Shown here: positions 1 to 64,000 of the stretch, in pieces
Layout: each line of letters begins with the position of its first letter
Numbering within the stretch: the stretch's first letter is position 1
DNA from: an uncultured Candidatus Saccharibacteria bacterium
GTDB lineage: Bacteria; Patescibacteriota; Saccharimonadia; Saccharimonadales; Saccharimonadaceae
Assembly (NCBI GenBank): GCA_964428955.1
Contig: CAYSAD010000001.1
Location: 19,561 to 83,560, forward strand
Reading direction: 5' to 3'
DNA length: 64,000 nt
Notes under the pieces: generated by a model
Databases searched by the model: none
What the model was told of the DNA's origin: nothing
Seen by the model: the letters and a program-made list of their open reading frames with translations, nothing else
Translations under genes and position numbers: made by a program

Positions 1-41
1 ACCGTTACTGGTACAACTTGCTCATAGACAGATACTAATAT

Positions 42-72
42 AAAAGAACCTCCCTCATAGGAGGTTCTTTTA
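42..72. terminator. Hairpin terminator downstream of glyA (works on both strands)
   Basis: Stem AGAACCTCC (45-53) pairs with GGAGGTTCT (60-68), 6-nt loop. An A-run lies before it and a T-run after it. Confidence 0.65.
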
Positions 73-103
73 TATCGTTGTATTTATTTTTCAGCCACGC
101 CGC

Positions 104-1372
104 TTACGGTAACGGAAACTGCGAAACGAACTGAGTAACCTCGTCGTGAAGCCGCGTAAGCATTGCCTGATCATCACGGCTATCAATCGCTTGCCTCATC
201 CATTCGGCAATCTGCACCATATGCTCTTCCTTTAGTCCGCGAGTTGTCAGGGCTGGCGTGCCGAGTCGGATGCCGCTCGGACGAAATGGCGGCAACGGAT
301 CGTCCGCAACGGTGTTAGCGTTAAGCGTCAGACCAATTTTATCAAGTGCTATTTCAACTTCTTTGCCATCGATACCGAAGCTCTCATACACATTGGCCAA
401 AATCAGATGGTTGCTCGTTCCACCAGTCACAAGCTGGAATCCCCTTTTCTTCATCTCATCGGCTAGTGCGGTGGCGTTTTTTACGATTTGCACCGCGTAA
501 TCTTTGAATTCGGGCTGCAGAGCTTCATGGAATGCCACGGCTTTAGCGGCAATGACGTGCATATGCGGACCACCTTGCATACCGGGGAAAACCGCTCGAT
601 CAATAAGTGTCGGGATGTTCTCAAGCGTCTTTTCCGGTTTTTTGAGCGGGTTACTAACGATGCCTTTGGACAAGATTAAGCCACCACGTGGCCCGCGCAG
701 CGTTTTATGGGTCGTGGTCGTAATCACATGGAAGCCGTGGTCAAACGGATTTTGAGCCACACCGCCTACGATCAAGCCAGCGATGTGCGCCATGTCGGCC
801 ATCAGCAAAGCGCCGACCCGATTGCCAATCTCGGCAAACTTAGCATAGTCCAGCTCGCGAGGATAAGCACTGAAGCCAGCCAGGATAATTTTCGGCTTGT
901 GCTTGAGAGCCAATTCATTCAGTTCGTCATAGTCAATCTCACCCGTCTCGATATTCTTCATCTTGTAGCGAACGAAATTATACAACTGGGCACTACGTGT
1001 CACTGGTGCACCGTGCGTTAGATGGCCACCGTGCGAAAGATCCATCGCCAGTACCGTATCACCTGGTTCCAACCAGGCACTATAGACAGCTTCATTAGCT
1101 GGTGCACCAGAGTGTGGCTGAACATTGGCGTGGTCAGCCCCGAATAGCTGCTTAGCGCGGTCAATGGCTAATTGTTCAACCTTGTCGGTATTCTCCTGAC
1201 CACCATAATAACGCTTACCTGGATAGCCTTCACTGTATTTGTTGGTAAATACACTGCCGAGCGCCGCTAAAACGTCGCGTGACACGTAATTCTCGCTTGG
1301 AATCAGCTCCAAACCACCAAGTTGTCTGTTTTCTTCAGCCGCAATCAGTGCCGCGATAGCCGTATCGTTCAT
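104..1372 (-). CDS. glyA: Serine hydroxymethyltransferase
   Basis: 422 aa. N-terminus LELIPSENYVSRDVLAALGSVFTNKYSEGYPGKRYYGG and the HKTLRGPRGG PLP-lysine motif are classic SHMT. ATG start with AGGAG SD. Confidence 0.97.
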   Translation of the reverse strand: MNDTAIAALIAAEENRQLGGLELIPSENYVSRDVLAALGSVFTNKYSEGYPGKRYYGGQENTDKVEQLAIDRAKQLFGADHANVQPHSGAPANEAVYSAWLEPGDTVLAMDLSHGGHLTHGAPVTRSAQLYNFVRYKMKNIETGEIDYDELNELALKHKPKIILAGFSAYPRELDYAKFAEIGNRVGALLMADMAHIAGLIVGGVAQNPFDHGFHVITTTTHKTLRGPRGGLILSKGIVSNPLKKPEKTLENIPTLIDRAVFPGMQGGPHMHVIAAKAVAFHEALQPEFKDYAVQIVKNATALADEMKKRGFQLVTGGTSNHLILANVYESFGIDGKEVEIALDKIGLTLNANTVADDPLPPFRPSGIRLGTPALTTRGLKEEHMVQIAEWMRQAIDSRDDQAMLTRLHDEVTQFVSQFPLP

Positions 1373-1424
1373 GCCTCACTCCTTGTTTGCTCTATTATAC
1401 CACCGTAGTCAGATATATCGTATG

Positions 1425-1433
1425 TGATATAAT
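1425..1433 (+). promoter_or_regulatory. Extended -10 (TGaTATAAT) 6 nt upstream of the murA ATG; leaderless-type promoter
   Basis: TG at 1425-1426, TATAAT at 1428-1433, ATG at 1440. The intervening GGAGCA is too close to act as an SD. Confidence 0.45.
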
Positions 1434-1439
1434 GGAGCA

Positions 1440-2966
1440 ATGAATAGTGATGACTACAAGTTAAAAATTGGAAAGTTAATCCAAGAAGCCCGACTAACGC
1501 GAAGCATGACTCAGACAGATCTAGCAGTGAAGCTGGCCACCTCGCAAAGTGCCATCAATCGGATTGAAAAAGGTGGTCAGAACATAAGCTTGGAGATGCT
1601 GGCCCGTATCAGCGAGGTGCTTTCGACCAACATCATCACTCTGAATCACAGTGGTACGACTAACTTCAAAGTTCATGGTGGACGGGAACTCTCTGGCGAG
1701 ATCGAAGTCAAAACCAGCAAGAACGCTGCGGTTGGTTTGCTTTGTGCCAGCCTTCTCAATAAAGGCAAAACGACCCTGCGTCGCGTACCACGTATTGAAG
1801 AAGTCAACCGATTAATCGAGGTACTGGGCAGCATCGGTGTCAAAACCCGCTGGATTGGCACAAGCGATCTTGAAATCACCCCCCCGAAACGTCTACAGCT
1901 GGAGAAGATGGATATCACAGCAGCCCGGCGGACTCGTAGTATCATCATGTTCCTGGGACCATTGCTCCATCAATACAAAGAGTTCAAACTTCCTTTTGCT
2001 GGTGGCTGCGACCTTGGTACGCGTACGGTAGAGCCGCACATGTCGGGTTTGACGCCGTTTGGCCTACACGTCGTGGCGACGAACGACTATTATAACGCGA
2101 CGGTTACGCCAAGCGAACCGAATCGGACTATCCTGCTGACGGAACGTGGTGATACGGTTACTGAAAACGTCATCATGGCGGCCGCATTGTACGATGGCAC
2201 GACGATTATCCGCAACGCCAGTCCGAATTACATGGTGCAAGACGTCTGTTTTTTCTTGGAAAAACTCGGTGTTATCATTGACGGCATTGGTACGACTACG
2301 CTCCAGGTTCGCGGTAAGCGATCAATCAATACTGATGTCGACTATGCGCCGAGTGAGGATCCAATCGAAGCTATGAGTTTCGTGGCGGCAGCCATCGTGA
2401 CTAATTCTGAAATTACCATCCGCCGCGTACCAATCGAGTTCATGGAAATCGAACTAGCAGTGCTTGGCAACATGAACCTGGATTACGAACTAGGTAAGGA
2501 ATACGTGGCGCGCAACGGTCATACTCGCCTGGTAGACGTGACGGTGAAAAAATCAAAGCTGATAGCCGCCAAAGACAAGTTGCACAGTATGCCCTTCCCT
2601 GGCGTCAATATGGACAACTTGCCTTTCCTCGGTCTGGTCGCTACGATGGCTAAAGGCCGCAGTCTGTTGCACGACTGGAGTTACGAGAACCGGGCGATTT
2701 ATTTCACCGAACTCACCAAACTGAACGCTCGAATCGAACTCGTCGACCCACACCGCGTTTACATTTCCGGACCAACCAAATGGAAACACGCCGATGTCGT
2801 GGCACCACCAGCCTTACGACCGTCCGTCGTGGTACTCCTAGCTATGTTGGCCGCACCAGGTAGCTCAATGTTGCGCGATGTTTATTCCATCAACCGCGGT
2901 TACGAAGACTTTGCCAATCGCCTGAATTCAATCGGTGCAGATATCGAAACCGTCCAGGAAATCTAG
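1440..2966 (+). CDS. murA: UDP-N-acetylglucosamine 1-carboxyvinyltransferase with an N-terminal XRE-type HTH domain
   Basis: 508 aa. Residues 1-65 (IQEARLTRSMTQTDLAVKLATSQSAINRIEKGGQNISLEMLARI) look like HTH_3. The rest aligns by eye to E. coli MurA, including the Cys115-loop equivalent FAGGCDLGTRTVEPH and the C-terminal INRGYEDF. Confidence 0.9.
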   Translation: MNSDDYKLKIGKLIQEARLTRSMTQTDLAVKLATSQSAINRIEKGGQNISLEMLARISEVLSTNIITLNHSGTTNFKVHGGRELSGEIEVKTSKNAAVGLLCASLLNKGKTTLRRVPRIEEVNRLIEVLGSIGVKTRWIGTSDLEITPPKRLQLEKMDITAARRTRSIIMFLGPLLHQYKEFKLPFAGGCDLGTRTVEPHMSGLTPFGLHVVATNDYYNATVTPSEPNRTILLTERGDTVTENVIMAAALYDGTTIIRNASPNYMVQDVCFFLEKLGVIIDGIGTTTLQVRGKRSINTDVDYAPSEDPIEAMSFVAAAIVTNSEITIRRVPIEFMEIELAVLGNMNLDYELGKEYVARNGHTRLVDVTVKKSKLIAAKDKLHSMPFPGVNMDNLPFLGLVATMAKGRSLLHDWSYENRAIYFTELTKLNARIELVDPHRVYISGPTKWKHADVVAPPALRPSVVVLLAMLAAPGSSMLRDVYSINRGYEDFANRLNSIGADIETVQEI

Positions 2967-2989
2967 TCTTTCTCTATTAATTATGCTAA

Positions 2990-3134
2990 CATTACTACTG
3001 CCAACCATCTTTTAGGTGGCCCCAAAATAACAAACCAAGCCTTGAGGCTGTTTGTGATTTTGAGAGGAGACGTAACGGAAGGTGGCAGCTTTCGAACTTG
3101 TTCGAAAGTGAGAACCTGAAGTGAACGGCGACGA
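2990..3134 (+). other. Structured spacer / possible long 5' leader of tRNA-His
   Basis: Three hairpins: 3000-3020 (GCCAACC/GGTGGC), 3031-3054 (CAAAC-AGCC/GGCT-GTTTG) and 3089-3108 (CTTTCGAAC/GTTCGAAAG). No credible ORF. Confidence 0.25.
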
Positions 3135-3212
3135 GGCGGATGTAGCTCAGTTGGTTAGAGCGACGGGTTGTGGTTCCGTAGGCCGTGGGTTCAATTCCCA
3201 TCATTCGCCCCA
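3135..3212 (+). tRNA. tRNA-His (GTG)
   Basis: Cloverleaf folded by hand. It has the extra G-1 paired to C73, anticodon loop TTGTGGT, T-loop TTCAATT and an encoded CCA. Confidence 0.95.
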
Positions 3213-3215
3213 AAT

Positions 3216-3252
3216 AAAACTATCCAGACTTGCTAGTTTGGATAGTTTTATT
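3216..3252. terminator. Bidirectional hairpin terminator
   Basis: AAACTATCCA (3217-3226) pairs with TGGATAGTTT (3239-3248), flanked by A- and T-runs. It lies between tRNA-His and the converging 3248-3580 gene. Confidence 0.7.
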
Positions 3253-3580
3253 TGTACGGATTATAGTTGCGCGGCGGCGGACTAGGAACATTCGGCTTCT
3301 TTACGTTGATTGGTTCGGCGCGCGGATTGATTGGCGCGGCATCAGATGCTGATGTCGAACGTTTCGGCACACTGACTGGAATTGGTTGCCGATTATATGC
3401 TCCAGCTAGTAACGACTGATGATAGCTCCCTACCAATTTGCGTTCGCGGTCACGCTTGTAGCGATCGCTAAACGTTTCATTGGTAGTCTGGCCAAATTTT
3501 CCACCGGCCACCTGGCCGAAACCACTCGTATGAAGATTGGCGTCTGTTAGATCATTACTAAATTTACTAACTTTCATCAT
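3248..3580 (-). CDS. Hypothetical protein, basic with a Pro-rich C-terminus
   Basis: 110-aa ORF. ATG with AAGGA about 9 nt upstream. No recognisable motif. Confidence 0.55.
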   Translation of the reverse strand: MMKVSKFSNDLTDANLHTSGFGQVAGGKFGQTTNETFSDRYKRDRERKLVGSYHQSLLAGAYNRQPIPVSVPKRSTSASDAAPINPRAEPINVKKPNVPSPPPRNYNPYK

Positions 3581-3611
3581 AATGCTTATCCTTATATTAT
3601 ACGCCTGGAGC

Positions 3612-3620
3612 TGGTATAAT
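3612..3620 (+). promoter_or_regulatory. Extended -10 (TGgTATAAT) 9 nt upstream of the mature tRNA-Gly 5' end
   Basis: TG at 3612-3613, TATAAT at 3615-3620, tRNA starts at 3630. Confidence 0.45.
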
Positions 3621-3629
3621 CAAACGGTC

Positions 3630-3704
3630 GCGGGTGTCGTATAGTGGCTAATATATCTGCCTTCCAAGCAAATGACGAGAGTTCGATTCTCTCCACCCGC
3701 ACCA
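3630..3704 (+). tRNA. tRNA-Gly (TCC)
   Basis: Very similar to E. coli tRNA-Gly(UCC): GCGGG..TCGTATA.TGGCTA...CCTTCCAAGC...GGTTCGATTC. Anticodon loop CTTCCAA, encoded CCA. Confidence 0.95.
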
Positions 3705-3717
3705 ATTCGTATAGAAT

Positions 3718-3746
3718 TAAAAACGCCCCCTCCGTGGGCGTTTTCG
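3718..3746. terminator. Bidirectional hairpin terminator
   Basis: ACGCCC (3723-3728) pairs with GGGCGT (3736-3741), with an A-run before and a T-run after. It lies between tRNA-Gly and the converging 3790-4389 gene. Confidence 0.7.
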
Positions 3747-3789
3747 TTTAGGAAAACTTCGGGAGAGGGCTCTTGTCAGAGCTTGGAGA

Positions 3790-4389
3790 TCAGTCGTCGG
3801 GTAGCAGGTTATTGCCCTGGACAATGAGCTTGCCGAAACCGCCGAGGATGAGCCTGGCAGTAAGGTCGTCCTCAATCTCGCTGAGGGCGCTGACCGCACC
3901 CGCCAAGATGAGATCGCCCATCTGCACGAATGCCGCACCACCCCAGGGAAAGTCACCCCACGGGAAAGTGCCCACTTCATTCTGTGAATCGACTTTGTCA
4001 CGGAAGTATTCCGGAAAGTCGAACCGTAATTCGAGTGTGCTATCGCAGCCCATCGAGCCATAGCCCGCTATGACCTCATGAGGACGTAGCAGCGCTCGCA
4101 TCTTGCGAATGGCGTTGGCGATATAGCGATCGCGGTCCGGACCCCAGCCGCCAACGAACCAGACGAATTCCTCAGGCTTATCCCAGAGCTCAGCATCGAA
4201 ATCATCGTTCGGTTCTGCCATAGCAAAACCAAAGCTTTCGTTGGCCTTGACCAGACCGCTTGCTGCGAGCACCTGTACGGTGTCGTAGTAGCTGTCGAGA
4301 AACTTATTCAGGTTGATTTCGGAACCATCGTCACAGACATACGTCTGCTCGAACGGCATGGTGCTCACGTCCAGCAATCGGACAGTCAT
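3790..4389 (-). CDS. Hypothetical protein (orphan, visibly GC-richer than its neighbours)
   Basis: 199-aa ORF. ATG preceded by AAAGGAGAC. No TM segment and no family recognised. Bracketed by tRNA-Gly and tRNA-Arg. Confidence 0.7.
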   Translation of the reverse strand: MTVRLLDVSTMPFEQTYVCDDGSEINLNKFLDSYYDTVQVLAASGLVKANESFGFAMAEPNDDFDAELWDKPEEFVWFVGGWGPDRDRYIANAIRKMRALLRPHEVIAGYGSMGCDSTLELRFDFPEYFRDKVDSQNEVGTFPWGDFPWGGAAFVQMGDLILAGAVSALSEIEDDLTARLILGGFGKLIVQGNNLLPDD

Positions 4390-4504
4390 GATGTCTCCTT
4401 TAGGTGCTCGTGTCGTGTACTTGAGTTTTCCACGAAAATGACTTGCTTATTATACATTTTTATTGTACTAATGTCAATAATACAAAGGGAGCTTTGCCCA
4501 TCTC

Positions 4505-4513
4505 TGTTATAAT
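4505..4513 (+). promoter_or_regulatory. Extended -10 (TGtTATAAT) 9 nt upstream of the mature tRNA-Arg 5' end
   Basis: TG at 4505-4506, TATAAT at 4508-4513, tRNA starts at 4523. Confidence 0.45.
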
Positions 4514-4522
4514 ACCAGTTAT

Positions 4523-4599
4523 GCCCCGGTAGCTCAGTTGGATAGAGCAGAGGACTTCTAAGCCTAAGGTCGCTGGTTCGAACCCAGCCCGGGGTACCA
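4523..4599 (+). tRNA. tRNA-Arg (TCT)
   Basis: Cloverleaf with anticodon loop CTTCTAA and D-arm GCTCAGTTGGATAGAGC as in E. coli tRNA-Arg(UCU). G1-U72 wobble, encoded CCA. Confidence 0.92.
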
Positions 4600-4661
4600 A
4601 AAATGAATAATTCTAACAAGCTGTGTCATACTAATGCTTAGAACTTAAACAAAGGAATTTT

Positions 4662-4946
4662 ATGCTTGCGGCGCTCCTCATCATTCACATCATCTGTTTA
4701 TCAATTTCAATACTCGCTACCGGCGCGCTGATGGTAGCCGCGTTATTGACTCGTAAAATCGCGCCGCAATTATCTCAAGCGACACTCGCTGTTACGTCCG
4801 TCGGCGTCCTGGCCGGTGCTATGTTGTTGCTTCAAGCCCCACTTGGTTTACATTGCCTGATGCTTAGCAGCTACGTGATTATTTTTAGCCTAGCGTATCG
4901 CTTCATCACCAAACGATCATTAATCGCTTATAGTCTTTCCCGATAA
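4662..4946 (+). CDS. Small integral membrane protein, hypothetical
   Basis: 94 aa with about 3 hydrophobic helices. AAGGA SD 6 nt upstream of the ATG. Confidence 0.55.
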   Translation: MLAALLIIHIICLSISILATGALMVAALLTRKIAPQLSQATLAVTSVGVLAGAMLLLQAPLGLHCLMLSSYVIIFSLAYRFITKRSLIAYSLSR

Positions 4947-4948
4947 AT

Positions 4949-7420
4949 TTAGACTTGAGGCGTTGTTTGCTCAATGTTTGCATCGGCAGCGATTTTATCC
5001 GCCTCAACTACCGAGCCAAGAATTGCCTCTACTTGTTCTTTACTGATCTCCACGGTACTACCTGCACCAGCCGTACCTTCGAGCATTTGCTTGGCAACGG
5101 TATTTTCGACCGCCCGCTGCACGACTCGGCGCATCGGCCGGGCGCCGAGTCTCGGATCATAACCTTTGTCTACTAGCAGTAATTTGGCATCGTCGCTGAC
5201 TGTAACGGTGACTTTCTGGTTGGCCAGGGTTTTATTGACGCCCGCCAAAATTAGATCGATGACTTGCAGTAATTCCGGCTTACCAAGCGGTGTAAAGGTA
5301 ATGATTTCATCAAAACGGTTCAAAAATTCCGGTCGGAACTGGCCGCTCGAAATCAACTCGTCGGTAAATTGCTGCTCGAATTGCTCCAGTTTGTAACCGC
5401 GCTCAATGTACTCGCGAATACGTTCTGCCCCGGCGTTGCTGGTAGCAATCACGATGGCGTCACGGAAACTGACGTCGCGGTTCTTTTCATCGCGCAGAAT
5501 ACCTTCATCGAGTAATTGCAACAATGTCGTTAAAACACTCGGGTGAGCTTTTTCAATCTCATCCAGCAGTACGACACTGAACGGCTGTTTCATCATCCGC
5601 GCTGTCAGACTGCTCGGGTCGTTCGCGCCATCCGCGATAAGCCGGGCTACATCCTCGCTACGGACGAATTCATTTAAGTCCAGTCGCACCATCCGATCTT
5701 CACCACCAAAGTAGACGTCCGCCAAGGCCTTGGCAAGCTCAGTCTTACCGACACCGGTCGGACCGAGGAACAGAAATGTACCGATTGGCCGATTCTGATT
5801 ACGTACACCAGCCCGCGCTCGGCGCAATGCATCACTAACGACTTGCACGGCCCTGGTTTGATTTATCATTCGTTCGTGAATCAACGATTCCAGATTCAAC
5901 AGTGTGGTTTTCTCTTGTTCGCCACTAGCAACACCAACTTTAATGTCCATCGTCTGCTCAATCGCCTGTTGAACTGAATTCATCGTGACGAGTCCATTTT
6001 CGCTATAACTGGCAGCTGATTCCAGCAGCTTTAAGGCCCGGCCCGGCATTGCTAAATCGTGAACATAACGCTCACTCAAATTGTAGGCTTCACCCAATGC
6101 CTGGTAGGTGTAGGTCACTTTGCGGTGAAATTCCGTCAGTATTAGTTGGTCTTGCATGACGGCAACAGTTTCGTCACGCGATGCCGGGGCAATAGAAATA
6201 CGGTTAAGTGCGTTTACTAACGCGCCGTTACGCTGCGAAATCTGCAAGAAGCGTTGTTCATCCATAGTTAAGATCATGCGCAAATTACCAGCCTCTAAAA
6301 TCGGCAGCAACACATTGGTTAAGTCGACCGATCCGACGGCTTCTTCGAAGAATAACTCAGCATTATCCAGACAAATGATGATGTTCTTTGCGCTATAGGC
6401 CTCGCCGAGTACCTGCATAACCAGCTGCTCCAATTCCCCACGACCAGGTGCAGCCGCAATGAGCGACGAAGCATCAAGCATAATGACTTGACGAAACTGT
6501 AAATTTACCGGCAGTTTATTTTTAGCATCGAGTAACTTCTCGGCAAAAGCGTGAACGATAGTCGTTTTACCAACGCCAGCTGGTCCAACGAGGGCTGCGT
6601 TCTGCCGACCACCACTTGTAAATGTATCGATCAGTTGAGTGAGGGCTGTGACATGGGCTTCCAAATCCACTGCCAGCATACCACCATGCCGCATTTGTTC
6701 GCTGATATTCTGACCAAAGCGCGCCAATAGCGGAATATAGCCAAACGAGAAATCACGAGCGATGCCACCGGTCATACGCGGCCCGGTATGCGCGTCAATC
6801 AATTTTCGAAGATGGTCTTGCCAACGGATACCGGTTTCAATATCACTGACGTCAAGATGCAACTGTGCGAGTAAGTTTTCATAACCAGCAAAACCCTGGA
6901 CTAGCGCGAGTACCATGACGCCAGCTGTCATTTCAGACAACTCCAGTCGCTCCATAATATCAGCCGATCGCTGCCATAGCTTTTCTGTATCGGCCGCCTG
7001 GTCTGAAGCGATGTCTTGCAAAAAATTGGCCGTCAATCCAAACCGGACGGCAAAAAATTGGCCGCCGAAACTACGTCCGATCGCGGCCGCGACATCTTTT
7101 GGCGTTGGATTCGCACCAAGCTGGGCTATGATATCAGCCGCCAGAACATCATTTACCGACGCTGGGTTCTTATTCGGTGCTAGCCGCTTCAATTCACCCG
7201 TATACCATAGACTGAACATAGCTGGTAAGCTTGCTAGACTCATCACGAACCAACCAATTGACAGTTGACTGATAATCAATCCGATGCCACCAATTACCAG
7301 CAACCAGGTCGTTAATTTTAGGATTACATGAAGCGCCCCGCCAAACGTGACGGCCATGCGCGCCTTTTGCACTCGTTCGTGATGCGGATTAAATATTAGT
7401 TCCATACGATTGGTGTCCAA
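4949..7420 (-). CDS. Membrane-anchored double-AAA+ ATPase of the Clp/Hsp100 family (atypical)
   Basis: Two Walker A motifs (GPAGVGKTT, GPTGVGKTELAKALA). D2 Walker B is VVLLDEIEKAHP, with GARPMRR sensor-2. Two N-terminal hydrophobic helices. The ORF-track start 7420 is TTG; the first ATG is at 7405. Confidence 0.9.
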   Translation of the reverse strand: MDTNRMELIFNPHHERVQKARMAVTFGGALHVILKLTTWLLVIGGIGLIISQLSIGWFVMSLASLPAMFSLWYTGELKRLAPNKNPASVNDVLAADIIAQLGANPTPKDVAAAIGRSFGGQFFAVRFGLTANFLQDIASDQAADTEKLWQRSADIMERLELSEMTAGVMVLALVQGFAGYENLLAQLHLDVSDIETGIRWQDHLRKLIDAHTGPRMTGGIARDFSFGYIPLLARFGQNISEQMRHGGMLAVDLEAHVTALTQLIDTFTSGGRQNAALVGPAGVGKTTIVHAFAEKLLDAKNKLPVNLQFRQVIMLDASSLIAAAPGRGELEQLVMQVLGEAYSAKNIIICLDNAELFFEEAVGSVDLTNVLLPILEAGNLRMILTMDEQRFLQISQRNGALVNALNRISIAPASRDETVAVMQDQLILTEFHRKVTYTYQALGEAYNLSERYVHDLAMPGRALKLLESAASYSENGLVTMNSVQQAIEQTMDIKVGVASGEQEKTTLLNLESLIHERMINQTRAVQVVSDALRRARAGVRNQNRPIGTFLFLGPTGVGKTELAKALADVYFGGEDRMVRLDLNEFVRSEDVARLIADGANDPSSLTARMMKQPFSVVLLDEIEKAHPSVLTTLLQLLDEGILRDEKNRDVSFRDAIVIATSNAGAERIREYIERGYKLEQFEQQFTDELISSGQFRPEFLNRFDEIITFTPLGKPELLQVIDLILAGVNKTLANQKVTVTVSDDAKLLLVDKGYDPRLGARPMRRVVQRAVENTVAKQMLEGTAGAGSTVEISKEQVEAILGSVVEADKIAADANIEQTTPQV

Positions 7421-7782
7421 CCACTAATGAACAACAAAAAACCAACGATCGGCAAGATTGGCACAAGTGGCCAGACAAGCAGACATAAACCACCCACTAT
7501 GACGTACCCAAGTAGCGCAATTGAACCAATTATAATGATGATCAGGCGCACGAATGCTCCGATTACTCGAGAAACCATACGGTCGACGAATGCTCGCCAC
7601 TTTACGCCAAGCGGTCCACTTACTTTTCCGGCCGAGATTTGCCGGAATGGCGCGAACAATGTCGATATCAATTGTTCGATTGAAAAATAATCAACTGCCC
7701 GAGCGATCCGCTGTCGAATCTGCCCCACTTGACGGCGCCAGCCAATACCATACCACCACGAGAGCATACCCACGATAAACAT
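7396..7782 (-). CDS. Small membrane protein co-oriented with and overlapping the AAA+ gene
   Basis: The ORF-track start 7860 is TTG. ATG 7782 (MFIVGMLSWWYG...) has TACAAT 6 nt upstream. Three or four hydrophobic helices. Its 3' end overlaps the downstream AAA+ start. Confidence 0.6.
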   Translation of the reverse strand: MFIVGMLSWWYGIGWRRQVGQIRQRIARAVDYFSIEQLISTLFAPFRQISAGKVSGPLGVKWRAFVDRMVSRVIGAFVRLIIIIIGSIALLGYVIVGGLCLLVWPLVPILPIVGFLLFISGWTPIVWN

Positions 7783-7788
7783 GACCTT

Positions 7789-7794
7789 ATTGTA
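7789..7794 (-). promoter_or_regulatory. -10 hexamer TACAAT 6 nt upstream of ATG 7782 (leaderless-type)
   Basis: Plus-strand ATTGTA at 7789-7794. Spacer AAGGTC. Confidence 0.4.
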
Positions 7795-7851
7795 CGATAT
7801 TCTCTCTGGTTTCGATAGAGGCGCAATCATCAAACAAACCAGGTATAATGA

Positions 7852-9138
7852 ATGTATCAACTTATGCCAAAACCATACACGACAATTTTAGGAAAAACAG
7901 TTCGCTCTATCGCCCGCCTACGCGGTGGTGGCTCGGCTTTGCCTGGCTTGTTCGTTGAAAAAATCGATAGTTCATTCGTGCCCGACACACTGGCGCAATT
8001 GCCCCATGGCATCGTCATCGTTAGTGGTACCAATGGTAAAACCACTACTACTAAAATGATTGTCGAACTACTTGAAAGTCAAGGCCTCAGCGTATTCACT
8101 AACCGAACCGGTAGTAACTTCATCCGCGGTATCGCGGCAGCACTGCTCGGTGAAGTGAACGGTAAAGGTAAGCTCGATAAAGACATCGCCGTTTTGGAGC
8201 TTGACGAGGCTCACGCCGTACACTTCGTTAAAGTCGTTAAGCCACGCTACAGTTTACTATTGAACGTGATGCGCGACCAGCTCGACCGCTTCGGCGAAAT
8301 TGATACAACCGCAAAAATGCTGAAAATCATAGCCGAGGCTACCAGTCAGGGTGTAGTAATTAACCGTGAAGACCCACGTCTGATGCTTGTCGGCAAATCG
8401 CTCAAAAATGTCGCCGTCAGTTACTTTGGGCTCGAGCAAGACGTACGGTCTCATTTTCCAAACGATGATGATATGCGTCAAACATCAACCAAACAACCAA
8501 CTTCCATACCAGCAGCTGATGTAACGCTGGCTTCTTTCAACGAGACGACCGCTACGTTCCAAATCGGTGGAAAGTCATATGACACCCCACTACTACTGCG
8601 CGGTGCATACAATATCTATAATGCTGCTGCTGCTCTGACGTTAGTACGTGACATTCTTGGTGACAAAACTGACACCAAAAAAATGCTGTCAGCCCTTTCG
8701 ATGGTCACACCAGCATTTGGTCGCGGCGAGACACTGATGCTCGGCGGCTTCCCATTAGAACTGATATTGGTAAAAAATCCAGCTGGTTTTCGACTTAGTC
8801 TATCGTCATTCTCACCCAAAGGATATGCTACTATGATCGCCATCAACGACAATTACGCCGACGGCCGTGATATGAGTTGGCTATGGGATGTCGACTTTAA
8901 CAGTCTGCAGCTGGGTGGCGTAGCCGAGGTTGGCGGTACACGTGCCTATGATATGGCGCTGCGACTACAGTACGATGAAGTTGAAATAGTCCATGTCGAG
9001 ACGAACCTAAAAACGGCTCTGCGTCATTTCATCACCATGCGCGCCAACCAGCCGAAGCGGATTTATTGTACCTATACTTCCATGCTTGCGCTTAGGCATG
9101 AGCTAGCTAAAATCACTGAAGTCGAGGTCGTATCGTGA
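7852..9138 (+). CDS. murT: Mur-ligase-family lipid II isoglutaminyl synthase subunit MurT
   Basis: 428 aa. ATP-binding GTNGKTTTTKM, and the N-terminus aligns by eye with S. aureus MurT. GTGA-coupled to gatD. The start is ambiguous (ATG 7852 or ATG 7864) because TATAAT sits at 7844-7849. Confidence 0.85.
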   Translation: MYQLMPKPYTTILGKTVRSIARLRGGGSALPGLFVEKIDSSFVPDTLAQLPHGIVIVSGTNGKTTTTKMIVELLESQGLSVFTNRTGSNFIRGIAAALLGEVNGKGKLDKDIAVLELDEAHAVHFVKVVKPRYSLLLNVMRDQLDRFGEIDTTAKMLKIIAEATSQGVVINREDPRLMLVGKSLKNVAVSYFGLEQDVRSHFPNDDDMRQTSTKQPTSIPAADVTLASFNETTATFQIGGKSYDTPLLLRGAYNIYNAAAALTLVRDILGDKTDTKKMLSALSMVTPAFGRGETLMLGGFPLELILVKNPAGFRLSLSSFSPKGYATMIAINDNYADGRDMSWLWDVDFNSLQLGGVAEVGGTRAYDMALRLQYDEVEIVHVETNLKTALRHFITMRANQPKRIYCTYTSMLALRHELAKITEVEVVS

Positions 9139-9854
9139 GCAAAGAAATCACTATCATGCAACTGTACCCTCGTGATATGAACATTTACGGTGACTGGGGC
9201 AACGTGCTAACAATTATGCGGCGGCTGGAGTGGCATGGTTATACTCCCAAGCTGATCGAATACAATCAGGGTAATACCTTTCCGGCCGATGTTGATATCG
9301 TGATTGGCGGCGGCGGCCAAGACTCCGGACAAACCGTCGTTCAAGACGATCTACTTGTTATAAAAGATGACTTGTTGAGCTTGGCAAAAAGCGGCACGCC
9401 AATGTTGGTTATCTGTGGCCTTTATCAGTTGTTCGGCCGTTTCTTCAAAACCGTTGATGGCGAAATGATCGCAGGTATCGGGTTATTTGATATGGAAACT
9501 CGTGGCGGCCGCGAGCGCCTGATTGGTAATATCGTGACAACAAGTGACGAGTTTGGCGAGATTATCGGTTATGAGAACCATAGCGGCCAAACATTCCTCG
9601 GTAAGAACGTTACGCCACTTGGCCATGTTCAAAAAGGTGCCGGTAATAATGGCGAAGATACCAGCGAGGGTGCGCGGATTCATAATGTCATTGGTAGTTA
9701 TCTGCACGGTTCACTTTTACCAAAAAATCCGGCTATCGCTGATTTTCTGATCGAAACAGCCGTCACGAGAAAATACGGTGAGTTCGCACCGAACATCATT
9801 GACGATTACTTTGCCCGCGAAGCTCGCAAGATCGCCACTAAACGACCGCGCTAG
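9135..9854 (+). CDS. gatD: Glutamine amidotransferase GatD (CobQ/CobB-type GATase partner of MurT)
   Basis: 239 aa. GTG start overlaps the murT TGA. The N-terminus ITIMQLYPRDMNIYGD matches S. aureus GatD LTIYHFMSDKLNLYSD. Has the nucleophile context VICGLYQLFG and a late YLHGSLLPKNP. Confidence 0.85.
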   Translation: MSKEITIMQLYPRDMNIYGDWGNVLTIMRRLEWHGYTPKLIEYNQGNTFPADVDIVIGGGGQDSGQTVVQDDLLVIKDDLLSLAKSGTPMLVICGLYQLFGRFFKTVDGEMIAGIGLFDMETRGGRERLIGNIVTTSDEFGEIIGYENHSGQTFLGKNVTPLGHVQKGAGNNGEDTSEGARIHNVIGSYLHGSLLPKNPAIADFLIETAVTRKYGEFAPNIIDDYFAREARKIATKRPR

Positions 9855-10321
9855 CTTTGGTAACCGTCTTGTTGTTTCTTCAGCTCACTAATCACTTGTT
9901 GGCCGTGGCCAAGTGGCGTCACGCGACCGAAGACTTTTACGACGACGCCATCGGGATTGATAATGAATGTCTTCCTAAGGATGCCTTCTTTACCAAACTG
10001 CTTCTTTCCCCACGCGCCATATGCTTCAATCGTCTTACCTGTACCGTCGACAAGTAATGTGAAATTAAGCGAATGCTTGGCTTTGAATTTCTCATGGCTA
10101 GATGCTGGATCTTTACTGACACCAATAATTTCCGCACCAAGCTGAGCTAAATCATCGCGCGCATCACGCAAACTGCAAGCTTCAATCGTACAACCAGGCG
10201 AATCGTCTTTCGGATAAAAGTAAAGGACAACCCATTTGCCATTGTAGTCCTTCAGTGTGTGTAGCTTACCTGTGTCATCTGTTAAACTAAACTGCGGTGC
10301 GAGATATGGTGGTTGTTTCAT
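9851..10321 (-). CDS. bcp: Thioredoxin-dependent thiol peroxidase (Bcp-type peroxiredoxin)
   Basis: YFYPKDDSPGCTIEACSLRD active-site motif. The ORF-track start 10351 is TTG. ATG 10321 (MKQPPYLAPQF) has TATAAT 6 nt upstream. Confidence 0.9.
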   Translation of the reverse strand: MKQPPYLAPQFSLTDDTGKLHTLKDYNGKWVVLYFYPKDDSPGCTIEACSLRDARDDLAQLGAEIIGVSKDPASSHEKFKAKHSLNFTLLVDGTGKTIEAYGAWGKKQFGKEGILRKTFIINPDGVVVKVFGRVTPLGHGQQVISELKKQQDGYQS

Positions 10322-10327
10322 ATTCTT

Positions 10328-10333
10328 ATTATA
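10328..10333 (-). promoter_or_regulatory. -10 TATAAT 6 nt upstream of the bcp ATG (leaderless-type)
   Basis: Plus-strand ATTATA at 10328-10333. Back-to-back with the divergent promoter at 10369-10374. Confidence 0.45.
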
Positions 10334-10368
10334 CCGCGCAACAGCCGACAAATGCCAGAAAGCTGCTG

Positions 10369-10374
10369 TATAAT
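10369..10374 (+). promoter_or_regulatory. -10 TATAAT 8 nt upstream of ATG 10383 (leaderless-type)
   Basis: TATAAT at 10369-10374. Spacer AAAAGCTA, no SD. Confidence 0.45.
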
Positions 10375-10382
10375 AAAAGCTA

Positions 10383-11495
10383 ATGTCTGCAAAAAAACTG
10401 TCGTCTCGTATATTGGCGCTTGATCTAATGCGTGGTTATTTTTTGGTCATCATTATTCTTGACCACCTGTTTTGGTACCCGAATGGGCTGGATTGGGTCA
10501 GTGGTCGTGGTGAGTTGTTCGTTAGTGCAGCCGAAGGATTCTTCCTAATTTCTGGCATCGTACTCGGCATCGTGCGCGGGCAAAAACTCATCAATAAGCC
10601 ATTTGCTGTCGGTGCGAAGCTCCTCCTCAAACGAAGTGTACAGCTTTATATCACCAGTGTCGTCCTCATGCTAATTTTCACCCTGCTCGGCTGGTGGTTC
10701 TTCATGAATAATCCTGGTCTAAAACCTGGTATTCGACCACCAAGTGAGGGCTTCTGGAGCGTATTTATCGGCGCACTCGATTATAAATACATTTATGGCT
10801 GGGCAGATTTCCTGAGACTATACGCAATATTCATTTTCGTCAGCCCGTTGGTCCTGTGGTTGCTACGGCGCGGCTGGTGGTATATTGTACTTGGCTTGAG
10901 CGTCGGAACCTATCTACTACTGCCATTTGCTCAAGCTCATACTACGTATACTGACGAATTATTGATGCCGATTACCTGGCAATTGATATTCTTCGGCGGT
11001 TTCGTGATTGGTTTTCACGAGCAACGTATTCGTCGTTTCTGGCAATCATTATCCCATAGATTCCGTCGCATTTTTATGCGAACCGTGTTCGTATTAACCA
11101 CTATCACTCTTGGATTTAATATGATCCTGGCATTTGGTAGTGACCTCTCAAGCAGACTGGGTGCCATCGAAGCCGCTCTTGACCCCTTCTTCATAAAAGA
11201 GACTCTACCACCCGCCCGTATCGCTTTGTTCGCATTGTGGTTCGTAGCTGGTTTTTGGCTTTTTCATCATTATCGTGAGGTTATCAACCGTCGACTCGGT
11301 TGGATATTGTTGCCGTTCGGCATGAACTCACTGTACGTGTATACGATTCATGCCTTCGTGATCTTCTTTGTCCACATGGTCATGCTCAATGCCAGTCCAA
11401 ATATTCTCATCAATATCGTCGGAACACTGCTCGTGCTTGGAATCATTCTACTAGCGGTACGAACCAAGTTCCTGATGAAGATTATTCCACGTTAA
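10383..11495 (+). CDS. OpgC / acyltransferase-3-like polytopic membrane protein
   Basis: 370 aa, about 10 TM helices. The N-terminal LDLMRGYFLVIIILDHL is typical of the OpgC/DUF1624-type acyltransferase superfamily. Confidence 0.55.
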   Translation: MSAKKLSSRILALDLMRGYFLVIIILDHLFWYPNGLDWVSGRGELFVSAAEGFFLISGIVLGIVRGQKLINKPFAVGAKLLLKRSVQLYITSVVLMLIFTLLGWWFFMNNPGLKPGIRPPSEGFWSVFIGALDYKYIYGWADFLRLYAIFIFVSPLVLWLLRRGWWYIVLGLSVGTYLLLPFAQAHTTYTDELLMPITWQLIFFGGFVIGFHEQRIRRFWQSLSHRFRRIFMRTVFVLTTITLGFNMILAFGSDLSSRLGAIEAALDPFFIKETLPPARIALFALWFVAGFWLFHHYREVINRRLGWILLPFGMNSLYVYTIHAFVIFFVHMVMLNASPNILINIVGTLLVLGIILLAVRTKFLMKIIPR

Positions 11496-13005
11496 GGGCG
11501 TATAGACTAAGAATTTGTTTATCATAGGTAGTAGTCCGAACTAGATGATAATCCGAAGGTGGCGTGAATAATTGCGACTGGCCAGCCCAATGGATAACGT
11601 AGACTGTTTTGTCACGAATGGCCGTAGGGCTATCGACTCGTTTTTCACTCGTAGAAAGTGGTGCGTAACCACCCTGCATTGCAATAGGATCTGGACTAAA
11701 AAAACGTAAATCGCAATCAGTAAAATAATAGGCATTATCGATATACGTATAAGCGTCGTCGGCGACAATCACCGTCTTGTCATCGCAATGTACGTCATGT
11801 CGTAATTCAGCCGAACGTGGTTGTTGCATGCGTTCAAAATTAAAGTTACCAGTACGGTAGAGATTAGTGACGCCGATTGCCATGACGATAACAAGCAACC
11901 CGCCCAGCAGCATCGCTTGCTTCTTTAGTCCATACCGCCAGCCAATCGCCGGTATGCTAGCTAGCCCGATATAAATGAACGGTACAGTGTGGGCCATGTA
12001 ACGCATAATGAACATCGGCTCTTGCTGGATGATGGAAAGGATTGCGTAAAACAGTTGAGGCACGGTAGCCAGGGCCGCCAAGAACAGCAAACATCGGCGC
12101 ACATCACGCCCTGCTCGAACGTAGCTCACCGCGAAAATGTAACCAACCAGGGATAACACGAGTACGATCGTCAACGACACCATGCCACTCAGTTGCCACT
12201 GTGGTGTATAGAAAAATATAAAACCGGTCATAGTAGCCAATTGTGTCAGTGTGATTTCCCCACCAATTCCCGGTAGGGCCGAGTGTGTCAGCTGGTGGAA
12301 AAAGGTTGGCATATACGGGACAAATAAAACGATTGCCAGAATATAACTTCGTAGCCATGGGCTACGAAAAATTTCTTTTTGTTTCTTTTGTTTCAAGTCA
12401 CTAATCGCTAACCAAACAACGTGCGCGATCCAAATCGCGACGCTCATGTAGAGCGTATACATACCGAGCGCAACGAGTACGGCATACGTAATCCAATACT
12501 TTTTTCCGCCACGTTGCCGAGCATAAACTAAAAACAGGGTTGCTAGTACACCGATAAATCCAACTAGTGCGTACATACGGATTTCATAGCCATAACGCAA
12601 AAGAAATGGGCTCAGTACTAATAACGGCACGCTCCAGATGGCGATGCGGCTACTAAATAATTTCCGAATGAGTAAGAAACTTACCCCGATCGTCCCAACC
12701 GCAAACAGAGCGCTCAAGCTACGCAGTGCAAACTCGCTCCAACCAAATACCCCAGCCCAAACTTTGAGTAGAAGATAGTAAAATGGTGGATGCGCATCGA
12801 CCGCCGTCAACGACAGCAAATCATGGACTGGTGATTTCGCCACAATGATCGTGTAGCCTTCGTCAAACCAAACCGATTGACCGTGTGCGAGCACCATGAT
12901 GATACCGTACGTTACCAAACCCAAAGCTAGCACGATAGACAGAACCATCCACCGGTTTTTAATCAGCGCTCTTTTTTCGGTCGATCGTTTGGAAATATGT
13001 GACAT
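11482..13005 (-). CDS. GT-C fold glycosyltransferase (ArnT/PMT family 39-like)
   Basis: Polytopic membrane protein with WFDEGYT (DE motif) in the first loop. The ORF-track start 13038 is TTG; the first ATG is at 13005. Confidence 0.65.
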   Translation of the reverse strand: MSHISKRSTEKRALIKNRWMVLSIVLALGLVTYGIIMVLAHGQSVWFDEGYTIIVAKSPVHDLLSLTAVDAHPPFYYLLLKVWAGVFGWSEFALRSLSALFAVGTIGVSFLLIRKLFSSRIAIWSVPLLVLSPFLLRYGYEIRMYALVGFIGVLATLFLVYARQRGGKKYWITYAVLVALGMYTLYMSVAIWIAHVVWLAISDLKQKKQKEIFRSPWLRSYILAIVLFVPYMPTFFHQLTHSALPGIGGEITLTQLATMTGFIFFYTPQWQLSGMVSLTIVLVLSLVGYIFAVSYVRAGRDVRRCLLFLAALATVPQLFYAILSIIQQEPMFIMRYMAHTVPFIYIGLASIPAIGWRYGLKKQAMLLGGLLVIVMAIGVTNLYRTGNFNFERMQQPRSAELRHDVHCDDKTVIVADDAYTYIDNAYYFTDCDLRFFSPDPIAMQGGYAPLSTSEKRVDSPTAIRDKTVYVIHWAGQSQLFTPPSDYHLVRTTTYDKQILSLYALNVE

Positions 13006-13094
13006 AGTTTCTTTAGTTATACAGGATAGTTGCGGCAAATGCCACTGGTGTTACGACCAGATATGCGCTATAATTTGTCAAGGAAAACACCTAT

Positions 13095-13171
13095 CGGGGT
13101 GTGGCGCAGTTGGCTAGCGCGCGCGGTTTGGGACCGTGAGGTCGAAGGTTCGAATCCTTTCACCCCGACCA
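13095..13171 (+). tRNA. tRNA-Pro (TGG)
   Basis: CGGGGTG acceptor, anticodon loop TTTGGGA, T-arm GAAGGTTCGAATCCTTT. Close to E. coli tRNA-Pro. Encoded CCA. Confidence 0.95.
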
Positions 13172-13207
13172 AATAAAAAGTCCGTCTTGTACGGGCTTTT
13201 TATTTTA
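13172..13207. terminator. Hairpin terminator after tRNA-Pro
   Basis: GTCCGT/ACGGGC stem with loop CTTGT, followed by TTTTTATTTT. An A-run precedes it. Confidence 0.6.
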
Positions 13208-13221
13208 TGCCACTTACTATT

Positions 13222-13419
13222 CTAACCATGTTTGTTTTCTTCCAGTCCATCAATTAGCTCACTATCGCTGGCATCATCGAGCTCGTAGGCCAACTCTTCG
13301 GGTGGCAAGCCCGGCGGCATGAAGTCATCATCTGGTATCGGCGGCTCGTCTTCAGCAAGCTGGGCATCAGTGTCCAAGTCATCCTGGTAATTACGAAGTT
13401 CTATGTCATTTTGTTCCAT
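13222..13419 (-). CDS. Small highly acidic protein, hypothetical
   Basis: 65 aa from ATG 13419 with a strong GAGGAGG SD. The ORF-track start 13425 is a GTG inside the SD. Rich in D, E and P. Confidence 0.5.
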   Translation of the reverse strand: MEQNDIELRNYQDDLDTDAQLAEDEPPIPDDDFMPPGLPPEELAYELDDASDSELIDGLEENKHG

Positions 13420-13492
13420 AAACACCTCCTCTTCTTACCTCACCATTTCATGCTGGCACAGGAAGCTTAATTTTCACTGTAAGGCTCGATGA

Positions 13493-13522
13493 TTGACAAA
13501 CATAGCCGACGCGCTTTAGGCT
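13493..13522 (+). promoter_or_regulatory. Sigma70-like promoter TTGACA-18-TAGGCT, 6 nt upstream of ATG 13529 (leaderless-type)
   Basis: TTGACA at 13493-13498, TAGGCT at 13517-13522, ATG at 13529. Confidence 0.45.
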
Positions 13523-13528
13523 AGACTT

Positions 13529-13978
13529 ATGTCGTCATTTCATCTAGAACCAATGGCCGTCTCGGCAACGCTTCATTGTTTGACCGGCTGCGCCATTGGT
13601 GAAATCATCGGTATGGTTGTCGGAACTGCATTTAATCTTCATAATGTTGTCACTATCATCTTAGCAATCGTACTGGCGTTCATATTTGGCTACGGCCTAT
13701 CAATTCGATCAGTCGTACGTCATGGGATCAGCCTAAGGCGCGCTTTGAAACTCGTACTGGCAGCCGATACCTTGTCTATCGCGACGATGGAATTAGTTGA
13801 TAACGGTGTTGTAGCGCTCATTCCGAACGCGCTTAATGCCACGCTTGGCGACTGGCTGTTTTGGCTTAGCTTAGCACTGTCACTAGTAGCGGCATTCATC
13901 GCCGCCTATCCGGTGAATAATTACCTGCTGTCGCGCGGTAAGGGCCACGCCTTACTGCACGAACACCACCATCACTAG
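13529..13978 (+). CDS. DUF4396-like membrane protein with a C-terminal His-rich tail
   Basis: 149 aa. LHCLTGCAIGEIIGM in the first TM helix (as I recall for DUF4396). Ends HEHHHH. Confidence 0.55.
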   Translation: MSSFHLEPMAVSATLHCLTGCAIGEIIGMVVGTAFNLHNVVTIILAIVLAFIFGYGLSIRSVVRHGISLRRALKLVLAADTLSIATMELVDNGVVALIPNALNATLGDWLFWLSLALSLVAAFIAAYPVNNYLLSRGKGHALLHEHHHH

Positions 13979-13982
13979 GAAA

Positions 13983-15473
13983 TTATTTGGCGAATTCGAT
14001 AGCGCGAGTTTCACGAATAACATTTACTTTTATCGTACCTGGATACTGCATGGTACTTTCGACTTTGTTGGCGATATCACGCGCCAACTTGATAGCCGAC
14101 AGGTCATCAACCGACTTGTTATTCACCATGATGCGAACCTCGCGACCAGCGCTGATAGCGTAGGCCTTATCGATACCATTAAAGCTGAGGGCAATATTTT
14201 CCAGATCACGCATGCGTTCAGCAAAGTTTTCAGCGCTGATATTACGCGCGCCCGGCCGAGCAGCCGATAGTGCGTCACAAACACGCACGATCAAAGCTTC
14301 TGGCGTCGTGGCTTCGACGTCGTCATGGTGGGCTTCGATGGCGTGAACGATTTCTTTGCTCATACCATACTTACGCGCCAGTTCGGCACCGATGTGATGA
14401 TGCTTACCCTCGATCTTATGTGTGACGGCTTTACCGATATCATGCAACAGTGTAGCGGTTTTAGTAATCCGCACGTCGGCACCAATTTCCTCTGCGATCA
14501 GTCCAGCCATGTGAGCCATTTCGGTACTGTGCAATAGTACGTTCTGACCGTAGCTAGTACGAAATTTTAATTCGCCAAGCAGCTGGATCAATTCTTTCGG
14601 AATACCGACGACGCCGACATCGCGGGCGGCATCTTCACCGGCGCGAATAACCTCTTTCTCGATCTGTTTCTCACTTTTCGCTACGACTTCTTCGATTCGA
14701 CCTGGGTGAATCCGACCATCTTTCATCAGCGCTTCCAGTGTCAAACGTGCGACTTGGCGGCGAATCGGATCGAAACTCGAGAGCACGACCATACCTGGCG
14801 TGTCGTCCACTAAGATATCAACACCAGTGGCACGTTGCAGCGCCTGGATGTTACGGCCTTCTTTGCCGATGATACGGCCTTTCATTTCATCGTCAGTCAA
14901 TTTGATAGCCGTCACGGTCCGCTCGGCAGTTACTTCCGAGCTCATACGTTCCATGGCTGTTACCAAAATAGTCTGGGCATTTTCTTCAGCTTCATCGACA
15001 GCTTCTTTTTGCAATTTTACGACTAAGTCAACCATATCCTGCTTGATGTCGCGTTCGGTCATCTGCATCAGTTTTTCGGCCGCATCAGACTTGCTGAGTT
15101 TGGCGATCTTTTCTAACTTCTCTTGTTGACGAGAGCGGATTTCGCGGATTTCGGATTTCAATTCATCGACTTCACCCTCTTGTGTGCGTAATTTCTCAGT
15201 CCGCTTGTCGAGGTCATCTAATTTTCTATCGAGATTGGTATCGCGATCAGCTAGTCGGTCTTCCATCTTCTTGATTTCTTTGCGTCGTTCATTTTCAAGC
15301 TCGACGGCTTCGTCTTTAGCCTTCAGTACAATGTCACTGGCTTTTTGTTTGGCTGCCGTCAGGGCTTTTTCGGCTTTCTGCTTACCGCTGGCGGTCTGGC
15401 CACGTGAATACGCAACTGTCCCACCCACGCCGAAAATAGCGCCCGCTAAGATGGCGATTATTGTTTCTATCAT
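13983..15473 (-). CDS. rny: Ribonuclease Y
   Basis: 496 aa: N-terminal TM helix, long charged coiled coil, KH domain (GKEGRNIQALQRATGVDILVDD) and HD domain (LLHDIGKA...HH). Confidence 0.93.
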   Translation of the reverse strand: MIETIIAILAGAIFGVGGTVAYSRGQTASGKQKAEKALTAAKQKASDIVLKAKDEAVELENERRKEIKKMEDRLADRDTNLDRKLDDLDKRTEKLRTQEGEVDELKSEIREIRSRQQEKLEKIAKLSKSDAAEKLMQMTERDIKQDMVDLVVKLQKEAVDEAEENAQTILVTAMERMSSEVTAERTVTAIKLTDDEMKGRIIGKEGRNIQALQRATGVDILVDDTPGMVVLSSFDPIRRQVARLTLEALMKDGRIHPGRIEEVVAKSEKQIEKEVIRAGEDAARDVGVVGIPKELIQLLGELKFRTSYGQNVLLHSTEMAHMAGLIAEEIGADVRITKTATLLHDIGKAVTHKIEGKHHHIGAELARKYGMSKEIVHAIEAHHDDVEATTPEALIVRVCDALSAARPGARNISAENFAERMRDLENIALSFNGIDKAYAISAGREVRIMVNNKSVDDLSAIKLARDIANKVESTMQYPGTIKVNVIRETRAIEFAK

Positions 15474-15644
15474 AGTGTTTCCTTCCTCAACCAGCTCCCG
15501 CCAAGTGTTCGTCTTGGCGCTTATAGTGTAATCAAGAGCGGTCGATTGTTTCTAAAAAATTAGCTTCAGTCTGCCTAAAACGGACTGTGTTTATTGTAGC
15601 GCGTTGTAAGCTATTGTGGCAATATTTTGACACCAGATAAGAAA

Positions 15645-16031
15645 TTATTTGCGCGGTTTGGTAATGTGCGCATCACTCCCATAAAAAGGTAGAGCGATTT
15701 TGTCGTTGTCACCATTTCCCAGTCGCGTTAACGCCTGGCCTTGCCAAGCTTCACCTTGTTCGGCCACGATTGGCACATTCAAACTATCGGCCAAAGTATT
15801 GAGCACAGTCATGCCAATACGTAGCCCAGTGAAACTACCCGGACCTTGGAACACGCCGATGCCAGTAATATCCTGCCAGGTCTTGCCACGCGTGGCCAGT
15901 TGTTCGTGTAAATAGCCCAATAAGCCTTTAGCAAGTTGTCGGTCAGCCTGCCATGCATCATCAAAGTGGCTATCACCGTCAATCAGCGACAATCTGCAAA
16001 TTGGCGTGGAGGTATCGAGCAGTATAATCAC
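15645..16031 (-). CDS. tsaB: tRNA t6A biosynthesis protein TsaB (short form)
   Basis: 128 aa. GPGSFTGLRIGMTV motif. The GTG start overlaps the tsaE TGA (GTGA). Only the N-terminal half of a canonical ~230-aa TsaB is present. Confidence 0.8.
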   Translation of the reverse strand: MIILLDTSTPICRLSLIDGDSHFDDAWQADRQLAKGLLGYLHEQLATRGKTWQDITGIGVFQGPGSFTGLRIGMTVLNTLADSLNVPIVAEQGEAWQGQALTRLGNGDNDKIALPFYGSDAHITKPRK

Positions 16032-16468
16032 ATCGCCACCTTTGGTGCGCTCAGTTCATTAACCTCAAGTAGGCGCTCGGTTTCACTTGGTGAAGTAAAA
16101 CGAATTTGTAACCGTTTCGCGGGCAAGACATTCTCGGCAATAGCCGCCCACTCAATGACCGTCACGACGCGCGAATCGCTAATTGATTCTGCCAAGTCGT
16201 GCGCCATAATCCCCGTATCGTGTAGCCGGTAAAAATCATAGTGGGCCAGCTCCAAACCGTCACGCGCTGAATAAACACGGCTAATCGTGAAGCTCGGACT
16301 TTGGATGTCTTCGTTGATGCCAAGCCCCAGTCCAATTCCCTTAGTAAGTGTGGTTTTACCGGCACCAACATCACCGACCAACTCTACTACTTCACCGCCG
16401 ACAAATGAACGACCAAGTTTCTCACCAAACGCCTGCATCGCCACAGCGCTTTCTATCTGTATTGTCAT
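16028..16468 (-). CDS. tsaE: tRNA t6A biosynthesis ATPase TsaE
   Basis: P-loop GDVGAGKTTLTKGI followed by SPSFTI. ATG 16468 was chosen because the longer ORF-track start would run into divergent pilB. Confidence 0.85.
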   Translation of the reverse strand: MTIQIESAVAMQAFGEKLGRSFVGGEVVELVGDVGAGKTTLTKGIGLGLGINEDIQSPSFTISRVYSARDGLELAHYDFYRLHDTGIMAHDLAESISDSRVVTVIEWAAIAENVLPAKRLQIRFTSPSETERLLEVNELSAPKVAM

Positions 16469-16475
16469 ATAGATA

Positions 16476-16484
16476 AGTATACCA
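16476..16484 (-). promoter_or_regulatory. Extended -10 (TGgTATACT) 7 nt upstream of the tsaE ATG (leaderless-type)
   Basis: Plus-strand AGTATACCA at 16476-16484. Confidence 0.45.
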
Positions 16485-16527
16485 CTGGTATTTTTAGCCA
16501 CATCTATTACAATGGAGCGTAAGCAGT

Positions 16528-18312
16528 ATGCGTATTTCCGATGCAACCATGGAACAAATGCTCGAGCGCAGTGGTGTGGCTACTAAAGAGCAGCTTGAAA
16601 CTCTCAAAGATGAGAGCATTCATTCACGTCAGCCATTGCAAGACATCGTCATTGACAAAAAATTGATGGACGAAAAAACCATCGTTAAAGCCTTCGCCGA
16701 TTACACCCAGATTCCATTCATCGAACTGGACCCGCACGATATTCCTTCGGCAGTTCTCATGAAAATTCCTGAACGTATCGCCAGACAATACAACACTATT
16801 TTGTTCCAAATCGACGACGACGGCACAATGCATATGGCGATGGAAGATCCTGATGACGTCCAAGCGCTCAATTTCATCCAAAAAGAAATCGGTGAAAATA
16901 CCAAAGTCTATATTGCCACACATGAGAACATTTTAGCTTGTCTCGAAAATTATCGCGGTGATGTGAACGAAGAACTGAACGAGGTTATCGACATCCAACG
17001 TGAGGGGACCCCGGGTGACACTCAAACCGTGTCGGAAGATGATATCGCCGAAGATTCGCCAATTGCTCAGACCGTCAACCTATTACTGGAATATGCCGTT
17101 CGTTCCAATGCTAGCGACATCCACATCGAGCCACGCGAGGATTTCGTGCAGATTCGCTATCGTATCGATGGCGTCTTACAAGAAGTTAATCGCCTGCCGC
17201 GCAACGTGCTCAATGCGTTGATTAGTCGTATTAAGATTTTGTCGAATCTGAAGATTGACGAGCGACGCGTACCACAGGATGGCCGTTTCAAGATAAAGGT
17301 TGGTGGCAAGCAATATGCTTTTCGTGTCAGCACACTACCTATTACCGATGGCGAAAAGGTCGCTATGCGTATCCTTGATGAAAGTAATGATGCCTTAACA
17401 CTCGAGCAACTCGGCTATTGGGGCAAATCACTAGCGACCATGAATGATGCATTGACTGAACCAAACGGTATGATCCTTGTGACCGGACCGACTGGTTCTG
17501 GAAAGTCAACCAGTCTGTTCAGTGTCCTGACCCGCATGAACACGCCAGACGTCAACATCTCGACGATTGAGGATCCGGTTGAATATAAAATTCCCGGTGT
17601 CAATCAAACCCAGACTAATTCAAAAGCTGGCATGACATTCGCTAACGGCCTCCGTTCGCTACTGCGTCAAGACCCGAATATCATTATGGTTGGTGAGATT
17701 CGCGACAGCGAGACGGCCGACCTGGCCGTTCAAGCAGCCCTGACTGGCCACTTGGTTTTTACCACTTTGCACACCAATAATGCCGCCACTACTCTACCGC
17801 GACTACTCGACATGCAAGTTGAACCGTTCTTAATCGCCAGTACTGTCAAAGCAGTCATCGGTCAACGATTGGTCCGACGATTGTGTATGGTTTGTCGCCA
17901 AAAATATCAACCGACCGCAGCTGAAAATCAAACCGTCGTCGAATTGTTTCACCTGCGTGAGGGTCAAGACTTTAAGTACATTCATCAACTCGAAGTTGAT
18001 GCAAACAAAGAACATGTCGGTGGTGATACACCACTAGGTTCAACCGACCAAGGAGTTGAGACGTTATGGAAGGCTACAATCGGAGGTTGTGATGACTGCA
18101 ATCATACCGGCTACAAAGGCCGGGTTGGTATTTACGAGGCGCTTGGTAACACTATACCCATCCAGAAGCTCATCATGGCTGGCGCAACCAGCAGTGAAAT
18201 CCAAGATAAAGCAATTAGTGAAGGTATGATTACCATGCAGACCGATGGTCTCATAAAAGCGCTCCGTGGCGAGACGACGGTCGAAGAAATTATACGAGCG
18301 ACCAAGGAATAA
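16528..18312 (+). CDS. pilB: Type IV pilus assembly ATPase PilB (GspE family)
   Basis: 594 aa. Walker A GPTGSGKST, Asp box, and a tetracysteine motif (CMVCRQ...CDDCNHTGYKGR). N-terminal T2SSE_N-like domain. Confidence 0.93.
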   Translation: MRISDATMEQMLERSGVATKEQLETLKDESIHSRQPLQDIVIDKKLMDEKTIVKAFADYTQIPFIELDPHDIPSAVLMKIPERIARQYNTILFQIDDDGTMHMAMEDPDDVQALNFIQKEIGENTKVYIATHENILACLENYRGDVNEELNEVIDIQREGTPGDTQTVSEDDIAEDSPIAQTVNLLLEYAVRSNASDIHIEPREDFVQIRYRIDGVLQEVNRLPRNVLNALISRIKILSNLKIDERRVPQDGRFKIKVGGKQYAFRVSTLPITDGEKVAMRILDESNDALTLEQLGYWGKSLATMNDALTEPNGMILVTGPTGSGKSTSLFSVLTRMNTPDVNISTIEDPVEYKIPGVNQTQTNSKAGMTFANGLRSLLRQDPNIIMVGEIRDSETADLAVQAALTGHLVFTTLHTNNAATTLPRLLDMQVEPFLIASTVKAVIGQRLVRRLCMVCRQKYQPTAAENQTVVELFHLREGQDFKYIHQLEVDANKEHVGGDTPLGSTDQGVETLWKATIGGCDDCNHTGYKGRVGIYEALGNTIPIQKLIMAGATSSEIQDKAISEGMITMQTDGLIKALRGETTVEEIIRATKE

Positions 18313-18313
18313 T

Positions 18314-19540
18314 ATGGCACGCTTCGAATACATCGCCACAAATACACAGGGCAAACCGGTCAAAGGCAGTCTCGATGTAACCGATCGTGCCGCGGCGATG
18401 GGAATACTTGCTAAGCAACACTTGCGGCCGATTAGCATCAAAGAAAAAAGTGGGGGCGGAAAATTCAATTTCAATGATTTTTTGGGCGGCGACAAGGTTA
18501 AATCCGATGATTTGGTCATTTTTACCCGTCAACTCAGCACCATGATTGGCGCTGGTGTACCACTGTTGCGCGGCATTAATTCCCTATACTCCCACGCCGA
18601 AAACCCGGCATTAAAGAAGATTCTGAGCAATGTCATCAAAGATGTCGAAGCTGGTGACGGGCTGGGTGATGCCCTGTCAAAATATCCTAACACCTTTAAT
18701 GACGTCTACGTCAACATGGTACGAGCCGGTGAAGCAGCCGGTATTCTCGACGAGATTTTGAAACGATTGGCTCTGCAACAGGAAAAGAACTCTTCGATTC
18801 GCAAAAGCATCAAAAGCGCCATGATATACCCAACAGTGCTGATGACGATTATGACCATTGCGTTCTTTGGCCTGATGATATTTGTCATTCCACAAATCGG
18901 CAATATCTTGACGGGACTCGGCGGGCCGGACGCTAAGTTGCCACTTATCACCCGTATCATGCTCGGTATCAGCTCGTTCATGGTTCATTTCTGGTTCGTT
19001 CTGATTCCGATCGTCGTCGGCATTGTCGTGCTTATAGCTCGCTACCTCAAGACGCCGAGCGGCCGATCACAATTCCATCATCTCATCCTGAAGATTCCTG
19101 GCATAAACGACGTTATCCGCAAAGTTGCAGTGGCTCGCTTTGCTCGGACTTTCTCGGCTTTAATGGGAGCAGGTGTGGCCGTCCTCGAAGCCCTTAGTGT
19201 CACTGGCCATGCGATCGGCAACGTTGCTTACGAAGACGCCCTGCTTGCCGCCGGTCAGGAAGTGAAGAACGGTAAACAACTCTCTAGCGTGATTGAAGGT
19301 TACGAGAGTCTATTCCCAGCCATCGTCGCCCAAATGCTGGCTGTCGGTGAAGAAACCGGCCAAACCGACACGGTACTTATAAAAGTGGCTGACTTCTACG
19401 AAGAAGAGGTTGACGTTGCCATCAAGGGCCTCAGTTCCATCATCGAACCAGTCATGATTCTCATTATGGGAACGGCAGTCGGCCTGATTGCTGCCAGTGT
19501 CATGGTACCGATTGCCAGCCTGTCGCAAAGTATCAAATAG
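18314..19540 (+). CDS. pilC: Type IV pilus platform protein PilC (GspF family)
   Basis: Starts MARFEYIATNTQGKPVKGSLD at ATG 18314, after AAGGAAT. Two T2SSF repeats and 3 TM helices. Confidence 0.92.
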   Translation: MARFEYIATNTQGKPVKGSLDVTDRAAAMGILAKQHLRPISIKEKSGGGKFNFNDFLGGDKVKSDDLVIFTRQLSTMIGAGVPLLRGINSLYSHAENPALKKILSNVIKDVEAGDGLGDALSKYPNTFNDVYVNMVRAGEAAGILDEILKRLALQQEKNSSIRKSIKSAMIYPTVLMTIMTIAFFGLMIFVIPQIGNILTGLGGPDAKLPLITRIMLGISSFMVHFWFVLIPIVVGIVVLIARYLKTPSGRSQFHHLILKIPGINDVIRKVAVARFARTFSALMGAGVAVLEALSVTGHAIGNVAYEDALLAAGQEVKNGKQLSSVIEGYESLFPAIVAQMLAVGEETGQTDTVLIKVADFYEEEVDVAIKGLSSIIEPVMILIMGTAVGLIAASVMVPIASLSQSIK

Positions 19541-19599
19541 CCGCTGGCAAAGCATACCGCTCATGCTATAATGACAGATAAGCAACCAAGTGGGCATCA

Positions 19600-20652
19600 A
19601 TGGCTAAATTATTCTATCACGACAAACCAATCATCGGACTCGACATCAGCCAGACTGGCATGAAAGTCATGGCTATTGATTACAAAAAATGGCAAGTGAC
19701 TGGTTACGGTTCGATTGATCTTGACCCACAAAAAGTCCAAGAAGCGCTTGATGGTGGCAGTACTTATCTCGACGACAACTTGCGCTCGCTTTTGAAAGAG
19801 AACCTGGTCGGCGAACTAGCTAGCCCACACACGGTTCTGGGTGTTCCGACTGGCCGGACGTTCTCGCGGACCTTCACAATCCCCGCCTCAACCGAAAATA
19901 CGCTAAAGGATGCCGTTGAGATTGAGGTTGATCAATACATTCCAATCCCGATGGCCGCGTTGTATGTTGATTGGGAAATTATTGAACGTAACAAAGAGAC
20001 TATCACGGTTCTAATGTCAGCCGTACCGCGAACATTGATCGACAGCTGCCTGACTATCGCCGAAAATGCCGGCCTGACCGTTAGTATGATCGAACCAAGT
20101 ATCAGCGCCGTCGCTCGGGTTCTGGAACATACCGAGGACGGTCATTTGCCTACGGTCATCATCGATATCGGTTCAGCCAGCACTGATATTGCCGTACTCG
20201 ACGGCTCAATTCGCGTGACCGGTGGCGTCGGAATCGGCGGCAACACATTCACGCTGTCTATCGCTAAAAAAATGAATATCGCCCTAGAAAATGCTCATCA
20301 GCTAAAAGTACTGAATGGCCTGGCCGCTGGTAATCGTCAAGCTAAAATCCAGACAGCCCTAAAACCAAACCTCGATCGGATATTGTCAGAAACTCGTAAG
20401 GTGATCCGCTACTATAATGAGCGCTTGAGTAGCGATAGGAAGATTGAGCAAGTCCTGGTGGTAGGTGCTGGGAGCAACGTACCTGGAATCGGCGATTATT
20501 TTACCGATAACCTAGTGATGCCGGCCCGCGTCGCTAACCCCTGGCAGAAACTTGATTTCGGCCACCTTCCCCAACCAGCTAAACAGTTTCGCCCACGGTA
20601 TATCACCGTGGCGGGTCTAGCCAGTGTAACCCCCGAGGCGATTTGGCAATGA
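19600..20652 (+). CDS. pilM: Type IV pilus assembly protein PilM (actin-like ATPase)
   Basis: 350 aa. IGLDISQTGMKVMAI N-terminus and an actin/FtsA-like fold signature. Sits immediately before pilN with an ATGA overlap. Confidence 0.85.
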   Translation: MAKLFYHDKPIIGLDISQTGMKVMAIDYKKWQVTGYGSIDLDPQKVQEALDGGSTYLDDNLRSLLKENLVGELASPHTVLGVPTGRTFSRTFTIPASTENTLKDAVEIEVDQYIPIPMAALYVDWEIIERNKETITVLMSAVPRTLIDSCLTIAENAGLTVSMIEPSISAVARVLEHTEDGHLPTVIIDIGSASTDIAVLDGSIRVTGGVGIGGNTFTLSIAKKMNIALENAHQLKVLNGLAAGNRQAKIQTALKPNLDRILSETRKVIRYYNERLSSDRKIEQVLVVGAGSNVPGIGDYFTDNLVMPARVANPWQKLDFGHLPQPAKQFRPRYITVAGLASVTPEAIWQ

Positions 20653-21197
20653 TTAACCTACTACCGGAAGAGCAGAAGAGACAAATCAAGGCCGCCCGGT
20701 CTAACGTGCTTTTGATTCGTTATAATTTGATGCTACTTGGCGTGTTGGTTTTTCTTGGACTGGCACTCGCGATTAGCTATTACTTCCTTATTAGCGCCAA
20801 AACAACGGCTGAAACGACTATCAAAGACAATTCAGCCAAAGAGAGTACGTACGCTCAAGTGAAAGTTGAAGCTGACCAATTCCGCGTCAAGCTTGGCGAC
20901 GCTAACACGGTGCTCAACGGACAACTCCGTTATTCAAAAGCAGCCCTGGCTATCGGCCATTTGATTCCAAACGGCGCGGCACTTGAGAACCTTAAACTTG
21001 ACGCATCGAGTTTTAATACGCCGACGACATTTACCTTTGACGTTTCTGGTGAAACGGCGGCGGCAAACTTGATTCAGAACTTCAACAGTTCGCCACTTTT
21101 TTCAGGTGTCACTAAAGGAAAGATTTCAAAAGGCAGCGGTAGTTATCCATACACGATTGACTTGACGATGATAATCAATAGGGAAGCTGCCACGTGA
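20649..21197 (+). CDS. pilN: PilN-like fimbrial assembly protein
   Basis: MINLLPEEQKRQ followed by a single TM helix, the classic PilN N-terminus. ATG 20649 overlaps the pilM TGA; the ORF-track start 20643 is TTG. Confidence 0.7.
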   Translation: MINLLPEEQKRQIKAARSNVLLIRYNLMLLGVLVFLGLALAISYYFLISAKTTAETTIKDNSAKESTYAQVKVEADQFRVKLGDANTVLNGQLRYSKAALAIGHLIPNGAALENLKLDASSFNTPTTFTFDVSGETAAANLIQNFNSSPLFSGVTKGKISKGSGSYPYTIDLTMIINREAAT

Positions 21198-21793
21198 GCG
21201 AACAATTATCACGCCTGAGCGCCTCGTTGCTTCGGATGATCCTAATTGTCTCGATGCTAGCTATCGTTGCCGTCGGTGTTGGTGGTTTTGTGTTCGGCCG
21301 AGGCGTCTTAAGAGACTACGCCATCGATGTCAGCAAGAAAAACGTTGACGCCGACGCTAGCAACGGTAACCTTGATGCCCTCAGTCACACCAAACAAGAG
21401 CTTGCTGCCAATCAAGACGTTATCGCTAAGATCAACGCCTTGCGATCAACCAGTCGATTTCCTGAGTTCCAAATCGTCGATGACGTTAAGAACTACGCTG
21501 AGAAAAATGGCCTAAGCGTGACAACGTTCGATTACATCGATCCGACTTCCGCTACACCAGCCACTGGCCAAACTACCACGCCTACAGCCGCTCAGCCAGT
21601 GACCCAAAGCAATACGATCGCTCTCAGCGTGACACTCAAATCGCCCGTTAACTATAAAGCACTCTTACAATTCATCTACGATGTCGAGCAGAGTCTGCCA
21701 AAAATGCAACTACAGGGCTTGAGTATAAGTAAGGCTGATAATCCGAATCAGGTTGAAGTCGATCCGATCATTATTGAAATGTACAAGGACTAA
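21194..21793 (+). CDS. PilO-like bitopic membrane protein
   Basis: 199 aa. The GTG start overlaps the pilN TGA. N-terminal TM helix, then a coiled-coil-like segment. Called from position and topology only. Confidence 0.45.
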   Translation: MSEQLSRLSASLLRMILIVSMLAIVAVGVGGFVFGRGVLRDYAIDVSKKNVDADASNGNLDALSHTKQELAANQDVIAKINALRSTSRFPEFQIVDDVKNYAEKNGLSVTTFDYIDPTSATPATGQTTTPTAAQPVTQSNTIALSVTLKSPVNYKALLQFIYDVEQSLPKMQLQGLSISKADNPNQVEVDPIIIEMYKD

Positions 21794-21798
21794 TTAGC

Positions 21799-22083
21799 AT
21801 GGATATATCAATCTCACCAACCGCCATCAAATCGTTTGCCAGCCGTTTTCTCAGGCGTTACCACGTCGTCGTGTTCGTCGTTTTCGCACTCGGTAGTTTA
21901 GCCATAGCTATTTTCTCTCTTGGACAAGTTATCAGTCTTTCCGATAAGGCTAACGGTTACGTTTCGAATCAAAACAATACTTCCTTCGACCAAGCAACGA
22001 TTGAACGCTTACGAGGACTGAAAAACTCATCGGAAAGTACTGAAAAACTCAACTTTCCTGACGGTCGTGTCAATCCATTCTAG
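21799..22083 (+). CDS. Small bitopic membrane protein in the pilus cluster, hypothetical
   Basis: 94 aa, one TM helix. AAGGA SD. Confidence 0.5.
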   Translation: MDISISPTAIKSFASRFLRRYHVVVFVVFALGSLAIAIFSLGQVISLSDKANGYVSNQNNTSFDQATIERLRGLKNSSESTEKLNFPDGRVNPF

Positions 22084-22106
22084 TAGCCAAGTTACTATAA
22101 AAGAAT

Positions 22107-22112
22107 TATACT
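22107..22112 (+). promoter_or_regulatory. -10 TATACT 6 nt upstream of ATG 22119 (leaderless-type)
   Basis: TATACT at 22107-22112. Spacer GATAGT. Confidence 0.4.
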
Positions 22113-22118
22113 GATAGT

Positions 22119-22715
22119 ATGCTCGTACGTAACGATCAGTTGCAAGATACACCGGTCATGAGCCTACAGACCGGCACTGAACTGGCCCGTACCAAACTGC
22201 CTATTATCGATCCACGTAATCTTACCATCGTGGCCTACGAAGTCGACGGTCCACTGCTCGACGTCAAACCTTCAATTCTGCGGATTGCCGACGTACGCGA
22301 GCTGTCCGATATAGGCATGATTGTCGACTCCAGCGACGAGTTTATCACACCCAATGACGTCATTAAAATAAAAGAAGTGTACAATCTGCATTTTCCACTT
22401 CTAAGTCTCGCCGTCATAGATGAACGCAAACGAAAGCTCGGCAAAGTTGACAGCTATACAGTAGAAATGGGTAGTTTCGTTATCCAACAGATTTCGGTAC
22501 GCCGACCGCTACTAAAAAGTCTGAGTGATGCCGAGTTATTGATTCACCGCTCACAAATCATTGAAATAAATGATACGACAATTATCGTTAAAAGTATCAC
22601 GAAAGAAGCCAAAGACCCCGTACCGGAGAATGTCCGTGCCTACGTCAATCCATTTCGCGGCACACCAGGTAAAGCCCAACCCGAAACTATTAATAATAGC
22701 CGCGACGACGATTAA
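22119..22715 (+). CDS. Hypothetical protein, possibly a tandem PRC-barrel
   Basis: 198 aa. Two similar beta-rich halves (VMSLQTGTELARTK..., LGKVDSYTVEMGSFVIQQI...) are reminiscent of PRC-barrel/YlmC-like domains. Weak by-eye call. Confidence 0.4.
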   Translation: MLVRNDQLQDTPVMSLQTGTELARTKLPIIDPRNLTIVAYEVDGPLLDVKPSILRIADVRELSDIGMIVDSSDEFITPNDVIKIKEVYNLHFPLLSLAVIDERKRKLGKVDSYTVEMGSFVIQQISVRRPLLKSLSDAELLIHRSQIIEINDTTIIVKSITKEAKDPVPENVRAYVNPFRGTPGKAQPETINNSRDDD

Positions 22716-23344
22716 TCTTCACTCAGCGCGGTTTTGATGTCATCATAGCTAAAGCCCTGCCGAGCCAAGTACTGCATGAGCTTTTGCTCGTCAGGATATC
22801 TGTTTCGCTTTTTGATAATAATCTTCGTGAGTTCGTCCTTATCGGATCGGTCTGAATCAGCCAGCTGTTCATCGATGATAGATTGATTGACTCCTTTGGC
22901 GCGAAGCTCGGCGATAAGCTTGCGCCGGCTCGTGCCCTTGGTGAGATTGCGGTTTTCTACCCAATAGTGGGTGAACTTTTCATCGTCGATGTAACCTCTT
23001 TCGCTCAAGCGGTCGAACACCCGGGTGGTGATTTCCGGTGCGACACCTTTTCTGAGCTCGCCGGTTTTCGTAGGTGTGTCGCGTGTTTTGCGGTACAGAT
23101 AATCGCGTACCTCTTTGGCGCTATGCGGCCGCATCAGACAGTATTCGAGCGCCCGGCCGTAGAGTTTGCCGAACTGGCTCTCGGTCTCGAGTTTGTTCAG
23201 TTCTTCTTCGCTGTAGTCATTGCCGATTTTTAATCCCAGTTCGCCGACTTGGAAGACGTCAAGCGAAAAACGATACGTACCCTCGACCGAGACGTTGACA
23301 CGGTCTTTGTTCTTGGCCTGCAGAGAGATGTCAGTGATTTTCAT
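22712..23344 (-). CDS. recX: RecA regulator RecX
   Basis: 210 aa. Repeated three-helix RecX pattern (ALEYCLMRPHSAKEVRDYL, ...YWVENR...). Located downstream of recA. Confidence 0.85.
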   Translation of the reverse strand: MKITDISLQAKNKDRVNVSVEGTYRFSLDVFQVGELGLKIGNDYSEEELNKLETESQFGKLYGRALEYCLMRPHSAKEVRDYLYRKTRDTPTKTGELRKGVAPEITTRVFDRLSERGYIDDEKFTHYWVENRNLTKGTSRRKLIAELRAKGVNQSIIDEQLADSDRSDKDELTKIIIKKRNRYPDEQKLMQYLARQGFSYDDIKTALSED

Positions 23345-23663
23345 CGAGCCACTGTTTCAAACGGGGAATAGTGTCGTCAGGAAAGTCAGAATATACGTCT
23401 GAAACATCCCCCCGTCTTTCCACTCCGCCGCGCCGCAGAGCCGGAATGACGGTGACGACGCCAGGAAAGCCGCCGTTTTTAGGAGCCGGAAATCCCAGCC
23501 CCTGTACGACATCTGCGAGCTGCAAAGCAAGACGAAGTCGTCGATCTCGGATACGCGGTATGTCACCTGAGGACATTCCTTCTGGCGACCATGAATAATC
23601 TTTCGTCTCAAACGAACCCTGCCGTACCACATATCCTACGAATCGTTCAGGGTTCTGGCTCAT
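23331..23663 (-). CDS. Hypothetical protein inserted between recA and recX
   Basis: 110 aa from ATG 23663, 5 nt after the recA stop. Its 3' end overlaps the recX start by 14 nt. Visibly GC-rich; no family recognised. Confidence 0.55.
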   Translation of the reverse strand: MSQNPERFVGYVVRQGSFETKDYSWSPEGMSSGDIPRIRDRRLRLALQLADVVQGLGFPAPKNGGFPGVVTVIPALRRGGVERRGDVSDVYSDFPDDTIPRLKQWLDENH

Positions 23664-23668
23664 CAACT

Positions 23669-24706
23669 TTATGCCTCGACTTCAACAACCTTAGCGCGGA
23701 CTTTCTTTTCGATTTCGGCGAGAACCTTCGGATTCTCTTTCAAGTAGACCTTGACGGCTTCGCGGCCCTGGCCGATCTTAGCGTCGTTGTAATCAAACCA
23801 GGCGCCAGCCTTGCCGACGATACCGTGTTCGACCGCCAAGTCGAGTACGTCGCCGGTCTTTGAGATGCCTTCGTTGTACATGATGTCAAACTCAGCGATT
23901 CTGAACGGCGGCGCGATCTTGTTCTTGACGACTTTGACTTTCGTCCGATTACCAATGATATCTTCGCCAGACTTTAGCTGACCAATGCGACGGATATCTA
24001 AACGGACTGATGCGTAGAACTTCAGCGCATTACCACCAGTTGTGGTTTCGGGATTGCCGAACATAACGCCAATTTTCATGCGGATCTGGTTGATGAAAAT
24101 AACCGTTGTCTTACTCTTGCTAATAATACCAGTCAGTTTTCGCAACGCTTGGCTCATGAGCCGAGCCTGCAGACCCATATGACTGTCACCCATGTCGCCA
24201 TCGATTTCAGCTTGCGGAACCAGCGCCGCCACTGAGTCAACCACGACTAAATCAACCGCATTGGAGCGTACTAATGTTTCGGCAATTTCCAATGCCTGTT
24301 CGCCATTGTCTGGCTGTGAAACCAGTAAGTTATCGGTATCAACGCCAAGTCGTTTGGCGTAAGCTGGATCAAGCGCGTGCTCGGCGTCAATAAATGCTGC
24401 CGTACCACCTTGACGTTGAATCTCAGCGATAGCATGCAGTGTTAGGGTCGTTTTACCACTACTTTCCGGTCCATAAATTTCTATAACGCGGCCTTTCGGA
24501 TAACCGCCACCAAGTGCCAGATCCAGACTCAGCGCACCACTAGAAAGCAGTTCAACATCGACTTTCTTCGCCTCGCCTAGCTTCATAATCGACCCATCAC
24601 CAAATTGCTTGGTAATCTGATCCATTGCCAGACCAAGTGCTTTCAATTTACCCTCAGTATCAGGTTTGTCGCGTGACATTGCTTCTTTTTCAGCCTTTTT
24701 CGCCAT
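23669..24706 (-). CDS. recA: Recombinase RecA
   Basis: 345 aa. [10 protein letters not shown] Walker A and [23 protein letters not shown]2 region. Confidence 0.98.
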
Positions 24707-24785
24707 ATCTGTCCCCTCTTTTATCTCTGTACATATTATACGTTTTATTGCAAAAATTTGCTATGTCTCCAGCACCATTCCATCG

Positions 24786-24794
24786 TGGTATAAT
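24786..24794 (+). promoter_or_regulatory. Extended -10 (TGgTATAAT) 8 nt upstream of the pilin ATG (leaderless-type)
   Basis: TG at 24786-24787, TATAAT at 24789-24794, ATG at 24803. No SD in AGAGCCTA. Confidence 0.5.
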
Positions 24795-24802
24795 AGAGCC
24801 TA

Positions 24803-25225
24803 ATGAAACAACGTGGGTTTACAGTTATCGAACTACTGGTGGTGACGGCATTTTTGATTTTCGCTGGAATTTTATTCTTCGTTCAGAAAAATAATGTCGA
24901 AGTTGCCGGTCGCGATAACGAACGTAAAACCGCCATCAATGCCATATACTATAGCCTAGAAAAAGCCTACTATAGTGAGCACAGTTATTATCCATCTCAG
25001 GTTGATGAGACAATCCTACCAACGGTCGACCCTGATTTATTCACCGATCCAAACGGCGTGAAACTCGGTCAAACCAATGAGACAATTGGTGACCAGCAAG
25101 TACCAGTTCAGTCCGATTATCGCTACGAACCGACTAATTGTGATAACGACAAATGCAAGAGTTATACCCTACGAGCTGACTTGGAAAAAGAAGCCGACTA
25201 CGTCAAAACCAGTCTACACCACTAG
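24803..25225 (+). CDS. pilA: Type IV pilin (prepilin N-terminal cleavage/methylation domain)
   Basis: MKQRG/FTVIELLVV class III signal peptide with Glu at +5 and a hydrophobic alpha1-N helix. Two C-terminal Cys (CDNDKC). Confidence 0.88.
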   Translation: MKQRGFTVIELLVVTAFLIFAGILFFVQKNNVEVAGRDNERKTAINAIYYSLEKAYYSEHSYYPSQVDETILPTVDPDLFTDPNGVKLGQTNETIGDQQVPVQSDYRYEPTNCDNDKCKSYTLRADLEKEADYVKTSLHH

Positions 25226-25226
25226 G

Positions 25227-25952
25227 CTATTCGACGGCGCGACCAAGCTTAAAGGCTTCGACGGCATTGTTCAACAGGGCAATCTGCTCTTTCGGCCGCC
25301 ACACGTAGTGAAACCGGTAGGTCGTTTCGTCACCCTGAGTCGAAAGACGAATTGTACCATAGTCAAACAACACTTGAATAAATCCGTTTTGCCGGAAACT
25401 GGCATCCTCGATATTCTCCAAGCTAACCGTCTGTTCGCGCTTATTAAATAGGCTGGTTTGAATATTCTGTATGACACTTTCATTAGTGAGAAAGAATTTA
25501 TTATTCACATACACCCAGACAGCTACATAGCCACCGATAGCGAACAGTAGCAGAAACAAAAACCCGACCAACATGATGTCACCGGTACGTGGCAAGCTAA
25601 TATTAGTAGACGTTGTTAGAGAGTCGGTCATCGTCGGGTACAATGCCAGTATGATGATGACTATTATCATCAATAAAGCCGTTATAAAAATTGGAACGAT
25701 CAATCCGATCGGGTGACGGCGAACGGCACTAATAACGTGTTCGCCTTCGCTCAGATTCAAAGACGGATAAAGTTTCATCGAAGCATCGTGCTTGGCCTTC
25801 AGTTCATCACTGACGACCAATTTTTTTACCTCAAGTGGTCTGGTTACGTGAACGTTGTCCATGTCTACTTTGGCTTGCACTGGCGGATGAGCATAAAGCG
25901 GCTGGCCATCGGCGTCATAGGCAACTGGCTGATCGTAATCATCTGTTTTCAT
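25227..25952 (-). CDS. Membrane protein with bacterial PH (bPH_2/YdbT-like) domain
   Basis: 241 aa. Two central TM helices followed by a region resembling the DUF304/bPH_2 fold. Weak family call. Confidence 0.5.
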   Translation of the reverse strand: MKTDDYDQPVAYDADGQPLYAHPPVQAKVDMDNVHVTRPLEVKKLVVSDELKAKHDASMKLYPSLNLSEGEHVISAVRRHPIGLIVPIFITALLMIIVIIILALYPTMTDSLTTSTNISLPRTGDIMLVGFLFLLLFAIGGYVAVWVYVNNKFFLTNESVIQNIQTSLFNKREQTVSLENIEDASFRQNGFIQVLFDYGTIRLSTQGDETTYRFHYVWRPKEQIALLNNAVEAFKLGRAVE

Positions 25953-25958
25953 AGCACT

Positions 25959-25964
25959 AGTATA
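25959..25964 (-). promoter_or_regulatory. -10 TATACT 6 nt upstream of ATG 25952 (leaderless-type)
   Basis: Plus-strand AGTATA at 25959-25964. Confidence 0.4.
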
Positions 25965-25972
25965 ACATTACG

Positions 25973-27004
25973 TTATAACAAGTTTGATTGGCTATTCCCG
26001 GGAGTCTGTTTGCCGAGATGCGTAAAAGCTTTGGCAGTTACCCGCCGACCACGCGGTGTTCGTTCGATAAAACCGAGCTGCAACAAATACGGCTCGTAGA
26101 AGTCTTCAATCGTTGTCATTTCATCGCCGGTAAGTGCAGCAATCGTATTCAAGCCGACAGTTCTATCGCCATAATTATCGATAATGCTAGTCAAGAGATT
26201 ACGATCGGCCGCATCAAGCCCAAGTTCATCGATTTCAAGCAACTCTAGAGCTTTTAACGCCGTCGGTCCGTCAATGATACCATCACCGTTAACATCGGCG
26301 TAATCACGAACTCGTTTCAACAGCCGATTCGCGATTCGAGGTGTCAAACGCGCACGGGTGGACAAGAGTGCGATCGCTTTGGCGTGAATATCGGAGTCCA
26401 GAATCTTCGCAGCACGCTGAATAATACTGCCGATTTCATCATGCGTATAAAATTCAAGTCGGTGGATGTGACCAAACCGATCCCGCAAAGGTGCCGCCAG
26501 ACTTCCCGTCCGGGTAGTGGCGCCAATCACCGTAAATTTTGGTAAATCAAGCCGTACACTACGCGCCGCTGGGCCTTTGCCGATCACGATATCGAGTTTG
26601 AAATCTTCCATAGCGCTATAGAGCACTTCTTCAACCGTCCGGCTCAAACGATGAATCTCATCGATGAACAAGATATCACCATCGACTAAGTTAGTCAGGA
26701 TACTCGCTAGATCACCGGCCCGTTCAATCGCCGGACCAGCCGTCACCCGAAGACCAACTCCCATTTCATTGGCAATCACCGTCGCCATCGTCGTTTTGCC
26801 AAGTCCTGGAGGTCCATATAACAATACGTGGTCAACCGGTTCGCCACGTTTCTTCGCGGCATCAATGGCAAGTTTCAAATTTCGTTTCAGTCGTTCTTGT
26901 CCGACATATTCCGAAAAGACCTGCGGTCGCAACGTTACTTCGATTTGCTGCTCATCACTATCATCAGCCGGCAGACTAGTATTGACGATTCGCTCAACAC
27001 TCAT
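25973..27004 (-). CDS. ruvB: Holliday junction helicase RuvB
   Basis: 343 aa. [17 protein letters not shown] and the RTPRGR C-terminal motif. Confidence 0.97.
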
Positions 27005-27576
27005 CGCTTCAACGCTTCGGTTACGCGCTCGGCGGTCGATAAGTCAGTCGAGACACCTTCGAGTGCTTTGGTTGCGTCATTCAAGCTATAGCCAAGGGCC
27101 ATCAACGCTTCGAGTGCTTCGTCATTACCAGGTAGCATCTGCGAATTGCCAATAATATCGTTGTTTGTCCGCAGCGCCAAGCCGACTTTATCAGAAAGAT
27201 CAATTGCGACACGCTCGGCAGTTTTCTTGCCAACACCGCTGGCCCGCGCAATAAAAGCCGTATCGCTACTGGCGATGGCATTTCGAACCGTCTCACTGAC
27301 GCCAAGACTCAAAATCGCCAGTGCTGCTTTTGGTCCGATGCCCTGTACGCCGATTAAAAGTTCGAATAGTTTCTTGGCCGCCAGATTTGAAAAGCCATAC
27401 AGCTCTTGTGACTGTTCGCGGATATGGTGATACGTATAAAATTTAACCTCATCGTGTAGCAATGCCCGCTCGAAATCCCCCGCTGGTACTTGTACTTCAT
27501 AGCCAACGCCACGAACGTCAACGATGACAGAACTTCCAAATTTTTCGGCGACCACGCCAGCAACATGCGCTATCAT
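27001..27576 (-). CDS. ruvA: Holliday junction DNA-binding protein RuvA
   Basis: 191 aa. MIAHVAGVV...GVGYEV OB-fold start and HhH motifs ([21 protein letters not shown]). ATGA overlap with ruvB. Confidence 0.93.
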
Positions 27577-27585
27577 TATAGCCCT

Positions 27586-27594
27586 AGTATACCA
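27586..27594 (-). promoter_or_regulatory. Extended -10 (TGgTATACT) 9 nt upstream of the ruvA ATG
   Basis: Plus-strand AGTATACCA at 27586-27594. Confidence 0.4.
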
Positions 27595-27604
27595 TTCATT
27601 GAGA

Positions 27605-29869
27605 TCACGGTGTTGTCGTCGGAGGTATAGGCGGCGTTACCGTACCACCACTACCCGTACCCGAACCACCGGTTCCACCGCTACCAGTTCCCGTGCCATC
27701 GCCATCAGTCGGTGGTGTTGTGTCAGTCGGTGGTGTGGTAGTATCGCCACTGCCATCGCCGTTACCACTGTCAGACTTGTCATCTTTCTGCTTCGGTGTT
27801 TTGTCTTTATCACTATTCTCGTTCTGTTTCGTATCGTTGGTTTGTGGCGGTGTTGTTGAACAGGTACTTGGCGGTATGTTCGATGACAAGAAGACATCCG
27901 TTCTAATGCCCACAACCGTACAGATTGTTTTCTCGACGATGCCAGGTGGCCGCACGAACTGCGGATTGGCCGTGCCAATGGCAGCCTGCATGAACTGACG
28001 CCAGATTGGACCAGCCATATCCGAACCACCACTAATCATCGGTGCATTGTCGTTATTCCCCACCCAAACGCCAGCGACGATACCCGGCGTGTAGCCAATC
28101 GTCCAGGCGTCGCGGTTGTCATCGGTCGTACCAGTTTTGACTGCCACATTCTTGACTTGATAATCCGTACCATAAACCGTCAAAGAATTGCCGAAAACCG
28201 CACTCCGCGTTGTATTATCGGCTAGAATATCAGAAATGAGGTATGCGCCATCGGCACTAATCGCGCGATGTGGTACTCCTTTAGACGTGAAAATCTTTTT
28301 GCCATATTTGTCTTTGATTGTTTCAACCAGTCGGGTTGGATATTGTTCGCCAGAATTGGCAAATGCAGCATATGCATTTGTCATCTCGGTCAATGGTATT
28401 TCTTGAACACCAAGCGCTAACGACAAACCGTAATCTTTCGGCTCCTTCATCGTCGTAATACCTAGGTCTTTGGCCGACTCGACAGCATTACTGATACCAA
28501 CGCGCTGCATGACTTTGACGGCCGGAATGTTCAACGACCAATCAAGTGCTTTGCGAACCGTGACGTTACCGAAGAATGTACGTTCAGCGTTTTGCGGTTT
28601 ATAACCGTTAAAATCGGTCGCTTCGTCTTTTATGACCGTCTCGGTCGTAATCGTTCCTTCGGCCAGTCCGCGGCTATAATAAATCGGCTTGAAGCTCGAT
28701 CCCGGCTGCCGCGCCGTCGTGGCCATATTTACCTTACCGAACTTTTTATTCTCATAACTCTCACTACCTACAAGCGCGCGAATCGAACCTGATTTCGGAT
28801 CGATTGCCACCAAACTGGCGTTACTACCACCATTCAAATGAATATGTGCCATGCCGTCAGCCACGCTTTGATTTGCCTGATGTTGCAACGATAAATCAAG
28901 CGACGTTTGCACTTGGTAGCCGGAACGTTTGACCTTTTCCTCACCGTACTTGTCGTACAGTTGATTCAGAACCATTTGTGTATAGTGCGGCGCTTCATTG
29001 TCGATGTCGGATTTCTGCGGCACATAGTGTAACTTCTCTTTCAGAGCAGCGGTTTTTTGCGCTTCGGTAATATACCCGTTCGTTACCATGCGTGTCAGTA
29101 CTGTCGTTTGTCGTTCTTTGGCGTATTTCGGATTACCGAGCGTCGGCGAGTAGGCGTTCGGTGCTGGCAGTAGCCCGATCAACATGGCACTCTGGGCTAA
29201 ATCGAGTTTCTGAGCCGATTCGCCGAAATAATAATGAGCAGCTTCGTCGATGCCAAAAACGTTGCCACCAAAAAAGGCTGAGTTTAGATACATATCGAGG
29301 ATCTCATCTTTCGAATAGCGTTGCTCAATGGCGGTAGCAACCGTCAATTCCTGATACTTCCTGAAAAACGTCTTATTGGAACTGAGCAGTGTGATCTTGG
29401 CGAGCTGCTGCGTTAGTGTCGACCCACCGTAAGACGTGGCACTGCCGGCTAAAACATTACTGTAAATCGAACGGGCGATCGAAAAAACCGAGAAGCCGGC
29501 GTGTTCATAAAAATCCTTATCTTCCGAAGCAACTAATGCATGCTCGGTCGTATCGGAAATCTTACTAAGCGGTACTAGGTCGCGGTGTTCGGCCTTGCCG
29601 ACACTATAAAAGGCTTTGCCGTGCGTATCGGTCAACACAATACCGGTATTGTTCCGATTCATCAGTCGGTCTTGGTTTGCGATGTCGTTGTAGTAGTAAA
29701 GATAGGTAAAAATCGGCGTCACGATTAGAAATGTTAGTATAGGAGTGGCGATGACCAGTGCTTTTTTAGGCCTAGAAAGGCCTTTAAACCAGCGCCAACG
29801 ACGCTTCAAAAACCACGTCGACTGTTTTGCCCGCGTTTGAGGCTTGGTGTATTTTCCAACTCGCGCCAT
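27605..29869 (-). CDS. Class A penicillin-binding protein (PBP1A-type glycosyltransferase/transpeptidase) with a low-complexity C-terminal tail
   Basis: 754 aa. GT51 motifs (EDKDFYEHAGF, GGSTLTQQLAK, RKYQE), transpeptidase SSFK, SLN and KTGTT. The last ~85 aa are rich in T, P, G, D and K. Confidence 0.92.
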   Translation of the reverse strand: MARVGKYTKPQTRAKQSTWFLKRRWRWFKGLSRPKKALVIATPILTFLIVTPIFTYLYYYNDIANQDRLMNRNNTGIVLTDTHGKAFYSVGKAEHRDLVPLSKISDTTEHALVASEDKDFYEHAGFSVFSIARSIYSNVLAGSATSYGGSTLTQQLAKITLLSSNKTFFRKYQELTVATAIEQRYSKDEILDMYLNSAFFGGNVFGIDEAAHYYFGESAQKLDLAQSAMLIGLLPAPNAYSPTLGNPKYAKERQTTVLTRMVTNGYITEAQKTAALKEKLHYVPQKSDIDNEAPHYTQMVLNQLYDKYGEEKVKRSGYQVQTSLDLSLQHQANQSVADGMAHIHLNGGSNASLVAIDPKSGSIRALVGSESYENKKFGKVNMATTARQPGSSFKPIYYSRGLAEGTITTETVIKDEATDFNGYKPQNAERTFFGNVTVRKALDWSLNIPAVKVMQRVGISNAVESAKDLGITTMKEPKDYGLSLALGVQEIPLTEMTNAYAAFANSGEQYPTRLVETIKDKYGKKIFTSKGVPHRAISADGAYLISDILADNTTRSAVFGNSLTVYGTDYQVKNVAVKTGTTDDNRDAWTIGYTPGIVAGVWVGNNDNAPMISGGSDMAGPIWRQFMQAAIGTANPQFVRPPGIVEKTICTVVGIRTDVFLSSNIPPSTCSTTPPQTNDTKQNENSDKDKTPKQKDDKSDSGNGDGSGDTTTPPTDTTPPTDGDGTGTGSGGTGGSGTGSGGTVTPPIPPTTTP
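27705..27740 (-). repeat. Tandem 18-nt coding repeat (2 copies) in the PBP1A tail
   Basis: TCAGTCGGTGGTGTTGTG followed by TCAGTCGGTGGTGTGGTA. Encodes TTPPTD-TTPPTD. Confidence 0.8.
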
Positions 29870-29878
29870 ATCGGTCTT

Positions 29879-29884
29879 ATTATA
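29879..29884 (-). promoter_or_regulatory. -10 TATAAT 9 nt upstream of the PBP1A ATG
   Basis: Plus-strand ATTATA at 29879-29884. Confidence 0.4.
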
Positions 29885-29889
29885 GCATT

Positions 29890-30360
29890 CTAACGACTCA
29901 TCAGGGCGTGTGTAATCGCCGCGGCCAAGGCGTCGGCGCAGTCATCCGGTTTTGGCACTTCAGTGAGGTTCAGCTGCAATTTCACCATTTCTTGAACCTG
30001 CTTCTTGTCGGCCTTGCCGTAGCCGGTCAGCGTCTGTTTTATCTGAAGCGGCGTATACTCCGCAATCGGTAATTTGGCCTTCCGGCCGGTCAGCATGGCG
30101 ACCCCACGAGCGTGCGATACGCTCATGGCAGTCGTCACATTGCGAGCAAAGAATAACCGCTCGATCGACATGACGTCCGGTTTCGTCTCGGCGATAATAT
30201 CAGTCAAGCCATCGAAAATCTCTTCCAACCGTTCGTCGAGCGGCGTGTGGGCCGGCGTCCGGATGACACCAGCCGTGACCATAGTGGTCTTAGGACCGTT
30301 GGCGTCGATAACGCCGAAACCGAGGATTCCCGTACCAGGATCGATACCGATGATTCTCAT
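29890..30360 (-). CDS. ruvC: Holliday junction resolvase RuvC
   Basis: Starts MRIIGIDPGT at ATG 30360. The catalytic Asp context and C-terminal DALAAAITH are present. The ORF-track N-terminal extension was rejected. Confidence 0.93.
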   Translation of the reverse strand: MRIIGIDPGTGILGFGVIDANGPKTTMVTAGVIRTPAHTPLDERLEEIFDGLTDIIAETKPDVMSIERLFFARNVTTAMSVSHARGVAMLTGRKAKLPIAEYTPLQIKQTLTGYGKADKKQVQEMVKLQLNLTEVPKPDDCADALAAAITHALMSR

Positions 30361-30369
30361 AATCCTTAT

Positions 30370-30375
30370 AGTATA
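30370..30375 (-). promoter_or_regulatory. -10 TATACT 9 nt upstream of the ruvC ATG
   Basis: Plus-strand AGTATA at 30370-30375. Confidence 0.4.
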
Positions 30376-30377
30376 AC

Positions 30378-31829
30378 TTAGTGGCCTGAGGAAAAGAATC
30401 CGACAGTCTTTTGTAGCAATCCACGTAGCTCCTGTCGCCACTCCCACACTCCGTAGCCAGCCGCTAACAAACCGACCCCACCAAGTGCCCACCAACCGAT
30501 AAAGGCTTTGGCGGAATCTTTAACTGGTTCGATCGCAAAAGCGGCATCCGGCACGCTACTAACCGTCTTGCGGCATCGGTTTGTTTCTAGGTTGCGTGTC
30601 TGATTGACGGCGCACGGTTTAAGTGTGGTAGTGGCGCCGAGTACGGCTGACTTGCAGCGGTTCGTAGTCGGATTACGATACTGCCCCGCAGCACACGGTG
30701 TCAACGACGAAGACGAACTAGTGGTGGCAATCAATTTGCAGCGATTAGTTAATGGGTTACGATACTGATTAGTTTGGCACGGCGTAAGATTTGTAGTCGC
30801 CCGACTCCTTTTAGGTGGGTCAACTGGTAACGCTTTATTTTGAGCAGCCGGCGTAGCTAAAGACCACTGCCAGTTTCCATTCACTAGTGACCATGACTGA
30901 CCCTTATGGCTGGCCGTTACGTTCGCATAACTGACAACCGTATTGTCGTACATTCTCACGCCATAGGTATCTTCCAGCCAGATGAATCCGCCGCTATTGC
31001 TGATCGTCAGTGGCTTACCGGCCGCATCCATATCAAACACACTATACTCACCTGGCATCATCGTCCCGCTCAATACGATCGAGTCGGCACTGGTCGAATC
31101 GCCAATCCTAAGACTCGTACCGTCAAATGATATCGGACTTCGTGTATCATTATAAAATTCAACGTATTCCTTGCAATCCTCGCTCGCTTCGAGCGGCGAA
31201 CATCGCCTGGGATTAGCCAGAATTTCATACGGCGCAAGTGGAAAGCTATCGCGTGGCTGATAGAAACCATTATCGTAAAGTGCGTTGCGATCATCGACAG
31301 AATAACTACCGGTTGACGTGTAGCCAGTCGTAGTTTGATTGAGTCGCATGCGTTGGGTTTGCGGCGACGAAAATAATTTTACATATGGTTTGTAATCGGA
31401 GTTATCCAAACTAAGATTACTAATAAAATTGCCCGTCTCACCCGTAAGTGGATCAATCGTGACTGCCGCCCCAGTAACACTTGTGCCAAAACTGAGCACG
31501 ATATACTGCTTTGGTAGCATATAGAGCGTATCATTAGTAGAAATCGGTAACGACAATGGTGGCGTCAATGGACTTCCGACTGGCGCATTTGCGTCAAGCG
31601 CCCACGTAATAACCAGTGACCAGTCGCTGGCACGAATCATCGTGTCACTGTCGTTATAGAGTTCAATATAGTTTGGTGTGGCAGTATCCACCGAATAAGC
31701 AGTGATAAGAAGTGGTGGATTCGGTAATAGCGCAGGTGGCGGCACGACAGTAATGGCATCCTCAGAAGCGGCTATACCCGAAACCGCTGCGAAGGCCGTT
31801 AGTAGTACACTACCTGCAATTCGCCACAT
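30378..31829 (-). CDS. Secreted, C-terminally membrane-anchored protein with two lamin-tail-domain-like modules and three Cys-loop repeats
   Basis: 483 aa. Signal peptide MWRIAGSVLLTAFAAVSGIAA. LTD-like NYIELYNDSD...SDWSL and EYVEFYNDTR...FDGTSL. Three copies of PC-x4-Q-x-RN-x2-TNRC. C-terminal TM helix FIGWWALGGVGLLAAGYGVW. Confidence 0.8.
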   Translation of the reverse strand: MWRIAGSVLLTAFAAVSGIAASEDAITVVPPPALLPNPPLLITAYSVDTATPNYIELYNDSDTMIRASDWSLVITWALDANAPVGSPLTPPLSLPISTNDTLYMLPKQYIVLSFGTSVTGAAVTIDPLTGETGNFISNLSLDNSDYKPYVKLFSSPQTQRMRLNQTTTGYTSTGSYSVDDRNALYDNGFYQPRDSFPLAPYEILANPRRCSPLEASEDCKEYVEFYNDTRSPISFDGTSLRIGDSTSADSIVLSGTMMPGEYSVFDMDAAGKPLTISNSGGFIWLEDTYGVRMYDNTVVSYANVTASHKGQSWSLVNGNWQWSLATPAAQNKALPVDPPKRSRATTNLTPCQTNQYRNPLTNRCKLIATTSSSSSLTPCAAGQYRNPTTNRCKSAVLGATTTLKPCAVNQTRNLETNRCRKTVSSVPDAAFAIEPVKDSAKAFIGWWALGGVGLLAAGYGVWEWRQELRGLLQKTVGFFSSGH

Positions 31830-31838
31830 TACCTCTAT

Positions 31839-31844
31839 AGTATA
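31839..31844 (-). promoter_or_regulatory. -10 TATACT 9 nt upstream of ATG 31829
   Basis: Plus-strand AGTATA at 31839-31844. Confidence 0.4.
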
Positions 31845-31872
31845 GCTCGTTTGGCGAAAAATTACGACAAAA

Positions 31873-32595
31873 CTACAGCAAATTCTCAGCGATATCGGCG
31901 TTTGTGTGGACGTTCGCTACGTCATCCAGGTCATCGAGGGCATCAAGTAGTTTCATAATTTTTGCGGCAATTTCGGCGTCAATAATCTCAATTTGGCTGT
32001 TGGGCACGTGCTGCAATTCAGCATCTTTGACAGCAAGGCCAGACTCGATGATGGCCGTGCGGACTTTGGCAAGATCTTTCTGATCGGTATAGACTATAAG
32101 TTCACCGTCCTCTTCGACTGCATCCTCGGCGCCAGCGTCCAGAACAGTAAGTAACGCGTCTTCACCACTAGCATCAACTACGATCACGCCTTTGCGAGTA
32201 AACTGAAATGCCACGCTGCCGGAATCGGCAATACGACCGCCGTTTTTGGCCAGCGCGTTACGAACTTCCGGAAAAGTACGGTTTTTATTGTCGGTTGCGA
32301 CTTCGATCATTAACCCCACACCGCCTGGCCCCATGCCTTCATAAGTAATCTCTTCAAGCACGGCAGCGTTTTTATCATTGACGCGGTCAATTGCCCGCTG
32401 GATATTGACGTTTGGCATGTTGGCCTGTTTGGCCTTTTCGATCGCCATCGCAAGAGCCGAATTCATCGCCGGGTCGGTACCACCGCGCGCCGCGATAGCA
32501 ATCTGATTACCGATCTTCGTAAAGACCGCGCCGCGTTTGGCGTCTTTGGCGCCTTTTTCGCGCTTGATAGTTGACCATTTACTGTGTCCAGACAT
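31873..32595 (-). CDS. yebC: YebC/PmpR family DNA-binding regulator
   Basis: 240 aa. MSGHSKWSTIKREKGAKDAKRG is the hallmark N-terminus. Confidence 0.95.
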   Translation of the reverse strand: MSGHSKWSTIKREKGAKDAKRGAVFTKIGNQIAIAARGGTDPAMNSALAMAIEKAKQANMPNVNIQRAIDRVNDKNAAVLEEITYEGMGPGGVGLMIEVATDNKNRTFPEVRNALAKNGGRIADSGSVAFQFTRKGVIVVDASGEDALLTVLDAGAEDAVEEDGELIVYTDQKDLAKVRTAIIESGLAVKDAELQHVPNSQIEIIDAEIAAKIMKLLDALDDLDDVANVHTNADIAENLL

Positions 32596-32656
32596 AAAAA
32601 TCTCCGCTAAAACTTGCTGGTTATTACTTCTAGTATAACAGATGAGGGTACGCTAC

Positions 32657-34114
32657 TTATTCCACGATGTTGCTATCACGTAAACTGAAATCAGTTGAAC
32701 GCTTCATTGCAACCATCGCCACAACGAGCATGAGATAGAACAAACCAATGAACCAGCCACCAACTTCTAGGTTAGTCGTAGCCCACGGCTGCGATGACAA
32801 AAACTTCGCTACCGCTACCATATATTCCAATAGCCAACTGGCTGGCAATGCAATCACATGCGCCGCGAACGGCAACAATAAAGCACCGAGGCCACTGATG
32901 AATGTTAACAACATCGCCAGTGGCACCAGTGGTAATACCAGTAAATTCGCAGCCACTGCAACATTGCTAACATAACCGAACGTCACTATGAGAAGTGGCA
33001 ACGTGGCGACTTGCGCCGTGACCGTCTCACCTAGAATCTGACGAATCGTGCCTGGCTTCTTGTCCCCAAAAAAGTAGCGCTGCGCGATTGGCGCTAAAAT
33101 CATCACCCCGGCAAACGCCGCGAAACTAAGTTCCCAGCCAAGATCATTCCACGCATAACTCGGATTAATCAGTACTGTCACACTCGCCGCCAGCGGTAAC
33201 AAAACCAGGGGGTGAAACTTACGGCCGTAATACCAGGCCGCAAGCGAGAGTCCAGCCACTAGCCCAGCTCGGCTCATACTTGGGCTGGCGCCGGTAATCG
33301 CCACGAACGCCATGATCATCATCGCAGCTGACAGTGTTGCCAAATACTTTGAAAATTTTTCGAACAGTCGCCGAGCCAGTCGTACCAAGATCGTCAGATT
33401 ATAGCCGCTGGCCACAATAACATGTGTTAAACCGGTGATTTTCAGTGCATTTTCCAAGTCACTCGGTAAGCTGCGACGCTGTCCGACCAAATAGCCGATA
33501 CCGAGACTTGCCTCAGGTTCAGAAATTACCTGACGTACTAACCCGGCGAACCAATCGCGCACATGAAGCGCCACGTCGCCCGGTGTCGGCCGCTCGATTC
33601 TTACAATTTCCGGTTCATACATGGTGGCCGGAAACGAACCAAAGCCCTCGCTGATCACACCTTTCACTGTCACACGATCGCTACGTTCAGGGGTAGATTT
33701 GGCTGGTGTGGCGACCCACAATTTTCCAGCCACACGATGATCATTGATCGTCAAATCCTTTAAACGCAGCAATAAATTACCACGGGCATCAAGATCTGGA
33801 TCTTCACTTATCGTCCCACTTGCTACTACATTGATACCCACGAGTTTATGGTAAATGGCTAGTTGATGTAATTCGATTGAGCCACGCCATAAGCCACAGC
33901 TCAAACCCCCAAGAAGAGCGAATGTAACCGTGCCAGATATCGGCTTTGCGCCCGCGATCGCGAATAAAATAAGTGCAGTGATTAACCAGGCAATCGACGC
34001 AAATATTGCCGGTTCAAAGAGCGGCGCCAGCGACACGCCTACTACCAACATCAACCCAAACCCAGCGATCAGCCACGATATGTGGACTGGTCGCGCCAAG
34101 TAATATCTCAGCAT
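32657..34114 (-). CDS. comEC: ComEC/Rec2 DNA internalisation channel (no C-terminal metallo-beta-lactamase domain)
   Basis: 485 aa. N-terminal TM helices, an OB-like DUF4131 segment, then the polytopic competence domain. The protein ends directly after the membrane domain. Confidence 0.82.
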   Translation of the reverse strand: MLRYYLARPVHISWLIAGFGLMLVVGVSLAPLFEPAIFASIAWLITALILFAIAGAKPISGTVTFALLGGLSCGLWRGSIELHQLAIYHKLVGINVVASGTISEDPDLDARGNLLLRLKDLTINDHRVAGKLWVATPAKSTPERSDRVTVKGVISEGFGSFPATMYEPEIVRIERPTPGDVALHVRDWFAGLVRQVISEPEASLGIGYLVGQRRSLPSDLENALKITGLTHVIVASGYNLTILVRLARRLFEKFSKYLATLSAAMMIMAFVAITGASPSMSRAGLVAGLSLAAWYYGRKFHPLVLLPLAASVTVLINPSYAWNDLGWELSFAAFAGVMILAPIAQRYFFGDKKPGTIRQILGETVTAQVATLPLLIVTFGYVSNVAVAANLLVLPLVPLAMLLTFISGLGALLLPFAAHVIALPASWLLEYMVAVAKFLSSQPWATTNLEVGGWFIGLFYLMLVVAMVAMKRSTDFSLRDSNIVE

Positions 34115-34120
34115 GGCTAC

Positions 34121-34126
34121 AGTATA
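34121..34126 (-). promoter_or_regulatory. -10 TATACT 6 nt upstream of the comEC ATG (leaderless-type)
   Basis: Plus-strand AGTATA at 34121-34126. Confidence 0.4.
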
Positions 34127-34154
34127 ACACTACCTATTTCTCAGATACCTGATT

Positions 34155-34712
34155 TTACTCAGCGTGATCGCTGGCTATAGAATCTCGGATCCTCCAGCGC
34201 GTTTCAATAATCCGTTTGACGCCGTAAGTCACTGCGCCGCCAACCAGTCCGGTCGCCAGACCGCCAATGATATCGAGCGGATAATGAACCCCGACGAAGA
34301 TGCGCGCGAAACCGATTACGCAAGCAGCTAATAAAATCACGATTCCCAACTTTTTGAACTGCGTCACGAACAATAATCCAAAGCCAATCCCGGCTGTTAC
34401 GGTCGTATGGTCGCTTGGAAATGATTTGCCCGGAGCGTGTGACACGAGTTGCGTCAAATGATGATCCATAAATGGGCGATGATCAAAATTCAGTAGAGTG
34501 GCGATACGTAATAATACGTAGGTAGCGACTAGCGTCATAAAGAAATAAATGAGCGATTTCCAGTCTCGTTTCAGTACCCAATAAATCACACAGACCGCGA
34601 CGGACGCAAACACAAGGTAGATGAGATACTTGGCGCAAAAAATCATCAAACCATCAAGAACAGAATCCTTGCCAGCCCAGCCGTTAACTAAAAGTAATAC
34701 TTGATTATTCAT
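34155..34712 (-). CDS. PAP2-family phosphatase (undecaprenyl-diphosphatase-like)
   Basis: 185 aa. PAP2 motifs SFPSDHT and GVHYPLDIIGG. Confidence 0.85.
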   Translation of the reverse strand: MNNQVLLLVNGWAGKDSVLDGLMIFCAKYLIYLVFASVAVCVIYWVLKRDWKSLIYFFMTLVATYVLLRIATLLNFDHRPFMDHHLTQLVSHAPGKSFPSDHTTVTAGIGFGLLFVTQFKKLGIVILLAACVIGFARIFVGVHYPLDIIGGLATGLVGGAVTYGVKRIIETRWRIRDSIASDHAE

Positions 34713-34720
34713 GCCTGCTC

Positions 34721-34726
34721 ATTATA
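34721..34726 (-). promoter_or_regulatory. -10 TATAAT 8 nt upstream of ATG 34712 (leaderless-type)
   Basis: Plus-strand ATTATA at 34721-34726. Confidence 0.4.
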
Positions 34727-34768
34727 GCAAAAAAGACACCGCTCGATGTCTTTCGTCTTGTTCGTATA

Positions 34769-34845
34769 TGGAGGGCCCAGTGAGACTTGAACTCACGACA
34801 CCCTGCTTAAAAGGCAGGTGCTCTAACCAGCTGAGCTATGGGCCC
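34769..34845 (-). tRNA. tRNA-Lys (TTT)
   Basis: The reverse complement folds as GGGCCCA acceptor, anticodon stem CCTGC/GCAGG, loop CTTTTAA and T-loop TTCAAGT. Encoded CCA. Confidence 0.95.
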
Positions 34846-34881
34846 GAACTTATTTAAAGTATCATTTTACAGAGGTATTTG

Positions 34882-35361
34882 TCAATGTTTTGCGCGGTGA
34901 TGTTTTGGTGTCTTAGCAAACAACAAATCGACAACGGCAACTGCTAGGCCAATAGTCACAATCCAGACACGATATTCAATGAATACATTGTATACCCGCA
35001 GACTATCACCCTGAAGTACCAACGCCGAACCAAGCGGTTCGATCAATAGTGCCACAGCAAGCAGCGCAAAGAGTAATGCACCGATAATCCGCTCGATTTT
35101 CTGATGGTAGGTCGGTCCGCTAGTCAGCAGCAATACCGCCGGCAACAAGACCAGACCAACCGCGACGATTGTCGTGAGTGGCGGCACATCGGTAGTAAAA
35201 CCAGTTCGCGCAATAATCGGCGTCAGTTGTAACGTCCATAAATTACTCAACATCGCACCAGCCGCGAGCGCCAAGCCCAGCACGCCGAAACGGCGTCTGG
35301 TTATATAAGCCAAACCAAATAAAACGACTAGGGTGATGAGATATAACATGGCAACACTCAT
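34882..35361 (-). CDS. Polytopic membrane protein, hypothetical
   Basis: 159 aa, 4-5 hydrophobic helices. Confidence 0.55.
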   Translation of the reverse strand: MSVAMLYLITLVVLFGLAYITRRRFGVLGLALAAGAMLSNLWTLQLTPIIARTGFTTDVPPLTTIVAVGLVLLPAVLLLTSGPTYHQKIERIIGALLFALLAVALLIEPLGSALVLQGDSLRVYNVFIEYRVWIVTIGLAVAVVDLLFAKTPKHHRAKH

Positions 35362-35367
35362 GCTGCT

Positions 35368-35373
35368 AGTATA
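35368..35373 (-). promoter_or_regulatory. -10 TATACT 6 nt upstream of ATG 35361 (leaderless-type)
   Basis: Plus-strand AGTATA at 35368-35373. Confidence 0.4.
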
Positions 35374-35387
35374 TCAAGTTCCGCTTC

Positions 35388-36299
35388 TTATGCGCCGACT
35401 TTGTCTTTTCTGTTCTTGCGTTTGGCGTTGATTTCAACGTATTCGATGATTTTACTGGCCACATCGCGACCAGTGACTTTTTCGACGCCGAAACCAGGAC
35501 TGGCATTCACTTCCAAGATAAGTGGACCACGAGCCGATCGCATCAAATCAACACCGGCTACGTTCAGACCCATCGCCTTGGCCGCTTTGATGGCCATTTT
35601 GCGTTCTTCTTCGGTCAACTTCACTGTCGTTCCCTCACCACCTTTATGCAAATTAGAACGGAAGTCGTCGTCCAGACTTTGACGCTTCATACTGGCAACT
35701 ACCCGACCACCGACGATGAAAGCACGGATATCAGTTCCGGCTGACTCCTCTATGTACTCTTGCAGCAAAATGTTCGTGCCGTCCTCGTTTGAAAGATAGA
35801 ATGCTTGCAAGACTGATTTTGCCGCCTTTTTGCTTTCAGCCAGCACCACACCGTTACCGTGAGTTCCACGTGCCAGCTTTATAATCACTGGCGTACCGCC
35901 AAGTTTTTCAAGTAGGTCGTCGATGTCGGTTGAGTTACGCGATACGACGGTTTTGGGTATACCCACACCGGCCTTGGCGAGTAATTGCAATGTACGTAGC
36001 TTATCGCGAGAACGTGAAATCGCAATTGAGCTTGATACCGTATAAATCCCCTGCATCTCAAGTTGGCGTACGATGGCCGTGCCGTAGCGAGTCATATTCG
36101 AGGCAATTCGCGGAATGATGGCATCGAACGAGCCGAGGTCCTCACCTCTATAACTGACGGTCGGGTTGCTTCGCTCAATCGAGGCGTAGCAGTCGCGGTA
36201 TTTGATTATCCTAACATCGTGGCCGCGTTTCAGCGCCTCTTCTTTAAGTCGTTTAGTAGAATAATTGCCGTTACCGTTTGAAAGAATCGCGATTTTCAT
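35388..36299 (-). CDS. rimK: RimK-family ATP-grasp alpha-L-glutamate ligase
   Basis: 303 aa. MKIAILS...KRLKEEALKRGH, VIIKLARGTHGNGV and a C-terminal LEVNASPG ATP-grasp signature. Confidence 0.9.
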   Translation of the reverse strand: MKIAILSNGNGNYSTKRLKEEALKRGHDVRIIKYRDCYASIERSNPTVSYRGEDLGSFDAIIPRIASNMTRYGTAIVRQLEMQGIYTVSSSIAISRSRDKLRTLQLLAKAGVGIPKTVVSRNSTDIDDLLEKLGGTPVIIKLARGTHGNGVVLAESKKAAKSVLQAFYLSNEDGTNILLQEYIEESAGTDIRAFIVGGRVVASMKRQSLDDDFRSNLHKGGEGTTVKLTEEERKMAIKAAKAMGLNVAGVDLMRSARGPLILEVNASPGFGVEKVTGRDVASKIIEYVEINAKRKNRKDKVGA

Positions 36300-36322
36300 A
36301 ATATTGTTCCTCTTTCCTTATT

Positions 36323-36841
36323 CTACTTGGTATTACCGTAATATTTTGCATGAAAAGCGTGTTTATCGTTCTCAAATTCAGCTTTCAACTCATCGTCGAG
36401 TTCTTTCGGTTCAATCGACACTTCCGAATGCGACACGTCGACGAAAAACTTGCCCTGCAGCGTCCGTTTACCAATTAACACTGGGAAGTGATTATTGGAA
36501 CGATCAGCCAGCGTAAACATCGCCTTGACCCTTTTCCCACCGATTTTGATCGAAAAGTGAGTCCGGTAGCGAATCTGCTCGTGACCGGTCGAACTTCTGA
36601 CTTTGACGACCGAAAAATCGGTTCGTTTAATAACTTCGCCGGTAAATAGTGATGACGATGGACCAAGCAGTTGGAACTGTAAATGACCGAGCGTGTCGAT
36701 GGAAATATCCGTCGCCCACATGGAAGACGTATCGGCACCAGTGTCGATTTTCGCTGGCACTTTATTGACATGTCCGATGACATCAATATGCGTGGTACGT
36801 CCGATGATAGAGTGTCGATCTACATTCATAACAGCTTCCAT
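36323..36841 (-). CDS. RimK-associated retropepsin-like protein (the so-called ATP-dependent zinc protease domain)
   Basis: 172 aa. VPAKIDTGADTSS (DTG-type motif), located directly upstream of rimK. This pairing is a known conserved one. Confidence 0.72.
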   Translation of the reverse strand: MEAVMNVDRHSIIGRTTHIDVIGHVNKVPAKIDTGADTSSMWATDISIDTLGHLQFQLLGPSSSLFTGEVIKRTDFSVVKVRSSTGHEQIRYRTHFSIKIGGKRVKAMFTLADRSNNHFPVLIGKRTLQGKFFVDVSHSEVSIEPKELDDELKAEFENDKHAFHAKYYGNTK

Positions 36842-36918
36842 TTACTATACTTCGTTTATATCCTGAGGCAAAATTGCCACGTTTGCATATATTACAATAT
36901 ATGGTAATAAAAGTCAAT

Positions 36919-38019
36919 CTAAAATAGGCCGCGTTTCTTGGCGCCGTCGAACTGCTCAAGCAGCTCTTTTTGCTTCTTGGTCAGTTTAGTCGGTATATCG
37001 ACGACAAGAGATACGATATGAGCACCACGCTTGTCGCTCCTGAGATGCGGCACGCCGTGGCCGGAAAGTTTGAAATCAGTCCCGCTCTGCGTCCCGGCCG
37101 GTACTTTCATACGTACTTGGCCGTCGACCGTATCGACATTGATCTCGCTACCAAGTGTGGCATCGACCATGCTGATATGCTCTTCCGATAAGATCAAGTC
37201 ACTTTCGCGAGTGAATTTTTTGTGAGCCTTGACGCGGATGTGGACATACAGATCACCGCGCCCACCGCCGCCTTCGGCTGCCTCACCGCGGTCTTTCAGG
37301 CGAATCGTCGCCCCGTCATCGATACCGGCTGGAACCTTCAGTGTAATATCCTGCTTTCGACGCTGGGTGCCTTTGCCACGACAAACCGTACAGACTTTTT
37401 CAGGGATTTTACCCTTCCCATGGCAGGTTTCACATGTCACAGCTTGTTGGATCGCACCGAACATCGTATTCATGACACGGGTCTGCTGACCAGCGCCTTT
37501 ACAGGTCGGACAGGTTTTCATACTATAACCAGGCTCGACGGTCGTGCCTTTACAATGTTCACACTCATCGTTCATATCGAGTGATATTTTCTCCTCGACG
37601 CCAAAAACTGCCTCCTCGAACGTTAGCTGTAAGCTGGCTTCTACGTCGCGACCACGCTGCGGACCGCGTGATTGCTGTTGGCCACCACCGAAGAATTGGC
37701 CAAAAATATCGCCCAGTCCCCCATCGCCGAAATCAAAGTGAACGTTTTGCCCGCCAAAACCTTCAAATGGGTTACCGCCCGCATAATTTCCGCCGCCATT
37801 GCCGCCAACGCCAGCGTGGCCAAATTGATCATAGCGCTGGCGTTTCTGCTGGTCCTTTAGAACTTCATACGCCTCATTAATTTCTTTGAATTTAGTCTCA
37901 TCGCCGCCTTCTTTATCAGGGTGATGTTTAACCGCAGCTTTGCGGAAAGCCTTTTTAATTTCATCGGCGCTGGCCTCTTTTGCCACACCTAAAACTTCAT
38001 AATAATCTCGTTTTGCCAT
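36919..38019 (-). CDS. dnaJ: Chaperone DnaJ
   Basis: 366 aa. J-domain with HPD, G/F-rich linker and four CxxCxGxG zinc-finger repeats. Confidence 0.97.
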   Translation of the reverse strand: MAKRDYYEVLGVAKEASADEIKKAFRKAAVKHHPDKEGGDETKFKEINEAYEVLKDQQKRQRYDQFGHAGVGGNGGGNYAGGNPFEGFGGQNVHFDFGDGGLGDIFGQFFGGGQQQSRGPQRGRDVEASLQLTFEEAVFGVEEKISLDMNDECEHCKGTTVEPGYSMKTCPTCKGAGQQTRVMNTMFGAIQQAVTCETCHGKGKIPEKVCTVCRGKGTQRRKQDITLKVPAGIDDGATIRLKDRGEAAEGGGGRGDLYVHIRVKAHKKFTRESDLILSEEHISMVDATLGSEINVDTVDGQVRMKVPAGTQSGTDFKLSGHGVPHLRSDKRGAHIVSLVVDIPTKLTKKQKELLEQFDGAKKRGLF

Positions 38020-38027
38020 CTGTTATT

Positions 38028-38056
38028 AGTATAAAAAATTAGCACTCAAATGTAAA
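38028..38056 (-). promoter_or_regulatory. Promoter TTTACA-17-TATACT for dnaJ, with the -35 inside the CIRCE spacer and the ATG 8 nt after the -10
   Basis: Minus strand: TTTACA (38056-38051), 17 nt, TATACT (38033-38028), AATAACAG, ATG 38019. Confidence 0.55.
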
Positions 38057-38065
38057 GAGTGCTAA
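38039..38065. promoter_or_regulatory. CIRCE operator (HrcA binding site), perfect
   Basis: TTAGCACTC-N9-GAGTGCTAA, matching the consensus exactly. Confidence 0.92.
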
Positions 38066-38082
38066 TTTCTGTCCTGGCTTGA

Positions 38083-38451
38083 CTACGGTTGGTGGCGACT
38101 GCCGAGCGTGACAAGTTTTGCCAGTCCCATCGCGATCAGCAAGTAGACGATAATCGCCACGACCGAGCTGATTTCAAAGGTTGATTGGCCATAGCTCGGC
38201 TCGTAGTTGAAGATTCCGTAAAACGGTGCAGCGAAGAAACCCGCCAGGCCATAAATGAAATCGACAAAACCGTTACCTTGATTAGCGGCGAGCAGTAACA
38301 ATAACACTCTGAGTGCCAGTAGTACTGCAATCACACCAAAGACGTAATAAATCACCCGGACCGCGACTATAACAGCTGGTACGTCATCAGTGGCCACGAC
38401 CCGTTCGTCGTCGTCAGTCGCGATCGTTTCTTTGACGATCCTGCGTGCCAT
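38083..38451 (-). CDS. Membrane protein, possibly YggT-like
   Basis: 122 aa from ATG 38451, 2 nt after the upstream stop. FFAAPFYGIFNYEPSYGQSTFEISSVVAIIVYLL resembles the YggT repeat. Weak call. Confidence 0.45.
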   Translation of the reverse strand: MARRIVKETIATDDDERVVATDDVPAVIVAVRVIYYVFGVIAVLLALRVLLLLLAANQGNGFVDFIYGLAGFFAAPFYGIFNYEPSYGQSTFEISSVVAIIVYLLIAMGLAKLVTLGSRHQP

Positions 38452-38453
38452 AG

Positions 38454-38717
38454 TTAGGCTACTTTCTTGTTGCCGGTGATAGCTTTCCAGATGAACAGTG
38501 CGATTACCGCACCGACTACTGCTACCAAGAAGCTCCACAGATTGAAGCCGGTGATACCTTCGCCACCGATTAGATTGACGATGAAGCCACCGACTAGTCC
38601 GCCGATGATACCGACGACTATATTACCGAGCAAGCCTTGTTCTTTGTTCGTGCCGGCGATCATAGATGCTACCCATCCCGCCAGTCCTCCGAGTACGATC
38701 CATCCGATAATTCCCAT
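38454..38717 (-). CDS. GlsB/YeaQ/YmgE family stress-response membrane protein
   Basis: 87 aa. MGIIGWIVLGGLAGWVASMI...GNIVVGIIGGLVGGF is the typical transglycosylase-associated signature. AAGGAGGG SD. Confidence 0.85.
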   Translation of the reverse strand: MGIIGWIVLGGLAGWVASMIAGTNKEQGLLGNIVVGIIGGLVGGFIVNLIGGEGITGFNLWSFLVAVVGAVIALFIWKAITGNKKVA

Positions 38718-38806
38718 TGTTATTACCCTCCTTTGGATTAACTGATAATCTTATTATACTCCTGCTTACATACAATGGAAAATCGTCTGCTAGTGCACCA
38801 CTGTAG

Positions 38807-38812
38807 TATACT
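38807..38812 (+). promoter_or_regulatory. -10 TATACT 8 nt upstream of ATG 38821 (leaderless-type)
   Basis: TATACT at 38807-38812. Spacer TTAGCGTA. Confidence 0.4.
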
Positions 38813-38820
38813 TTAGCGTA

Positions 38821-39930
38821 ATGAAACCTTTCGTTCGCATCGTCGGTCGCATCGCGGGAACCTTGAGAGCCGAGTACCGTCAGCTGGCTAATCGCTATTT
38901 TGGCAAGATCGAACGGTTCGAGGGTAACGCCCGCGAAATTTGCCAGCAAATCGTCGAAAAACTCTGGGAAGGCGATTTCTATCGCACCAGTTTGGGCCAC
39001 TTTGATTTTTTCTGGATGCGTGATTTTGGCACAGTCGCTGAATCGCTCGTAAAAACCGGCTACAAAAAACGTGTACTCCACACCTTAAAGTGGGCGTTGT
39101 TACATTATCGCCGAGCAAATACAATCACAACCTGTATCGATAAAGCCGGCAACTGTTTCAATGCACCTGGTCATGCCGTCGATAGTCTGCCGTGGCTACT
39201 GCACTGTTTAGTGGTGAGCAACTACGACCTCAACAAGGCAGAGCGGCTATTCCTCGAAGACCAACTTAAAGCCTATTGCCGAAAATACCTGGACACTACC
39301 GGACACGTCCGCCCAATTAAATTCGCCGAGCAACGCGACGCTGTTATTTACGATCGAAGCGCCTACGCGGTCAGTCTGGTTGGCCACATGGCTTGGTGTG
39401 TGGGACAACTCGAACTGAAGGGCTTTCCCTACTCGCTTCAGAAATACCAAAAAGAATTGATCAGTCGCTACTGGAATGGCCAATATTTCAATGCCGATCG
39501 TACCACCGACGCCTTCAGTGCCGAATGTGCGCTATTTCCCTTTTTCCTCGGCGTCATAGAAGACGCGGCGCTGGCAAGCGCCACTTTCGATTACATCACC
39601 GACAACGGTTACGATCAGCCGTTTCCTATGATTTACACGAAACAACCAGAAGCATTCAAATATCATTGGTGGATGACCGCTCCATTCATGCCCAAATACG
39701 AAGGTGAGACCCTATGGAGCTGGCATGGATTATTTTATCTGCACAGTTTACGTCGCTACAACCGACCAGAATTTAAGCAGCAACGCCAGCGCTTTGCCAA
39801 AGGTATGATCGAAGAACACGGCACGTTCCCAGAAATGCTCAATAAAGATGGCAGCTGGTACTACGCGCCGATCTATCGCGGTGACCCAGGTATGGTGTGG
39901 GCGGCGCTCTACGTAGAATTGTCTGAATAA
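38821..39930 (+). CDS. Hypothetical protein, possibly an (alpha/alpha)6-barrel glycoside-hydrolase-like fold
   Basis: 369 aa, soluble, rich in W, Y and F. FWMRDFG and later W-rich motifs recall GH15/GH63/GDE-type barrels. Weak by-eye call. Confidence 0.4.
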   Translation: MKPFVRIVGRIAGTLRAEYRQLANRYFGKIERFEGNAREICQQIVEKLWEGDFYRTSLGHFDFFWMRDFGTVAESLVKTGYKKRVLHTLKWALLHYRRANTITTCIDKAGNCFNAPGHAVDSLPWLLHCLVVSNYDLNKAERLFLEDQLKAYCRKYLDTTGHVRPIKFAEQRDAVIYDRSAYAVSLVGHMAWCVGQLELKGFPYSLQKYQKELISRYWNGQYFNADRTTDAFSAECALFPFFLGVIEDAALASATFDYITDNGYDQPFPMIYTKQPEAFKYHWWMTAPFMPKYEGETLWSWHGLFYLHSLRRYNRPEFKQQRQRFAKGMIEEHGTFPEMLNKDGSWYYAPIYRGDPGMVWAALYVELSE

Positions 39931-39935
39931 TATCC

Positions 39936-39972
39936 AAAAGCCCCGCACCATTCACTTGGTGCGGGGCTCGTC
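39936..39972. terminator. Bidirectional hairpin terminator between the 38821 gene and dnaK
   Basis: AGCCCCGCACC (39939-39949) pairs with GGTGCGGGGCT (39958-39968), an 11-bp GC-rich stem. Confidence 0.7.
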
Positions 39973-39995
39973 ACGTTTTAGAGTCTTAAGCGAGA

Positions 39996-41903
39996 TTACT
40001 TCTCATCTTTTTTCTCTTCATCGACGACTTCACCTTCGACCGGTTCGTCTTCTTTGTCAGATTTAGTGTCACCGTCCTCAGAGACAGGTGCCTCCTCTTT
40101 GGCGGCGGCTTCGTACATCTTGGCGCCAATCGGCATGATGGCGTCGTTCAAAGCCTTAAGAGCTGCTTCCAGCTCATCTTTGTCTTCAGCATCTTTGTGC
40201 TTTTTAGCTTCTTCGACAGCGTCTTTGATAACTTTTACATCATCGTCAGATATCTTGTCTTTATATTCATCTGGCATTTTTTCGGCCTGGTAAATCGCGT
40301 TTTCTAAGCTGTTACGGGTGTCGACGGCTTCACGCTTTTTCTTGTCTTCATCAGCGTGGGCCTCGGCCTCTTTCTGGGCTTTTTCGATATCTTCCTTACT
40401 CATGTTGCCAGAGTCTTGAATGGTAACGGAATTTTCCTTGCCGGTTCCCTTGTCTTTGGCAGTCACATTCAAAATACCGTTGGCATCGAGGTTAAACGAC
40501 ACTTCAATTTGCGGTACACCACGCGGTGCCGGTGCAATGCCATCAAGCACGAAACGACCAAGTGATTTGTTGTCGGCAGACATTTCGCGTTCACCTTGCA
40601 GTACATGGATTTCCACTTGTGGTTGGTTATCAGCTGCCGTTGAGAACGTTTCAGATTTACTGGTTGGAATTGTCGAATTTCGTTCAATCAGTTTCGTCGT
40701 AACGCCACCCATGGTTTCGATACCAAGGCTTAGTGGCGTGACATCTAGAAGCAGTACGTCTTTGACGTCACCTTGCAGGACACCACCTTGAATCGCGGCA
40801 CCAATAGCGACCACTTCGTCGGGGTTTACTCCCTTGAGCGGCTCTTTACCGAAAATAGCTTTTACTTTCTCGACGACCGCTGGCATACGTGTCATGCCAC
40901 CGACCAATACGACTTCATCGATGTCCTTGGCACTTAGGCCGGCATCTTTAAGGGCTTTTTCGACTGGACCGGCTACGCCATCGACCAGGTCTTTGACCAG
41001 GTCTTCAAGTTTACTACGGGTCAGTTTGTATTCGAAATGCTTTGGACCATCAGCGTCGGCCGTGATAAATGGCAAATTGATCTCGTATTCGTTAGTACTT
41101 GAAAGTTCTTTCTTGGCTTTTTCAGCTTCATCTTTTAAGCGCTGCATGGCAGCTTTGTCATTTTTCAGGTCAGTACCCTGCTCTTGCTTGAAGACATCCA
41201 GGAAATGATTGACGATACGGTTGTCGAAGTCCTCACCACCGAGGTGAGTGTCGCCGTTGGTCGATTTGACTTCAAACACACCGTCGCCCAGTTCTAGGAC
41301 AGACACGTCAAAGGTACCACCACCGAGGTCAAAGACAGCGATTTTCTCGTCTTTTTTACTTTCCAAACCATAGGCCAAAGCGGCAGCCGTTGGTTCGTTG
41401 ATGATGCGCTTCACTTCGAGACCGGCGATCTTACCAGCGTCTTTGGTGGCTTGGCGCTGTGAATCATCGAAATACGCCGGTACGGTGATGACGGCTTCAG
41501 TGACTTTGTCGCCAAGGAAGGCCTCGGCATCGGCTTTGATCTTGGAAAGAATCATGGCGCTGACTTCTTCTGGCGTGTAATCTTTGTCGCCCATCGTGAC
41601 GGCGACGCCATCGCCTTTTTTGACGATTTTGAACGGCATGATGTCAATGTCTTTTTTAACTTCGGCGTCGCTAAATTTGCGGCCAATCAGTCGTTTCACG
41701 CCATAAATAGTGTTCTCAGCATTGGTAACGCGTTGACGCTGGGCAACTTGGCCGACCAGGCGCTCACCTTTTTTGTTAATAGCGACCACACTTGGTGTGG
41801 TACGGTTGCCTTCGGCATTAGCGATAACTTCCGGTTTACCGGCTACCATATAGGCAAAAGCCGAGTTAGTCGTTCCGAGGTCGATTCCTATAATTTTACT
41901 CAT
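39996..41903 (-). CDS. dnaK: Chaperone DnaK (Hsp70)
   Basis: 635 aa. [28 protein letters not shown]. Confidence 0.98.
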
Positions 41904-42075
41904 TGTCTTGTTGTTCTTCCTTCCGTTTTTGAATTTCTTCGTTAATCTCCGCTTTTTTCATTTCCCATGTCTGACGGGCTTCGTCGAACGAGATGCCATA
42001 ATGCTCCATAATGTCACGAATAATGGCTTCGTCGCTTTCACTTGGTTTCGGTTGCAATGGTTCAGATTCGTTCAT
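41896..42075 (-). CDS. 59-aa ORF immediately upstream of and overlapping dnaK (absent from the ORF track, under 60 aa)
   Basis: ATG 42075 preceded by GGAGGAAGAAGT. Translates [59 protein letters not shown]. Its TAA at 41896-41898 overlaps the dnaK ATGAGTAAA by 8 nt. Confidence 0.55.
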
Positions 42076-42090
42076 ACTTCTTCCTCCATT

Positions 42091-42117
42091 TTAGCACTCC
42101 TCGCAGAGTAGTGCTAA
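42091..42117. promoter_or_regulatory. CIRCE operator (proximal, in the 5' UTR of the orf59-dnaK transcript)
   Basis: TTAGCACTC-N9-TAGTGCTAA, one mismatch. Confidence 0.82.
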
Positions 42118-42127
42118 ACCTATCTCT

Positions 42128-42156
42128 AGTATAAAAAACTGGCACTCTCATGTCAA
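42128..42156 (-). promoter_or_regulatory. Promoter TTGACA-17-TATACT for orf59-dnaK, with the -35 inside the distal CIRCE spacer
   Basis: Minus strand: TTGACA (42156-42151), 17 nt, TATACT (42133-42128). Confidence 0.6.
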
Positions 42157-42165
42157 GAGTGCTAA
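42139..42165. promoter_or_regulatory. CIRCE operator (distal)
   Basis: CTGGCACTC-N9-GAGTGCTAA, two mismatches in one arm. Confidence 0.8.
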
Positions 42166-42176
42166 TTAATTTATTT

Positions 42177-42548
42177 TTACAAAGTTTTCAACCAATCCTC
42201 ACCTTCAGGGATGGTGTGGAACGCCCTATATTTATCACTTTGGCCAGCGAGTTTTGTCATAAAGTTGACGACGGTTTGCATCGCGGCGTTAGTACCTATG
42301 ATCGCCGTTGGCACGGCGTCCTTTTTCATGATTTGAGTTGCTTCATTTCGGGCGTCAGCATCGTAGCCAATATTATCACTAAGATCAACGAGGCATTTTG
42401 GTGTTAGTCCTTTGGTCTTGATTTCCTCTGCGTACTTCATAAACGTGGTGACAGTGTCACGGACAACCCATTTATCTTGATCGCCGTGACAGATAACGTA
42501 GATAAGATCATCTTTTACGAAAACTTCATTTGCCTTTTTATTTGCCAT
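42177..42548 (-). CDS. Hypothetical protein between grpE and dnaK, possibly STAS/SpoIIAA-like
   Basis: 123-aa soluble ORF with its own TATACT 6 nt upstream of the ATG. The family call is a weak impression only. Confidence 0.55.
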   Translation of the reverse strand: MANKKANEVFVKDDLIYVICHGDQDKWVVRDTVTTFMKYAEEIKTKGLTPKCLVDLSDNIGYDADARNEATQIMKKDAVPTAIIGTNAAMQTVVNFMTKLAGQSDKYRAFHTIPEGEDWLKTL

Positions 42549-42554
42549 AAACGC

Positions 42555-42560
42555 AGTATA
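42555..42560 (-). promoter_or_regulatory. -10 TATACT 6 nt upstream of ATG 42548 (leaderless-type)
   Basis: Plus-strand AGTATA at 42555-42560. Confidence 0.4.
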
Positions 42561-42623
42561 GCACGATGTTAAGAGACGAGGTCAGCTGTTAACAACAACC
42601 TTTTCACATCACGAATAAGTACA

Positions 42624-43088
42624 TTACTGCTTGGTGACTTTAACCATGGCATGACGAATCGGCACACCATTCAAAAGGTAACCCGCCTGTAATTCTTCAG
42701 CGATGACTTCTCGTTCACCTTCAGCATCTTCATCAAGCTGAATCGCTTCGTGCAACTCGGGGTTAAAGTCGCTACCAGGTTTTGCATCAATCCGCTTCAC
42801 GTTCAAATTCTCAAGTGATTTTTCAAGATTTTTCACAAGACTAGAGATACCCTGTGCCCATTTGTTATCTCTTAGCTCATCAGGGGTGTGAGAAATTGCT
42901 CGCTCGATATTGTCGACGACAGGTAGCAATTTCATGATAGCGGCTGCCTGACCGTGTTGATAAGTAGCGGCTTTGTCGGCTTCGCTGCGTTTGCGGTAAT
43001 TCTCAAAATCAGCCCGAGTCCGTTGTAGATCAGCGGTCAGTTCGGCCAATTTTTGCTCTAGCTCTTCTTGCTTCTTACTTTTTGCCAT
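42624..43088 (-). CDS. grpE: Nucleotide exchange factor GrpE
   Basis: 154 aa. Coiled-coil N-terminus with DFENYRKR and a C-terminal beta domain (GYLLNGVPIRHAMVKV). Confidence 0.93.
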   Translation of the reverse strand: MAKSKKQEELEQKLAELTADLQRTRADFENYRKRSEADKAATYQHGQAAAIMKLLPVVDNIERAISHTPDELRDNKWAQGISSLVKNLEKSLENLNVKRIDAKPGSDFNPELHEAIQLDEDAEGEREVIAEELQAGYLLNGVPIRHAMVKVTKQ

Positions 43089-43159
43089 AACTTCCTAATC
43101 CTACTTTTTCTTTGACCTAAAGAGTATAACGTCCAATATAAACGATAATAGATCTAACA

Positions 43160-43867
43160 TTATAAAACCTCTTCTAGCATGGCGCCAGCATGGCGCACCA
43201 AGCGCATCACCTTACCGTAACTTTGACGGGTTGGCCCAAGCACGCCGATGTAACTTTTATCCGAATATGGTGAGCGGAACCGACTAATAATGAGCGTCGA
43301 ACCGCTGGTTTTACCGATCGGATTCTCGCTGCCGATAAAAACGTTGAGCGGTTCGTTCGGTGCGGCTTCGCGGAGCCATGGTTCAAGATTATCGAGTAAA
43401 CGAGCCACCGTCTGGGCATGATTGCCTTGTAAAAATTCAGGCTGCGAAAAAAGATTACCAATGCCACTCATGTAGAGTTCGTCGCCAATAGTCGCGATGC
43501 CGAGATTCTGTGTTAAATCAACCAAGCTATCGACGGCGCTTCGAATCGCCCGATCGGCTCGGTCACCATGAGTATTGACGCGTGCCGCAATCGCCCTCGC
43601 ACCGCGATCGATGGCCGGCAAGTCACTAGTTTCGGCTTCGGTCAGGTTGTTGACGTACAGACGGTAGCCTTTATCGGTCGGAATCCGACCGGCGCTGGTA
43701 TGTGGCTGCGCAATCAATTCAAGTTCTTCGAGTTTTGCCATTTCCGAACGGATCGTGGCACTGCTGACACCGAATAATTTGGCCAGCGTTACGCTCCCCA
43801 CCGGTACGGCCACTTCAGCGTATTGTTCAACGATAGCGACAAGAATTGCAATTTGACGTTCGGTCAT
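43160..43867 (-). CDS. hrcA: Heat-inducible repressor HrcA (compact, 235 aa)
   Basis: N-terminal winged helix (RQIAILVAIVEQY...PVGSVTLAKLFGVSSATIRSEMAKLEELELI...HTSAGRIPTDKGYR). About 100 aa shorter than canonical HrcA. Confidence 0.88.
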   Translation of the reverse strand: MTERQIAILVAIVEQYAEVAVPVGSVTLAKLFGVSSATIRSEMAKLEELELIAQPHTSAGRIPTDKGYRLYVNNLTEAETSDLPAIDRGARAIAARVNTHGDRADRAIRSAVDSLVDLTQNLGIATIGDELYMSGIGNLFSQPEFLQGNHAQTVARLLDNLEPWLREAAPNEPLNVFIGSENPIGKTSGSTLIISRFRSPYSDKSYIGVLGPTRQSYGKVMRLVRHAGAMLEEVL

Positions 43868-43873
43868 GCTTTT

Positions 43874-43901
43874 ATTATAACAAATTTTGGCACTCTTTCA
43901 A
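43874..43901 (-). promoter_or_regulatory. Promoter TTGAAA-16-TATAAT for hrcA, with the -35 inside the CIRCE spacer and the ATG 6 nt after the -10
   Basis: Minus strand: TTGAAA (43901-43896), 16 nt, TATAAT (43879-43874), AAAAGC, ATG 43867. Confidence 0.55.
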
Positions 43902-43913
43902 CTTGAGTGCTAA
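43887..43913. promoter_or_regulatory. CIRCE operator upstream of hrcA
   Basis: TTGGCACTC-N9-GAGTGCTAA, one mismatch. It abuts the stop codon of the upstream gene. Confidence 0.88.
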
Positions 43914-44651
43914 TTATATGATGTCAGGATAGTACTCGGTAATGTCCCGTAACAGCTGTTTCGCTATATCATATGCCCCTTTGTTGTGAAGTTCATGCTG
44001 CTCACCGCGAACATAACCATCAACCGTTGAAACGACTTCATCTAGACTGTCGTTCACGACGAACACAAATCTTTCGCTCGCGAGTACCGTTCTAAGGATC
44101 TTTATCGCCGTTTTAACACGATTGTGAAGCTCTTCACTAGTCATCACTTCGCGTCTCTTGAGGCGCTTCATCCATTCGTTGAAACTCGGCGGAATAACAA
44201 ACATGAATAGTGTGTCAGGTTTCAGTGCGGCAATTGCATCGGTACCACCCACATCGACTTCGTTAATCGGAACTTTACCACTCGCCCGCGCTTTGACGAT
44301 TTCCCGGACATTGTTCCCGGATACTTGTTGATTATGAATCAGTTCCGCCTCGAGAAATTGTCCGTGCCTGAGATCGTCTAGGATTGCCTCCTCCGATCGA
44401 AAATTATATGCCACACCGTCTTGCTCGAGAGTACCATTACGTACTTTCGGAGGTCGTGTTGTGTCTGAGACAATGAAGTGATATCTGTCTGTCTGTACCA
44501 GCTTATCGATGATCGTATTACGGCCACTTCCTGACACACCAAGCAGTATTACCAGTGGCATGTCGGCAAGTACTTTGAGCGTTTCTTCGGACGGCCGGTA
44601 ATCTTTCAGCTCTTCAACGAATTGGTCACGTAATCGTAAGGTAACTTCCAT
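43914..44651 (-). CDS. Guanylate-kinase-like protein with a non-canonical P-loop
   Basis: 245 aa. Aligns by eye to Gmk (SDTTRPP.., FLEAE.., FVIPPS.., VVNDSLDEVV), but Walker A reads GVSGSGRNT instead of GxSGxGKS/T. Confidence 0.65.
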   Translation of the reverse strand: MEVTLRLRDQFVEELKDYRPSEETLKVLADMPLVILLGVSGSGRNTIIDKLVQTDRYHFIVSDTTRPPKVRNGTLEQDGVAYNFRSEEAILDDLRHGQFLEAELIHNQQVSGNNVREIVKARASGKVPINEVDVGGTDAIAALKPDTLFMFVIPPSFNEWMKRLKRREVMTSEELHNRVKTAIKILRTVLASERFVFVVNDSLDEVVSTVDGYVRGEQHELHNKGAYDIAKQLLRDITEYYPDII

Positions 44652-44657
44652 AGATTG

Positions 44658-44663
44658 ATTATA
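44658..44663 (-). promoter_or_regulatory. -10 TATAAT 6 nt upstream of ATG 44651 (leaderless-type)
   Basis: Plus-strand ATTATA at 44658-44663. Confidence 0.4.
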
Positions 44664-44665
44664 GC

Positions 44666-46444
44666 TTAGTCGCGCTTCAGCATCACCGTGAACGCTTCAC
44701 TCGGAATATCGACTTTGCCGAACCGCTTCATGCGTTTTTTACCTTTAGCTTGCTTGGCAAGGACCTTTTTCTTGCGCGAAACATCGCCGCCGTATAGACC
44801 AGTTGTGACATCTTTGCGGTAAGCCGATAAATCTTCGCGAGCGATAAATTTTCCACCAATAGCCGCCTGCAAGGCCACTTGGAAGTTCTGGCGCGGAATG
44901 ACCTCTTTGAGTTTCGTTACCACATCCCGACCGAGTGAATTGGCTTCGCTACGGTGCGCCATAACACTCAAAGCGTCGATCATTTCGCCAGCGACGTAAA
45001 AATCGACCCGTACCAAATCTTCCGGCCGGTATTCATCGAGTTCGTAATTGAAACTACCGTAACCACTGGTGACGGATTTCAATTGATCGTAAAAGTCAGT
45101 CAATAGATTTGCTAAAGGTGCCTCAAATGAAATGAGAGCGCGTTCGTCGATATAACTGAGGTTCTTCTGACGACCGCGTTTGGCCACGATTAGCTGGATT
45201 ACCGCGCCGATGAAGTTGCTAGGTACGACGATTTCACCTTTGATCCACGGTTCACGGATCTCGGTAATTTTCGTAACATTGGGAAGGTCGGCAGCTGATT
45301 TGATATCGAGCTCGTCACCTGTCGTCAATGATATTTGGTAATCGGTCGACGGGTTAGTTACGACCAAGTCAAGATTATATTCGCGCTCCAACCGTTCACG
45401 GACGATGTCCATGTGGAGTAAGCCCAGGAAGCCAATTCGGACACCAAAACCAAGCACCGGCGAATTCTCTGGCTCGAATTGCAGGGCTGAGTCACTCAGC
45501 GACAACTTCTCGACCGCATCTTTGAGATCGTTATAATCTTCGTTGCTCACCGGAAAGAAGCCAGCGTAGACAAATGGTTTGACAAGGCGATAACCAGGCA
45601 ATGCCTGCTCGGCATGGGCGCGACGAACTGTAATCGTGTCGCCTACTCGCGCTTGACGAGTCGTCTTCAAATTGGTCACAATGTAGCCGATTTCACCGGT
45701 TGATAGCACACTGCCTGGCGTCATAACTGGCGCTAGTGCACCAACTTCCAGTGCTAAACCGTGTGCGCTGGTAGCTAACATCTCAATCGTGTCGCTCTTT
45801 TTTATCTCACCATCGACCACTCGAATATACAGAATGACGCCGCGATAATCGTCGTAGTAACTATCGAAAATCAGTGCCCGCGTCGCAGCCTCAGCCTGAC
45901 CCTGCGGCGGCACGATACGCTCGACGATCGCATCCAAAACTTGCTCAACGTTCTCACCGGTCTTAGCGGAAATCTTAATGATGTCGTTTTCCTCGCAACC
46001 AAGCAAGTTGATAATTTCTTTTGAAACCCGTGGCACATCGGCTGCCGGCAGGTCGACTTTGTTGATGACGGGAATAATCGTCAGCTCGGCTTCAAGTGCC
46101 AGGTAAACATTGGCTAGCGTCTGTGCTTGAACTCCTTGGCTGGCATCAACTACCAGGATCGCACCCTCGCAAGCCGCTAAACTGCGTGAAACTTCGTAAC
46201 TAAAATCGACGTGGCCCGGCGTATCAATGAGATTAAAGTCGTACTCTTTGTAACTCATGCGGACTGGTGCGAGTTTAATCGTAATTCCTTTTTCACGCTC
46301 TAATTCCATACTATCGAGTAGTTGCGATTTCATATCACGCTTTTTGACCGTGCCGGTCAGCTCTAACATCCTATCGGCCAGGGTACTCTTGCCATGGTCG
46401 ATATGAGCGATGATACAAAAATTACGAATCCGCGTAGGGTCCAC
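44666..46444 (-). CDS. lepA: Translation elongation factor 4 (LepA)
   Basis: IRNFCIIAHIDHGKSTLADR G1 motif, DTPGHVDF and the C-terminal LepA_C region. The most plausible start is GTG 46444, overlapping the murJ TAG by 1 nt. The ORF-track extension has no homology. Confidence 0.94.
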   Translation of the reverse strand: MDPTRIRNFCIIAHIDHGKSTLADRMLELTGTVKKRDMKSQLLDSMELEREKGITIKLAPVRMSYKEYDFNLIDTPGHVDFSYEVSRSLAACEGAILVVDASQGVQAQTLANVYLALEAELTIIPVINKVDLPAADVPRVSKEIINLLGCEENDIIKISAKTGENVEQVLDAIVERIVPPQGQAEAATRALIFDSYYDDYRGVILYIRVVDGEIKKSDTIEMLATSAHGLALEVGALAPVMTPGSVLSTGEIGYIVTNLKTTRQARVGDTITVRRAHAEQALPGYRLVKPFVYAGFFPVSNEDYNDLKDAVEKLSLSDSALQFEPENSPVLGFGVRIGFLGLLHMDIVRERLEREYNLDLVVTNPSTDYQISLTTGDELDIKSAADLPNVTKITEIREPWIKGEIVVPSNFIGAVIQLIVAKRGRQKNLSYIDERALISFEAPLANLLTDFYDQLKSVTSGYGSFNYELDEYRPEDLVRVDFYVAGEMIDALSVMAHRSEANSLGRDVVTKLKEVIPRQNFQVALQAAIGGKFIAREDLSAYRKDVTTGLYGGDVSRKKKVLAKQAKGKKRMKRFGKVDIPSEAFTVMLKRD

Positions 46445-48066
46445 TAACGCGCCTTTCCAAATAGCACGTTGCGTGCAGTCCTGATAACAGGGTTGGCTTC
46501 TTCGAGCTTCAACCAACGACTAAACGCGACATAGGCAACGAAGCTGATTGTCACGATAGCAGCAAATTTCGGAAATGTCGCCAAGAAACTCTGGTCGTTG
46601 GCATTGAGTTGGAACTGTAACACACTAAGGTAGCTGACAAGCGCCATGAAACCAGTGGCGCTGGCCATGCGAGCAACAGCGTGCACGAAAACAACGTCGA
46701 ATAGATTCTTGATCCGACGGGCCATGACAGCAAACAAAATAAAAACCTCGACAGCTGCCATGATTGACTGTGCCCACGCAAGACCATAAGCACCCAGGCC
46801 AAGCTTCATCGTGAAGTAAACCGCTAGAAATATATTGAGGCCGATCGAGAAGATTGAAATATAAAGAGGTGTTTTAGTATCTTGCTGAGCATAAAAACTA
46901 CGGGCTGCGATATGATAAATCGAACGGAATAAAATGGCGACGACCAGCGCACCAAGCAGTCCAGCCATCAGAATATCACCACCGTTCTTGATGAAATTCA
47001 CTAGATAACCTCGCGTGAAAAACGTAATCGTCGCCACCGGCATCGCTAGCCATATGATGACACGCAGAATCGTTTGCAGTTCACGACGGAAAAGATCCGG
47101 CCGACCCTGGGCCAGCCGCTCCGACATCTTCGGAAACGCCGCGTTACTAATCGCTACCCCAATCAGGTTGATCGGTACCATGTGAAGCGATGTTGCCTGC
47201 TGGTAGGAACGCACTGTTCCGGCCGCCATCCGCGACGCCAGGTTGGTTTCAACGATACTGTTCAAGTAATCCGCACCTTGATCAAGCGACCGCGCAGGTA
47301 GTAGCGTCAAAACTTTTCGGAAACCTTTGTTCTTCCAATAAATTTTGAACCTATAGTCAAATCCTAGTCCGAGTAGGCCGACACAACTGACGATTAGTTG
47401 CAGCATCGATCCCAGTACCACACCAAGTGCGACACCCATAATACCACCGTCGAATATCTGCCAACCAAACAGGTTGATGCCACCAGTAAAGAATAGCGCA
47501 CCGATAATAATACCGATATTGTAAATCGTTGGTGCTAGCGCATAAAAAGTAAACCGGCCAACGGCCTGCTGCATACTGGCAACCACCGTCGCCACTGCGA
47601 ATAGAAATGGATTGACCGCGATGACGCGCATCATACTGACCGCCAGCGCAGTACCTGATTCATCAAGACCAGGTCCCACCACATACCGGACCAGCGGTTC
47701 AGCGAAAATGATAATCAATATACTTGCGACGAGTGTCGCCAACGCCATGAAGTTAATCATGCTAGTAGAAAGCTCCCAAGCTGATTTCTTGTTACCACTT
47801 CCCAGTCGCTGATTGAAGACTGGTATGAACGTAACGCTCAGCGCGCCTGACACCAAAATGAAGAACATAAAGTCAGGAATAGTGAATGCCACCGTATAAG
47901 CGTCGATACCAGTTGGGTAACTATCAAGGTACAGACCGTTCAGCAAACGATCACGATAGAGTCCCAAAGCGCTAGAAAGTAGTGTTGAGCCGGCAAGAAG
48001 TGCAGCAGCTATTTGAATGGTGACTCGCCGATTGGCTCGTGCGACTGCGCTGGTAACTCTTCCCAT
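46444..48066 (-). CDS. murJ: Lipid II flippase MurJ (MviN)
   Basis: 540 aa, about 14 TM helices. N-terminal SRxLGLxRD-like motif (SSALGLYRDRLL). Confidence 0.88.
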   Translation of the reverse strand: MGRVTSAVARANRRVTIQIAAALLAGSTLLSSALGLYRDRLLNGLYLDSYPTGIDAYTVAFTIPDFMFFILVSGALSVTFIPVFNQRLGSGNKKSAWELSTSMINFMALATLVASILIIIFAEPLVRYVVGPGLDESGTALAVSMMRVIAVNPFLFAVATVVASMQQAVGRFTFYALAPTIYNIGIIIGALFFTGGINLFGWQIFDGGIMGVALGVVLGSMLQLIVSCVGLLGLGFDYRFKIYWKNKGFRKVLTLLPARSLDQGADYLNSIVETNLASRMAAGTVRSYQQATSLHMVPINLIGVAISNAAFPKMSERLAQGRPDLFRRELQTILRVIIWLAMPVATITFFTRGYLVNFIKNGGDILMAGLLGALVVAILFRSIYHIAARSFYAQQDTKTPLYISIFSIGLNIFLAVYFTMKLGLGAYGLAWAQSIMAAVEVFILFAVMARRIKNLFDVVFVHAVARMASATGFMALVSYLSVLQFQLNANDQSFLATFPKFAAIVTISFVAYVAFSRWLKLEEANPVIRTARNVLFGKAR

Positions 48067-48074
48067 CGCTTCTC

Positions 48075-49958
48075 CTAAACGGTCTTAGGCTCGTACAGCC
48101 GCGCTTCTTTCGGTAGCGACGTCTCTTTTAGAATCTGCTTGACTTCGGTTTCTTCAACCGTCTCTTTTTCAAGTAATTCGTGTGCTAACTTATCAAGACT
48201 CGGACGGTTATGACGAATGACCACCTCAGCTCTGGCGGCTGCTTCTTTAATCAGCTGCTCGACCTCTTCGTCGATTTCCTTGGCGGTTTCGTTGCTGTAG
48301 GGCCGATCGTGCGTCATGCGGTCAAACATCATGCCTCCGCCATCTTCGTGGAAGACCTGGTCGCGCAACTTCTCGCCCATGCCTTGTTCAATAATCATAT
48401 CGCGGGCAATTTCAGTCGCCTTGCGTAGATCACTGCCAGCGCCAGTCGTAATACCATCCACACCGTAAATAATCTTCTCAGCGATGCGACCACCCATAGC
48501 CCGTGCCAGAATATCTTTGAACTCGTAGACATTGGTGTAGCTCTTGTCCTCTGGCGGTAAGAACCAAGTAACGCCGCCAGTACCTCCGCGTGGGATGATG
48601 GTAACCTTATGCACCGGATCGCTGTCTGGCAAGACATGACCGACAACAGCATGGCCAGCTTCATGGTAGGCCGTTAATTCTTTTTCTTTCTCATTCATAA
48701 CCTTGGTTTTACGCTCCGGCCCGATAGCAACTTTTTCAAACGCTTCGGTCAAATCGGCATTGGAAATTTTCTTGGCATTCCGACGAGCTGTAATAATAGC
48801 GGCTTCGTTGGCGATATTAGCCAAATCAGCGCCACTACTACCGGCAGTCTTGGCGGCAAGCGCATCCAAATTGACCGTGGCTTCGGTCGGTTTATTCTTG
48901 AAATGTACTTTCAAAATCGCTTCGCGGTCGCGTCGTTCCGGTAGCAAAATATTCGTACGGCGATCGAAGCGACCCGGACGCAGCAAAGCGGGGTCAAGCA
49001 CGTCGGCCCGGTTGGTTGCCGCTAAAACGATAACGTTCGTGCCGGTTTCAAACCCATCCATTTCCACCAAAATTTGATTAAGAGTTTGCTCACGTTCATC
49101 GTGACCACCGCCCATACCGCTACCACGCTTGCGACCAACGGCATCAATCTCATCAATGAAAATGATAGCTGGCGCGTTCTTTTTAGCCTTAGCAAACAGG
49201 TCGCGCACACGACTGGCACCAACACCGACGAACATCTCAACGAACTCCGAACCGGAAATAGAGAAGAATGGCACATTGGCTTCCCCAGCGACGGCTCGAG
49301 CAAGCATGGTTTTACCTGTTCCCGGACTACCGACGAGCAGTACACCTTTTGGAATCTTGGCACCAAGACTCTCGTACTTTTTTGGGTGCTTCAGAAAATC
49401 AACGACTTCTTCCAGATCCTGTTTGGCGCTATCATTACCAGCGATGTCGGTAAACATGACCCGCTCTTTATCAAGTCCATACAGCTTGGCTTTACTTTTA
49501 CCAAAACCCAGCGCCTGGTTGTTTTGGCCTTGCGCCTGGCGCATCATGAACATGAACAACGCACCAATTAACAGCACTGGCACAATGATGATGGCAATGT
49601 TCCATAGTGTACTACCAGCTTCCGACGGTGCTTTATCAGACACAAGAGACTGAGCATCTTTCGAAAGCACATCATCCTTAATCAGCGTACTGACGCCACC
49701 CTGGATGTACGATTTTTCAGTTGGATTATCTTGGCCCTTTGGCGTGATGGTAATATCGTTGCCTTGACCTTCAATCTTACTGATTTCACCTTTGTTGGCT
49801 CGACTGACAACATCGGAAATCGGCACGCTTTTGAGGTTTGTCTGTGGCGTCGTCAGGGCGAAAAAGCCTAGCACACACACTACGATAATCGCCCAGAAGA
49901 GCGACAAACGTACAATATTATTCATTTTGCCTTTCGGCGGTTTTTGCTTAGTAGCCAT
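48075..49958 (-). CDS. ftsH: ATP-dependent zinc metalloprotease FtsH
   Basis: 627 aa. Two TM helices, [17 protein letters not shown], second region of homology, HEAGHA zinc site. Confidence 0.97.
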
Positions 49959-50026
49959 ACGAACGAAGTATCCTTTTTAGGTCCAGTCTGATTTTAGAAT
50001 TTTCACTCCCCTTATCATAGCACCCA

Positions 50027-50857
50027 CTAAGGGGTTTCGACAATAAAATCACGAGCGCGCATGACGAACACCACACCAGTGCCGCTCTCGATTCGCGCAC
50101 CGGACTTTGTGACTTTTATGGCATGCAACGCCCGATCAGCTTGCGGTCGAGTCAGGGCGAAGTCAGTTAACGTCCGAAGCAACTCCGCCCCTACGGCGCT
50201 GTCGATGTGGGTAAAAAAGTAACGCGAATACGGTGAGCTAATATTGAGTTGTCGTTCTTCGGTTTCGATTGCAGTTCTAAGTTCACACTGCCGCGCACGT
50301 AAATCGAGTAACGCTCGCTTGGTCGACTCACTAAGCCGCGCGCTAATCCGAGCACGCAATCGATTACGCAAATATGCGTCCGTTTGATTGGTTTCATCTT
50401 CAACCCACTCCAGCTGGCGGTTAAGTGCATAATTATAAATTTCATCTTTGGTAAGTTTCAATAACGGCCGGACGATCCGGCTATCATTCATTGCGGCCAG
50501 TCCTCGCCAACCGGTACCACGCGTCAGATTGATGGCAATCGTCTCAATCATGTCATCGGCATGATGAGCCGTCACTACCTGGCCATCATTTTTTTTGGCC
50601 AGCTCACGTAAAAATTCATAACGGCGGGTTCTAGCCAGTGCTTCACTGGCCGTTGGTCCGAGCTCTTCGCGACGTGATTCGAACGGCAGTCCATACGTTT
50701 TAGCTAAGCCCTCGACGAACCGAGCGTCGGCGACAGAATCAGGCCGAATACCATGATCGAAATGGGCGACGATCAATTTTTCTTTGTCTTCAGTCACGAG
50801 CTTATGAAGCAATACAACCGAATCGACGCCACCGCTGACCGCTACGATATACGTCAT
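50027..50857 (-). CDS. tilS: tRNA(Ile)-lysidine synthase TilS (short form)
   Basis: 276 aa. PP-loop VAVSGGVDS and HHADD motif. Confidence 0.88.
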   Translation of the reverse strand: MTYIVAVSGGVDSVVLLHKLVTEDKEKLIVAHFDHGIRPDSVADARFVEGLAKTYGLPFESRREELGPTASEALARTRRYEFLRELAKKNDGQVVTAHHADDMIETIAINLTRGTGWRGLAAMNDSRIVRPLLKLTKDEIYNYALNRQLEWVEDETNQTDAYLRNRLRARISARLSESTKRALLDLRARQCELRTAIETEERQLNISSPYSRYFFTHIDSAVGAELLRTLTDFALTRPQADRALHAIKVTKSGARIESGTGVVFVMRARDFIVETP

Positions 50858-50860
50858 ATG

Positions 50861-51037
50861 CTAACCAAACCGTCTGGATAAAACGACCGCCAGCCAAATG
50901 CCGACAATACCACCGACGAATGCACCGATTACACCCCATAAGTCAAATATACTGTAGTCACCAAATAGCATCGGCACAGCACCGCCAGCGGTCATCCCGC
51001 CAACCATTCCAAACATAACCGCACTCTTACTTGTCAT
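50861..51037 (-). CDS. Small Gly-rich membrane protein, hypothetical
   Basis: 58 aa from ATG 51037 (MTSKSAVMFGMVGGMTAGG...). The longer ORF-track form would overlap dinB. Confidence 0.45.
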   Translation of the reverse strand: MTSKSAVMFGMVGGMTAGGAVPMLFGDYSIFDLWGVIGAFVGGIVGIWLAVVLSRRFG

Positions 51038-51044
51038 TAGGTTT

Positions 51045-51050
51045 ATTATA
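51045..51050 (-). promoter_or_regulatory. -10 TATAAT 7 nt upstream of ATG 51037 (leaderless-type)
   Basis: Plus-strand ATTATA at 51045-51050. Confidence 0.4.
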
Positions 51051-51062
51051 CGCCACCAGGCT

Positions 51063-52295
51063 TTACATATACCGCGTACTGCCGAACGGAATCTTGGCGC
51101 GCATGATGTGGTCAGTCGACAAAGTATCGGCCGAGTGAATAGCCCGCGCACCGTAGCGTTGGTTGATAGTATCAACCGCGCCAGTCATAGCCTGGTCACG
51201 AGCTAGTTCATCGCCAAACAGATTCAGCTGCGAATCGTCTGGCTGACTCAGCCCATAACAGGTAACACCAATTTCTTTGACCGTCTCTGGTGCGTGCGCA
51301 AACAACTGCCGGACTTGCTCGTAAATTGCTTGGTTACTAAAAAACGGCAAGCTGGCCATGTGGCGAGCATGCCAATAACCACGGTCGTAGCTGCGGGCAT
51401 GCACCTGGACACCGCGCGCTACCAAGCCCTGAGAACGAACCTTAGCGCCAACTTCCTCACATAAATGATGTAATCGCTGTAAAACTTCGGGGCGTGATAG
51501 TTTATATGACTCCAGTACATATTGCCGGCCGGCACTTTTTAAGGTGAAATCGCGCTTATCGACTTCCCAGCCACGCAACCGCTGGTACCACTCGTCACCA
51601 CAGACGCTCTTGAACACTATCTTACGTAATGTCACCGGATCGGCATCTAAAAACTCCAGTGGCGTGAAAATGCCAACGGCATTCAACCGCGCATGGAGAT
51701 GCTGGGCTATGCCGGTCAGGTCCTCCAGTTCGAGCCCGGCGTAGACAGCCCGTAGATTGTCGGCTGAAATGACGTCGAGACCATCGGGTTTATGCAGGCC
51801 GGCGGCGGTTTTGGCTAAGAAACGGTTCGGCCCGATGCCGACGTTGCAAATCATGGCCCGTCCGATCTCATCCCGCAGACGCTGTTTGATTTCACAACCA
51901 ACGTCAACGAGATTCCGACGAGCAATCTGATGGGTCGTTTCTGAAAAATCAATCACGCCCTCGTCGATACTTTTCATCCTCACATGGGCCGAATAGTCAT
52001 TCATGATCCGCATAAGCTGATGGTAGACATAGCGATACTTCGGTGGATCACTCTCCAGCCCGATCAAATCCGGACATAAAAGCTTGGCATCCTTAAGGCG
52101 CATACCAAGCTTAACGCCCATCGCTTTCGCCTCGTAACTGGCCGTTACAATCGTTGTGTGTTCGGTGCGACGATTGACGATAGCCACCGGGCGGCCGCGC
52201 AGCAGCGGCCGGGCTTGCTGCTCGACGGTGGCAAAGCAGCTGTTGAGATCGATATGCATGATAACTGGCGATACCTGGTTATAATCGCTTCTCAT
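51063..52295 (-). CDS. dinB: Y-family DNA polymerase (DinB/Pol IV-like)
   Basis: 410 aa. HIDLNSCFATVEQ (catalytic Asp), SYEAKAMGVK, SIDEGVID. Confidence 0.9.
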   Translation of the reverse strand: MRSDYNQVSPVIMHIDLNSCFATVEQQARPLLRGRPVAIVNRRTEHTTIVTASYEAKAMGVKLGMRLKDAKLLCPDLIGLESDPPKYRYVYHQLMRIMNDYSAHVRMKSIDEGVIDFSETTHQIARRNLVDVGCEIKQRLRDEIGRAMICNVGIGPNRFLAKTAAGLHKPDGLDVISADNLRAVYAGLELEDLTGIAQHLHARLNAVGIFTPLEFLDADPVTLRKIVFKSVCGDEWYQRLRGWEVDKRDFTLKSAGRQYVLESYKLSRPEVLQRLHHLCEEVGAKVRSQGLVARGVQVHARSYDRGYWHARHMASLPFFSNQAIYEQVRQLFAHAPETVKEIGVTCYGLSQPDDSQLNLFGDELARDQAMTGAVDTINQRYGARAIHSADTLSTDHIMRAKIPFGSTRYM

Positions 52296-52555
52296 AAGTG
52301 GTCGCCTTCGCGCGTCAAATGCCAGGTCAGCCGCTCGCTGTCGAATTCCAAGCGATAGTCCGCCTGCGAATCGGTCACATCGAATATATGCATCGTTCGC
52401 TGGCCGCTCGTCGTCGGGTGGCGCAAACCTATCTCGTTAATTATGATTTCACGCCCATTAGTGCGTCGAAATTTTATCGGTTTACAGGGATTTAGGCCGA
52501 TGCCGAACGTTGCTACTACGTCAACCCGTTCGTTCAAAAAAAGTTCATCATCCAT
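52292..52555 (-). CDS. Hypothetical 87-aa protein translationally coupled (ATGA) to the Y-family polymerase
   Basis: ATG 52555 with AGAGGAAG SD. Its TGA overlaps the dinB ATG. No family recognised. Confidence 0.6.
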   Translation of the reverse strand: MDDELFLNERVDVVATFGIGLNPCKPIKFRRTNGREIIINEIGLRHPTTSGQRTMHIFDVTDSQADYRLEFDSERLTWHLTREGDHL

Positions 52556-52605
52556 TGGTAGTCTTCCTCTTGTTTAGTTAAAGAGAAACGATTCGTAGAT
52601 TGTAT

Positions 52606-52641
52606 TGCCCGTTCACGTGCCCGTTTCTAGCAGATGCCCGC
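52606..52641. repeat. Three direct TGCCCG(T/C) repeats in the leader/promoter region of orf87-dinB
   Basis: TGCCCGTT at 52606-52613 and at 52618-52625 (12-nt phasing), TGCCCGC at 52635-52641. A CACGTG palindrome lies between the first two. Confidence 0.35.
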
Positions 52642-52727
52642 AGACAATCGATGACTCATTCCAGAGGGACGCTTGACCGAAACAGCCGGTGTGTATCGTG
52701 GCGAGATTGTACCCTTAGTATAGCAAA

Positions 52728-53759
52728 TTATTTACCAATGGAAGAGTTGAGATTGGAAATTGGGCTGTAGTTATATACCGCTACTGTTTGCTTATAGCAA
52801 ACATCACCGGCCGCGTGCGGTTTAGTCGTTAGGTCACTCGTGTAGCTGCTCACTGCGGTACCCTGCAGTTCCACGCCGCCGTCACCGTAATTATCGTAGC
52901 CGCCGCCGTAGTAGTCACCGCGTGCACTATTCTCGTGTTTGTAGGTAACGCACAATTGGTAATAGTAGTTCTTGTTAGTTGAGTATGAGCTATAATTCGG
53001 AACTTCGCTGATAGCTGGGTTCTCTTTCTGGTAGCGTACTTTACCACTATCAATCAAAGTTTGCACATCGCTCGACTGTGATGATAAGTCAGTGAGACTA
53101 CCAGGCAGTTGGTTGTGTTGTCTCGTATAGCTTTGAATCGAGTAGGTAAGATTCGACAAGTTATCTTCAACCATCTTATCGTCGCGGCCTATAATGGCGC
53201 TTACCAGCGGCCCAAAAATACCGAAGCCGATCAGTACGACCGCCAGTACTAGCATCGTCAAGCCGTAGATTAGTGACATACGGCTAGTTTTGAACGGATA
53301 CAAAACCCGTAACAATAACAAACCGTATAGAACGGCGGCGGCAAATGTCGTAATCAGACCGACGGTTTTCTCGGCGCTCGTGGTATCGACTAACATGTTC
53401 AAACCAATGAAAACGGCACCGATAAGAGTACCGATAGCAATTAGCGCGTAGAGTACGGAGTGCAGTACCATCACCACTGTCGCCGCACCAGCTTTTTTCA
53501 ACGGTTCATGGCGACGATAAAAGAAATCGGTCAGGTAAGCCACCGGCAACAATACGATGTTGGCTGCCAATGCGTATGGCAACGAGGCTGCGTCAGTCGA
53601 CGAGCCCTTGTCGACCATGAAGAACATTAGTACTACCGTAAACAGCCAAATAAAGGCGATGATGAACCAGCCCCAAAAGGCATAACTGAGCCATTGCAAA
53701 ACCACCACACCAGCCGACGAACGGGTGGCAGTAGGGCGCTTATCATTGTTCTCGTGCAT
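52728..53759 (-). CDS. Membrane protein: N-terminal polytopic domain plus extracytoplasmic C-terminal domain, hypothetical
   Basis: 343 aa, about 6 TM helices, then a Y, N, S and G-rich soluble region with 2 Cys. TAGGAGAT SD. Confidence 0.65.
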   Translation of the reverse strand: MHENNDKRPTATRSSAGVVVLQWLSYAFWGWFIIAFIWLFTVVLMFFMVDKGSSTDAASLPYALAANIVLLPVAYLTDFFYRRHEPLKKAGAATVVMVLHSVLYALIAIGTLIGAVFIGLNMLVDTTSAEKTVGLITTFAAAVLYGLLLLRVLYPFKTSRMSLIYGLTMLVLAVVLIGFGIFGPLVSAIIGRDDKMVEDNLSNLTYSIQSYTRQHNQLPGSLTDLSSQSSDVQTLIDSGKVRYQKENPAISEVPNYSSYSTNKNYYYQLCVTYKHENSARGDYYGGGYDNYGDGGVELQGTAVSSYTSDLTTKPHAAGDVCYKQTVAVYNYSPISNLNSSIGK

Positions 53760-53967
53760 AACACAATATCTCCTACTAACATCGATTGTATGAAGTCAGT
53801 ATACCATTAGCATGTTCATAGATACGAAAAAGTATTACTACACACGCTGTAACACGTGTCAAAAGTCATTTCCTCTCATGACACGAGCTGACCACCACAC
53901 AGTCCATCTCGCAATACCCGAATCCTGCAACAGGGGTCGTTATACTGGAAATTGAGCCTAGCTACAA

Positions 53968-53997
53968 ACAAAAATCACCCACAACTGGGGTGATGAT
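53968..53997 (-). terminator. Rho-independent terminator of tRNA-Met
   Basis: On the minus strand, an ATCACCC/GGGTGAT stem is followed by TTTTTGTTTG. Confidence 0.7.
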
Positions 53998-54010
53998 TGA
54001 AATTTCAACT

Positions 54011-54087
54011 TGGTAGCAGCGACTGGAATTGAACCAGTGACCTTAGGCTTATGAGTCCTACGCTCTAACCAACTGAGCTACGCTGCC
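54011..54087 (-). tRNA. tRNA-Met (CAT), elongator type
   Basis: The D-arm GTAGCTCAGTTGGTTAGAGC and GGTCAC variable/T junction resemble E. coli elongator tRNA-Met. Anticodon loop CTCATAA, G1-U72, encoded CCA. Confidence 0.85.
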
Positions 54088-54263
54088 ACATCGGAACGCA
54101 CTCCAGGTTTTCGCATCAAAACAAGTTTTAACACTAACACCTTTGATCGTTCCTTCTTTCGGTTTAACAAATAGTCTTCGGACTTGGTTTGTCAAATTGG
54201 ACTGCCGCCTTGAGGCGACAAGTTCATGAACAAGTGTAGCAAATCGGCCGCTGTTTTTCCAGA

Positions 54264-54416
54264 TTAGACAAGCTCAAGGTCGACATCGTCAAGAGCGTCG
54301 TGTCGGCTCATCACGAAACTGGCTAGCTCTTCCTGGCTACGTTGGCGATCCCATGATGCCAGACTTAGGATATCAGTTAAGTTGACCGGCTCTACGTCAC
54401 CAGTTTGTTTTTCCAT
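54264..54416 (-). CDS. Possible 50-aa acidic ORF (low confidence)
   Basis: MEKQTGDVEPVNLTDILSLASWDRQRSQEELASFVMSRHDALDDVDLELV. No convincing SD or -10 hexamer. Confidence 0.2.
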   Translation of the reverse strand: MEKQTGDVEPVNLTDILSLASWDRQRSQEELASFVMSRHDALDDVDLELV

Positions 54417-54561
54417 ATGGTTTGCTTTCTATTTATGTTTAGTTTGTTATGTACTTATTTAAGCATAAAAGTTTTAAAAAAGCAATAGTAAAATCATAAA
54501 TCCGTGGTAATTTCGCAGTGCTTATGCTATAAATAACAGTGAAGGTAGGCAAAAAATAAAC

Positions 54562-55287
54562 ATGGACACGCTTCACGCATTTATCATTATCGTCGCCTGT
54601 GGACTCATCCACGCCAGCTTCCAGCTCAGCATTAGCGTACTGACATTACTTAGTGGCCATGCCATCGGAGCACGTGCCAGTCATGCTCGCGTACTTCGCC
54701 TGAGTGGTAGCTTCGTAGCAGGTGTAGCCGTCGCGACGACACTTATTACCTCGACCAGTGCACTAGTGCTGCTGTCGCTGTTCGGTTCATCCACTGTTCC
54801 ACTTTTGGCCTGGACCACAGCTTGCGGTCTTATGATTGGGCTGGGAGTTTCCATCTGGAGTTTTTACTATCGCCGCGAAACTGGTACAAGCTTATGGCTG
54901 CCGCGAAGCATCGCTGGCTATCTGACACAGCGCTCCAAAGCCACCAAACACAGCGGGGAAGCCTTCGGTTTAGGCCTCACTAGTGTTTTTAGTGAATTAC
55001 TCTTTATCATCGTCCCAACCATCGTGGCGTCGCTGACGCTCATTCAACTTTCACCCACTCTGCAGCTCACTGGCGTGTTGACCTATACTGCCATCTCCCT
55101 GTCGTCATTGTTTATCGTCGCTAGCCTCATTGGAGCGGGTCATAAACTCAGCACTATCCAAAAATGGCGTGAAACCAATAAATCGTTCCTGCAATTCGTC
55201 GGCGGTGCCGGACTACTGATACTAGGATTCTACATCTATGTCGAAAACGTGACGGCCGCATTCGCCTATTCTGGAGGAATCTACTAA
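54562..55287 (+). CDS. Six-TM membrane protein with paired ACGL motifs, hypothetical
   Basis: 241 aa. VACGLIHAS in TM1 and TACGLMIGL in TM3. First gene of a tight 3-gene operon. Confidence 0.65.
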   Translation: MDTLHAFIIIVACGLIHASFQLSISVLTLLSGHAIGARASHARVLRLSGSFVAGVAVATTLITSTSALVLLSLFGSSTVPLLAWTTACGLMIGLGVSIWSFYYRRETGTSLWLPRSIAGYLTQRSKATKHSGEAFGLGLTSVFSELLFIIVPTIVASLTLIQLSPTLQLTGVLTYTAISLSSLFIVASLIGAGHKLSTIQKWRETNKSFLQFVGGAGLLILGFYIYVENVTAAFAYSGGIY

Positions 55288-55288
55288 T

Positions 55289-55570
55289 ATGCCCGCCGTT
55301 GACATCATCAAGCACAGCGGGCAACGACCTAGCGAATCGTTCGATCAAGCTAAGTTGCATCAGAGTGTGCTGGCCGCCTGTCTGAGTGTGCGAACACCGG
55401 AAGGTGAAGCTGAACATATCGCCAAGCATGTCAGCCGAGCCGTCGGTCAATGGTGTCAGCAAAAACCGGAGGTCACCTCGCACGATATCCGCCGCGTAGC
55501 CGCCGACGCCCTGAACGCCTTTCACCCCGAAGCGTCTTACTTATATAAACAACACCGGGTAATCATCTAA
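55289..55570 (+). CDS. Stand-alone ATP-cone domain protein
   Basis: 93 aa. VDIIKHSGQRPSESFDQAKLHQSVLAA matches the ATP-cone start pattern (v.KrdG..e.Fd..Ki). GGAGGA SD. Starts 1 nt after the upstream stop. Confidence 0.65.
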   Translation: MPAVDIIKHSGQRPSESFDQAKLHQSVLAACLSVRTPEGEAEHIAKHVSRAVGQWCQQKPEVTSHDIRRVAADALNAFHPEASYLYKQHRVII

Positions 55571-55582
55571 GGAGCCGTCGGT

Positions 55583-56956
55583 ATGCCGAAAAAAACTCAT
55601 TTCGATTATGACCTCATTATTATCGGTAGCGGGGCCGGTGGCAGTGCCGCGGCGACCATCGCTGCCAGAAACGGCAAGAAGGTAGCTATTATCGAAGCCG
55701 ATACGTTTGGTGGCGATTCACCGAACTGGAGTGACGTCCCTACTAAAGCCCTGTTGCATGCCGCCCAAATTTATGACGAAGCCAAACATGCTGCTCGTTT
55801 TGGCCTCCGCTCCAGTACGCTCGGTTATAACTACCCCAGCCTGCGTACCTGGAAAGAATTGGCTGTCAAACGCACTGGTGCGGCCGGCAATCGCAAATAT
55901 TACGAAGACCAAGGCATTACCACCTTCCATGGCGTGGCCCATTTCCTAAGTCCCAACGAAATCAGTGTCAACCGCCGTCACCTCTCAGCCCGTCATTTCC
56001 TGGTTGCTACCGGCTCACATTGGGTCGCGCCAAATATCCAAGGCTTGAAACACATCGACTATCTGACACCGCGGACTATCCTTGAAGCTATCCGGCCACC
56101 AAAAAGTCTCTACATTATCGGCGCAGGTACGATTGGCGTAGAGATTGCTCAGCTGATGGCAACATTCGGTACGAAAGTTTATTTGGCTGAGATTGCCGGC
56201 CGCATCTTACCTCGAGAAGACGAAGAGGTCGGCCTGTTACTGGAGCGGCTCTTGAAGGAGCAAAAAGGTGTTACGAGTCTGACACAAACGCGAACACTGG
56301 CAATCGTAAAAGACGGCCCAAGTAAACGAGTCAGCTTTACGCGCGGTGGTATCGAACGTTCGGTGCGTGTTGACGAAATCCTGGTCGCGACAGGTCGCCA
56401 ACCGACCGTCGACATCGGTCTGGAAAATGCGACGGTCACCTACTCGCCTAAAGGTATCGAGGTTAACGATTATCTACAGACTAGCGCCCGTCACATCTTC
56501 GCTGCTGGTGACGTGCTCGGCCATGATTCCCACACCCACACAGCTTTTTTGGAAAGTCGCACCGTCGCACAAAATCTAAAAGGTAAAACAAAAATCAAAC
56601 CCGACTATACTGCCACGCCGCGTCTCAGCTTTACCTATCCGAGTATTGCGTCGGTGGGTTTGTCTGAAGATGACTGCATTAAGCGCGATCTTGCCATCAA
56701 CAAAGCGCTCGTCCCGCTGAATATGATTGCCCGCAGCAACACCAGTGATTTCCGCGACGGCTTTTGTAAACTTATCACTGATAAAAGAGGTGTCATTCTC
56801 GGTGGCACGATCGTCGCACCACACGCTGGCGAAATGATTCACGAAATAGCTCTGGCGGTCAAATACAGCATGAGCGCCACTCAGCTGGCTGCCACGCCAC
56901 ACGCTTTCTTAAGTTGGAGTGAAGTAGTTAAGCTGGCAGCGAGTAAATTAGCGTAG
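55583..56956 (+). CDS. Class I pyridine nucleotide-disulfide oxidoreductase homologue (Lpd/GR-like) lacking the redox-active CxxxxC
   Basis: 457 aa. FAD GxGxxG (IIIGSGAGGSAAA) and NAD GxGxxG (IIGAGTIGVE) are present. The site GGxCxNxGCxPSK reads GGDSPNWSDVPTK. Confidence 0.88.
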   Translation: MPKKTHFDYDLIIIGSGAGGSAAATIAARNGKKVAIIEADTFGGDSPNWSDVPTKALLHAAQIYDEAKHAARFGLRSSTLGYNYPSLRTWKELAVKRTGAAGNRKYYEDQGITTFHGVAHFLSPNEISVNRRHLSARHFLVATGSHWVAPNIQGLKHIDYLTPRTILEAIRPPKSLYIIGAGTIGVEIAQLMATFGTKVYLAEIAGRILPREDEEVGLLLERLLKEQKGVTSLTQTRTLAIVKDGPSKRVSFTRGGIERSVRVDEILVATGRQPTVDIGLENATVTYSPKGIEVNDYLQTSARHIFAAGDVLGHDSHTHTAFLESRTVAQNLKGKTKIKPDYTATPRLSFTYPSIASVGLSEDDCIKRDLAINKALVPLNMIARSNTSDFRDGFCKLITDKRGVILGGTIVAPHAGEMIHEIALAVKYSMSATQLAATPHAFLSWSEVVKLAASKLA

Positions 56957-56980
56957 AGCTTTGAAATCGCAGGTTGGATC

Positions 56981-57122
56981 TAGGGGTAGGATTATCGCTC
57001 GTTTTGCTCGCTCCTCCGCTCATTCATGAAAAAATGTAAACACTTTTTCATTTCATTCGCTACGCGACCCAACGACTACGCCGAGCTGAAGCTCGGCTGT
57101 CGTAGAACTAAATCCTACCCTC
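56981..57122. repeat. Inverted repeat built from tRNA-fMet T-arm fragments, enclosing two internal hairpins
   Basis: GGGGTAGGATT (56983-56993) and AATCCTACCC (57111-57120) both match the T-stem/acceptor junction of the tRNA at 57169-57246. Internal hairpins: ATGAAAAA/TTTTTCAT (57026-57051) and CCGAGC/GCTCGG (57081-57096). Confidence 0.5.
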
Positions 57123-57136
57123 AGAAAGCCAAAGAA

Positions 57137-57168
57137 AAAACTCCGAGCAAATGCTCAGAGTTTTTTCT
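57137..57168. terminator. Hairpin terminator after tRNA-fMet (also usable on the plus strand)
   Basis: CTCCGAGCA (57141-57149) pairs with TGCTCAGAG (57152-57160), flanked by A6 and T6 runs. Confidence 0.7.
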
Positions 57169-57246
57169 TGGTTGCGGGGGTAGGATTTGAACCTACGACC
57201 TTGTGGTTATGAGCCACACGAGCTGACCAGACTGCTCCACCCCGCG
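57169..57246 (-). tRNA. tRNA-fMet (CAT), initiator type
   Basis: C1xA72 mismatch at the top of the acceptor stem (CGCGGGG / CCCCGCA). Anticodon loop CTCATAA, but only two G-C pairs at the bottom of the anticodon stem. Encoded CCA. Confidence 0.85.
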
Positions 57247-57277
57247 ATACATTGACTAGATTAACAGAGAAGCGGAA

Positions 57278-57721
57278 CTATTGCAAGCTCCTGGAGTTGC
57301 CACCAAATATGAAATTCGTCCACTGTTCGAAGTTACTCGGCTTAATAGAGCGTACCGGCTGGGCAGCATCGGCTTTTTGATCAGATACTGTGGCGACTTT
57401 GGAATTCGGTGGTAAAATCAATACTTTCTCTCCAGGACTGGCCAGTCCCAAACGATCGCGCACGGCCAGCTCCTGATACTCGGCACTTTTGTAGTAACGC
57501 TGTTCGTACGTCAGATTTTGTGCCTCAAGTTCCAGCAGTTTTTCTTCACGTTTCTTGCTATCGACTTGCTTCTGCAAGTCATAGTTGCGCTGCATGACAC
57601 CGATTGAACCCCAGGCCCAACTAGCAGCGATAAAAAGCGCCACTATAATGACGGCATTATTAAGTGTCATGTAATCGTGACGGATATGATACCAGTTGCG
57701 ACGGATGTTTATTTTTTTCAT
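57278..57721 (-). CDS. FtsB/DivIC-like septum formation initiator
   Basis: 147 aa: one TM helix, then a leucine-zipper-like coiled coil and the motif AVRDRLGLASPGEKVL typical of the family. Confidence 0.7.
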   Translation of the reverse strand: MKKINIRRNWYHIRHDYMTLNNAVIIVALFIAASWAWGSIGVMQRNYDLQKQVDSKKREEKLLELEAQNLTYEQRYYKSAEYQELAVRDRLGLASPGEKVLILPPNSKVATVSDQKADAAQPVRSIKPSNFEQWTNFIFGGNSRSLQ

Positions 57722-57782
57722 GCTTGCCTGTGCTGCTTATTATAGTCCAAACGGGGTTAATACGCTATAATGGCCAGAGGTC

Positions 57783-57858
57783 GGGGGCGTAGCTCAGTGG
57801 TTAGAGCAGTTGGCTCATAACTAATTGGTCGCTGGTTCAAGTCCAGCCGCCCCCACCA
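57783..57858 (+). tRNA. tRNA-Ile2 type (CAT, lysidine substrate)
   Basis: D-arm TAGCTCAGTGGTTAGAGCAG and TTGGTCGCTGGTTCAAGTCCAGC are identical to E. coli tRNA-Ile2 as I recall it. Anticodon loop CTCATAA, encoded CCA. Confidence 0.8.
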
Positions 57859-57868
57859 ATGTCGTAAG

Positions 57869-57900
57869 AAAAACGCAGCTTTTAGGCTGCGTTTTATTTT
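57869..57900. terminator. Bidirectional hairpin terminator
   Basis: AACGCAGC (57872-57879) pairs with GCTGCGTT (57886-57893), with an A-run before and a T-run after. Confidence 0.7.
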
Positions 57901-58595
57901 TCAATGTGAACATGGAGCTTTGATTTGACTGTGTCGTATACGACACAAAAATCGTCAAGTTTAGCTATTTGCCTACGGGCGCGTAAAAACTTGCCGTATG
58001 AATGGAAATTCTCTCGAGCGAATTGCATCAATTGATGGAAAGCTGGATATTCACTCATAGCATCGACTAAACTCTCAATCTTCCCAGCATATCGCGCAGC
58101 ATCTTCGTCACTGGTAAATTGGTAATCCCTGAAAGCTTCGTTCGGATATGAACCTTCTACCGAAAGGACGTTCTGTAGCGATTCAAGCTTCTCAACGAAA
58201 CATTTGAACTGCAGACTGACTTCCTTCTTGTCCGAAACGTTCATGCGCTCGAACTGACCAGCTTCCAATAATTTCGCAAGATTAAAATGCTCGAACGCGG
58301 CGACAATGTCGCGATCATCGTTAGTTACATCTTTAGCAGCTTCAAACAGCGGGTCGGTTGCTTCGCCTGGTCGCACACCACCACCCAATTCATTATAGGC
58401 TTCGCTATAGTGCCTGTCTAAAGCTTGGCGTGCCATCAAACGGGAATACATCGCTTTTCGTTGAGCCTCAAATGGCGCCGGGTACTCGTAGCGTACCGCG
58501 TTCGGATTATCATCATACTCCGGCACAGCTACAACAAGCGGTGATTTATCGTCACCGGGAAGATCGAATGGCAACATTTCTTGCGATTCACTCAT
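57894..58595 (-). CDS. Hypothetical acidic soluble protein (orphan)
   Basis: 233 aa, no TM helix, no motif recognised. Has its own TTGACT-17-TATAAA promoter 6 nt from the ATG. Confidence 0.6.
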   Translation of the reverse strand: MSESQEMLPFDLPGDDKSPLVVAVPEYDDNPNAVRYEYPAPFEAQRKAMYSRLMARQALDRHYSEAYNELGGGVRPGEATDPLFEAAKDVTNDDRDIVAAFEHFNLAKLLEAGQFERMNVSDKKEVSLQFKCFVEKLESLQNVLSVEGSYPNEAFRDYQFTSDEDAARYAGKIESLVDAMSEYPAFHQLMQFARENFHSYGKFLRARRQIAKLDDFCVVYDTVKSKLHVHIEK

Positions 58596-58601
58596 GCTAA
58601 A

Positions 58602-58630
58602 TTTATAGCATAAGTATCTTAAAAAGTCAA
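58602..58630 (-). promoter_or_regulatory. Promoter TTGACT-17-TATAAA, 6 nt upstream of ATG 58595 (leaderless-type)
   Basis: Minus strand: TTGACT (58630-58625), 17 nt, TATAAA (58607-58602). Confidence 0.5.
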
Positions 58631-58652
58631 CCCTCTTACCCTCTAGTTGTGC

Positions 58653-59762
58653 CTATTCCCAGCGGAAGACTTTGAAAGCAATCAAGTAAATTATAACCGT
58701 CCAGGCTGCCATCATACCCAATTGTGGCAGGATATCGACGAAATGCGCGCCTTCGGTAGCAATCAGACGTATACCATCAATCACCGGTGTAAGTGGCAAG
58801 AAAGCTGAGACATGTTGCAGCCATTCCGGCATCAGGAAACGTGGGAAAAAAGTTCCGGACAGGAACATCATAGGAAACACGATAATGTTACTGAGCGGCG
58901 CGGCTTGACGTTCGTTCTTAGCCCAACCACCAAGCGCCAATCCAATCCCTAGAATCATGAAGATACCAAAAATGGTAAACACGGCCAGTTCAAAGTAATT
59001 ACCAACCACCTCCAAGTGGAACACTCCAATCGCCACCGCGAACATAATCGCGATCGACAGCAGTCCTGTCGTGGCCTGACCAAGCATAATTGATAAGAAA
59101 TACTGCCAAACCCGCAGCGGCGTAGTACTGAGGCGGCGCAAAATTCCCATCTTCTTTAGCTCCGGAAAAACGTTTATCGGACCGAAGATACCCATGCCAA
59201 TGATGGCAAAGCCGAGCAAACCGGCAAACGAATAGTCAAAGGCAGTCAAGCTACGCTCGTTCAGCTGCTCAGAGGCGACCGAGAACGGCGTCTTGTTATC
59301 GACGAACTTAGCGTTGATTTGCTTGAATTGGGCATCGAGTACCGACTGCAGAGCTGTAGCTGACGATTGGTTATTTTGCGTATACAGAATCTTGGCTTGA
59401 CCACTCGGATACTTCTGGCCGCTCTTCATCGTGCCGAAATCAGCCGGCAAGATAATTGTCGCGTCTACTTCAGAGCGACTCATTTTCTCTTTAGCTTGAT
59501 CAAGATTGGTAACTTCTTTATTAACTTTGAGAATCTTGCTTTTATCAGAATCGGCCACGAATTGCTTGGCAAATGAGCTGTCCGACTGATTTATGACAGC
59601 GACATTAAACGAAACATCGTTATTACCACTATTCAAACCACCGAAAACGAACAGGAAAATCAGCGGAAAGCCGATGCCGAAGAATATCGATAGTTTGTCG
59701 CGGAAAAAACGCTTGGTGTTAATTTTGTAAAATGTTAGTACGGTGTAAAATGATTTTTTCAT
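58653..59762 (-). CDS. ABC-2 type transporter permease
   Basis: 369 aa: one N-terminal TM helix, a large extracytoplasmic loop, then 5 C-terminal TM helices. Follows the ATPase gene after a 3-nt gap. Confidence 0.85.
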   Translation of the reverse strand: MKKSFYTVLTFYKINTKRFFRDKLSIFFGIGFPLIFLFVFGGLNSGNNDVSFNVAVINQSDSSFAKQFVADSDKSKILKVNKEVTNLDQAKEKMSRSEVDATIILPADFGTMKSGQKYPSGQAKILYTQNNQSSATALQSVLDAQFKQINAKFVDNKTPFSVASEQLNERSLTAFDYSFAGLLGFAIIGMGIFGPINVFPELKKMGILRRLSTTPLRVWQYFLSIMLGQATTGLLSIAIMFAVAIGVFHLEVVGNYFELAVFTIFGIFMILGIGLALGGWAKNERQAAPLSNIIVFPMMFLSGTFFPRFLMPEWLQHVSAFLPLTPVIDGIRLIATEGAHFVDILPQLGMMAAWTVIIYLIAFKVFRWE

Positions 59763-59765
59763 GCG

Positions 59766-60521
59766 TTATTCCCTCAAGCCTTTGCCGGTCAAGTCGATAA
59801 AGACATCTTCCAAATTCGCCTGTTCAACATGTTGCTCCTTTTTGAAGCCGCGTTTAAGTAACGCTTTGATCAGATTCTTCGGCGTATCAATAGCGACAAT
59901 CTTGCCAGCATCCATCACGGCGATGCGATCGCATAATATCTCAGCCTCATCCATATAGTGGGTCGTCATGATAACGCTAATACCCCGATCACGGACTTTC
60001 TTAATGAGCTCCCATAGATTTCGTCTGGCCTGCGGATCAAGGCCAGTGGTTGGCTCGTCTAGGAAGAAGACTTTCGGTCCATGAACCAATGCGGTCGTAA
60101 TCGATAGGCGCTGTTTTTGTCCACCTGACAATTGCTCAACGTAGGCATTAGCCTTTTCTTCTAAGTCAACATCACGTAGAAATTCCATTGCATCAACGTG
60201 TTCACCATAGGCGGCGGCGAACATTTCAATCACTTCGGTCAGTTTTGTTTTATCTTGGAAGGCCGGCGCTTGCGGCTGGACCCCAATGATATATTTGATT
60301 TTCTGTGGGTTTTCCGCGACATCGATACCGTCAATTTTAGCGCTACCACCGTCAATCTCACGCAATGTTTCAATCATTTCCAGTGTAGTCGTCTTACCGG
60401 CACCATTAGGGCCAAGGATGCCGAAGATTTCCCCTTTTTTAACTGAGAAGCTAATACCATCAACAGCCATTTTGTCGTCATAGCGCTTCTTGAGATCTTT
60501 TACTTCTACCATATTACTCAT
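59766..60521 (-). CDS. ABC transporter ATP-binding protein (DrrA/CcmA-like)
   Basis: 251 aa. GPNGAGKTT, LSGGQKQRL, FLDEPTTGLD. Confidence 0.93.
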   Translation of the reverse strand: MSNMVEVKDLKKRYDDKMAVDGISFSVKKGEIFGILGPNGAGKTTTLEMIETLREIDGGSAKIDGIDVAENPQKIKYIIGVQPQAPAFQDKTKLTEVIEMFAAAYGEHVDAMEFLRDVDLEEKANAYVEQLSGGQKQRLSITTALVHGPKVFFLDEPTTGLDPQARRNLWELIKKVRDRGISVIMTTHYMDEAEILCDRIAVMDAGKIVAIDTPKNLIKALLKRGFKKEQHVEQANLEDVFIDLTGKGLRE

Positions 60522-60529
60522 AGGTTAAA

Positions 60530-60535
60530 ATTATA
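60530..60535 (-). promoter_or_regulatory. -10 TATAAT 8 nt upstream of ATG 60521 (leaderless-type)
   Basis: Plus-strand ATTATA at 60530-60535. Confidence 0.4.
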
Positions 60536-60573
60536 CACCCCATCTAACAAGTACGCTAGATGTTACAACAATC

Positions 60574-60603
60574 AAAAAGCCCCCAGGGCTGGGGGCGTTT
60601 TTG
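60574..60603 (-). terminator. Rho-independent terminator
   Basis: GCCCCCAG/CTGGGGGC stem. On the minus strand it is followed by TTTTTGATTG. Confidence 0.75.
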
Positions 60604-60655
60604 GCACCTGTTTGTTTGATACGAGTGTATCACCAACCATAGGCGCGTTGCAATA

Positions 60656-60862
60656 TTATTTTTTCTTTGAGACTGTCAAGAAACCGTTGCGTGGGTTTTC
60701 TTTGACAACGCGATCTGCTGGCAAGTCAACTGGTTGACCTTTCGCGTTCTTCTCTACCTTCGCGAAGAAGTAGATTGTTTGTGGTTTGCCGCCACGAAGT
60801 GTAACTTCGGTGCTGTGCAAGTAATAGGTGATGCCCTTTGAGTTTGTGTGCTTGTAAGCCAT
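60656..60862 (-). CDS. Small basic protein, hypothetical
   Basis: 68 aa from ATG 60862 with a strong AAAGGAGGA SD (MAYKHTNSKGITYYLHSTEVTLRGGKPQTIYFFAK...). The ORF-track N-terminal extension was rejected. Confidence 0.6.
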   Translation of the reverse strand: MAYKHTNSKGITYYLHSTEVTLRGGKPQTIYFFAKVEKNAKGQPVDLPADRVVKENPRNGFLTVSKKK

Positions 60863-60927
60863 AGTCTTATATCCTCCTTTAGCTCTTACAAGGTTAAGAG
60901 TAGCGCCTCTAAAGGACGGTGTCAACT

Positions 60928-61557
60928 CTAAATTGACTGATAATGACGCCGGAGCAATAATTTCAAAACACCCAGGGCCAGCAAACGCACTACGATGATA
61001 AGGGTTAGTAGCAGGCAAACTGCCACTGACCAGCCGGCGAAATCGGGTGACCAAAGCGGCGCGATAAACTCATGCCGATAGAGGTCAGATGGCGGCAGAT
61101 TAATCTGGCTGGGTATATTTTTCGATGCCGGATGTTTGTCGAGTTCATTCATAAAACACTGCAAATAAGCTGACGAATAGTAGGCAAACTGCGAATCGCA
61201 GACATTAGAGGCCTGTTTGTAAATATTACCACTAGCATCAGCCCCTTGGCTGGCCTGTTTGACACGCTCCTGGCTGTCGCGCTTGTATTGATGCTCCAAG
61301 TAAAATTGCCCAGTGCCGGTGTTCATGTGTGCTACCGTGTAGCGCTGTAAATCATACAATCGATTCTTGATATCAGCGTTCGTGCCGTGTTCATCAGCGT
61401 CGAGCACGGCCGTCCGCCGTTCGACCATACCGATATTATTGAGCCGTAAGAACGTGGCCGCCACCATACTCGCCAGTAACAGCAAAATAACCAGCTGCCA
61501 GGTTTTCACCTTACTGAGCCGTTTTATGTCTCGTTTGACCAGTCGTTTATTTGCCAC
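60928..61557 (-). CDS. Bitopic or double-anchored membrane protein, hypothetical
   Basis: 209 aa. GTG start with AAGGTGGGTG SD. TM helices near both termini, central soluble domain with 2 Cys. Confidence 0.55.
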   Translation of the reverse strand: MANKRLVKRDIKRLSKVKTWQLVILLLLASMVAATFLRLNNIGMVERRTAVLDADEHGTNADIKNRLYDLQRYTVAHMNTGTGQFYLEHQYKRDSQERVKQASQGADASGNIYKQASNVCDSQFAYYSSAYLQCFMNELDKHPASKNIPSQINLPPSDLYRHEFIAPLWSPDFAGWSVAVCLLLTLIIVVRLLALGVLKLLLRRHYQSI

Positions 61558-61604
61558 CTAGCGCTTCACCCACCTTTGTTACTGCTGCTAGTATATCACG
61601 GAGG

Positions 61605-62825
61605 TCAGCGACGGTAGAGGGCAAACCGCGGCGTGGCGATGATCAAAGTCACTACTGCAGCAATCGCGAAAAATATCTTCAGAGAAAACGCGCCATCGTG
61701 CCACATAAACAACGAACCAAGACCGATTGCCCCGATCGCTGCTCCGAAATTAACGATCATTTCGATCAGGAATAGATATTCTATCCGCTTGCCAGAGTTA
61801 TCGGCCGTATCAAACATGCCACGTGTAAAAGCCATTGTGTAACCAGTCGTTGCCGCCTCATTAATAATATTTACCATAACTACGCCGATTGGCGTCACGA
61901 CGAACGGCCGAAAAAGGTGCGTCAGACTGTTCATGGATACGCCGAATCGAAGTAGATCACCACCGCGCCGACGATCGATCAGTCGACCATATGCATATGA
62001 CGCAAGTAACGCTACGAATATAGTTACCGATGTCACGAAACCGACTTCAGCATACACCGCGTCGCTCGAGCCGTCGAACACCACCACCGCCATGAACAAT
62101 GTCCAGGCCGTACCGGTAGTAAAGACGTCGAAGCCAATCGAACCCTCTGCTACCAGGCTACGCCAGGTTGCCCGCCACGGAAAACCGGAAAAATCAGGTC
62201 GCCGATGTATCCGCGTCGGCTCGCCAGTTCTAAACAATGGCACAGCCGATAGCATGAATAATATCGCTGAAACGACCATCACCAGTTCCGGCCCGAACCA
62301 AAAGGCTATCGCGCCACCGATGACTGGACTGAGGCCCGTGGCAACTTTTTCAAAGATATTCATGTAGCCGATCTCCTTGCCGGCGTTGAGTATATTCTTA
62401 ACCTTTGAGAAATCAACCATATAGCAAAGATCGTTCAGACTGCCCGAGAAAGCTTGCAAAACACACCAGATAATCAACGCATACAGTCCATACTGTTCTA
62501 CCGCCACGAACGGTAAAAACAACATGGCTACCGCTGAGACGATATTGCTGACAAGCGTGCCGTGTTTTGGACCAAAATGGGCGGCAATAAGTGCTGACGG
62601 CCAAGAAAATGGTATCTTTAGGATATAGAAGCCAGCCCAGAAAAAGGCGATGAAAGCTAGGCTATAACCTTCTTGATACAAGTAAATCGACGTGAAGACC
62701 GACACCATTCGAAGAGCGAATATCCGCATCGTTCGCGAAGCGTAGAGCTCGGCGACTTCACTGAAGGTGGCGTATCGCCAGAAATGACGTCGCAGTAGCA
62801 ACCGATGAATAATGCCTTGTATCAT
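61605..62825 (-). CDS. MFS-type transporter
   Basis: 406 aa, about 12 TM helices in a 6+6 arrangement. Confidence 0.75.
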   Translation of the reverse strand: MIQGIIHRLLLRRHFWRYATFSEVAELYASRTMRIFALRMVSVFTSIYLYQEGYSLAFIAFFWAGFYILKIPFSWPSALIAAHFGPKHGTLVSNIVSAVAMLFLPFVAVEQYGLYALIIWCVLQAFSGSLNDLCYMVDFSKVKNILNAGKEIGYMNIFEKVATGLSPVIGGAIAFWFGPELVMVVSAILFMLSAVPLFRTGEPTRIHRRPDFSGFPWRATWRSLVAEGSIGFDVFTTGTAWTLFMAVVVFDGSSDAVYAEVGFVTSVTIFVALLASYAYGRLIDRRRGGDLLRFGVSMNSLTHLFRPFVVTPIGVVMVNIINEAATTGYTMAFTRGMFDTADNSGKRIEYLFLIEMIVNFGAAIGAIGLGSLFMWHDGAFSLKIFFAIAAVVTLIIATPRFALYRR

Positions 62826-62870
62826 GATGCCCTTTTACTTACGTGTTTGTTATACGGTTCTTTTCTTTAG

Positions 62871-62876
62871 TATACT
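62871..62876 (+). promoter_or_regulatory. -10 TATACT 6 nt upstream of the murC ATG (leaderless-type)
   Basis: TATACT at 62871-62876. Spacer ACAGAT, ATG at 62883. Confidence 0.45.
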
Positions 62877-62882
62877 ACAGAT

Positions 62883-64000
62883 ATGAATATATACTTTTCC
62901 GGAATCGGTGGTGTCGGAATCGGCCCGTTGGCGGAAATTGCGCAGGGTGCTGGCTACCAGGTGCAAGGTTCGGATAGACAGGCAAGTTCGGTAACTCGTG
63001 AACTAATTGAGCGCGGTATTGCAGTAGAGTTGTCACAAGACGGCTTCTTTTTGGAAGCTTGCCACGCAGCTAGTCCGCTCGACTGGTTCGTCTACACTGC
63101 TTCCCTGCCAGCTGATCACCCAGAACTGCTCTTAGCAAAAAAGCTCGGCATCAAAACCGCCAAACGCGACGAATTGCTCGCCCACATCATCACCGAAAAA
63201 AACCTCAAGCTCATCGCCGCGGCCGGTACGCACGGCAAGACAACCACAACCGGCATGCTGGTTTGGACATTGCAACAGCTCGGCACTCCCGTCAGTTATT
63301 CGATTGGCACAACGATTGGTTTTGGCCCCAGCGGTAAATTTGATCCCGCCAGCGAATATTTTATCTACGAATGCGACGAATTCGACCGCAATTTCCTGCA
63401 CTTCTCGCCGTTTCTTTCGCTCGTCACTTCGATTGATTATGACCATCCTGACACCTACCCGACCGAGGCTATGTATCTCGATGCCTTCAAGGAGTTCGGC
63501 GAAAAGTCTGAACAGCTTATTGCATGGCAAAACCAGCACGGCGAACTCTTCGCCAATCATCCGGATGCCTGGTTACTCGACGCACCGCTCGAAACCAAAC
63601 TAGCTGGCGCCCATAATCGCCGCAACGCCACACTAGTACTCAAGGCCATCGAAAAATTAGGCATTGCTGGTGATGCGCTTCCCACGATAGAGCGTTTCCC
63701 TGGTACTAATCGCCGGTTCGAAAAACTGGCCGATAATCTTTACAGCGATTACGGCCATCACCCGGTCGAGATCGCCGCCACCCTGCAGATGGCTCGCGAA
63801 CTGTCCGACCATGTCGTTCTCGTCTATCAACCGCACCAGAACCTTCGTCAGCATGAAATCAGAAGTCTGTACACTGATTGTTTCGAGCTGGCTGAAAAGG
63901 TGTACTGGCTACCGACCTATCTCAGCCGTGAAGACCCGAACTTGACAATTCTTACACCAGAAGAATTGACCGAAGGTATCACGAATAAGTCTACCGTTCG
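62883..64000 (+). CDS. murC: UDP-N-acetylmuramate--L-alanine ligase (MurC/Mpl family), 3' end outside the window
   Basis: Own translation: MNIYFSGIGGVGIGPLAEIAQGAGYQVQGSD...AAAGTHGKTTTTGML...YECDEFDRNF...DYGHHPVEI. It runs open to the window end and is absent from the ORF track for that reason. Confidence 0.88.
   Translation, partial: MNIYFSGIGGVGIGPLAEIAQGAGYQVQGSDRQASSVTRELIERGIAVELSQDGFFLEACHAASPLDWFVYTASLPADHPELLLAKKLGIKTAKRDELLAHIITEKNLKLIAAAGTHGKTTTTGMLVWTLQQLGTPVSYSIGTTIGFGPSGKFDPASEYFIYECDEFDRNFLHFSPFLSLVTSIDYDHPDTYPTEAMYLDAFKEFGEKSEQLIAWQNQHGELFANHPDAWLLDAPLETKLAGAHNRRNATLVLKAIEKLGIAGDALPTIERFPGTNRRFEKLADNLYSDYGHHPVEIAATLQMARELSDHVVLVYQPHQNLRQHEIRSLYTDCFELAEKVYWLPTYLSREDPNLTILTPEELTEGITNKSTV

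Follow-up and report, generated by a model that had tools for sequence, protein, structure and literature searches.

A conserved gene module of Saccharibacteria, evidently once Cys-based, encodes a Cys-less relative of the flavoprotein disulfide reductases

The 64,000-nucleotide stretch of Saccharibacteria DNA analyzed here (the window) encodes a 457-residue homologue of the class I flavoprotein disulfide reductases in which both redox cysteines have been replaced. Profile, structural, and genomic comparisons show this flavoprotein to be the putative FAD- and NADH-binding component of a membrane-associated module of three proteins. The explanation that we favor overall, and hold to be somewhat probable, is that the module is a conserved NADH/FAD membrane system that was formerly Cys-based; a former thiol-based system now evidently performs some thiol-free job. 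The genes lie in the order 6-TM membrane protein, 93-residue putative ATP-cone protein, and flavoprotein. The ATP-cone gene starts 1 nucleotide past the stop codon of the membrane-protein gene and ends 12 nucleotides ahead of the flavoprotein start. The features discussed below are as follows.

54562..55287, + strand: first gene of the module, a 241-residue polytopic membrane protein, apparent Cys-less descendant of a CcdA/DsbD-type TM domain
54625..54627, + strand: Leu22 codon, at the position of the TM1 redox Cys (DSINPC21) of the ancestral-type protein, by hhalign column mapping
55003..55005, + strand: Phe148 codon, at the position of the TM4 redox Cys (ELPC145TGAP) of the ancestral-type protein, by hhalign column mapping
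55289..55570, + strand: second gene, a 93-residue stand-alone putative ATP-cone protein
55583..56956, + strand: third gene, the Cys-less class I flavoprotein disulfide reductase homologue, 457 residues
55625..55642, + strand: FAD-binding GxGxxG motif, G15-S-G-A-G-G20 (G15, S16, G17, A18, and G20 invariant in alignment A1)
55709..55747, + strand: rewritten disulfide loop G43-G-D-S46-P-N48-W-S-D51-V-P-T-K55 (canonical GGxCxNxGCxP[ST]K), placed by MerA/Lpd structure alignments
56120..56191, + strand: NAD(H) site G180-A-G-T-I-G185 ... E203 (acidic, end of beta-2, NADH type)
56675..56677, + strand: Cys365 (EDDC), the sole conserved Cys of the flavoprotein (78/79 sequences)
56900..56923, + strand: C-terminal interface motif H440-A-F442-L-S-W445-S-E447 (H440, F442, W445, and E447 invariant in A1)
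57169..57246, - strand: tRNA-Met (CAT), a syntenic landmark just downstream of the flavoprotein gene, shared with Southlakia epibionticum (SEML1_0739)

The flavoprotein, which includes FGGDSPNWSDVPTKALLH, has the two Rossmann domains and the dimerization domain of the class I pyridine nucleotide-disulfide oxidoreductase superfamily, with scores above the gathering thresholds (Pfam Pyr_redox_2 PF07992, E 2.5e-51, 175.3 bits; Pyr_redox_dim PF02852, E 2.1e-22, 79.8 bits). Its AF2 model (pLDDT 86) matched Lpd (2qae) and MerA (5x1y) in Foldseek with a TM score of 0.91; its confidence was low at residues 41-50 and 70-81, where the rewritten loop lies. MerA gave the top match in both NCBIfam (339.5 bits) and the PDB (5x1y, E 3.6e-68), and the protein fell below every curated cut-off of the NCBIfam equivalog models. 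The FAD and NAD motifs, which an earlier sequence-only reading of this DNA had described as retained, are present. At the NAD(H) site Gly-180 and Glu-187 are invariant and position 203 is acidic in 79/79 sequences (Glu in 43, Asp in 36). Position 203 is also acidic in the ancestral-type relatives described below, whereas a MerA-type relative has ILQRSNR instead. These features indicate a probable NADH-type rather than NADPH-type nucleotide site.

HMM alignments to MerA (5x1y) and Lpd (2eq6 and 1ebd) placed 'ggdspnwsdvptk' opposite 'ggtcvnigcvpsk' and 'ggvclnvgciptk', confirming the earlier assignment of the first redox Cys position to Ser (Ser-46, codon TCA, 55718-55720) and of the second to Asp (Asp-51, codon GAC, 55733-55735). 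With both cysteines replaced, canonical dithiol-disulfide chemistry is impossible, as had been concluded, and the choice then offered, between some other type of flavin oxidoreductase and a scaffold, is still the right one. The claim of a retained C-terminal region holds for the dimerization domain itself but not for a His...Glu catalytic pair. When HAFLSWSE is aligned to HAHPTLGE, His-440 corresponds to the first, non-catalytic His, and Phe-442 occupies the position of the catalytic His of Lpd or Tyr of MerA-like enzymes. Glu-447 is kept, and the HxxxxE dyad of E3 enzymes is absent because the His position is Phe-442. This Phe was already present in the Cys-bearing ancestors (HAFPTWSE). The C terminus (...KLAASKLA) is without Cys.

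Few parts of the flavoprotein are as conserved in the window's lineage as the rewritten pocket. Across 79 sequences Ser-46 was found in 76, Asn-48 in 77, and Asp-51 in 75; in a 38-sequence alignment Ser-46 and Asn-48 were invariant and Asp-51 was at least 90% conserved. Lys-55, normally invariant beside the flavin, is Asn in 23 of the 79. A homologue search showed that the loop recurs, with an identical 17-mer in 104 of 120 close homologues and near-identical ones in the remainder, and the motif [DE]SPN[WFY][SG]D is almost invariant across more than 100. A sequencing or assembly artefact, a caveat attached to the earlier claim, was rejected on this conservation and on a dN/dS of ~0.01; because the motif is shared among homologues, the substitutions are not strain-specific.

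Public annotations name homologues of the flavoprotein 'dihydrolipoamide dehydrogenase', and an ancestral-type relative barely reaches the TIGR01350 cut-off (409.2 against 408.8 bits). The window protein scores 328.5 bits on this model, below that cut-off, and has neither the CxxxxC motif nor the His base. Moreover, the 99.99%-complete genome gave no match to the E2 catalytic domain (PF00198) or to lipoate ligase/transferase (PF03099), and no match to the lipoyl domain (PF00364) above the Pfam cut-off, the single hit being sub-threshold at 19.5 bits. Without an E2, a lipoate ligase, or an above-cut-off lipoyl domain in the genome, the flavoprotein is by all appearances not an E3. That it is instead a decaying, function-less relic conflicts with a dN/dS of 0.01, with intact frames in all genomes searched, and with its presence in every same-family genome listed. 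We give negligible credence to either a genuine dihydrolipoyl dehydrogenase or a relic, and as far as sequence can show both are refuted. The expectation of the sequence-only reading that no E3-requiring complex would be found was thus borne out. Its picture of an obligately fermentative organism was not, since the genome encodes an NDH-2-like flavoprotein, heme-copper oxidase subunits III and IV, a UbiA-type heme prenyltransferase, and an Fe/Mn SOD. An intact TrxB (CATC) is encoded elsewhere in the same genome.

The window's membrane protein had no Pfam match of its own. An hhalign comparison of its orthologue alignment (A2) with that of Cys-bearing relatives (A4) gave a probability of 98.4% and an E of 4.5e-15 over 217 columns, and the Cys-bearing relatives pass the Pfam DsbD_TM cut-off (31 against 27.1 bits). 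A Foldseek search of the AF2 model (pLDDT 91.7; helix breaks at residues 20-22 and 145) against the PDB returned no significant match (best E 0.097), so the homology rests on hhalign and Pfam. By these comparisons the protein is homologous to the DsbD_TM domain, and an independent structure-based annotation labels an orthologue a DsbD_2 domain. CcdA/DsbD transporters have two essential redox cysteines, in TM1 and TM4, one per repeat half; the window protein has Leu-22 and Phe-148 at these positions. Leu-22 is invariant in A2 and Cys-21 in A4; likewise Phe-148 is invariant in A2 and Cys-145 in A4, with Phe also in the intermediate locus L087. A thiol relay through Cys-13 and Cys-88 ('ACGL' cysteines) of the window protein was considered and rejected, neither residue being conserved.

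The window's putative ATP-cone protein scored 24.4 bits against Pfam PF03477 (cut-off 25.8) and reads KHSGQR at the N-terminal K-R...E.F...K motif of the family, and 30/30 orthologues match the family (best E 3.6e-9) with the consensus VIKRxGxRPxExFDxxKL. To our knowledge this domain is otherwise known nearly only from the control of ribonucleotide reductase. Cys-31 of the ATP-cone protein was rejected as a redox carrier because it is absent in the ancestral-type loci L094 and L095.

Among 80 related loci the ATP-cone gene lies directly upstream of the flavoprotein gene in 80 and the membrane-protein gene lies upstream in 79. The same order occurs in independent contigs and persists in lineages that are merely 42-49% identical. 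Matches to the module were found in all 44 listed genomes of the same family and in the window's own genome, and class-wide in 58/201. As deep-lineage context, the P0134 genome scan gave no match, and the metagenome scan did give matches. All three genes are under strong purifying selection, with dN/dS values for the unsaturated pair L018/L019 of 0.010 (flavoprotein), 0.037 (membrane protein), and 0.108 (ATP-cone protein). From their synteny and tight gene spacing, the three proteins may physically associate. The three-gene module and its Cys-bearing form had gone unremarked in the sequence-only reading.

A minority of Saccharibacteria retain a fully Cys-bearing module, with CPNYGC in the flavoprotein and CcdA/DsbD-type NPC and LPC motifs in the membrane protein. 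In loci L092-L097 the flavoprotein has GGECPNYGCVPTK ... RVAC and the membrane protein has DSINPC21 and ELPC145TGAP, both invariant; these loci also encode an ATP-cone protein and one further, His/Cys-rich protein. The latter is exported and carries HWH...HEH...H.E motifs and six conserved Cys; it had no Pfam, NCBIfam, or PDB-sequence match, and no homologue of it was found in the window's genome. In a tree of 152 sequences every outgroup has CxxxxC. L097 and L109, which have both cysteines, branch first, followed by L087 (CPNWGD) and then by a Cys-less clade of 51 sequences (SH-aLRT 98). L109 combines a two-Cys flavoprotein with a Cys-less membrane protein, and the membrane protein of L087 has Val and Phe at the two Cys positions. 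Cys-365 is first seen at the L097/L109 node; the L092-L096 type lacks it. The P0152 genome scan for the next Cys-bearing outgroup returned only generic relatives of ~30% identity.

At the level of sequence, these comparisons show that the module descends from a Cys-based version surviving in a few Saccharibacteria. They likewise show the apparent course of change in the window's lineage: in the flavoprotein Ser-46 and Asp-51 replaced the two redox cysteines and Ala replaced the C-terminal Cys, Leu-22 and Phe-148 took the place of the redox cysteines of the membrane protein, and the exported His/Cys-rich protein was lost. The membrane cysteines were probably lost first, then the flavin-proximal Cys (to Asp), and then the interchange Cys (to Ser). 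The module context together with the ancestral Cys form explains the substitutions.

The likeliest present role of the module, to which we give nearly even weight, would be that of a membrane-tethered, adenylate-modulated NADH:acceptor oxidoreductase. The FAD of the flavoprotein would take hydride from NADH, and at the membrane surface the electrons would then go to a non-thiol acceptor (O2, a quinone, or a bound metal or small molecule). The CcdA-derived protein would be an anchor or a conduit, and the ATP-cone protein would tie activity to the adenylate or deoxyadenylate pool. Soluble transhydrogenases provide a precedent for thiol-free chemistry in this fold, with CXXXXT/YXXXXE and in one case SXXXXT motifs; they have NAD(P)H-oxidase activity and respond to ATP, ADP, and AMP (PMC9460512). 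For Mycobacterium tuberculosis LpdA the annotation is NAD(P)H quinone reductase (PMC9213004). In TM7x, lactate is made under anoxic but not micro-oxic conditions (PMC12815258), so some other route of NAD+ regeneration exists; the module would be a possible physiological fit to that micro-oxic route, a lead only. Against an oxidoreductase role stand the non-essentiality of the module in Southlakia epibionticum co-culture, the Asn that replaces Lys-55 in 23/79 sequences, and the low AF2 confidence at the rewritten loop. In addition, fast-evolving lineages largely rewrite the si-face pocket while the module persists, a sign that not all lineages need it.

That same dispensability of the pocket, with the NAD and FAD motifs kept, is what would be expected of a sensor or regulatory pseudo-enzyme, the main rival to an oxidoreductase and in our view possible but doubtful. 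By analogy with nucleotide-binding cytosolic subunits that regulate membrane transporters, the flavoprotein would report NADH/NAD+ and the ATP-cone protein ATP/dATP, and both would gate a Cys-less membrane protein of the LysE superfamily that would now be an ion, metal, or metabolite transporter. This superfamily, which includes DsbD/CcdA, consists mostly of metal and amino-acid transporters (PMC10319644), and polar residues within the membrane (H17, H33, E133, E145, Q168, Q200, R203, and E204) have stayed invariant in the membrane protein despite the loss of both redox cysteines. ATP-cones are regulatory modules, and the genes have a non-essential phenotype in Southlakia epibionticum. However, a dN/dS of 0.01 and the invariance of S46, N48, D51, H440, F442, W445, and E447 in the window's clade resemble a catalytic or substrate site, and a full 457-residue FAD enzyme is a costly sensor for a 0.75-Mb genome. 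The module might also be a previously undescribed membrane redox device specific to Saccharibacteria, NADH-powered and gated by adenylates through the ATP-cone; we consider this distinctly unlikely. Here the ex-disulfide pocket (D45, S46, N48, and D51 with H440', W445', and E447' of the other subunit) would be catalytic for a non-thiol substrate, such as a hard metal ion or small oxidant, handled together with the CcdA-derived protein. Such a device would mean that a Mer/CcdA-type system switched from thiolate to carboxylate/hydroxyl chemistry.

Two further readings draw on particular relatives. The top NCBIfam and PDB matches are to MerA, and the order of membrane protein, small protein, and reductase parallels the merT-merP-merA order of mer operons. 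An ancestral module might have handled a thiophilic metal through the exported His/Cys-rich binder, whose His-rich motifs and six conserved Cys fit such a part, a Cys-lined membrane protein, and a MerA-like reductase. It would since have been re-tooled for a hard metal, e.g. Fe(III) or Cu(II), reduced beside the flavin, with thiolates swapped for the carboxylate/hydroxyl ligands D45, S46, and D51 and with H440' and E447' of the other subunit. The replacement residues are indeed typical hard-metal ligands and highly conserved, but the flavoprotein has no canonical MerA features (no C-terminal Cys pair; an NADH- rather than NADPH-type site), the small protein is an ATP-cone rather than a metal-binding domain, the His-rich protein is missing from the window's genome, and the membrane cysteines became hydrophobic Leu and Phe, not ligands. 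We regard this reading as very unlikely. Fainter still is the prospect of a convergent soluble transhydrogenase, in which SxxxxD/FxxxxE would mimic CxxxxT (SxxxxT)/YxxxxE and the ATP-cone would supply in trans an adenylate control like the adenine-nucleotide sensitivity of the transhydrogenases (PMC9460512). The flavoprotein scores 213.2 bits on NF003585 (cut-off 465), the invariant acidic residue at 203 disfavors NADPH binding, and the obligatory membrane partner is left unexplained.

A literature search found no prior description of the module, and its function has been called 'unclear in these bacteria' (Starr 2018). The genome, like those of Saccharibacteria in general, is tiny (0.75 Mb), the module is kept in every sampled genome of the family, and dN/dS is ~0.01, so the module must do something useful. 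It pairs an ATP-cone with a flavoenzyme, and its relatives form a rare, naturally preserved series (full thiol form, loss of the membrane thiols, loss of one flavoprotein thiol, thiol-free form) in which the catalytic cysteines of two presumably interacting redox proteins disappear one after another under continued selection. Because the genes are non-essential in Southlakia epibionticum, a genetically tractable species, the role of the module can be tested directly.

The Southlakia epibionticum cluster SEML1_0736-0738 is orthologous, with identical synteny that includes the downstream tRNA-Met and a septum-formation gene. Each of its genes has an annotation of its own, the first as a DsbD_2-like hypothetical protein, the second as an ATP-cone protein, and the third as an NAD(P)/FAD-dependent oxidoreductase; all are 'core family' and were scored NE/NE/NE (non-essential) by Tn-seq in co-culture (Wang et al., Cell 2023, PMC10633639, Tables S1/S2). 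The main text of that paper does not contain the terms oxidoreductase, ATP-cone, flavoprotein, dihydrolipo-, NADH, or mercuric, so the cluster appears there only as supplementary-table rows, and the Cys loss and the module are not noted.

With the group comprising MerA-like enzymes, 'PRK06370 FAD-containing oxidoreductase', and Lpd, the window flavoprotein shares the fold, the FAD and NAD(H) motifs, the dimerization domain, and 30-34% identity. It differs in having no CxxxxC, acid-base His/Tyr, C-terminal Cys pair, or lipoyl/E2 partner, and it scores 339.5 bits on the MerA model (TIGR02053; cut-off 454.45). The transhydrogenases SthA/UdhA, including the SXXXXT enzyme of Streptomyces avermitilis, are superfamily members that also gave up the redox disulfide and work via the flavin alone (PMC9460512). 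Nevertheless, the loss was independent, as the window protein branches with MerA-like enzymes and not with the transhydrogenases; its motifs are SXXXXD and FXXXXE, with Asp rather than Thr at the second position, its site is of the NADH type, and its gene is in an operon with membrane-protein and ATP-cone genes. M. tuberculosis LpdA lacks part of the disulfide/His-Glu apparatus, and we know of no membrane or ATP-cone partners for it. This protein (Rv3303c) is Lpd-like and annotated as a quinone reductase, not a lipoamide dehydrogenase (PMC9213004), but the window protein lies on a different family branch (NF005883, 191 of 479 bits).

The thioredoxin system feeds the transmembrane reductant transporters CcdA, DsbD, and ScsB (PMC3322552; PMC10319644). 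The membrane protein of the module is evidently a homologue of a DsbD_TM-positive protein that has one Cys per repeat half, two in all, and the module parallels TrxB-TrxA-CcdA in its succession of NAD(P)H flavoprotein, small cytosolic protein, and membrane protein. In contrast to CcdA/DsbD, however, the window membrane protein is without both essential cysteines, and in place of a low-Mr thioredoxin reductase and thioredoxin it is paired with a class I flavoprotein disulfide reductase homologue and an ATP-cone protein.

The flavoprotein gene is the third of a three-gene module. The module and its flanking genes in the window are as follows.

54011-54087, minus strand: tRNA gene with a CAT anticodon, bracketing the module
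54562-55287, plus strand: polytopic membrane protein, 241 aa, first module gene
55289-55570, plus strand: putative ATP-cone protein, 93 aa, second module gene
55583-56956, plus strand: flavoprotein, 457-aa ORF with Pfam Pyr_redox_2, Pyr_redox and Pyr_redox_dim matches
57169-57246, minus strand: tRNA-Met gene with a CAT anticodon, downstream of the module
57278-57721: 147-aa septum-formation ORF, downstream of tRNA-Met
57783-57858, plus strand: tRNA gene with a CAT anticodon, bracketing the module

The flavoprotein matched Pyr_redox_2 (E 2.5e-51), Pyr_redox (2.1e-15) and Pyr_redox_dim (2.1e-22). A phmmer search of all PDB chains gave the mercuric reductase (MerA) 5x1y as the best match (E 3.6e-68), with many lipoamide dehydrogenases (Lpd) ranked behind it. 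In the printed alignments the flavoprotein stretch fggdspnwsdvptkall lies opposite vggtcvnigcvpsktll of MerA and vggvclnvgciptkall of Lpd, which places Ser46 (TCA) at the interchange cysteine position and Asp51 (GAC) at the flavin-proximal one, confirming the sequence-only reading that both active-site cysteines are replaced. That reading had also seen a retained, differently spaced His...Glu pair. This is not the catalytic dyad: the C-terminal HAFLSWSE aligns with HAHPTLGE of Lpd and APYLTMAE of MerA, with Phe442 at the acid-base position, Glu447 retained, and His440 as the first, non-catalytic His. The FAD and NAD(P) motifs (G15-S-G-A-G-G20 and G180-A-G-T-I-G185) are both conserved, as had been noted, and the FAD and NADH sites are intact; the acidic residue ending the second NAD β-strand (Glu/Asp203), which marks the NADH type, is present in 79 of 79 sequences. 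An AF2 model (pLDDT 86.2) superposed on Lpd and MerA structures with a TM of 0.91, confidence being low at residues 41-50 and 70-81, the rewritten loop. The protein scored below every NCBIfam equivalog cut-off (MerA, 339.5/454; lipoamide_DH, 328.5/408.8; soluble transhydrogenase (STH), 213/465).

More than 100 flavoprotein homologues at 77-83% identity were found in a search of 5.8 billion proteins, the named ones belonging to Candidatus Saccharibacteria/Saccharimonadales. The stretch FGGDSPNWSDVPTKALL was identical in 104 of 120 homologues and differed conservatively in the others, ruling out an artefact as the source of the cysteine replacements. Among 79 distinct orthologues of named genomes, Ser46 was conserved in 76, Asn48 in 77, Asp51 in 75, Phe442 in 77, and His440, Trp445 and Glu447 in 78 each. 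Few parts of the protein are better conserved than the former disulfide pocket. For the loci L018 and L019, a pair with unsaturated dS, dN/dS was 0.010 for the flavoprotein, and its two partners gave 0.037 (membrane protein) and 0.108 (ATP-cone protein); both partners are under purifying selection, and selection on the module is strong, the rewritten pocket included. The flavoprotein gene was found in 58 of 201 genomes of the whole class, in 44 of 44 listed same-family genomes and in the window's own genome; the non-matching rows listed included no same-family genome. The low dN/dS and the presence of the gene throughout the family exclude a decaying flavoprotein. The sole conserved cysteine, Cys365 (EDDC; window 56675-56677; 78 of 79 sequences), sits on the first interface-domain helix (H362-367) of the AF2 model.

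The module genes are separated by gaps of 1 and 12 nt. The 93-aa protein scored 24.4 bits against the Pfam ATP-cone, slightly below the cut-off; all 30 orthologues tested gave a match (best E 3.6e-9), with the consensus VIKRxGxRPxExFDxxKL, and by sequence the protein is probably an ATP-cone. At related loci with sufficient upstream sequence, the ATP-cone gene lay directly upstream of the flavoprotein gene in 80 of 80 and the membrane gene was also upstream in 79 of 80. The order was identical on independent long contigs, and the three genes are always co-located. Metagenomic lineages at only 42-49% identity keep all three in order; most of their pocket has been rewritten (GGTNVNRRDIP, GGSSLNYSNVP). 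On the fast-evolving metagenome contigs L198-L201, the small gene 5' of the flavoprotein encodes 84-91 aa that align to the window ATP-cone only from about residue 18-23 on; the nucleotide-binding hairpin at the N-terminus may have changed or gone missing there. The window's genome has four ATP-cone-bearing genes: that of the module, an 821-aa ribonucleotide-reductase-sized ORF and two NrdR-like proteins (coordinates listed: C4:21457-21720, C2:130427-130687 and C4:90449-90928, the last an NrdR-like protein with a Zn ribbon and a weak ATP-cone).

Across 1.84 billion representatives searched exhaustively with HMMER, the nearest CxxxxC relatives were 43-48% identical. Via the loci of one of these (P0124), six Saccharibacteria loci (L092-L097) were found to carry the same module in a thiol-bearing form. 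Their flavoproteins have GGECPN[YFW]GCVPTK, HAFPTWSE and usually ...RVAC close to the C-terminus, and their ATP-cone proteins are 39-51% identical to that of the window. Their membrane proteins have invariant DSINPC21AIGVL and VELPC145TGAPYL, score 31.0 bits against Pfam DsbD_TM (gathering score 27.1) and match NCBIfam DsbD and ArsG weakly. CcdA/DsbD reductant transporters are defined by having one Cys per half of a two-fold 3-TM repeat (PMC3322552, PMC10319644). Profile-profile comparison showed the window-type membrane proteins to be homologous to this cysteine type (98.4% probability, E 4.5e-15, 217 columns). Cys21 is replaced by Leu22 and Cys145 by Phe148, two residues that do not vary within the clade of the window, and Glu142 is kept as Glu145. 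In the AF2 model of the window membrane protein (pLDDT 91.7), helices are interrupted at residues 20-22 and 145, on or close to the former Cys positions. Thiol chemistry is impossible in both partners (Ser46/Asp51, Leu22/Phe148); for the flavoprotein, the sequence-only reading had already called the canonical dithiol-disulfide chemistry impossible.

The cysteine-bearing loci have a translationally coupled fourth gene encoding a protein of about 300 aa that is exported and anchored in the membrane, with N-terminal TM segments, six conserved Cys and the motifs HWHADIE...LHEHND...RIHLEG.

L092:2119-3015, with equivalents in L093-L097: fourth protein
L087:5364-5978: fourth protein

Searches of Pfam, NCBIfam and PDB sequences gave no match to this protein, and the window's genome lacks a homologue of it. 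Metal binding, or service as a redox substrate, is a possible role. Some CxxxxC relatives have long N- or C-terminal extensions (P0254, 705 aa, match beginning at residue 239; P0171, 627 aa; P0240/P0259, 574-583 aa). Fusion to a membrane or metal-binding domain may account for these extensions, which could then inform the choice of partner in this subfamily.

Maximum-likelihood analysis of 152 family members (IQ-TREE, LG+G4, SH-aLRT support) gave a tree in which all non-Saccharibacteria relatives have CxxxxC. The earliest branches inside a 54-sequence clade (support 96) are L097 and L109, which have CPNWGC. L087 (CPNWGD), which has lost the flavin-proximal Cys and kept the interchange one, comes next. 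It is followed by a Cys-less clade of 51 sequences (support 98), which starts with ESPNWGD and leads to the DSPNWSD of the window. L109 pairs a window-type membrane protein (HASLQL...; 96% homology probability to the Cys type) with a flavoprotein that still has both cysteines; in the L087 membrane protein (97%), NGLHPV and TAAPYL persist as remnants, the two former cysteines being Val and Phe. Together with the branching order, these states indicate that the losses probably began with the membrane thiols; the proximal flavoprotein Cys would next have changed to Asp, and the interchange Cys last, to Ser. Branch support at the intermediate steps is moderate (88). Cys365 arose at the L097/L109 node, where the membrane partner began shedding cysteines. 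The Cys-bearing ancestors already had Phe442, and outgroups have Tyr there; a His base was therefore never in use in the window lineage. NADH-type specificity is predicted throughout, in Cys-bearing and Cys-less forms alike.

The arrangement tRNA-Met/module/tRNA-Met/septum gene/tRNA-Met, with three CAT-anticodon tRNA genes within 4 kb, is the same in Southlakia epibionticum, where tRNA-Met and the septum-formation gene follow the orthologues SEML1_0736-0738 (Wang et al., PMC10633639). Each of these is flagged "core family" and was called non-essential at three of three Tn-seq time points; the module is thus dispensable in laboratory co-culture. Normalised reads fell from T0 to T2 in parallel (2084 to 698, 303 to 90 and 3653 to 756), which has little weight because other non-essential genes drop too. 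Structure-based annotation gave "DsbD_2 domain-containing protein", with UreH-like and cytochrome-c-biogenesis matches, for SEML1_0736 and ATP-cone for SEML1_0737 (PMC10633639). The main text of that paper contains none of the terms oxidoreductase, ATP-cone, flavoprotein, dihydrolipo-, NADH and mercuric, so the cluster occurs in its supplementary tables only. Elsewhere in the window, an 87-aa ORF of unknown family (52292-52555, minus strand) overlaps by 4 nt the start of a 410-aa ORF (51063-52295, minus strand) that by eye looks like a Y-family (DinB-type) DNA polymerase.

The lineage had been taken to be obligately fermentative. The window's genome encodes, in a cluster outside the window (C3:100780-105522), a TrxB-like protein (312 aa, CATC intact), an NDH-2-like flavoprotein (396 aa), a UbiA-family prenyltransferase and heme-copper oxidase subunits IV and III, and at C4:87554-88150 an Fe/Mn superoxide dismutase. 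With these aerobic respiratory parts the organism lives with oxygen and is therefore not a strict fermenter.

Our tentative reading, to which we give slightly under an even chance, is that the flavoprotein would act as an NADH:acceptor oxidoreductase with chemistry at the flavin alone, that the CcdA-derived protein would hold it at the membrane, and that the ATP-cone protein would modulate its activity by adenine or deoxyadenine nucleotides. In TM7x, lactate production ceases under micro-oxic conditions (PMC12815258), which, as a lead only, would fit an O2-linked route of NAD+ regeneration. The fast-evolving lineages that keep the module without conserving the pocket weaken readings that depend on the pocket, and keep alive an NADH/adenylate sensor gating a LysE-type transporter, which we consider unlikely. 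A Mer-like metal reductase with hard ligands is improbable, and a convergent transhydrogenase, against which the acidic residue at position 203 speaks, similarly improbable. An E3 or a relic is highly improbable: the 749-kb, 99.99% complete genome yielded no E2 catalytic domain, lipoate ligase/transferase or lipoyl domain above the Pfam cut-off, in keeping with the earlier view that such lineages typically lack a 2-oxoacid dehydrogenase complex needing an E3.

A literature search found no description of the three-gene module, of the ATP-cone partnership, or of concerted Cys loss in both partners with living intermediates. Cys-deficient members of the superfamily are already known, and bare Cys loss alone is not new. 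The proposed oxidoreductase, with its thiol-free flavin chemistry, would have precedents there in the soluble transhydrogenases, which have CXXXXT or SXXXXT with YXXXXE, oxidase activity and a response to adenine nucleotides (PMC9460512), and in Mtb LpdA, annotated as a quinone reductase (PMC9213004).
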